The position numbers were made by a program, and so were the translations under genes. Positions 1-20,129 of a DNA stretch of 20,129 nt are shown here, piece after piece (position 1 is the stretch's first letter; each line of letters begins with the position of its first letter). The notes under the pieces are model-generated. The model was not told where the DNA came from. It saw only the letters and a list, made by a program, of their open reading frames with translations, and searched no databases. Source of the DNA: a virus. The stretch lies in the IMG/VR virus record IMGVR_UViG_3300045988_106376, positions 1 to 20,129 of that record. One strand, written 5' to 3'.

Positions 1-253
1 GAGTGTCAGCATAACCCTGTTCCCCATTGTCGAACACATGTTCACAGTACATGAACACAAACCAAACCGCCTCGCGTTGCTCGGTCTGGGTTCGCTCCGC
101 TCACCACACCGCACCACACTACATAGCACGACATTACACAACACCACACACCATCACACTAAAATGTTCCACGTGAAACAATGACACGCTAGGGTCCGTA
201 GTGAATTATGTGAAATTACAAAAACACTTGTATTCTAGAATAGGTGTGCTATA
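1..253. repeat. Left inverted terminal repeat (ITR), 253 bp
   Basis: Bases 1-253 are the exact reverse complement of 19877-20129, compared by eye over the whole length. Identity stops after ...ggtgtgctata: the left continues atgag, and the complement of the right end continues ttata. By hand count, 1-180 is about half G+C, against a visibly AT-rich genome body. Confidence 0.95.
102..161. repeat. Six tandem 10-bp phased CA-rich repeats inside the left ITR (consensus CAYYACACnn)
   Basis: Octamers start every 10 bp: 102 CACCACAC, 112 CACCACAC, 122 CATAGCAC, 132 CATTACAC, 142 CACCACAC, 152 CATCACAC. The top strand here has very little G or T. Confidence 0.85.
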
Positions 254-255
254 AT
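228..255 (+). promoter_or_regulatory. Left early promoter in and at the edge of the ITR (TTGTAT-16 nt-TGcTATAAT), with a 12-bp perfect palindrome TATTCTAGAATA (231-242) over the -35 and spacer
   Basis: -35 ttgtat at 228-233. Extended -10 tg-c-tataat at 247-255. It reads into the first ORF (ATG 285). The palindrome was checked base by base. Confidence 0.65.
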
Positions 256-284
256 GAGAGTACAAATAAGGAGAGGACAAGGAA

Positions 285-497
285 ATGAAAGAGATAATTA
301 AGGAAAAATATAGAAGAGAATTAGAAGAAATGTCTAATAATGAATTGTTGTTTGAGTTTGAATTTTGTTGTGATGAAATTGAAAGATTAATGAAAATTAT
401 TAATAATGGTCCATATGAACAAAAGCTTTTAAGTTGTGAAATGGTAAGAAAAAGAATTTGTAAGGAAATTATTTTAAATAGAATGGAGAGTAATTAA
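285..497 (+). CDS. Hypothetical early protein, 70 aa
   Basis: First ORF downstream of the ITR promoter. AAGGAGAGG lies upstream of the ATG. Tightly packed with the next ORF. I recognise no motif. Confidence 0.6.
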   Translation: MKEIIKEKYRRELEEMSNNELLFEFEFCCDEIERLMKIINNGPYEQKLLSCEMVRKRICKEIILNRMESN

Positions 498-498
498 T

Positions 499-780
499 AT
501 GACAAAAAATAGATTTAAACAAGTATGTAATTATTTTTATGATCTAAAAAATGGCTGTTGTGGTAAAATGTTTGAATCTGATATTATAGATGATATTAAT
601 GATATATTTAATGAGTATTACAATAAATTAGTTGGTGTTTACACAATTAGTTTCATGTTAACTGATTATGAATATGAAAGATCTAGATTATTAGATGTGT
701 ATAAAGAGTGTTTATATATCATGAGATTTAAATATTTACTACGTATTAATATGATAACTGATGGAAAGGATGTGTTATGA
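499..780 (+). CDS. Hypothetical early protein, 93 aa
   Basis: The ATG is 1 nt after the previous stop, with GGAGAG upstream. No recognisable motif. Confidence 0.6.
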   Translation: MTKNRFKQVCNYFYDLKNGCCGKMFESDIIDDINDIFNEYYNKLVGVYTISFMLTDYEYERSRLLDVYKECLYIMRFKYLLRINMITDGKDVL

Positions 781-1083
781 ATGAGTAGAATTTATAAACA
801 CAATTATTACCCAAGTGAGTTAACTATGGATAATATTAACAGAATCGTTGATATTATAGAGACGTATTTATGTGATTATAAACTAGGCTTTCACTTAGTT
901 TACCAACGTAGACATTTAATAAGAATGGATATTCGTAAATTAAATTCAAAGAGTGTAATAGCTAGTTATTCGTTTCGATATAACACTATGACGTTATTTA
1001 AACGTAAGGTTTTGCAAGGTGTTGTATCACTTGATGATATGATTAAAGAGAATGAGAGACGCGGTTATGAGTATTTACAATAA
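781..1083 (+). CDS. Hypothetical early protein, 100 aa
   Basis: The ATG immediately follows the previous TGA, with GGAAAGGA upstream. No recognisable motif. Confidence 0.6.
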   Translation: MSRIYKHNYYPSELTMDNINRIVDIIETYLCDYKLGFHLVYQRRHLIRMDIRKLNSKSVIASYSFRYNTMTLFKRKVLQGVVSLDDMIKENERRGYEYLQ

Positions 1084-1288
1084 TTTAATACTTGCAAGTT
1101 TGTTATTATGTGTTGTATTATCTGTTTACCAAATATACCAACAATGCAAAGGTAATTTTAAATATTATAAGGTAACAAACAGATACATAAATTTCATTAT
1201 AATCTCAATTGTAATGTTAGTTATGTGGTTTGTATTAATAAATATGAAGTATGACGAATTAATGGAGGTGTGCCATGTAAGACATTAA
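1067..1288 (+). CDS. Small early membrane protein, about 73 aa, two predicted TM segments
   Basis: Hydrophobic stretches are LILASLLLCVVLSVYQIY and FIIISIVMLVMWFVLI. The ORF track starts at 1052, but that ATG has no usable SD spacing; 1067 (MSIYNN) is preferred but uncertain. It overlaps the end of the previous ORF. Confidence 0.45.
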   Translation: MSIYNNLILASLLLCVVLSVYQIYQQCKGNFKYYKVTNRYINFIIISIVMLVMWFVLINMKYDELMEVCHVRH

Positions 1289-1409
1289 GTGTTATGACTT
1301 CACTAAAAAGCGATTTAGGTTGTAAATTGTTATGCTAGTACAAAAATTAAACAACTTGAAATAAATTAATTGAAAAAGCAATAGTTAAAATTAAAAGGAG
1401 AATATTAAA

Positions 1410-1811
1410 ATGGAAAATTTAGGTAATGAAGTAATGGCAATGGAAAACACAGGATTGGTTGTGACTGAGGATATGTCTCACGAGCAACGCGTTAATTTAT
1501 TCAACGCGGTAAATAATGCGGAAGGTTTAAGCGATCAAGTAGGTAAGGATTTGTATTTGACTGGTTATATCGTGCAAGATGTAGAAAAAGAAAACGAGAG
1601 AACAGGCGAAATTATCTGTTCTAAATTAATCACTGTTATTGATAAGGATGGAAAAGCCTATGCGACAAACTCAAAACCTTTCTTACAGTCATTAAAACAG
1701 TTAAAACAGGTGTTTAACTATGATTGGACGAAAGAACCGGTATGTGTAACAATTATCCAGAAGAAATCAAATTCAAGTTCAAATAAATATTTAAGCATGG
1801 CTGTAAAATAG
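1410..1811 (+). CDS. Single-stranded DNA-binding protein, phi29 p5-like
   Basis: AAAGGAG lies 9 nt upstream of the ATG. It sits just before the terminal protein gene, as gene 5 sits before gene 3 in phi29. Segments MENTG, VNLFNAV, ITVIDKDGKAYATNSK and VTIIQKKSNSSSNKYLSMAV line up with phi29 p5 as I remember it. A strong terminator follows. Confidence 0.6.
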   Translation: MENLGNEVMAMENTGLVVTEDMSHEQRVNLFNAVNNAEGLSDQVGKDLYLTGYIVQDVEKENERTGEIICSKLITVIDKDGKAYATNSKPFLQSLKQLKQVFNYDWTKEPVCVTIIQKKSNSSSNKYLSMAVK

Positions 1812-1822
1812 CCTAATAAAAT

Positions 1823-1853
1823 AAGGGTGTTAGCCAAACACCCTTTTATTTTT
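1823..1853 (+). terminator. Rho-independent terminator or attenuator after the SSB gene
   Basis: Stem aagggtgtt (1823-1831) pairs with aacaccctt (1837-1845), loop agcca, followed by ttattttt. Confidence 0.75.
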
Positions 1854-1874
1854 GACTAAAAGGGGGTGTTTAAA

Positions 1875-2708
1875 TTGGCTAAAATGCGAAAAAGCACGAA
1901 AGATGTTAAGCGGTTAAGAAATGCTATAGCAAGTGCTAAACGAACTGCTACAAAAGCACAAAATTTAGGGCAAGACGTTGTGTTTACAGATATTAGAACC
2001 ATTAAAGATTTTAACGACCGTAAAGAATTCAATAAATACTTAAAATCAATTGAAAAATTCAACAAAGAAAACAGATATATAAAAAATAGGTATGGTGTCG
2101 TGTTTAACCGTAATGACATCGAACAGGCTAATAAGTTAGTGGATAAACAGAACAAGCAAAGAAAAAAACTTGTTCGTAGTGTTGGACTAAATAATTTGAA
2201 AGAAACAAAGGGCGGTATATCCACAAATATTTCAGTTCGACAAGCTTTATCAGTATTAAAAGATGATAGAGGCGGTTTTTTTGAGCCGGTCCATCACGTT
2301 AATATTCAATCTTACAGATATCCTAAACAATTAAAAAATAGGATTGAAAGCCTAAAGGAGAATACAAAGAAGAAAAATAAGAAAATCACCACATTTAGAG
2401 AGAATTATAAAGCAGCTATAGAAAAACAAATACGAGGGCACAATATAACAGAGGAAGAAGGGAAACAAATTTTAAAAGACATGAGATCATTATCAGATGA
2501 AGAATTATTGAAATGGTTGTATCAAGAACGAAAAGCGATAAATACTTTTAAATATTTAGATTTAAGTCGTGAATATACAGAAAATCAAAAATTTGTAAAC
2601 GAGCAATTAAGTAAAGCCATAAGAGAAGATTTAAGCGATGTAAAGGATAGTTTAGCAGTATTTACCAGACGTGCCTATGTTAGTGGCGGTGTGGTTAAGT
2701 ATAAATAA
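1875..2708 (+). CDS. Terminal protein (protein primer for DNA replication)
   Basis: Located directly upstream of the DNA polymerase. The basic N-terminus MAKMRKSTKD, then LGQDVVFTDIRTIKDFNDRKEFNKYLKSIEKFN and NRYGVVFNRNDIEQAN, parallel phi29 p3 segments as I recall them (MARSPR..., YGVDLTAEIDIPDLDSFETRAQFNKWKEQ, NAYGVVASKAKIAEIE). The start is uncertain: TTG 1875 has AAAGGGGG 9 nt upstream and is preferred. GTG 1866 (ORF track) and ATG 1884 are alternatives. Confidence 0.8.
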   Translation: MAKMRKSTKDVKRLRNAIASAKRTATKAQNLGQDVVFTDIRTIKDFNDRKEFNKYLKSIEKFNKENRYIKNRYGVVFNRNDIEQANKLVDKQNKQRKKLVRSVGLNNLKETKGGISTNISVRQALSVLKDDRGGFFEPVHHVNIQSYRYPKQLKNRIESLKENTKKKNKKITTFRENYKAAIEKQIRGHNITEEEGKQILKDMRSLSDEELLKWLYQERKAINTFKYLDLSREYTENQKFVNEQLSKAIREDLSDVKDSLAVFTRRAYVSGGVVKYK

Positions 2709-2726
2709 TGTAAAGGGGGTTGTAGT

Positions 2727-4553
2727 ATGGCAAAGAAAAAAGAGCCTAAAGAAATTTGGGCTTGTGATTTTGAAACTACAACCGACCCTTTAGACTGTAG
2801 AGTTTGGGCATGGGGAGCAAGTTTTGTTAGCGATTCAAGTATAAAAGAATATGGGAATAGTATTGACGGTTTTATTGAATGGTGCAAACAAAAAACACGT
2901 AAATTATATTTTCATAACTTAGCGTTTGATGGTGAATTTATTGTAAGTTGGCTTTTAAGTAACGGTTATGAGTATTCGGACAAGCCTAAAACCGGATGTT
3001 TTAAAACAATTATATCGAATACAGGTTTATGGTATTCGATTGAAGTATGGTGGAAATATTCAATTTATAGATCAACAAAAACCACAATATGGGATAGCTT
3101 TAAATTAATTCCATTTAGTATTGAGAAGATCGCGCATGATTTTAATTTACCAATTCGTAAATTAAAGTTGGACTATACAACAAAAAGAGAAATAGGGCAC
3201 GAGCTTACACCGCATGAAGTCGATTATCTATTTAATGATATCGATATTGAAGGTATGGCACTGAATGAATGTTTTAAGCTTGGATTTAATAAAATGACAG
3301 CCACTAGCTGCAGTTTTGACGCATTCAAGAAAACTTTGCCTATGTCGTTTGAAAAGATATTTACGCCTTTAGAAATGAATGTGGATACAGATTTAAGACC
3401 GGCATATAGTGGTGGTTTTGTATGGGCAAACCCGGAACTAAAAGAAAAAGAGATAGGACAAGGCATTGTATTTGATGTTAATTCACTTTTTCCATCGCGT
3501 ATGTATTATGAATTATTGCCGTATGATACACCTATTTATTTTAATGGTGAATACCAACAGGATGATGAATATCCTTTATGGGTAGGCGTTGTGAGTTTCG
3601 CTTTTGACATTAAAAAGGACCATATACCTTGTATATCGCTAGATAAGTTTTCTCGATTTTTTGGAAGTAAAAAATATGTAGACAGTTCAAACGGGGATAT
3701 CGTTAGAATGACTGTCACAAGTGTTGATTGGGAGTTATTCAATGAACAATATGATGTTTATGATGTAGAGTTCATTAATGGATATAAATTTAGAGGGTGT
3801 GTAGGTATCGCAAGGCAGTTTATCGATGAGCAAATGGAAATTAAAAAGAATTCTAAAGGTGCACAACGTTTTATAGCTAAACGACAATTAAATTCAGTAT
3901 ATGGGAAGTTCGCAACGAATCCAAATGTAACACCTAAAATTCCGTTTATTGATAAAGATGATGGCGTATTAAGACTTCACGACCCTATGTACACTACCTA
4001 TGAAGATGGAGAGGTTAAAGAGGTAATTGATGAGCAATTTAGAGATCCTATTTATTTACCGTATGGTGAATTTGTAACAGCTTACGCACGTAAATATACG
4101 ATATCAACAGCACAAAAGGTTGGTATACATAGAGTTGCATATATTGATACGGATTCAATACATTTAGTTGGTACACAAGTTCCGGACGCTATTAAAGATA
4201 TTATTGACGATAAGGAGTTAGGTTACTGGGGTCTAGAATCAGTGTTTACACGATCTTATTTTATCGGTGCTAAAAGTTATGTTGAAGAAATTGAAATAAG
4301 TTATAAGGAATACGTGGAGCACCAACAAGAATACATAAGTGAGAACGACTGTAAAGATAATTTGTATTATATTCGTGAGGGAGTTTGTTATTATTTGAAT
4401 GTCAAATGCGCGGGTATGACGCAAAAGGCTAAACAGAATGTAACATATGATAATTTTAGAGTTGGAAATGTTATTAATGATTGTTTAAAAAAGACACATG
4501 TACCTGGTGGTATTGTATTAGTTGATAGACAATTCAGCATTAAAAGTAGGTAG
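2727..4553 (+). CDS. Family-B protein-primed DNA polymerase (phi29 p2-like)
   Basis: Exo I WACDFETTT, Exo II FHNLAFDGEF, Exo III YLFNDIDI, motif A DVNSLFPSRMY, motif B KRQLNSVYGKFATNP, motif C YIDTDSIH and KxY GAKSY are all present. AAGGGGG lies upstream of the ATG. Confidence 0.97.
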   Translation: MAKKKEPKEIWACDFETTTDPLDCRVWAWGASFVSDSSIKEYGNSIDGFIEWCKQKTRKLYFHNLAFDGEFIVSWLLSNGYEYSDKPKTGCFKTIISNTGLWYSIEVWWKYSIYRSTKTTIWDSFKLIPFSIEKIAHDFNLPIRKLKLDYTTKREIGHELTPHEVDYLFNDIDIEGMALNECFKLGFNKMTATSCSFDAFKKTLPMSFEKIFTPLEMNVDTDLRPAYSGGFVWANPELKEKEIGQGIVFDVNSLFPSRMYYELLPYDTPIYFNGEYQQDDEYPLWVGVVSFAFDIKKDHIPCISLDKFSRFFGSKKYVDSSNGDIVRMTVTSVDWELFNEQYDVYDVEFINGYKFRGCVGIARQFIDEQMEIKKNSKGAQRFIAKRQLNSVYGKFATNPNVTPKIPFIDKDDGVLRLHDPMYTTYEDGEVKEVIDEQFRDPIYLPYGEFVTAYARKYTISTAQKVGIHRVAYIDTDSIHLVGTQVPDAIKDIIDDKELGYWGLESVFTRSYFIGAKSYVEEIEISYKEYVEHQQEYISENDCKDNLYYIREGVCYYLNVKCAGMTQKAKQNVTYDNFRVGNVINDCLKKTHVPGGIVLVDRQFSIKSR

Positions 4554-4565
4554 GAAGGTGATAAA

Positions 4566-4694
4566 GTGACAAGTGTTTTAACAAATATATTTTATTATTT
4601 ATTTATGGCATTTTGCTGTTTAAGTGTAACATTTCTATTTGTTGTGTATATTATAGGAATGGCATTAATGATTATTTGGATTATAAAGGAGTAG
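4566..4694 (+). CDS. Small hydrophobic membrane peptide, 42 aa (below the ORF-track size cutoff)
   Basis: GTG start with GGAAGGTGA 4 nt upstream. Translation VTSVLTNIFYYLFMAFCCLSVTFLFVVYIIGMALMIIWIIKE fills the gap between the polymerase and the next gene. Confidence 0.45.
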   Translation: MTSVLTNIFYYLFMAFCCLSVTFLFVVYIIGMALMIIWIIKE

Positions 4695-4698
4695 AAAA

Positions 4699-5145
4699 AT
4701 GGATTTTATAAATTTAATGGTTTTAATTTGTGTAATTTGTTTTATTGTATTATTAATTTTTAGTTTTATTATGTTTTGTAAATATAAATCATTAATTGAT
4801 AATTATAAATATTTGAATGAAGAAGTTGATAGTTTAGCTCATGAAGTTTATAATCGTGATAACGCAATATTTAAAAAGTGTGATAAAACTCTAAAAGAAT
4901 TTAACGAGATCATGTTTGGAAATCCACCACTCAAAAATAAAGTGGTGGTTGTGAGAAGTATAAAGGATTATGATTATACAGCCTATCGAAAAGATATCGA
5001 ATCATTAAATGAATATCTTAAGGATGGTTGGAGTATTGTAAGCCATGAAACGAGTGATTTTGTACATACTTATATATTAGGTATGCCGTTAGTATGGCAG
5101 GATGAAAAAGAAGATGATAAAGGATGTGATAACGATGTTAAGTGA
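4699..5145 (+). CDS. Membrane-anchored early protein, 148 aa (N-terminal TM plus soluble domain)
   Basis: AAAGGAG lies 7 nt upstream. The TM segment is LMVLICVICFIVLLIFSFIMF, followed by a charged soluble region. No recognised motif. Confidence 0.6.
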   Translation: MDFINLMVLICVICFIVLLIFSFIMFCKYKSLIDNYKYLNEEVDSLAHEVYNRDNAIFKKCDKTLKEFNEIMFGNPPLKNKVVVVRSIKDYDYTAYRKDIESLNEYLKDGWSIVSHETSDFVHTYILGMPLVWQDEKEDDKGCDNDVK

Positions 5146-5320
5146 GAAGTCTAAAGAAAATCGGAATAAGTGGTATCGAGATCATGTTAATAAATATTGT
5201 GTTTGTGTGAATAAAAATGAGATTGAAGTTGTTAGATATATTGAAGATTTATTGAAAAAGAAAAAGTTTAGTCAATATGTAAAAGACAAAGTTAAAGAAG
5301 ATTTGGAAAAAATAAAATAA
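5135..5320 (+). CDS. Small basic protein, 61 aa, possible ribbon-helix-helix DNA-binding regulator
   Basis: ATG 5135 has AAAGGA 9 nt upstream and overlaps the previous stop. The ORF-track start 5102 lies inside the previous gene. The pattern YCVCVN (strand), NEIEVVRYIEDLLKKK (helix) and FSQYVKDKVKEDLEK (helix) resembles an RHH fold. The functional call is weak. Confidence 0.4.
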   Translation: MLSEKSKENRNKWYRDHVNKYCVCVNKNEIEVVRYIEDLLKKKKFSQYVKDKVKEDLEKIK

Positions 5321-5331
5321 TCTGTTATTAT
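5303..5331 (+). promoter_or_regulatory. Possible promoter for the non-coding RNA candidate (TTGGAA-17 nt-TATTAT)
   Basis: ttggaa at 5303-5308, 17-nt spacer, tattat at 5326-5331. Such matches are common in AT-rich DNA, so this is tentative. Confidence 0.25.
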
Positions 5332-5337
5332 ATTTAC

Positions 5338-5491
5338 GTAAGGAATAAAGAACGGAAATCAGACATGTATGTTAGGCTTACTCGCGGTGAAACGTGCTAA
5401 CAACATATATAGGAATAGTAATCTAGCTGATAACACTTTAAACTTTACAACCTATTATCATGAAACCCTCTTAAAAGAGGGTTTTATTTTT
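5338..5491 (+). ncRNA. Candidate packaging RNA (pRNA-like), about 150 nt, 5' end uncertain
   Basis: No plausible ORF here. The region ends in a strong terminator (5463-5491). Hand folding gives helix 5365-5375/5397-5406, a 7-nt bulge GCUUACU (5376-5382), and a short helix 5383-5386/5393-5396 with loop GUGAAA. A downstream weak hairpin loop AUAGUAA (5415-5421) is complementary to UUACU of the bulge. Flanking segments 5341-5362 and 5427-5453 pair imperfectly. The position at the distal end of the early operon, after the polymerase and small membrane-protein genes, matches the phi29 pRNA. Confidence 0.45.
5463..5491 (+). terminator. Rho-independent terminator ending the early operon and RNA candidate
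   Basis: aaaccctc (5463-5470) pairs with gagggttt (5477-5484), followed by tattttt. Confidence 0.85.
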
Positions 5492-5492
5492 A

Positions 5493-5521
5493 TTGACTTT
5501 ACAATATTAATATCATATATT
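5493..5521 (+). promoter_or_regulatory. Late promoter (TTGACT-17 nt-TATATT)
   Basis: ttgact at 5493-5498, 17-nt spacer, tatatt at 5516-5521. It lies immediately upstream of the scaffold and capsid genes. Confidence 0.7.
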
Positions 5522-5545
5522 AATAAATAGAAGGGATGTGTAAAA

Positions 5546-5821
5546 ATGGAACGTGACGAATTAAGAAACAAGTTTACGGAAGTGTTAACGGTTGAAGATC
5601 AAGCGGAACGTTCAACTATGTTGAATGATATGCGAGCGGAAGTTGAGAAAACTTTTACAGAGTTAGACAATTTGAAATCCGAGAACACGAAACTAGTTGA
5701 AAAGAATACCTCGTTGACAGAGGCAAACTCAAAACTATTTATGCAAATTGGTGTCGAAAAATCCGGCGGAGAAAAGCCAAAACATGAAGCGCCAATGGAT
5801 TTAAGAAAATTAGGTATTTAA
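5546..5821 (+). CDS. Scaffolding protein (phi29 gp7-like by position and composition)
   Basis: A 91-aa, charged protein with coiled-coil character, directly upstream of the capsid gene. AGAAGGGA is the RBS. Confidence 0.65.
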   Translation: MERDELRNKFTEVLTVEDQAERSTMLNDMRAEVEKTFTELDNLKSENTKLVEKNTSLTEANSKLFMQIGVEKSGGEKPKHEAPMDLRKLGI

Positions 5822-5838
5822 TGAAAGAGGTGATTTAG

Positions 5839-7188
5839 ATGTCAAAAACAACAGCAAAAGAAGTAACTAAAACGTTACAAAATAGCTTAGGTATGGACCA
5901 TGAACCAACTGGTCAAGAAGTCGCCAGTGCAATGTATGCAATGAGTTCAAGCAACTTTAGAAGTACAATTGGAGACCCTAACGAAACAAGTTCTTTAGAA
6001 TTTATGAACGGTTTGATAGAATATCCGGATACTTTAGGCGTTGAGTTTATGAATTTAGCGACACGTATCGGTAAAGTGATTGCACACCGAAATATTTTAA
6101 CAAATAAACTAGCACCATTTAAAATGGAAAATATGCCACTTGGTTATACTATGGAAGAGTATTTTGTTGAGTGCGCTAAGGAGCACGAATATAATCAAGC
6201 AGACGCGGAAAACACTTTATTTAAGCGTAGTTTACCAGATATTAAAACAGCTTTCTACGTAGTAAACAGAAAGTCATACTATCCAGCTACAATTAATGAT
6301 GATGATTTAAGAAAGTATTTTGTCACATGGGATGGTGTAAACAGTTTGATCGCTCGTATTGTTGATTCTATGTATAATGGTGACAACAAAGACGATTATA
6401 ACTATATGAAATCCGCTTTAGTTACTCACTACGAAAACGGACATATGAAGATCGTAAACACAAGCGCTGTTACAGATACGAATACAGCTAAAGAATTAGC
6501 TCGTAAAATTACAGAATACGTGTCATATTTGACTGAACCAACAAACGAATATAACGCTATGGCAGTCACAAAACAAAATGACTATGAAGATATTTACGTT
6601 ATTTTAAACGGTAAAACCAACAGCTACTTAAACATTGATTGGTTAGCTCAAACATTCCAATTAGAGTTTGCTCAATTTAAAACACATGTGTTAGTGTTAC
6701 CTACTTTACCAAGCACAGCGCAAGGAAATATTGAGGCAATTGTGTGTGATAGTGAAATCTATCGTGTATTTGACCAAAAGTATAGTGTAGGCGTTGCTTA
6801 CAATGCTAAAGGCTTATATTGGAATTACTTCTTACACCACTGGGAAGGTATCGCAACAAGTCGATTTGCAAACGCAATTGCTTTTGTTTCCGGAAATGTT
6901 GAGGAAAAAGTTACAGCGATTTATTCAAACCCGCAAGTTGTAGAAGTACGTAAAGGTGCGACTATCACAGTACCGTTTACAATTCAAACTAACGGTTTAA
7001 ATGCTAAGTATAGTTTAGCTGCTACATCTAGCGTTGAGGATAAAGTTAAAGCTACAATCGAAAGTGATTTGAAACACGTTAAGATTGAAGGTTTAGACGC
7101 TATTGACGCGGAAGGTTTAGCAACTGTAACAATTAAAGATACAGTTTCTAGTGTAACTTGTGATGTTAAGGTTGTATATAACGTATAG
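5839..7188 (+). CDS. Major capsid protein with C-terminal Ig-like (Big_2-type) domain
   Basis: 449 aa, against about 448 aa for phi29 gp8, and it follows the scaffold gene. The C-terminal segment VTAIYSNPQVVEVRKGATITVPFTIQTNG...ATVTIKDTVSSVTCDVKVVY has the bacterial Ig-like pattern. RBS is AAAGAGGTGA. Confidence 0.85.
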   Translation: MSKTTAKEVTKTLQNSLGMDHEPTGQEVASAMYAMSSSNFRSTIGDPNETSSLEFMNGLIEYPDTLGVEFMNLATRIGKVIAHRNILTNKLAPFKMENMPLGYTMEEYFVECAKEHEYNQADAENTLFKRSLPDIKTAFYVVNRKSYYPATINDDDLRKYFVTWDGVNSLIARIVDSMYNGDNKDDYNYMKSALVTHYENGHMKIVNTSAVTDTNTAKELARKITEYVSYLTEPTNEYNAMAVTKQNDYEDIYVILNGKTNSYLNIDWLAQTFQLEFAQFKTHVLVLPTLPSTAQGNIEAIVCDSEIYRVFDQKYSVGVAYNAKGLYWNYFLHHWEGIATSRFANAIAFVSGNVEEKVTAIYSNPQVVEVRKGATITVPFTIQTNGLNAKYSLAATSSVEDKVKATIESDLKHVKIEGLDAIDAEGLATVTIKDTVSSVTCDVKVVYNV

Positions 7189-7203
7189 TCATGTTATAAT
7201 ATC

Positions 7204-7228
7204 GGTGTCATGAGTAGGACATGACACC
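7204..7228 (+). other. GC-rich perfect hairpin after the capsid gene (9-bp stem, 7-nt loop)
   Basis: ggtgtcatg (7204-7212) pairs with catgacacc (7220-7228). No clean T-run follows, so its role (mRNA 3' stabiliser or terminator) is unclear. Confidence 0.5.
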
Positions 7229-7264
7229 CCTCCTTTCTATTATTTAGGTGAATTGCAAGTTATG

Positions 7265-7300
7265 AAAAAGAGTTATTAATTTAACTCTTTTTCTTTTATT
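7265..7300 (+). terminator. Rho-independent terminator after the capsid gene
   Basis: aaaaagagtta (7265-7275) pairs with taactcttttt (7282-7292), loop ttaatt, followed by cttttatt. Confidence 0.8.
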
Positions 7301-7343
7301 TTTATTTAGTTTGTATTACTATGTATTTGAAGGTGGTGAGATC

Positions 7344-8168
7344 ATGTTAAGAAAAACTAAAAAGAAACAATCAGCAAGTCAAACAATTAAAGAACAATTT
7401 GAGAAAAACCAAGAAATCAAAATAGATATTGATAATTTTTTACCTAAGTTTGACGAGGTAAAGTTAAGCGGTAAAAATTTAGCTCAAAACTATGTGAGTG
7501 AATTTAATACGGGTATGAATATTTACCAATGTTTAAATTACTTACAAGGTCATATTGGGTGGCTTGTAAAAGCTGTGAATGATGTCGTTAAAAAATGGAA
7601 TAAAAATATTGAGGAAATGATTAAATATTGTATTGAGCTGTCTAAAAGTGAATTCGATAAACACTGGGCGGAGTTAAAACCTCAAGTTATTGAATTGACA
7701 AAACAGACAACGATCAATCAATTCAATGAAAAATGGGAAGAATTAAGACCTCAAGTGATTGAATTAACGAAACAAACAACAATCAATCAATTCAACGAAT
7801 CATGGGAAGAATTAAGACCTCAAGTGATTGAGTTAACGAAACAAACAACAATCAGTCAATTCAATCAATCATGGGAAGAATTAAAACCGGAGTTAACGCA
7901 ATATGTGAATAACACGATCAATCAATATATTGATAATCAAGATTCTAAAATCGGTAAAATGTACGACGATTTATCTATCTTGTTAACGAACTTAAAGAAC
8001 AGTGGAGCTTGGACACAAACGGGTGATACAATTTTTGACGGTCATATGACAGACGGTAGAAACATTGCCACAGGTAATATCAATATTTTTGGTGGAAGTG
8101 TTGACGGCGGTTCATACATCCGTACAAATAACGGTTCTAGTGAAAATGATTTGGCTGGTGGTGTATAA
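7344..8168 (+). CDS. Fibre protein (274 aa) with an N-terminal domain shared with the large appendage protein and four 23-aa W/P repeats
   Basis: ATG 7344 has GAAGGTGGTGAG upstream; the ORF-track TTG 7311 has no RBS. The N-terminal NFLPKFDEVKLSGKNLAQNYVSEFNTGMNIYQCLNYLQG is paralogous to residues of the 961-aa protein. The position after the capsid gene matches the phi29 head fibre gene 8.5. Whether this is a head fibre or a tail fibre is not decidable here. Confidence 0.7.
   Translation: MLRKTKKKQSASQTIKEQFEKNQEIKIDIDNFLPKFDEVKLSGKNLAQNYVSEFNTGMNIYQCLNYLQGHIGWLVKAVNDVVKKWNKNIEEMIKYCIELSKSEFDKHWAELKPQVIELTKQTTINQFNEKWEELRPQVIELTKQTTINQFNESWEELRPQVIELTKQTTISQFNQSWEELKPELTQYVNNTINQYIDNQDSKIGKMYDDLSILLTNLKNSGAWTQTGDTIFDGHMTDGRNIATGNINIFGGSVDGGSYIRTNNGSSENDLAGGV
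7653..7928 (+). repeat. Four in-frame 69-bp (23-aa) repeats in the short fibre gene
   Basis: FDKHWAELKPQVIELTKQTTINQ / FNEKWEELRPQVIELTKQTTINQ / FNESWEELRPQVIELTKQTTISQ / FNQSWEELKPELTQYVNNTINQY. Confidence 0.9.
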
Positions 8169-8887
8169 TGGCATGGCAGTATTTCTATGGCGCATATGAC
8201 AACACCGGACCCTATGCGAATGTTGTTTTAGGTGGCTCACCGGACAACACCGGACCGTTTGGAGCACCGTTAGCAGCCGCACACGCGTCCGGATATGGTA
8301 AAGGTATTAACTTTACAGATAATGGAAATTATGGTGTAACTTTTATTTTAGATTTAGTCGGTTATTCAATTACAGACGCTCAGCAATATGTTGCGAATGG
8401 TTATTATGTTGGTGATACATCTGTTAAATATAATTATTTTATTATTGTATCTAAGTCAACAGACAATCAAGGTTCATGGACAGAATTATTAAGAGAAAAA
8501 ATATTTACACATACGGGTCAAATGCCTTTAAATTATAGACAAGGCTGGGATGGAACAGCGCGAGCAAGTCAATGGAGTAAATTTATTCAATTATCAAATG
8601 ATACAACACATGTTAAAATTGAGTTACAAGGAGAAGATGCAACATTCCCACACTCAAATATTTACAGTATTCAACAGGTCATACCGGATTTTAGACCTTG
8701 GGGTATTCGTAAAGGCGGTGTGTTAAAATCATTAAATAAAGATAGTGGATTTTTAAAGATACGAAAATCGAACTCATGGAAGGACATTCCAAAATATAGT
8801 TATGATAAAGCCGGAAAAGAAAACCAAGGTACGAGTCGAATCTGTAAAAATGGAAAATGGTTAGGTCAAGGAAAAATAGGAAATTAG
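8168..8887 (+). CDS. Hypothetical structural protein, 239 aa, translationally coupled to the short fibre
   Basis: Its ATG shares one base with the upstream TAA (TAATG at 8166-8170). It has a Gly/Asn/Tyr-rich beta-type composition and a basic C-terminus. I recognise no family. Confidence 0.6.
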   Translation: MAWQYFYGAYDNTGPYANVVLGGSPDNTGPFGAPLAAAHASGYGKGINFTDNGNYGVTFILDLVGYSITDAQQYVANGYYVGDTSVKYNYFIIVSKSTDNQGSWTELLREKIFTHTGQMPLNYRQGWDGTARASQWSKFIQLSNDTTHVKIELQGEDATFPHSNIYSIQQVIPDFRPWGIRKGGVLKSLNKDSGFLKIRKSNSWKDIPKYSYDKAGKENQGTSRICKNGKWLGQGKIGN

Positions 8888-8916
8888 AAAATAGTTGAAC
8901 ATTCAACTATTTTTTT
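8888..8916 (+). terminator. Rho-independent terminator (28 nt identical to the one at 13623-13650)
   Basis: aaaatagttgaacattcaactatttttt: the stem is atagttg/caactat with flanking A and T runs. Confidence 0.75.
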
Positions 8917-8946
8917 ATATTATAGAAAATGAAAGAGGTGATTAAA

Positions 8947-9282
8947 ATGAAAATTATTTTAGTGGCATTAGTATTTAATGGTTTGGATTTAGTGACAGGT
9001 ATCGTTGGAGCTTTACGAGAAGGTGAGCAAATCAAGTCAAACAAGCTTAGAGACGGACTTTTTAAAAAGGTTGGTTTTATCTTTTGTTACACTTTAGGTG
9101 TTGCGATTAACTATGCGGAAAGTTATTTAACTTTGCCTTTTGGTGTTGATTTAATACCGGTGATTTGTACATATGCAATTATCACAGAGGTAGTTAGCAT
9201 TATCGAAAACATTTCTAAAATAAATAGTGACATCCTGCCGGATAAACTAAAAGCACTAATCGGATATAAAGAGGGTGAATAG
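8947..9282 (+). CDS. Holin (phage_holin_4_1-like, three TM segments)
   Basis: 111 aa. TM segments are IILVALVFNGLDLVTGIVGAL, VGFIFCYTLGVAINYA and LIPVICTYAIITEVVSII, with a charged C-terminus. GAAAGAGGTGA lies 5 nt upstream of ATG 8947. The ORF-track start 8929 sits inside the RBS region. Confidence 0.75.
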   Translation: MKIILVALVFNGLDLVTGIVGALREGEQIKSNKLRDGLFKKVGFIFCYTLGVAINYAESYLTLPFGVDLIPVICTYAIITEVVSIIENISKINSDILPDKLKALIGYKEGE

Positions 9283-9283
9283 T

Positions 9284-12169
9284 ATGAATTTTGATGAAAT
9301 AAAACAAAATATTTTAAATTCAAGTGAAACATCTACGAGCGAAAGCGAAAGTATTTCCGGTTCAGAGTTACATGAAGAATTTGAGATCAATAACTTTTTA
9401 CCGGAATTCGAGCCTTTAAAGTTAAGTGGTAAAAATTTAGCTCAGCAATACGTGAGTGCATTTAATACGGGTATGAATGTATACCAATGTTTAAACTATT
9501 TACAAGGATACGTTTATACACTCGTAACGGCTATGAATGAAACAATTGAGGCATGGAATACGGTAGTACCATTATTAGAGCAAGCTACAAAAGAATGGAC
9601 AGATGAGGAATTTGATTATAAATGGTCAATCTTAAAACCTCAAGTTATTGAGCTTGTAACAAATTTAACAATTGAAACATTCAATAATGCATGGGAAAAA
9701 TTAAGACCGGTTGTTATTAAGCTGGCACAGGATACAACAGACGTCGAATTTAAAAAACAATGGGATATTTTAAAACCGCAAGTTATTACACTCGTCGAGG
9801 AAACAACAACAAATAAATTCAATGAGGAATGGGAAAAATTAAGACCTACAATTATACAATTATCAACAGATACAACAATTGAACAATTTAATAGATCATG
9901 GGAAGAGTTAAGACCTCAAGTCATTGAATTATCACAAACTACAACAAGTAATAAATTTGATGAAAAATGGGAAGAGCTACGACCTCAATTAATTGAACTA
10001 GCACAAACTACAACAAGTAATAAATTTGATGAAAAATGGGAAGAATTACAACCAACATTAACAGAAACGGTTAACAATCTAGCTAAAACACAAACAACAA
10101 CGACATTCAATGAGAAATGGGAAGAATTAAAGCCTAAAGTTATTGAGTTAGCACAAACAACTACTAATACAAAGTTTGATGAAAAATGGGAAGAGCTACG
10201 ACCTCAATTAATTGAACTAGCACAAACTACAACAAGTAATAAATTTGATGAAAAATGGGAAGAATTACAACCAACATTAACAGAAACGGTTAACAATCTA
10301 GCTAAAACACAAACAACAACGACATTCAATGAGAAATGGGAAGAATTAAAGCCTAAAGTTATTGAGTTAGCACAAACAACTACTAATACAAAGTTTGATG
10401 AAAAATGGGAAGAGCTACGACCTCAATTAATTGAACTAGCACAAACTACAACAAGTAATAAATTTGATGAAAAATGGGAAGAATTACAACCAACATTAAC
10501 AGAAACGGTTAACAATCTAGCTAAAACACAAACAACAACGACATTCAATGAGAAATGGGAAGAGTTAAGACCTCAAGTTACTGAATTAGCACAAAATACA
10601 ACAAGCACAAAGTTTGATGAGAAATGGTCCGAATTACAACCAACATTAACAGAAACGGTTACTGATTTAGTTAACACAAATTTAAATACATTTAAAAGTA
10701 CATTATGGCAAGAAGTTACAAAAAATAATGATTTTCCTTTCTTATTACCCGAAAATTTTGGTGCTGTTGGTGATGGTGTAACGAATGATAGCAACGCATT
10801 TAATACATGTTTTGCAAAAGCAAACGCAAATCATAAATATATTTTATTAAGCAATAAAACATATTTAATTAGTAATACTTTAACGAATATCAAAGACACA
10901 AATATAATAGGTATTAATGCTACGATTATATTAGGTGACAACACGTTTACAAAACAAATAAATAATTGTGTGTTTAGTAATATCACAATTAAGCGTACTG
11001 TAGGAAGTGATTTACCACTAACTGAAAACTTTTTTTCATCTCAATTTAAGTATTGTAATTTTGTTGATATTAAGTATTTATTTAATCATATTTCACATAG
11101 AATTAATACGGTAGAACATTTATTATTAGATGAATGTAATTTACAAAATACACAACTTATTAATGTCACTAATCAATTTAATGGTGTGGTTTATAGTATT
11201 AATAAAACATTATTTTATTATGATGATGACTATAAACAAAGAACTACAATTATTGCTGGATATATTGGTGGTAAGTTTATATTTAATAATTGCACTTTCT
11301 CAAAATTTGAGCCGGGTGGAACAATTGAATTATTTGGTTCTCTTGATAATTTTGAATTTAATAATTGTTATATCAGTCATTATGATAATGCAAACACCTT
11401 TATTCTACCGAATATAAGTACTGTGGAGAAACAACAAATAACATTTAATAATTGTGATATTTCAAACAATAATAAATATTTAGTTGATGTGGTTAGCACA
11501 AATAACACGGTGCTGCCAACTGTTAATATTAAATATTCAACATTAAAAGTGAATGCAATTTTTAACGCAAAAAATGAATGTAGTTTATGGCTTGAAAACA
11601 ATCAAATTGACACTAAGCCTATTATTAATGCTGGAGTGGGTAAAGTTAATATCGTTGAAATTCAACAAAAGTATAGTGACACAAGCGAAAATATTTTCCC
11701 TTGGACAACAGAGCCTACGCCAACCGTTGAAAATAATGTTTCACTTGTTAAACTTGGTCAAGATGGATATTATTATGTTTTGACAGAAAGCAAAGATAAA
11801 AATGTTAAAAAATTAGATTATTATTTTAAATATGATTTTGATTATTTACCAAACGCGCCTTATTATAGTAGTAACTTTACTGTTAAAGATTTAGACCTAG
11901 AAGGTTATACAGTTAAGAGATCATCATTAACTAATAACACATGTAAATTAAAAAACAAAAGTACAGGTAAATTAATAGATTATGTTTATTTAATGTTAGA
12001 TGATAATGTAACAGTCACAACATCAAAAGATGACCCGCAACTTGTATTTACTTTAATAGCAGCGAAATATTTACCATATTTCGCTAAACTTAAAACAGAT
12101 ACACCTGTTGAAGGGCATTTGTATGTTGACGCATGTATTTCAATTATTTTAGAAAAAACTAGCTCATAA
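9284..12169 (+). CDS. Pre-neck appendage or tailspike-like protein (961 aa): shared N-terminal anchor, about 15 W/P repeats, C-terminal pectate-lyase-type beta-helix
   Basis: ATG 9284 has AAAGAGGGTGA upstream. NFGAVGDGVTNDSNAFNTCFAKA is the typical N-cap motif of Pectate_lyase_3-type beta-helix tailspikes, as in phi29 gp12. An Asn/Ile/Thr-rich periodic sequence follows it. Confidence 0.85.
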   Translation: MNFDEIKQNILNSSETSTSESESISGSELHEEFEINNFLPEFEPLKLSGKNLAQQYVSAFNTGMNVYQCLNYLQGYVYTLVTAMNETIEAWNTVVPLLEQATKEWTDEEFDYKWSILKPQVIELVTNLTIETFNNAWEKLRPVVIKLAQDTTDVEFKKQWDILKPQVITLVEETTTNKFNEEWEKLRPTIIQLSTDTTIEQFNRSWEELRPQVIELSQTTTSNKFDEKWEELRPQLIELAQTTTSNKFDEKWEELQPTLTETVNNLAKTQTTTTFNEKWEELKPKVIELAQTTTNTKFDEKWEELRPQLIELAQTTTSNKFDEKWEELQPTLTETVNNLAKTQTTTTFNEKWEELKPKVIELAQTTTNTKFDEKWEELRPQLIELAQTTTSNKFDEKWEELQPTLTETVNNLAKTQTTTTFNEKWEELRPQVTELAQNTTSTKFDEKWSELQPTLTETVTDLVNTNLNTFKSTLWQEVTKNNDFPFLLPENFGAVGDGVTNDSNAFNTCFAKANANHKYILLSNKTYLISNTLTNIKDTNIIGINATIILGDNTFTKQINNCVFSNITIKRTVGSDLPLTENFFSSQFKYCNFVDIKYLFNHISHRINTVEHLLLDECNLQNTQLINVTNQFNGVVYSINKTLFYYDDDYKQRTTIIAGYIGGKFIFNNCTFSKFEPGGTIELFGSLDNFEFNNCYISHYDNANTFILPNISTVEKQQITFNNCDISNNNKYLVDVVSTNNTVLPTVNIKYSTLKVNAIFNAKNECSLWLENNQIDTKPIINAGVGKVNIVEIQQKYSDTSENIFPWTTEPTPTVENNVSLVKLGQDGYYYVLTESKDKNVKKLDYYFKYDFDYLPNAPYYSSNFTVKDLDLEGYTVKRSSLTNNTCKLKNKSTGKLIDYVYLMLDDNVTVTTSKDDPQLVFTLIAAKYLPYFAKLKTDTPVEGHLYVDACISIILEKTSS
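9611..10690 (+). repeat. Array of about 15 degenerate in-frame 23-aa (some 27-aa) repeats forming the appendage shaft
   Basis: The consensus is F(D/N)EKWEEL(R/K)PQ(V/L)IELAQTTT(S/N)xK. Every third unit is a 27-aa variant, FDEKWEELQPTLTETVNNLAKTQTTTT. Confidence 0.9.
9956..10563 (+). repeat. Perfect 219-bp tandem repeat, about 2.8 copies (higher-order unit of 23+27+23 aa)
   Basis: Units start at 9956, 10175 and 10394. I compared the copies base by base and found no mismatch until 10564. Confidence 0.9.
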
Positions 12170-12186
12170 GCTAGTTTTATTTTATT
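12155..12186 (+). terminator. Rho-independent terminator overlapping the appendage stop codon
   Basis: aaaactagct (12155-12164) pairs with agctagtttt (12169-12178), loop cata, followed by a T-rich tail. Confidence 0.75.
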
Positions 12187-12206
12187 ATATAAATGAGGTG
12201 GTAAAT

Positions 12207-12422
12207 ATGAATAAAAAAGAATGTGAATTATCAAGTATCTATAAAATGAAGAAACCGGAAGATATTCCCTATAATTTACCGGAAGGTTTAAGCGTTTATT
12301 TTTATATCGAGTTTTATATGCAAGCTATGCACATATTAAAAGATGTGGATTATGAACGATATAATATTTGTAAAGAGAAACTACACGAATTAACAATATT
12401 AGAGGAGGAATTAAATTTATGA
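12207..12422 (+). CDS. Hypothetical protein, 71 aa
   Basis: ATG 12207 has GAGGTGG 5 nt upstream. It ends in an ATGA overlap with the tail hydrolase gene. No motif recognised. Confidence 0.55.
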   Translation: MNKKECELSSIYKMKKPEDIPYNLPEGLSVYFYIEFYMQAMHILKDVDYERYNICKEKLHELTILEEELNL

Positions 12423-13624
12423 AACCAGGTCAAAAGTTAGTCCATGATGGGCATGAAGTTTGTTTATTTCCTATGGAAACCATGAATATTACACAATGGT
12501 CAAGTCCTACAGCTGATTCACATTGTTGTGGACACCCTTTTGATAACGCAATTAATGGACAGGTCCGTGTACCTGTATACGCCCCCTTTAGTTGTCATTT
12601 ATGCTATAGTGATAATCAAGGTAACACGCGCGCCTACAGTTCAGATAATCCCGTGTTAACACCAAACGGATTAAGCTATGTAACTGTGAGTTTTACACAT
12701 GACCCAGACCCACCAACCGCAACACAATATAAACAAGGTGATCTAATTTATCATACGGGTACGGCTGGTATGGCGACCGGTGACCACTGTCATATCGACC
12801 AAACGTTTACACAAAACGCTGGGCTTGTTTATTATGGTGTAACATGTAGGTATGGAAATCAATGTTACGCGTTAAGTGGTTCAGAATTACCGAATAATGT
12901 TTTTTATGTAAATGATACAAATATCGTGAATGGATATGGTCAAGCGTGGAAAACATTTGAAGGTGGACAACCTCCAATCCCACCCGAACCAAGCTATAAA
13001 TATACTAAACATTATTTCATGTTAGATGGTTTAGGTATTGATTTTGGTTTTTATAAAACAAAAGAAGAAATCAAACCCGAACCGCCAACGCCAACAAGTA
13101 AGTGGTTTATTCCCGGTGATATTAATAACACAAGACCACTTACAGAAGATGAATCGCGACAAAATTGGATCGCATTTTGGCAGTTTTTTAAAGCGAAAGG
13201 TTGGACAGCAAACGCGGTTGCTGGCATATTAGGCAACTCTTATTTTGAAAGTACAGTCAACCCGAACCGATGGGAGGATGATATTCCCTTTGCACAACCG
13301 GTAGCAAGTCGTGGATACGGGTTAGTTCAATGGACACCTTGGACGAAAATAATTAACTGGCTAAAAGAAAAAGGATATTACCCGGATGTTTCTAAGTTTG
13401 GTCAAGGTGAGTGTGAACGTATTCAATGGGAAATGGAAAATAATCAACAATGGATTGCTACAGCAACCTACCCCGAAAGTTTCGCAAGCTTTTCAAAATC
13501 GACAGCCGACCCGTACACACTAGCGATTGAATTTTTAGCCAACTATGAAAGACCAGCCGACCCGAACCAACCACAACGTGGCACTAAGGCACGTGAAATA
13601 TATGATTATATCAAAGACAAATAA
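12419..13624 (+). CDS. Tail-associated bifunctional peptidoglycan hydrolase: N-terminal M23/LytM-like peptidase plus C-terminal phage tail lysozyme-like domain
   Basis: GTAGMATGDHCHID matches the M23 G-x-TG-x-STG-x-H-x-H signature. Proline-rich linkers are QPPIPPEPS and KPEPPTPTS. The C-terminal AVAGILGNSYFESTVNPNRWE...GYGLVQWTPW resembles the phage tail lysozyme family. It is the functional equivalent of phi29 gp13. Confidence 0.8.
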   Translation: MKPGQKLVHDGHEVCLFPMETMNITQWSSPTADSHCCGHPFDNAINGQVRVPVYAPFSCHLCYSDNQGNTRAYSSDNPVLTPNGLSYVTVSFTHDPDPPTATQYKQGDLIYHTGTAGMATGDHCHIDQTFTQNAGLVYYGVTCRYGNQCYALSGSELPNNVFYVNDTNIVNGYGQAWKTFEGGQPPIPPEPSYKYTKHYFMLDGLGIDFGFYKTKEEIKPEPPTPTSKWFIPGDINNTRPLTEDESRQNWIAFWQFFKAKGWTANAVAGILGNSYFESTVNPNRWEDDIPFAQPVASRGYGLVQWTPWTKIINWLKEKGYYPDVSKFGQGECERIQWEMENNQQWIATATYPESFASFSKSTADPYTLAIEFLANYERPADPNQPQRGTKAREIYDYIKDK

Positions 13625-13650
13625 AATAGTTGAACATTCAACTATTTTTT
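13623..13650 (+). terminator. Rho-independent terminator, identical copy of 8888-8915
   Basis: aaaatagttgaacattcaactatttttt. Confidence 0.75.
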
Positions 13651-13680
13651 AATAAGATAAAATAAAAGGAGATGATTAAG

Positions 13681-15870
13681 ATGAGTATAGGAGTTGTTAA
13701 CAGTCAGTTTACACCACAAAGTAAAATTTATCTTTTAAAAGGCTTAGAAATTGACGCAATGAATAACACGTTTTGGGGTGCATTCGATACCCCCGAAAAA
13801 CAATTTAATTTTTTTATTAATAACTATGATCATATTGTATTTGAAAATTACACGTATCAAAGAAAAGATGGTACGGTAGTTGTACCCGGTGTTTATGATG
13901 ATCTACGTTTATACAATTATTTAATTTATCAAAATGGTTCTACAGGAAATAAAGCAAAATGGATTTACTGCTTTATTACAAGTTTAGGGTACTTAAATGA
14001 CAACGCCACAAGTATTAGTTTTGAAACAGATGTAATACAGACTTGGCGTTTTGAAATTGAAGAAAACTTTATGGAATCATACATCGCATATGAACATAGA
14101 CCACAATTTTACACACAAGATAATCAATATTACCCATGTATTAATACACAGCCCGAAAATTTAGAAATTGGAACGGATTTAATAAGCGAAAACAATATTA
14201 GATTAGACCCGAATCAAGATAAAAGTTATGCTATTATTGGAATGACATGCACAATGGACGGAAAAGACACATATACACATGGTACGCTAGGAAGTCCATC
14301 ACAAATTAATTATTATATTTTTCCTTTTTCGAGAAATACAGGCGGTGATATAAAAACATTAAAAATAGGCTCAACATCCGGAGCGGTTGTAACTATTAAT
14401 GGTTTAAGTGAAATTATGAACGCAATACGATCAGATGAAAAATTAGTCGGTAAATGTGTTTCTATTGTTGTAACGAATTCAATTCCCGGTTTAGTAGTAG
14501 AAGATGACCAAATTATCATAAAAAGAGATTGTTTTGAGAGTAAAATGGAAGGTAACTATACTATACTAACTTATAAGCCTTATGCTATGTCTAATATGTA
14601 TGATTCTAGTTCAGACCAATTCGCAAAATCACGTTTGATAGACGCTATGAGTTATTTAGGTATTGGAGTAGGTGACAATACTAAAATGCTATGGTATCCA
14701 TATAGTTATTTTGTATTAAGCGATAGCAATGGAACAACAAAATTATTCAAAAATGAGTTATGGGAAGATATACATAAAATGCAATTTGCTTTTGTTGGCT
14801 CGCCTAACTCATCTAAAATGAATGTAGTTCCAATTAATTATAAAGTTAAAAAGCATTCTATCGGTAATAATATCATGCTAAACTTAGACAACTCTTTTGA
14901 GTCTCAATATGAATCTAGTTTACCTATTATTAGTGACACGACCGCTTTAATGCTACAATCATCACGTAACTCTATGAATGTTGGGTTATCCAATATTAGA
15001 AGATCAAATGAAACAAATTCAGCTATAGCCAGCGCAACAGGTAATGCATTAAGTGCTCAGACAAGCTTACAAAATAACTTAAATTTAAGTGTTACCGCAC
15101 GTAACACAAATTTAGCTAGTAATTTGAACGATTTACAGAACAAATCAAATATGATAAATGCCAGTATAGGCGCTATAGGTGGTTTAAGTGGTGGTATCGC
15201 AAGCGCGTTAACCGGTAATATTGGTGGTGCGGTAGGTAGTTTAGTTGGAGCTAGTTTAGGTGTTGGACAAACGGCAATGCAAAATCAAATCAATACAAAA
15301 CAAACTAATTTACAAAATGCAAATGCACTTGCTAATGCAAACGCACAGGCTAGCGCTAATAGTCAATCAACAGAAATCGGAAATCAATTAAGACAATTAA
15401 CAACACGATACCAAAATCAAACAAACATTCAAAATGCTATGGATAGTTACAATGCACGTATTCACGACGCACAAGCAACTGCCGACAGTATTGTAACCGG
15501 TTCAAATGATCTACTACGACAAACGGCTTTAGATTTAAACACGTTAATATTGTTTGCATATAAACCAACTGAAGAATATCGCAATAAATTAAACCAAATA
15601 TGGGACATGCGAGGTTATGCCACAAATGCAATTGACTATCCAAATTTACATTCTAAGTCGGCATGGAATTATATTCAGACCGTAAAGTGTAATATTAAAG
15701 GTACAAACATCGACCCGATCGATTTGGAAAAAATCAAACGTGTGTTTGATAATGGTATTACACTATGGCATGATAAAAATGTTGGAAATTATGATCGTAA
15801 AAACACTGAAAGATATCAACATGAAAATATTGATAAATTCGGTAACTACTTAAATAGAAAAGTTCATTAA
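13681..15870 (+). CDS. Tail knob / distal tube protein (phi29 gp9-like)
   Basis: ATG 13681 has AAAGGAG 9 nt upstream; the ORF-track ATG 13672 lies in the RBS. [47 protein letters not shown] and [42 protein letters not shown] parallel phi29 gp9 segments as I recall them (KWFYAFVTELEF...[32 protein letters not shown]...[23 protein letters not shown]). Confidence 0.85.
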   Translation: [729 protein letters not shown]

Positions 15871-15873
15871 ATG

Positions 15874-15903
15874 AAAAAAGGTTGACGGTTCAACCTTTTT
15901 TAT
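15874..15903 (+). terminator. Rho-independent terminator after the tail knob gene
   Basis: aaggttga (15878-15885) pairs with tcaacctt (15890-15897), loop cggt. Flanking A and T runs extend the stem. Confidence 0.75.
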
Positions 15904-15933
15904 TTAACATATAATTAAAAGGAGATGATTAAA

Positions 15934-16875
15934 ATGGATTTATTGAATGATACGAGCTCTTACACAGATTATTGTAGAAATGCGGTTGATGTTGCTACGA
16001 TGAATAATGGTGAGGCAGATTTTATATATTATACGTATTTACAAATGTTAAGTTTAAATATGTTTAAATATAAAGGTTTACCCGAATCCATTAACACATT
16101 CTATTTAGAATATGTTTTACAAACACGTGGTTACATTGGTTTTTATGATGATGAAAGATTAGGTTTAATTTGTAGTGAAATCACATTAGGCGGTAAGTTA
16201 AACCACTATCAAATGCCAACCGGATACCATACAGTATCAACAAGTCCACTTGTTAAAAAGAATTTATCAAGTGAAGAGTGTGTTGTTATGAAAAACAGTC
16301 CTTTATATGTGGGTATTTTCCCATACTTAAATTTTTTCGCTAAAAAACTAGCCCTAACAAGTCGCACAATGGACCAAAATTTGACCATGCAATGGACACC
16401 GTACATCATTACAGGTGATAAACGTATGTTACAGCAATTCAAAGTGTTTATGAAAAAAATCTTACAAGGAGTTCAAACGATCTTTACTTCAAAAGGTTTC
16501 AGAACGGAAGATGTTAATGTATTACAGACAAATGCACCTTTTATTGCGGATGAGTTACACGGCATGAAACAAGCGATTTTGCGTGAATGTATGACACTAT
16601 TAGGCATTGAAAATGCAAACATGGACAAAAAAGAGCGATTAGTTGCGGATGAGGTCAACGCTAACAACCAGCAGGTTATCGCGTCTAGAAACATTTGGTT
16701 AAGCGAACGTAAAAAAGCGATTGAAGAATTAAATAAAAAATTTAATTTAAACGCAAGTGTAGAGTTCGCACCATATGGGGACTTTGAGGACATCTTGAAA
16801 TTGATTGAATTAGACGGTGATACAAGTCTTTCAGATTTTAAAGACGATCTAACAATTAAAAAAGAAGGTGATTAA
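15934..16875 (+). CDS. Portal / upper collar (connector) protein, phi29 gp10-like
   Basis: ATG 15934 has AAAGGAG 9 nt upstream. LPESINTFYLEYVLQTRGYIGFYDDE and MTLLGIENANMDKKERLVADEVNANNQQV parallel phi29 gp10 [26 protein letters not shown] and [29 protein letters not shown], from memory. Confidence 0.9.
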   Translation: MDLLNDTSSYTDYCRNAVDVATMNNGEADFIYYTYLQMLSLNMFKYKGLPESINTFYLEYVLQTRGYIGFYDDERLGLICSEITLGGKLNHYQMPTGYHTVSTSPLVKKNLSSEECVVMKNSPLYVGIFPYLNFFAKKLALTSRTMDQNLTMQWTPYIITGDKRMLQQFKVFMKKILQGVQTIFTSKGFRTEDVNVLQTNAPFIADELHGMKQAILRECMTLLGIENANMDKKERLVADEVNANNQQVIASRNIWLSERKKAIEELNKKFNLNASVEFAPYGDFEDILKLIELDGDTSLSDFKDDLTIKKEGD

Positions 16876-16876
16876 T

Positions 16877-17596
16877 ATGTTTAAAAAATTAAAAGTACCT
16901 AATTATTTGTTGACTTTACAAAGTCCGGTCCTAGCTGAGAACACTGAAACCATATGCGGTGTATGTCACAATCTAGCATTTACAGAGTTAATTGACACCA
17001 AATATGAATTAAGCGATATGGAAGTGTTAGAGATCGCGCGTAAAAAGATTTTCGATTTTAACTATCCTTTTTATGATGAACTTGAAAAACGTAAAGCACT
17101 AGAAACGGGAATTTTAAAACATTTTTGGTTTGACGAGATCGGTCAAGAAACCTATGCGTATTGGAAATTTGAGCTTCAACACTGGTTTGAAATCAATATG
17201 GATAGATATTATACGTTATTTAAAACTATTCCTTTTCAAGACCAGGACGACCCGACCGCAAACACAAACTATACAGAAACATACACGCGTGATAGTCGAG
17301 GAAACACACAAGCAAGTGGAGAAGATACGAGTATCGCTTTACAATCTGTAACTCCGGAAGGACGTATTGACATTGAGACAAACGACTATGTTAATAACAT
17401 CGCTAAGACAATCACCAAACCAAAAAGCGCAAATGATACGACAGGACATGAAGAGTATAGTTTTAAGCGTAAAGGTAATATCGGTATTCAAACATTAGCA
17501 GAAGTATTACAAGGCTCACGACGTGCGGTTATTACCATCGAGAACGAGTTATACGCGGAATTACAAGAATACGGTTTATTTTTCAATATTTTTTAA
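16877..17596 (+). CDS. Lower collar protein (phi29 gp11-like by position and size)
   Basis: ATG 16877 has AAGAAGGTGA upstream. It immediately follows the portal gene and is 239 aa. The call rests on synteny only. Confidence 0.6.
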   Translation: MFKKLKVPNYLLTLQSPVLAENTETICGVCHNLAFTELIDTKYELSDMEVLEIARKKIFDFNYPFYDELEKRKALETGILKHFWFDEIGQETYAYWKFELQHWFEINMDRYYTLFKTIPFQDQDDPTANTNYTETYTRDSRGNTQASGEDTSIALQSVTPEGRIDIETNDYVNNIAKTITKPKSANDTTGHEEYSFKRKGNIGIQTLAEVLQGSRRAVITIENELYAELQEYGLFFNIF

Positions 17597-17614
17597 ATAT
17601 AGGAGGTAATTAAT

Positions 17615-18340
17615 ATGAATATTGATGTAAATAAATATTATGATTATAGAAGAAAAGTATTAGGTACATATGTAGATCGTGATGGTGCTTACGGTTCACA
17701 GTGTTGGGATTTGTATTTTGATTGGTGTGAAAAGAACGGCTTTAAGGGCGCAAATTGTACAAGTAGCGGATATGTTAAAGATATTTGGTTAAACCGACAA
17801 ACAAATGGAATGACACAAAATTGTGTTGAAATTACTGAATTACAACCGGGTGCAATCGTTGTATTTAAAGAAGTACCAAATATTACACCCTGGAGCCACG
17901 TCGCTATTTTTGACAGTGATATAAACGGTGCATACGGTCGCTTTTTAGGTGCGAACCAAGGTGATAAGAACGGTTTAGTGAATATTGTTTCACTACCATA
18001 TTCAGCTACATTTGACACGGCTTTCATGCCTAAAGCTATGATTTTAAGTGATGAAAAAACTGATAAAGTTTTAAATGAAATTCCAAGTGATTTTATTAAA
18101 GAATATGGTACATTCTATCCAAATTGTACAATTAAAATCAGAGAAGCACCAAGTCAAAAAGGAAATGACACGGGTCTATATTATACAAGAGGTATGAGTG
18201 TACGATATGACGGTTATGTTAAACGTGATGGGTATGTGTGGATTAGTTGGATTAGTAGCAGCGGTAAACGTCGATGGATGGCTGGCGGTGAATTAAATTC
18301 AAAGGGTATTAATTACTTACCTTATGGAGTATTCAAATGA
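17615..18340 (+). CDS. Endolysin: N-terminal CHAP domain plus C-terminal SH3b (SH3_5-like) wall-binding domain
   Basis: AGGAGG is the RBS. The CHAP catalytic Cys context is GAYGSQCWDL and the His context is PWSHVAIF. The C-terminal VRYDGYVKRDGYVWISWISSSGKRRWMA is typical of SH3b. Confidence 0.85.
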   Translation: MNIDVNKYYDYRRKVLGTYVDRDGAYGSQCWDLYFDWCEKNGFKGANCTSSGYVKDIWLNRQTNGMTQNCVEITELQPGAIVVFKEVPNITPWSHVAIFDSDINGAYGRFLGANQGDKNGLVNIVSLPYSATFDTAFMPKAMILSDEKTDKVLNEIPSDFIKEYGTFYPNCTIKIREAPSQKGNDTGLYYTRGMSVRYDGYVKRDGYVWISWISSSGKRRWMAGGELNSKGINYLPYGVFK

Positions 18341-19353
18341 CAAAGTCGATTGAATGGTACAGTCCTACCAACATAAAGTCATACAACAAATTTTTAAATT
18401 TTATCATTGGCGGTCGTGGTATCGGTAAAACCTATGGGTTCAAAAAAGACTGTATTAGTCGATATAAGAAAAAAGGAAAACAATTTCTTTATCTACGTCG
18501 TTACAAAACAGACCTAAAGAAAATCAAAACATTTCTTAATGATCAATTTGAAAATTTCAAAGATGATGAATTTAAAATTACAGGTGGTAGCAACTTTACC
18601 ACCTTTTATATAAATGGTTGTGAAATGGGATACGCCACATCTTTAACAGCTTTTGCAAGTTTAAAATCAACTAGTTATGTAGATATCGATACAATTATTG
18701 TCGACGAGTTTATACCCGAAAAGGCAGGATTTAACGCATACATACCGAATGAAGTTGAAATATTATTAAATATTATTGATTCTATATTTAGACAACGAGA
18801 AGGACATGTATATTTATTGGCTAATAACGCAAGTATCGTTAACCCTTATTTTAGTTATTTTGGAATCACACCCGAGCCTAACAAAGAATTTAATACTTTT
18901 AAAGGCAATGAATCCGTCGAACAAATCGTTGTACAAATCTGTCACAATGAATATAAAAAAGGAAACAAAGAAAAATCGAAATTCCATAAATTAATTTCCG
19001 GGACTACGTACGGAGATTATAACGCTGGTAAGTTTGCATATGATACAAACGACTTTATTAAAAAGAAAACAAATGTTTGTGATTATTTATGTACACTATA
19101 CTATGATGATATCTATTATGGTGTTTGGATAGATATGAATACAGGCTATGTGTATATCAACCAACAGATAAACAAAGAATATGGATATTGTTATTCTATT
19201 GGAAGTAATAACCGCGAGAATATGATGATCGCAAAATTATGGCGTAAGGACCAACGACTAAACATGTTAATAAGATCCTATCGTGATGGATGTGTATATT
19301 ACAACAACCAAGAAACAAAACGATTATTAAGCTATATATTAAGTAAATATTAA
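18337..19353 (+). CDS. DNA encapsidation (packaging) ATPase, phi29 gp16-like
   Basis: ATGA overlap with the endolysin stop. Walker A is IIGGRGIGKTY and Walker B is DTIIVDEF. YIPNEVEILLNIIDSIFRQRE and VNPYF parallel phi29 gp16 YIPNEVSALLNLMDTVFRNRE and VNPYF, from memory. Confidence 0.92.
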   Translation: MTKSIEWYSPTNIKSYNKFLNFIIGGRGIGKTYGFKKDCISRYKKKGKQFLYLRRYKTDLKKIKTFLNDQFENFKDDEFKITGGSNFTTFYINGCEMGYATSLTAFASLKSTSYVDIDTIIVDEFIPEKAGFNAYIPNEVEILLNIIDSIFRQREGHVYLLANNASIVNPYFSYFGITPEPNKEFNTFKGNESVEQIVVQICHNEYKKGNKEKSKFHKLISGTTYGDYNAGKFAYDTNDFIKKKTNVCDYLCTLYYDDIYYGVWIDMNTGYVYINQQINKEYGYCYSIGSNNRENMMIAKLWRKDQRLNMLIRSYRDGCVYYNNQETKRLLSYILSKY

Positions 19354-19355
19354 AA

Positions 19356-19385
19356 TAAAAAGAGTGCCATTAATGCACTCTTTTA
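19356..19385. terminator. Bidirectional terminator between the convergent late and right-early operons
   Basis: agagtgc (19361-19367) pairs with gcactct (19375-19381), loop cattaat. An A-run lies on one side and a T-run on the other. Confidence 0.8.
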
Positions 19386-19390
19386 AGTTC

Positions 19391-19567
19391 TCATTTTAAA
19401 TCATATTTACCAACAGTATATAAATAATATTCATGTTTATAGCCGTACTTTTCAAAATACTTATTATACATATCTTGAACAATTTTATAGTCTGTATTAT
19501 GTATTACAATTAAACCGTCGAATGTAAAATAAAACTCAAAATTTATAGGCTTATCTATCATTAACAT
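19391..19567 (-). CDS. Hypothetical right-early protein, 58 aa (below the ORF-track cutoff)
   Basis: Minus-strand ATG at 19565-19567 has AAGGAGAC 8 nt upstream. Translation: MLMIDKPINFEFYFTFDGLIVIHNTDYKIVQDMYNKYFEKYGYKHEYYLYTVGKYDLK. The stop lies just before the bidirectional terminator. Confidence 0.55.
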   Translation of the reverse strand: MLMIDKPINFEFYFTFDGLIVIHNTDYKIVQDMYNKYFEKYGYKHEYYLYTVGKYDLK

Positions 19568-19604
19568 TTTTTAGTCTCCTTGTTAATTTGTAATTACTCA
19601 TACA

Positions 19605-19847
19605 CTAACCATTCTTTACGATTCTACAAACTTCTTTAAGATTGTTATTGATATGCTCATTCAAATAAATATAATCAGAATAATTAATATCTTTATCATT
19701 GTAAACCCTTTCACACATAACTAAACAAATACTTGTATAATCACTTAAAGCTTGTAGAACATTAGGTAGTTCGTGGCAACCTTTAATCTTTGATATTACA
19801 TCATTGTATTGTGTTTCAAGTACTTCTTTATATTTTTCTTTAGTCAT
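19605..19847 (-). CDS. Hypothetical right-early protein, 80 aa
   Basis: The start MTKEKYKEV at 19847 has AAGGAGGG 7 nt upstream. The ORF-track start 19886 lies inside the promoter and ITR. It is the first gene downstream of the right ITR promoter. Confidence 0.65.
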   Translation of the reverse strand: MTKEKYKEVLETQYNDVISKIKGCHELPNVLQALSDYTSICLVMCERVYNDKDINYSDYIYLNEHINNNLKEVCRIVKNG

Positions 19848-19874
19848 ATTATGACCCTCCTTCTTTTCACCTAT

Positions 19875-19902
19875 AATATAGCACACCTATTCTAGAATAC
19901 AA
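19875..19902 (-). promoter_or_regulatory. Right early promoter, the ITR-borne twin of the left one (TTGTAT-16 nt-TGcTATATT on the minus strand), with the same palindrome at 19888-19899
   Basis: The -35, spacer and first four bases of the -10 lie inside the ITR and are identical to the left promoter. The last two -10 bases differ (TATATT versus TATAAT). It reads into the minus-strand ORF starting at 19847. Confidence 0.6.
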
Positions 19903-20129
19903 GTGTTTTTGTAATTTCACATAATTCACTACGGACCCTAGCGTGTCATTGTTTCACGTGGAACATTTTAGTGTGATGGTGTGTGGTGTTGTGTAATGTC
20001 GTGCTATGTAGTGTGGTGCGGTGTGGTGAGCGGAGCGAACCCAGACCGAGCAACGCGAGGCGGTTTGGTTTGTGTTCATGTACTGTGAACATGTGTTCGA
20101 CAATGGGGAACAGGGTTATGCTGACACTC
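19877..20129. repeat. Right inverted terminal repeat (ITR), 253 bp
   Basis: Exact reverse complement of 1-253. Confidence 0.95.
19969..20028. repeat. Mirror copy of the six phased 10-bp repeats inside the right ITR (GT-rich on + strand)
   Basis: Reverse complement of 102-161, for example gtgtgatg at 19971-19978 and gtgtggtg at 20021-20028. Confidence 0.85.

Follow-up and report, generated by a model that had tools for sequence, protein, structure and literature searches.

The ends of this genome raise the question of what kind of element is represented by a CA-rich repeat array located approximately 60–160 nt from each terminus, the same zone where p6 nucleates in phi29. The window, by which we mean the whole stretch of 20,129 nt that was analysed, is the genome of a phi29-like, protein-primed gut phage, and all markers of this class were found: a type-B protein-primed polymerase, a phi29-type SSB, MCP, connector, gp9 knob, gp16 ATPase, inverted terminal repeats (ITRs) and terminal AAA. 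No similar or near-identical DNA was found among INPHARED phages. A sequence-only reading had described the array as six 10-bp repeats that sit on one face of the helix, and had proposed one of the early proteins encoded at 285–1083 as the binding partner.

Organisation of the terminal repeats

The ITR is 273 nt long at 97% identity (1..273 on the plus strand and 19857..20129 on the minus strand), with positions 1–253 being exact, and its right copy contains mirror copies of the array (19969–20028), parS (19950–19965) and the promoter (19875–19902). Relatives begin with AAAGAGTGTC, and Illumina adapter tails are joined directly to AAAGAGTG in L079, L038, L074, L065 and L032; as the three terminal A's are absent from the window, the physical end lies 3 nt further out, and 3 nt have to be added to all distances from the end. 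From the end inwards, the order is a presumed origin block (1–58), the repeat lattice (approximately 61–161), parS (165–180), a conserved segment and a promoter (228–255).

The terminal block (1..58, plus strand) is conserved, aligning at 83–94% in every relative whose sequence extends to the end, and contains small inverted repeats (GAAC..GTTC and TGTTCA..TGAACA). It is presumed to be the minimal replication origin, based on the protein-primed replication of phi29-type genomes (PMC4974454). The block is followed on the same strand by a GC-rich module of seven pentamers at 67..101 (CCGCC TCGCG TTGCT CGGTC TGGGT TCGCT CCGCT), which is optional, being present in 11/22 ITR variants, and by the CA-rich array at 102..161, with 12 CAYNN units. 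The conserved segment, present in all relatives just upstream of the promoter, contains the direct repeats GTGAATTAT and GTGAAATTA (199..222, plus strand). The inward early promoter (228..255, plus strand) is strongly conserved and has a weak −35 (TTGTAT), a 16-nt spacer and an extended −10 (TGcTATAAT); it was not listed by the consensus scan, because its −35 matches at only 3/6 positions. This promoter is predicted to drive the genes from o285 onwards, with its mirror copy predicted to drive 19886–19391 on the minus strand, and an annotated promoter is located at the equivalent ITR edge of Cp-1.

The array is abutted by a parS site at 165..180, which was missed in the sequence-only reading. 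This box (TGTTCCACGTGAAACA) matches the palindrome TGTTNCACGTGAAACA and is identical at 16/16 positions to the Spo0J/ParB site of B. subtilis (sequence from PMC4333373). Within the window it does not occur outside the two ITRs, with a chance expectation of ~1e-5 per genome in a simple 4^-16 estimate. Most relatives have it as well, and a 21-mer including the parS flanks gave 49 exact matches in IMG/VR relatives, at both ends. In five close relatives, parS has been lost via a deletion between AACAATG repeats, with the lattice being kept. The use of parS/Spo0J and of host-factor sites at the genome ends has been described for phi29 (PMC2731898), while for the host of the window's phage there is only a weak hint of sporulation, namely a Clostridia MAG bin.

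Period of the array and its conservation

The decamers are present as quoted in the sequence-only reading, starting at 101/102 and with the same sequence at the right end, and the composition of the array was confirmed as strongly asymmetric (C 27, A 23, T 7 and G 3 at 101–160, corresponding to 5% G and 12% T on the top strand) and as part of a GC-rich island (GC 0.60 at 51–125 and ~0.5 in the array, versus 0.32 for the genome). Of the six copies of CAYYACAC that had been counted, five are exact (at 102, 112, 132, 142 and 152), whereas the third unit (CATAGCAC) is off at two positions; the motif does not occur elsewhere in the genome. The repetition is clearly non-random, with a lag-10 autocorrelation of 0.70 (p≈5e-5), the highest of all lags, and a lag-5 autocorrelation of 0.60 (p≈7.5e-4), both with dinucleotide-preserving shuffles as null.

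The proposed 10-bp spacing did not withstand further analysis. The triplet CAY recurs every 5 nt, 12 times, with C-A-Y invariant in the 12 units and the other two positions varying freely, and 12/18 of the CA steps fall in a single mod-5 phase (p<5e-5). The spectrum of the array has power at periods 5 and 2.5 (z≈15 at 2.5), with no power at period 10 or 10.5 (z≈−0.9), and across the window and 22 relatives the z-scores at periods 10, 10.5 and 11 are at most 1.1. Periods of 12 and 24 are likewise absent from the array (z = −0.8 and −1.1, respectively; maximum z of 0.9 in relatives). The odd/even alternation behind the 10-nt reading is marginal (p≈0.05, pentamer order permuted), and Tandem Repeats Finder (TRF) scores of 33 for period 5 and 39 for period 10 do not reach the default threshold of 50. 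The fundamental period of the array is 5 nt, not 10, and since this places the CAY triplets on alternating faces, the proposal that all repeats sit on one helix face fails.

Something of the array's kind is present in every relative, although neither CAYYACAC nor its 10-bp register is conserved. Among 34 ITR variants of close relatives the decamer motif occurs in 0–5 copies, usually 1–2, whereas none of them lacks a 5-nt N-R-Y-N-Y lattice, which fills a hypervariable interior of 59–260 nt, as measured in short-read metagenome assemblies, in which repeat arrays can be collapsed. This terminus-to-parS distance is not quantised and has no mod-10 preference, and no conservation of helical phase was found between the origin and parS or the promoter. 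The lattice is in register with the parS box, with positions 2, 3 and 5 being R in 87%, Y in 93% and Y in 94% (last 30 nt, 29 ITR variants), and the pattern can be followed as far as 100 nt. Of 24 spacings between copies of the motif, 22 are multiples of 5; the median z-scores of the 22 relatives are 4.8 (period 5) and 7.1 (period 2.5), and interior 100-nt windows of the genomes never attain the periodicity values of the ITRs.

The sequence of the lattice changes rapidly. Hardly any 8-mers are common to the ITR interiors (Jaccard distance 0.94), which are extremely variable in sequence and length among phages with 92–98% identical polymerases, while the left and right ITR copies are identical within each genome. 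Repeat units in the relatives are 5, 10 or 15 nt long, with runs of identical units such as CGCAC (three copies, L001), CTACTCCGYY (four copies, L016) and a 15-nt unit (L010), and these head-to-tail units differ in whole-unit copy number among close relatives, as is characteristic of a satellite. A stretch of CA-type pentamers beside parS is kept in every variant, including the shortest. Substitutions between homologous arrays (transition:transversion 12:10 versus 10:11, p = 0.76, 43 events) do not spare the 'constrained' lattice positions, and purifying selection on the lattice is thus not demonstrated.

Lattices of this kind extend to more distant lineages. The phage L192, with a polymerase 69% identical, has an (ACNNN)n lattice (z = 9.6) without parS, and together with the five close relatives that have lost parS this means that a link to ParB cannot be obligatory. 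In a second clade (polymerase identity 43–44%), the ITR of 273–289 bp consists of a terminal block, a 5-nt lattice (z = 6–12) and parS, in the form TGTTTCACGTGAAACA. The strand bias of this clade is opposite, being G-rich from the end inwards (40% G and 20% C on the equivalent strand) as compared to C/A-rich in the window's clade, and this opposite polarity argues for double-strand rather than single-strand action. No 5-nt lattice was detected in eight described phi29-like phages, including Cp-1 and asccphi28 with their long ITRs; as an end structure of phi29-like gut phages, the lattice is without counterpart in these eight. Among the papers searched, none linked pentanucleotide repeats with terminal-protein ITRs.

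Candidate binding proteins and competing explanations

The early proteins proposed as binders do not follow the array. Both o285 and o499 occur in 1/80 relatives, and L002, which has the array most similar to that of the window, lacks o285; o781 is a core early gene in the clade (68/80 relatives), yet is absent from the other lattice-bearing lineages. ITR module types were not associated with accessory early gene families (best p = 0.08, 28 tests), and Mantel correlations of the ITR interior with o781, o1052, SSB, TP, polymerase, o4699 and o5102 were weak (r = 0.07–0.20), so no early gene family or core protein was found to co-vary with array type, and no small protein common to the lattice-bearing clades was found. 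The predicted structure of o781 (pLDDT 56) is too poor for fold assignment, and a BFVD fold search was uninformative. A ribbon-helix-helix (RHH) fold suspected for o5102 from its sequence pattern was not supported, as AlphaFold predicted three helices (pLDDT 68), and this protein had no significant PDB sequence or fold match. Homologues of p6, p4, p16.7, p17 and RHH proteins were not found by phmmer; for p6, the queries (p6 of GA-1 and MG-B1, and an Enterococcus phage DBP), with which an analogue lacking sequence similarity would be missed, gave only E > 0.3, and there was no Pfam or PHROG match. Good matches to SpoIIIE/FtsK polar motifs (SRS/KOPS) and RacA ram sites were absent from the window; the G-rich lattice of the second clade may resemble such polar motifs. 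Together with the spectra, these results make it very unlikely that the array represents six phased 10-bp iterons on one DNA face, binding a specific early protein (285–1083) that organises the origin. Such iterons would fit the dominance of lag 10 among the autocorrelations, the position in the p6 nucleation zone and the core status of o781, but not the lack of power at 10, 10.5 and 11 in the window and in any relative, the marginal alternation, the non-conserved motif or the absence of a co-varying gene.

The main rival to the explanation that we prefer is a neutral satellite. The interior would be a spacer that the phage can do without, and its pentanucleotide repeats would grow, shrink and degrade through slippage of the polymerase, through mispairing of the two ITR copies out of register, or through unequal recombination. 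The periodicity would then be a mutational footprint that nothing reads. We consider this somewhat unlikely, but it accounts for the extreme variability of the interior despite nearly identical polymerases, for the runs of identical units in L001, L016 and L010, which suggest recent slippage, for substitutions without lattice-specific constraint, for the failure to find a partner protein, and for shortest interiors of only ~30–60 nt. It accounts less well for the unit length, which remains 5n for unrelated motifs, for both strand polarities and in each of three lineages, the most distant having 43% polymerase identity; plain microsatellites would be expected to have assorted unit sizes. The CA-type pentamers retained beside parS in every variant and the invariance of C-A-Y across the window's 12 units also speak against neutrality, as does the lattice-free state of the long ITRs of Cp-1 and asccphi28, and compact 20-kb phage genomes seldom carry 2 × 100–250 bp of useless DNA.

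A role in single-stranded form, which we regard as distinctly unlikely, would have the C+A-only 5′ strand incapable of self-folding, keeping the displaced strand open for SSB, with its two ITR copies annealing fast into a panhandle and out-of-register annealing producing 5n changes. The scarcity of G and T on the top strand, its low fold energy (−0.11 kcal/mol per nt for 61–164), the encoded phi29-type SSB and the C-rich, G-poor 5′ strands at the termini of GA-1, Cp-1 and BeachBum are consistent with this role. Fold z-scores are unremarkable, though, all four bases occur in the optional modules (GC-rich and GATCT/TAGTT) of close relatives, and the second-clade strand, of opposite polarity, has a composition that allows self-pairing; panhandle replication is known for adenovirus but is not known to occur in phi29-like phages. 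The decamers could alternatively be degenerate 0A boxes (a 7-bp box plus a 3-bp spacer) through which host Spo0A shuts down the origin, reminiscent of the four consecutive 0A boxes near each end of phi29 (PMC2731898). A perfect TGTCGAA is present at 28–34, and this box and parS together make the exploitation of host sporulation or segregation factors plausible. The box at 28–34 is not conserved in relatives, however, the best matches within the array are just two (127 and 134), with 2 mismatches, and boxes with ≤1 mismatch are as frequent in the 34 ITR variants (3.1 per kb) as in the genome background (2.7 per kb); a Spo0A array is thus largely refuted by the sequence and highly improbable. 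That the array is part of a non-coding RNA gene transcribed from the ITR, such as a packaging RNA, is scarcely credible. The annotations of Cp-1 and asccphi28 do place outward promoters within the ITRs, and an Rfam search of the whole window found no pRNA or other family, which leaves room for one here; against this, a consensus scan and a reading of the conserved ITR part gave no such promoter, and neither strand of the interior is unusually structured. An interior that cannot be aligned among close relatives is also incompatible with a structured RNA docking on a conserved connector.

The explanation that we tentatively favour, while holding it to be somewhat short of probable, is a sequence-tolerant, double-stranded architectural zone between the origin and parS, with turnover by slippage in steps of 5n. 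The six decamers are the local form of a 5-nt (half-helical-turn) lattice filling the variable ITR interior, and this GC-rich, palindrome-poor lattice would act on double-stranded DNA. With a like base step every half turn, static bends should cancel and flexibility should be even, a point of reasoning rather than of computation. The zone may then provide a landing or nucleation region for a cooperative DNA coat of low specificity, for which a functional analogue of phi29 p6 is a candidate, or alternatively host ParB/Spo0J, which could spread from parS, next to the lattice, in the direction of the protein-capped end. In phi29, the origin nucleoprotein complex is assembled at this position. Slippage or unequal exchange would change the arrays in steps of 5n, and ITR homogenisation would keep both ends identical. 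In a more specific version, which we consider rather unlikely, the half-turn lattice is coupled to parS and read by a filament with 5-bp steps, giving a telomere-like cap. The filament might consist of host ParB/Spo0J that loads at parS and becomes trapped by the terminal protein, or of another phage or host protein, and the cap would govern the start of protein-primed replication, early transcription or the passage of the genome into spores.

Protein-primed phages are a model for the end-replication of linear DNA, and in phi29 the subterminal 50–125 bp are the meeting place of p6, Spo0A and the replication machinery, with a signal that has been described only as a vague 'bendability pattern'. 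The window's phage group has an explicit periodic signal at the equivalent place, with a register that persists as the sequence changes, and with a perfect copy of a host centromere site next to it at both ends. If read by a protein, the lattice would give a handle on how origin nucleoprotein complexes recognise DNA shape, and on how virulent gut phages use the host segregation machinery, possibly riding into spores; if a filament does read it, the lattice would represent a novel type of periodic DNA signal, one set by its register and not by its sequence. If read by nothing, the lattice would be a clean natural case of 5n-constrained satellite turnover in concertedly evolving terminal repeats, of which the mutational mechanism would need explaining.

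Comparison with known systems

The nearest comparison is with phi29, in which p6 nucleates at 46–68 and 62–125 nt from the ends and responds to a pattern of bendability, not to a sequence (PMC4974454). The lattice has a similar subterminal position (~61–161, or 64–164 from the true end), and the recognition of a periodic DNA property instead of a fixed sequence, as proposed here, would be a further likeness. Both zones lie between the origin capped by terminal protein (TP) and an end-proximal early promoter, which in phi29 is repressed by p6 (PMC4974454). They differ in that p6 forms a 12/24-bp lattice, whereas the window has no such period and no detected p6 homologue, and in that phi29 has a 6-bp ITR without explicit repeats, as opposed to overt repeats of 5-nt period inside a 273-bp ITR.

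Short direct repeats near the ends do have a precedent in this phage family, contrary to what the sequence-only reading had implied in recognising nothing similar: phi29 has consecutive subterminal Spo0A boxes at both ends, spaced 10 bp centre-to-centre, at which bound host Spo0A competes with p6 and the origin complex, and these arrays are variable between lineages, with Nf lacking 25–50 bp of them (PMC2731898). The units in the window are not such boxes, which are not enriched in the ITRs, and their period is 5 rather than 10. A virulent protein-primed phage carrying the host chromosomal parS is likewise known from phi29, which has five parS sites and undergoes Spo0J-dependent entrapment in spores (PMC2731898). 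The window differs in having one perfect parS per ITR, ~170 nt from the terminal protein, and in the second clade no element of the ITR lies further in than parS. Cp-1 (ITR of 236 bp) and asccphi28 (577 bp) are protein-primed podophages with the same gene order as the window and an inward early promoter at the inner ITR edge, but unlike the window their ITRs contain neither the 5-nt lattice nor parS.

Outside this family, plasmid iterons are also tandem direct repeats adjoining a replication origin, but are typically 17–22 bp long, helically phased, conserved in sequence and co-evolving with a cognate Rep, whereas the window has degenerate 5-nt units; the conserved specific repeat, helical phasing and co-varying nearby initiator that define iterons were all absent. 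The terminal repeats of parvoviruses, which also have linear genomes, contain runs of 4–5-nt units, with (GAGC)n bound by AAV Rep and (ACCA)n by MVM NS1; each unit takes one protein subunit, and the subunits wind round the helix instead of lining one face. Parvoviruses replicate by rolling hairpin with an HUH nuclease, however, and as no such protein is encoded here the analogy is functional only. Telomeric and microsatellite repeats resemble the lattice in being strand-asymmetric units of 5–8 nt near the ends of linear replicons, with rapid turnover in unit steps. The arrays described here differ in being subterminal, behind a unique 58-nt origin block and with no evidence of terminal addition, and their polarity is reversed in the second clade; in the window's clade, as in eukaryotic telomeres, the C/A-rich strand carries the 5′ end.

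The genome, its ends and its close relatives

The window is the complete linear genome of a phi29-like podophage (GC content 32%), with inverted terminal repeats (ITRs) of 273 nt at 97% identity, positions 1–253 being exact. It encodes a protein-primed type-B polymerase (2727–4553, 44% identity to phi29/Nf, Pfam DNA_pol_B_2), a phi29-type SSB (1410–1811), a putative terminal protein (1866–2708), and the phi29 scaffold, major capsid protein, gp9 tail knob, gp10 connector and gp16 packaging ATPase. No near-identical DNA was present among 50,697 deposited phage records, and at least 80 close relatives with 89–98% polymerase identity were found in IMG/VR. One phage copy was located inside a human-gut MAG with the bin label 'Clostridia bacterium', which points weakly to a Clostridia host.

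Many relatives start with AAAGAGTGTC, and in five contigs (L079, L038, L074, L065 and L032) Illumina adapter tails are joined directly onto AAAGAGTG, which places the physical end at AAAGAG. The terminal A-run serves sliding-back in phi29 (PMC4974454), and a similar AAA is present at the inferred physical ends of this phage group; the window stops three A's short of them at either end (positions 1 and 20129). Adapter remnants (TruSeq, Nextera) were seen in the first 20–65 nt of the same five contigs and of L210. The terminal origin block is partly duplicated in tandem (three ~34–40-nt units) in the first ~130 nt of L063, L067 and L019, and L006 has three copies of an interior ~65-nt unit at 45–230, both being either real or assembly artefacts.

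Elsewhere in the genome, the strongly structured 122-nt intergenic gap behind the capsid gene (7189–7310) contains an extended -10 sequence (TGTTATAAT), a conserved hairpin (GTGTCATGAGTAGGACATGACAC) and an intrinsic terminator, and could, judged from sequence, encode a ~90-nt small RNA; a packaging RNA was not located by Rfam. The structural ORFs at 7311–8168 and 9275–12169, with in-frame tandem repeats of 69 nt and 219 nt at 7674–7888 and 9803–10627 and a common WEEL(K/R)P..IELA..TT repeat, are predicted to encode repeat-domain fibre or appendage proteins. A near-identical palindromic hairpin (AAAATAGTTGAACATTCAACTATTTT) has two intergenic copies (8883–8916 and 13620–13653), which are probably bidirectional terminators.

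The terminal array is part of a 5-nt lattice

The CA-rich array at 102–161 was described in the sequence-only reading as six CAYYACAC copies, phased at 10 bp on one helix face. The decamers read exactly as quoted and recur at the right end (19969–20028), and both the strand asymmetry (27 C and 23 A versus 7 T and 3 G at 101–160) and the GC-rich island (0.5–0.6 against the 32% of the genome) were borne out, but only five of the six units match the motif, the third (CATAGCAC) failing. Relative to 20,000 dinucleotide-preserving shuffles, autocorrelation was significant at lag 10 (0.70, p≈5e-5) and at lag 5 (0.60, p≈7.5e-4), and 12/18 CA steps share one mod-5 phase, which was matched by none of the shuffles. 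The basic unit is a pentamer, with C-A-Y invariant in all twelve (CACCA CACCG CACCA CACTA CATAG CACGA CATTA CACAA CACCA CACAC CATCA CACTA) and the remaining two positions free. All Fourier power was at period 2.5 (z≈15), a harmonic of 5, with none at periods 10, 10.5, 11, 12 or 24, and the odd/even alternation from which the 10-nt reading arose is marginal (p≈0.05 when the 12 pentamers are shuffled among themselves). Since the conserved triplets recur every half turn, they lie on alternating helix faces rather than on one.

A scan of IMG/VR for the conserved box (parS, 165–180) recovered both ends of many contigs and, with polymerase-anchored loci, gave 34 distinct ITR variants, which are related by descent, so that counts across them are not independent. 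Left and right copies were identical inside each genome, an identity that may be partly assembly-made, as all relatives are short-read metagenome assemblies in which repeat arrays may be collapsed. All variants share a ~58-nt conserved terminal block, a hypervariable interior (59–260 nt), the box, and a conserved segment with an inward early promoter (228–255; TTGTAT, 16 nt, TGcTATAAT) pointing into the early genes. Conserved direct repeats (GTGAATTAT / GTGAAATTA) at 199–222, immediately upstream of this promoter, may form an operator together with CGTGAAACAA at the parS edge.

The interiors consist of CA-type pentamers (such as CACAC, CGCAC, AACAC and AACCC), a GC-rich CGCTC-type module, and GTCTGATCTAACTCC, GGTCTTAGTTAGTCTTGTCTAAC and CTACTCCGYY units, with almost no 8-mers common to different variants (mean Jaccard distance 0.94). 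Neither the decamer (0–5 copies of CAYYACAC, mostly 1–2) nor its 10-bp register is conserved; instead the 22 interiors that measure 80 nt or more keep a 5-nt register (median z of 4.8 for period 5 and of 7.1 for period 2.5, with a period-10 maximum of 0.2), and the ITR values were never reached by interior genome windows. Counted from the box, the lattice follows the pattern N-R-Y-N-Y, with position 2 purine in 87%, position 3 pyrimidine in 93% and position 5 pyrimidine in 94% (last 30 nt before the box, 29 variants), and is still detectable at 100 nt from the box. Distances between CAYYACAC copies were a multiple of 5 in 22/24 cases, and the terminus-to-box distance showed a weak mod-5 and no mod-10 preference. 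The array belongs to a lattice that takes up the ITR interior from the origin block to parS/promoter. This lattice is present in duplicate, once per genome end, stays in register with parS and turns over rapidly in 5n steps.

More distant relatives were reached through polymerase alignment. In L192 (69% polymerase identity), an array near the contig end (41–140; ACCTC ACGTG ACCTC ACGTC ACATC ACAGT...) repeats AC at 5-nt intervals (period-5 z = 9.6), as (ACNNN)n with nine units of roughly ACYTCACNNN, and is not accompanied by a parS. A second clade, with only 43–44% polymerase identity and, like phi29, a polymerase gene transcribed toward the end, has ITRs of 273–289 bp (L217 1–289; also L227, L230 and L226, with matching right ends L228, L221, L223 and L229) in which a terminal block is followed by a 5-nt lattice (z = 6–12, nothing at period 10) and, innermost, a parS (TGTTTCACGTGAAACA), right after which ITR identity ends. 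In this clade G makes up 40% of the strand that leads inward from the terminus, the opposite polarity to the C/A-rich strand of the window. As the lattice is present in these three lineages with differing arrays, it is recurrent in several gut lineages and independent of any particular motif. It was not found at the ends of eight described phages (Cp-1, asccphi28, GA-1, BeachBum, MG-B1, Mendel, an Enterococcus phage and a faecal contig), of which Cp-1 and asccphi28 have annotated ITRs of 236 and 577 bp, and the literature searched contained no description of a 5-nt lattice in phage ITRs.

parS and early genes beside the lattice

The box adjoining the array directly (165–180, mirror 19950–19965) reads TGTTCCACGTGAAACA, identical to the parS of B. 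subtilis, which is bound by Spo0J/ParB (PMC4333373). A perfect 16-mer is expected by chance about 1e-5 times per genome of this size, and the only copies in the window are those in the two ITRs. It is conserved in most relatives, and in five close relatives a 17-nt deletion between AACAATG direct repeats has removed it but left the lattice in place.

The early proteins encoded at 285–1083 had been put forward as array binders, but ORFs o285 and o499 were found in only 1/80 relatives, and L002, the contig with the most similar array, lacks o285. The core genes of this clade, o781 (68/80), the two-TM o1052 (75/80) and the small basic o5102 (80/80), have no homologues in the 43–44% clade; of the three, only o5102 had a weak match, in the lattice-free contig L193. 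Lattice-bearing lineages have only universal replication and structural proteins in common. No p6 or p4 homologue was detectable, predicted structures gave no usable fold match for o781 (pLDDT 56) or o5102 (pLDDT 68), module types showed no association with families of accessory early genes (lowest p = 0.08 in 28 tests), and no core protein stood out in covariation with the ITR interior (r = 0.07–0.20). The ITR-proximal early genes (285–780 and 19391–19886) are highly mosaic, with o19605 present in 2/80 relatives and at least 14 small early ORF families exchanged behind the nearly invariant promoter.

Possible roles of the lattice and comparison with phi29

The main rival to a functional lattice is a neutral satellite that nothing reads, which we consider only slightly less likely than our preferred reading. 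Slippage would account for the runs of identical units and the extreme length variation, and in homologous arrays substitutions were equal at 'constrained' and 'free' positions (transition:transversion 12:10 versus 10:11, p = 0.76, 43 events). It accounts less readily for unit sizes that are always 5, 10 or 15 in all three lineages despite their unrelated motifs and opposite polarities, for the CA-type stretch kept beside parS in even the shortest interiors, and for three invariant and two free positions in the window array, features that favour a constraint. Other explanations, namely one-face 10-bp iterons, a single-strand role, an RNA gene and a Spo0A array, are each less likely. The last of these has a precedent in phi29, where Spo0A boxes stand four in a row close to each end, in competition with the origin complex of p6 (PMC2731898), a finding that qualifies the earlier statement that such an arrangement is unfamiliar from phi29-like phages. 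The array and other ITR modules were rejected as degenerate 0A boxes, as box density in ITRs (3.1 per kb) is no different from the genome background (2.7 per kb). A perfect 0A-box consensus (TGTCGAA) lies in the terminal origin block (28–34, mirror 20096–20102) and is not conserved in relatives.

Our preferred, still tentative reading is that the lattice is a sequence-tolerant architectural zone on which a coat could nucleate. It would act on duplex DNA, since strand polarity is reversible between clades. The lattice is GC-rich within an AT-rich genome and nearly palindrome-free, and, by reasoning rather than calculation, static bends should cancel because a step of one type comes back at each half turn. 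A cooperative coat of low specificity could nucleate or accumulate there. It would consist of an analogue of p6, or of host ParB that spreads outward from the neighbouring parS in the direction of the terminal protein capping the end. The position of the lattice matches the site at which the origin complex of phi29 assembles.

Carriage of host parS seems widespread in the phi29-like group. Phage phi29, with five parS sites of its own, employs Spo0J to bring its genome into spores (PMC2731898), and internal parS sites with the consensus or one mismatch (L130 4784; L137 10436 and 13901; L131 and L135) are carried by Enterococcus vB_EfaP_2/Chl-5, BeachBum, MG-B1 and one faecal contig. The peculiarity of the window is a parS inside the ITR, as opposed to the internal location in several described phages.

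Follow-up and report, generated by a model that had tools for sequence, protein, structure and literature searches.

We find that the plus-strand segment from position 5338 to about 5491 of a phi29-like phage genome is very probably the gene for this phage's prohead or packaging RNA (pRNA), a divergent homologue of the pRNAs of the phi29 family. The window, by which we mean the whole stretch of 20,129 nt analysed here (IMG/VR virus record IMGVR_UViG_3300045988_106376), is a complete phi29-like genome with terminal inverted repeats of 253 bp; it encodes the phi29-type set of terminal protein, PolB, scaffold, Phi29_MCP capsid, gp10 portal and gp16 ATPase, a gp9 tail knob and an SSB are also recognised, and megablast of the whole window against isolated phages returned no match. 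An earlier note, made from the letters alone, had proposed a candidate pRNA between the early and late operons, and this interpretation is supported by an architecture that matches phi29, by co-variation of the bulge with the D loop, by the detection of the Nf and B103 pRNAs with a covariance model (R2) built from gut-phage RNAs only, and by the position of the gene. To our knowledge, pRNA is the only known RNA that forms a structural part of a viral DNA-packaging motor, and it is a workhorse of RNA nanotechnology. Within the literature searched, it is said to occur only in phi29 and its Bacillus-phage relatives (PMC11476376), and the RNA reported here would extend it to a large human-gut phage clade.

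An RNA gene with its own promoter and terminator

The RNA gene occupies the non-coding gap between the stop of the last early ORF (5102-5320) and the start of the scaffold gene at 5546. The earlier observation that about 150 nt here hold no credible ORF stands: the gap is overlapped only by a mechanical 53-aa ORF (5369-5530), and no frame is kept across the RNA variant classes. The gene follows those for terminal protein and polymerase and the small ORFs, in the same order as in phi29, which bears out the relative position first assigned to it.

A promoter scan placed an RNA-gene promoter at 5303-5331 (plus strand), with a -35 box TTGGAA (5303-5308), a 17-nt spacer, a TG at 5323-5324 and an extended -10 box TATTAT (5326-5331). 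The G of the TG is invariant in 78 relatives, as are five of the six -10 positions, and the 6 nt between the -10 box and G5338 are variable; a -35/-10 pair is found in every variant class and ends 6 nt 5' of the first A-helix base. Conservation sets in sharply at G5338, which matches the predicted +1 and would be the transcription start. Downstream, an intrinsic terminator (5460-5493, plus strand) consists of a 12-bp stem at 5460-5487 followed by a U tract, so the strong terminator that had been said to close the gap is indeed there; a terminator stands at the corresponding place in every class with available flanks, and its sequence differs from class to class. These signals fit a discrete small transcript of 120-174 nt, predicted to start from its own promoter.

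A three-way junction supported by compensatory changes

The RNA region is kept at 84-96% nucleotide identity in 77 related loci, and our comparative set comprised 97 related metagenomic loci with 72 distinct sequences, from which we used an alignment of all 72 in five classes (A5) and one of 60 distinct close relatives (A2). The RNAalifold consensus contains a three-way junction and the terminator, with nine compensatory pairs. In the junction, an A helix joins both ends, one arm is a C helix that carries a bulge and an E hairpin, and the other is a D hairpin.

The A helix pairs a 5' strand that starts at G5338 (5338-5362) with a 3' strand at 5427-5448 in three segments: 5338-5343/5443-5448, 5346-5350/5436-5440 and 5358-5362/5427-5431. 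In A5, each of the five pairs of the middle segment and each of the five of the inner one differ on both sides between classes; the imperfectly pairing, A-helix-like flanks suggested earlier at 5341-5362/5427-5453 thus become three covarying segments within slightly different limits. The C helix (5' strand 5365-5375, 3' strand 5397-5406) covaries, with GUUAG/CUAAC, AUCAG/CUGAU and ACCGG/CCGGU interchanging among close relatives. It had been read as 10 bp with one bulged A; the helix itself holds, but covariation gives it 9 bp (5370-5375/5397-5402 plus 5365-5367/5404-5406), with 5368-5369 opposite 5403 as a small internal loop in place of the bulged A.

The 7-nt 5'-side bulge GCUUACU is present at 5376-5382 as proposed; its 3' bases UUACU make up one half of the kissing pair described below, and UACU does not vary within the window's class. 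It is followed by the E stem-loop (5383-5396), a 4-bp stem (CGCG/CGUG) with the 6-nt loop GUGAAA that adjoins the 3' strand of the C helix. Two pairs of the stem show compensatory CG to UA changes, and the element has the same dimensions as its phi29 counterpart, the E stem-loop with which it had been compared.

The D hairpin (5410-5425) has the stem 5410-5413/5422-5425 (UAGG/UCUA) and an 8-nt loop (5414-5421). Its stem becomes ACAC/GUGU in loci L154-L158 and ACGG/UCGU in L168, such that all four stem pairs are changed on both sides; the stem is only 3-4 bp long, and 10 of the 72 A5 sequences have a mismatch at the closing pair. The weak downstream hairpin of the earlier reading is therefore retained, with AGUAA in its loop, although that loop spans 8 nt and not the 7 nt at 5415-5421. 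RNAalifold offered an alternative D pairing, 5416-5418/5423-5425, which we rejected for the outer stem because L061 and other classes keep the outer stem by compensation and because the kissing bases then stay in the loop. The conserved G-U pairs 5342-5444, 5359-5430 and 5384-5395 would be C-A on the opposite strand, so the structure belongs to the plus-strand transcript.

In A2, 99.3% of pair cells are paired (vs. 24-45% with slid partners), and in A5 98.2% (vs. 28-44% in slid controls). Both sides have changed in 30 of the 38 pairs in A5 (6-16 such pairs in slid controls) and none of 500 shuffles reached the observed values, with the proviso that A5 was fitted to the nested helices of the model and its pair counts are biased towards the modelled structure. 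The comparative signal is decisively above chance. Energy folding, another computation suggested at the outset, was less striking, with a single-sequence z against shuffles of a modest -2.5 for 5321-5491 (-1.1 for the core alone), but it did place the junction and the terminator together in the minimum-energy fold.

The bulge and the D loop form a co-varying kissing pair

Five-nucleotide complements are not rare where the sequence is AT-rich. The complement between UUACU in the bulge (5378-5382) and AGUAA in the D loop (5417-5421), first noticed by eye, holds up: every member of the window's class keeps it unchanged, between classes it co-varies, and the co-variation check put forward in the earlier note was positive through six or seven sequence classes. 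Differing yet complementary pairs occur in the window's class, in L018/L026, L157, L154/155/158, L156, L159/160 and L168, and the cognate bulge/D-loop pairs are UUACU/AGUAA, UUUUC/GAAAA, GUAU/AUAC, GCAU/AUGC, UUCAUU/AAUGAA and UUUC/GAAA. Cognate runs are 4-6 bp long, whereas non-cognate combinations mostly give 1-3 bp, and in every case the pairing stops at the final bulge base, beside the E stem, as it does in phi29.

In an anchored shuffle test, per-class P values ranged from 0.005 to 0.04, and Fisher's combined p was 2e-6, a combination that overstates independence because the classes are related phages. On A5, where the kissing helix lies outside the covariance model, it is 94% paired and five of its five pairs are changed on both sides. 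Within the window's class, the pair is A-U rich, with one G-C in five, and invariant, and the evidence for covariation of the kissing pair comes from between-class comparisons, about six events. In known pRNAs, the kissing pairing is 2-5 bp, and co-varying self-complementary loops are a hallmark of the pRNAs that form rings (PMC4201828). In the gut RNA, the bulge and D loop would pair in trans, and this pairing would build a ring on the prohead.

Relationship to known packaging RNAs

One check proposed earlier, a scan with the Rfam pRNA covariance model RF00044 (Phage_pRNA), came out negative: the window has no match at the gathering score of 100 bits, and 5200-5600 (401 nt) has none at E values up to 10. 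Rfam scans of the window with both gathering and permissive thresholds returned terminator-like noise only, Rfam scans of the variant loci and of the Enterococcus phage Athos found nothing, and distant blastn of the RNA region against isolated phages matched terminator-like pieces only. RF00044 is narrow; as a positive control the phi29 pRNA scored 145 bits, and the genuine B103 pRNA scored 50.2 bits, below the 100-bit cut-off. On the left end of Bacillus phage PumA1, RF00044 gave no match at E up to 1.

The gut-phage model R2, in contrast to RF00044, spans the new RNAs as well as classical pRNAs. It finds Nf 175-289 (minus strand) at 28.0 bits (E 1.3e-4), within the annotated ncRNA 'packaging RNA' at 120-290, and B103 175-289 (minus strand) at 27.2 bits (E 1.9e-4), the same locus that RF00044 finds; its best match in the whole phi29 genome is the pRNA locus 204-320 (minus strand), at E 1.1. 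These E values are rough, since calibration of the model was shortened.

We compared the gut RNAs with those of phi29, PZA, B103, M2/Nf, SF5 and GA-1. As in phi29, an A helix formed from both ends leads into a three-way junction, the C helix is about 9 bp long with an irregularity in its 5' strand and is followed by a 5'-side bulge, and an E hairpin (4 bp, 6-nt loop) that abuts the C 3' strand is succeeded by a 3-nt linker, the D hairpin and the A 3' strand (Rfam consensus). As in the phi29 family, the bulge bases nearest the 3' end can pair with the D loop (4-6 bp in the gut RNAs), the gene, with a promoter of its own, follows the polymerase gene and small early ORFs, the phage has a gp10 portal and a full-length gp16 ATPase, and the RNA ends carry the motifs (G/A)(U/C)AAGG...CUUU(A/G)(C/U/G); the L159 class begins ACAAGG exactly as do the B103 and Nf pRNAs.

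The gut RNAs differ from those of the phi29 family in a shorter A helix (16 bp in three segments), a bulge of 6-7 nt vs. 9, a D stem of 3-5 bp vs. 6 and a D loop of 6-11 nt vs. 5, and a plain terminator hairpin replaces domain II of the phi29 pRNA. The gene is internal, between the early and late operons and read in the same direction as both, whereas that of phi29 is at the left end and read outward. The source also differs from that of the Bacillus phages, being human gut; one copy was binned with a Clostridia genome, and a Bacillus host is not implied. Judged by its sequence, this RNA is a new, divergent member of the pRNA family.

Portal, ATPase and a proposed packaging mechanism

The gp10-like portal and gp16-like ATPase that had been described as clearly encoded are so. 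The gp10-type portal or connector (15925-16875, plus strand; PF05352, E 7e-57) would be the docking partner of the RNA, and the gp16-type packaging ATPase (18337-19353, plus strand; PF05894, E 6e-73) would be expected to sit on the A-helix spokes. Residues 1-330 of the 338 of the window ATPase align with the gp16 proteins of B103 and PZA at 35-37% identity. The phi29 gp10 connector has a basic, RKR-type N-terminal patch implicated in contact with pRNA. In the window, unlike in phi29, the portal N-terminus is not basic: it reads MIKMDLLNDTSS / MIKMDLLNDTSSYTDYCRN, has no Arg/Lys cluster and is without that basic patch, which raises the question of how a pRNA would dock there.

We propose that a sigma-A-type extended -10 promoter would initiate transcription at or near G5338 and that the terminator would stop it near 5491, to give an RNA of about 154 nt. 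Bases 5338-5448 of this transcript would adopt the three-way junction, with the A helix closed by the two ends, the C helix with its 7-nt bulge, the E cap and the short D hairpin. The bulge UUACU of one molecule would pair with the AGUAA D loop of its neighbour, and copies linked head to tail in this manner would form a ring on the portal vertex of the empty prohead. The outward A-helix spokes would carry the gp16 ATPase ring, which would pump the protein-primed genome into the head; the RNA would bind both prohead and ATPase and be required for packaging.

Alternative explanations

The locus might instead encode a free-standing sRNA with another role (e.g. in regulating host or phage transcripts, or as a decoy against a host defence), its likeness to pRNA reflecting shared ancestry without packaging, which we consider unlikely. 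Such an sRNA would also have its own promoter and terminator, and would be in keeping with a portal devoid of the basic N-terminal patch of phi29 gp10. It has a further argument in asccphi28, a small Lactococcus phage that, like the window's phage, replicates by protein priming, has long terminal repeats and encodes gp10-like and gp16-like proteins; its genome was reported without evidence of a pRNA, and its ATPase self-assembles into rings (PMC7823558). However, the asccphi28 ATPase aligns with that of the window over the N-terminal 210 residues only (1-210), whereas the window's aligns over its full length with gp16 of pRNA users, and a scan of the asccphi28 genome with the gut-phage model gave no credible match; by these contrasts in pRNA, model match and extent of ATPase alignment, the window's phage belongs with the pRNA-using motors. 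Moreover, within a class the conserved unpaired bases fall in the E loop and in both kissing segments, with no extended single-stranded seed of the kind that a regulator would offer, and the loops carry the co-varying self-complementarity of ring-forming pRNAs.

Alternatively, the structure could be a cis-acting leader, i.e. a riboswitch or attenuator with an internal pseudoknot that controls read-through from early to late genes via the terminator at 5460-5487. The terminator and then the late genes do lie directly 3' of the structured domain, and the bulge and hairpin loop could pair within one molecule, as a pseudoknot of the kind found in several riboswitch classes, since cis and trans pairing look alike in sequence. 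Against this, the scaffold gene is preceded by a strong sigma-70-type promoter that is separate from that of the RNA gene and would serve the late operon (TTGACT-17-TATATT, 5493-5521, plus strand), between the terminator and the scaffold start. Counterparts of this late-promoter-like site exist in most other classes, as judged by eye: a clear TTGACT -35 box in L018, L026 and L159, and -10-like boxes only in the others. Furthermore, the junction and terminator coexist in the minimum-energy fold with no competing antiterminator seen, no Rfam riboswitch or leader family was matched at gathering score, and the gut-RNA model detects validated, free-standing pRNA genes of Bacillus phages. We therefore rate a cis-acting leader as very unlikely.

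A chance fold in AT-rich intergenic DNA that holds merely a promoter and a terminator, for which the modest single-sequence z and the unremarkable 5-nt complement might speak, has a negligible probability and is already refuted by the covariation counts; the paired fraction far above that of the slid controls and the onset of conservation exactly at the predicted +1 also speak against it.

Distribution and possible significance of the probable gut-phage pRNAs

Returning to a pRNA as the most probable identity of this RNA, we surveyed its relatives through the capsid protein, searches with which yielded over 120 related viral contigs along with 476 protein clusters. A homologous-protein search with the capsid protein returned only relatives of at least 84% identity and no divergent classes, and the query P0122 behaved likewise; among viral contigs, P0122 had no relatives. 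A DNA pattern scan of viral contigs recovered almost exclusively two classes already found. Neither of our models matches L162 (capsid 49% identical; upstream genes on the opposite strand), and model R1 has no match in L163-L166 (capsid about 30% identity). L173-L178 are distant gut relatives, also of about 30% capsid identity.

In the Athos group of cultured Enterococcus phages, a structured RNA gene (4612-4745) stands at the same place as in the window. Model R2 does not match the Athos-type RNA, and metagenomic relatives of the latter either reach 96-97% identity or are too divergent for alignment; the range of pRNA among gut Firmicutes phages may include this group.

The capsid proteins of L018 and L026 are 87-91% identical to that of the window, yet these phages carry a different RNA class. 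We regard it as possible, if doubtful, that pRNA is both ancestral and widespread in the phi29-like phages of gut Firmicutes, with at least six kissing classes exchanged between phages of near-identical capsids and the loops acting as an assembly-compatibility code; if true, such a loop-pair code would prevent mixed rings from arising between the motors of relatives that infect the same cell. The ancestry of pRNA in phi29-like phages becomes testable with this set, which adds some 70 distinct natural sequences, among them several new kissing-loop pairs and variants of the three-way junction. It points to three features as truly conserved: the length of the C helix, the E hairpin with its 4 bp and 6-nt loop, and the way in which the kissing pair is anchored. 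Finally, some relatives (e.g. L007) carry CACGGUGAAACGUG at the E stem-loop, a sequence that recurs letter for letter in the left end of PumA1.

Genome context and fold of the RNA

With 20,129 bp and a G+C content of 32%, the window spans an entire linear genome of phi29 type: positions 1-253 and 19877-20129 repeat each other perfectly in inverted orientation. These 253-bp terminal repeats are visibly higher in G+C than the genome as a whole; those of phi29 measure 6 bp. The + strand carries nearly all large genes: an SSB (1410-1811), a 280-aa ORF without a family match but with the place and size of a terminal protein (1866-2708), a type-B DNA polymerase (2727-4553) followed by small ORFs as far as 5320, the scaffold (5546-5821), a Phi29_MCP capsid protein (5839-7188), a gp9-like tail knob (13672-15870), the gp10 connector, or portal (15925-16875), and the gp16 ATPase (18337-19353). 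The earlier note had named a gp10-like portal and a gp16-like ATPase, and both were recovered (PF05352, E 7e-57, and PF05894, E 6e-73, respectively); ATPase residues 1-330 of 338 align with B103 and PZA gp16 at 35-37% identity. No isolated phage is close: megablast with the window had no match, and the best capsid matches among isolated phages are to Enterococcus and Bacillus phages (33% identity). One near-identical contig sits in the bin of a human-gut 'Clostridia bacterium' genome, which suggests a gut environment and only weakly a host. A tandem repeat at 9898-10627 (219-nt unit, 3.3 copies, 94% matches, sub-period 69 nt) encodes 73-amino-acid repeats with a 23-residue sub-period in a 964-aa structural ORF (9275-12169).

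The gap between 5320 and 5546 measures 225 nt. A promoter-like site (TTGGAA-17-TGtTATTAT) lies at 5303-5331, the strong closing terminator expected from the earlier reading was found at 5460-5487, and a second promoter-like site (TTGACT-17-TATATT, 5493-5521) immediately precedes the ribosome-binding site of the scaffold gene. At minimum energy, 5321-5491 folds into a three-way junction together with the terminator (-35 kcal/mol, z -2.5); as evidence, this single-sequence energy is suggestive, not decisive. All helices that had been folded by eye were found at 5321-5491, with three points refined: the C helix is present with 9 supported pairs, but has an internal loop (5368-5369/5403) instead of being 10 bp with a bulged A; the D-like hairpin has its stem at 5410-5413/5422-5425 and a loop of 8 rather than 7 nt; and the A-like flank pairing starts at 5338 rather than 5341. 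The observation of a structured RNA in the gap is confirmed. Judging from the sequence comparisons below, this RNA is very probably the packaging RNA (pRNA) of the phage. It is a very divergent member of the known pRNA family, in a phage clade without an earlier report, and as such is informative on packaging-motor evolution without being categorically new.

Covariation in the close clade

The covariation support for the RNA structure is unusually clean. Viral contigs scanned with the capsid protein yielded 80 close-clade loci (capsid identity 80-98%), of which 77 keep the RNA region at 84-96% nucleotide identity. In their alignment, conservation sets in sharply at G5338, and the only invariant bases 5' of it are the G of the TG and 5/6 of the -10 positions; this pattern fits a transcription start 7 nt past the -10, at G5338. 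The C helix varies as GUUAG/CUAAC, AUCAG/CUGAU and ACCGG/CCGGU, and the E stem as CGCG/CGUG, UACG/CGUA and CAUG/CAUG, with 9 pairs changed on both sides (RNAalifold). Among 60 distinct cores, the named structure was 99.3% paired, falling to 24-45% once the 3' partners were slid, and none of 500 shuffles reached the observed covariation score. Since G-U pairs are conserved, the structure is assigned on sequence grounds to the + strand transcript. The bulge UACU and loop AGUA are unchanging throughout the close clade, so a test of the kissing pair between them needs more divergent relatives.

Divergent RNA classes and the kissing pair

A covariance model built from the close clade (R1) matched RNAs in more distant loci, all syntenic, 5' of the scaffold gene. 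Two loci, L018 (3493-3605) and L026 (3482-3593), carry a very different RNA in the same place although their capsids are 87-91% identical to the window's (R1 69-75 bits); it differs in A-helix segments and kissing pair, and there is greater divergence in the small ORF upstream as well, which suggests that the end of the early region, RNA gene included, is exchanged as a module. Farther relatives were reached through capsid representatives P0121 (63% capsid identity), which led to L154-L158 (R1 25-37 bits) and L159 and L160 (18-22 bits, filters off), and P0122 (45%), which led to the Logan contig L168. A model rebuilt from ten representatives, using gut-phage sequences only (R2), scored L160 at 68 bits and L168 at 24 bits. 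One architecture is common to all classes, though whole helices are swapped: the middle segment of the A helix occurs as UAAAG/CUUUA, AUAACA/UGUUAU, GCAAU/AUUGC or CAUAAA/UUUAUG, and the D stem as UAGG/UCUA, ACAC/GUGU or ACGG/UCGU. Across all classes, the alignment of 97 sequences (72 distinct) had 98.2% of cells paired (vs. 28-44% in slid controls) and both-sided changes in 30/38 pairs (vs. 6-16 pairs), counts that lean towards structure because the alignment was fitted to a model for these nested helices. The relative L162 (region 2486-2701), whose capsid shares 49% identity with that of the window, resembles phi29 in that the genes 5' of its scaffold gene are encoded on the other strand; no RNA was matched by either R1 or R2 in the 7.3 kb analysed.

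The earlier note had likened the bulge and D loop to a kissing pair and suggested checking whether the two co-vary, and between classes both do change together with complementarity kept: UUACU/AGUAA in the window class, UUUUC/GAAAA in L018 and L026, GUAU/AUAC in L157, GCAU/AUGC in L154, L155 and L158, UGCAU/AUGCA in L156, UUCAUU/AAUGAA in L159 and L160, and UUUC/GAAA in L168. Cognate combinations gave complementary runs of 4-6 bp vs. mostly 1-3 bp for non-cognate ones; 2-5 potential kissing pairs are described for known pRNAs (PMC4201828). All classes have the run ending on the final base of the bulge, adjoining the E stem, exactly the placement of the phi29 pair AACC/GGUU. With this anchoring required, shuffle P was 0.005-0.04 per class (Fisher's combined p 2e-6, which is generous because the classes are related). 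On the 97-sequence alignment the kissing helix was 94% paired, with both sides changed in 5/5 pairs, and it lies outside the covariance model, hence free of the fitting bias. The window's own pair is A-U rich. These results argue that the bulge/D-loop pairing is real, and pairing in trans and in cis would be alike compatible with them.

A probable free-standing gene

The region could instead be a leader or attenuator, and several features argue against this. A -35/-10 pair (spacer 16-17 nt), with the -10 ending 6 nt 5' of the first A-helix base, occurs in each class with upstream flank available (L168, cut at its 5' end, has a -10-like box only), and an intrinsic terminator, unrelated in sequence between classes, follows 10-50 nt past the A helix in each. 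A further promoter-like site, read by eye, lies between terminator and scaffold gene in most classes, no conserved reading frame was found across the RNA classes, and junction and terminator coexist in the window's minimum-energy fold rather than excluding each other.

Relation to known pRNAs

Compared with phi29 pRNA as given by the Rfam consensus, the RNA of the window is shorter in its A helix. Its C helix is divided 3+6 bp by a small internal loop (in phi29 5+4 bp, by one bulged base on the 5' side), its bulge measures 7 rather than 9 nt, and its D hairpin has 4 bp with an 8-nt loop (6 bp and 5 nt), followed by one base before the A 3' strand, which phi29 enters directly; a terminator hairpin stands where phi29 has domain II. 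Alike in both are the E hairpin, with 4 bp and a loop of 6 nt immediately next to the C 3' strand, and the 3-nt linker (5407-5409 in the window). The Rfam Phage_pRNA model (RF00044, cut-off 100 bits) had no match in the window. It is a narrow model: phi29 scores 145 bits and the validated B103 pRNA (NC_004165.1, 172-287, -) only 50, so beyond the phi29/PZA group, known pRNAs escape standard Rfam annotation.

R2, in contrast, matched Nf at 175-289(-), within the annotated ncRNA 'packaging RNA' at 120-290 (28.0 bits, E 1.3e-4), and B103 at 175-289(-) (27.2 bits, E 1.9e-4); its best match genome-wide in phi29 was the pRNA locus, 204-320(-), but at E 1.1, all E-values of R1 and R2 being rough. The alignments to Bacillus pRNAs pair like with like. 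The RNA ends are ACAAGG...CUUUGU in B103 and Nf, ACAAGG...CUUUGG in L159 and GUAAGG...CUUUAC in the window, and some gut relatives (e.g. L007) have an E stem-loop, CACG-GUGAAA-CGUG, of which Bacillus phage PumA1 has an exact copy; there a bulge ending AACC precedes it and a hairpin loop with GGUU follows, AACC/GGUU being the phi29 kissing pair. Because R2 finds the Bacillus pRNAs, the alignments match, and ends and E stem-loop are shared, we conclude that the two groups of RNAs are homologous, beyond mere similarity. The order terminal protein, polymerase, small ORFs, promoter, RNA is common to phi29 and the window, whereas in phi29 this block is inverted and at the genome end.

In the unannotated left end of PumA1 (vB_Bpu_PumA1, NC_049971.1, ~90-215, -) lie a promoter and an RNA resembling pRNA, with bulge AUAAACC; RF00044 had no match there at E up to 1, and the R2 match was partial (16.8 bits).

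Portal and other phages

The basic N-terminal patch of phi29 gp10 touches pRNA. The window's portal N-terminus (15925-15990) starts MIKMDLLNDTSS / MIKMDLLNDTSSYTDY, with no cluster of basic residues, so RNA docking may differ from phi29; any docking of the RNA on this portal would have to involve a different contact.

According to a 2024 review, pRNA is a feature that only phi29 and its relatives among Bacillus phages have (PMC11476376), and we found no report outside Bacillus phages in literature on Enterococcus, Picovirinae, Salasmaviridae and gut phages, a coverage that is incomplete and leaves prior work possible. Enterococcus phage Athos (LR990834.1) shares the window's gene order. Between its last early ORF and scaffold gene, an unannotated 266-nt gap (4577-4842) contains, besides a promoter (TTTACA-17-TGgTAAAAT) and a terminator, an RNA that is structured and forms an E-like hairpin, CACG-UGAAAUAU-CGUG. 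Four Athos-type sequences (96-97% identity) show compensatory changes in the A helix (GUUAAC/GUUAAC to GUUGAC/GUCAAC) and E stem (CACG/CGUG to CGCG/CGCG). R2 had no match to the Athos RNA, and its candidate kissing pair is 3 bp only (UGU/ACA); this RNA is possibly the pRNA of Athos, a cultured phage. Lactococcus phage asccphi28 reportedly shows no evidence of a pRNA (PMC7823558), and R2 found no convincing one in its genome (NC_010363.1), including 23-401(-). That ORF-free stretch, between promoter P1 and terminator T1 of the record and mirrored in the right repeat, is an orphan transcription unit of ~300 nt inside each 577-bp terminal repeat.
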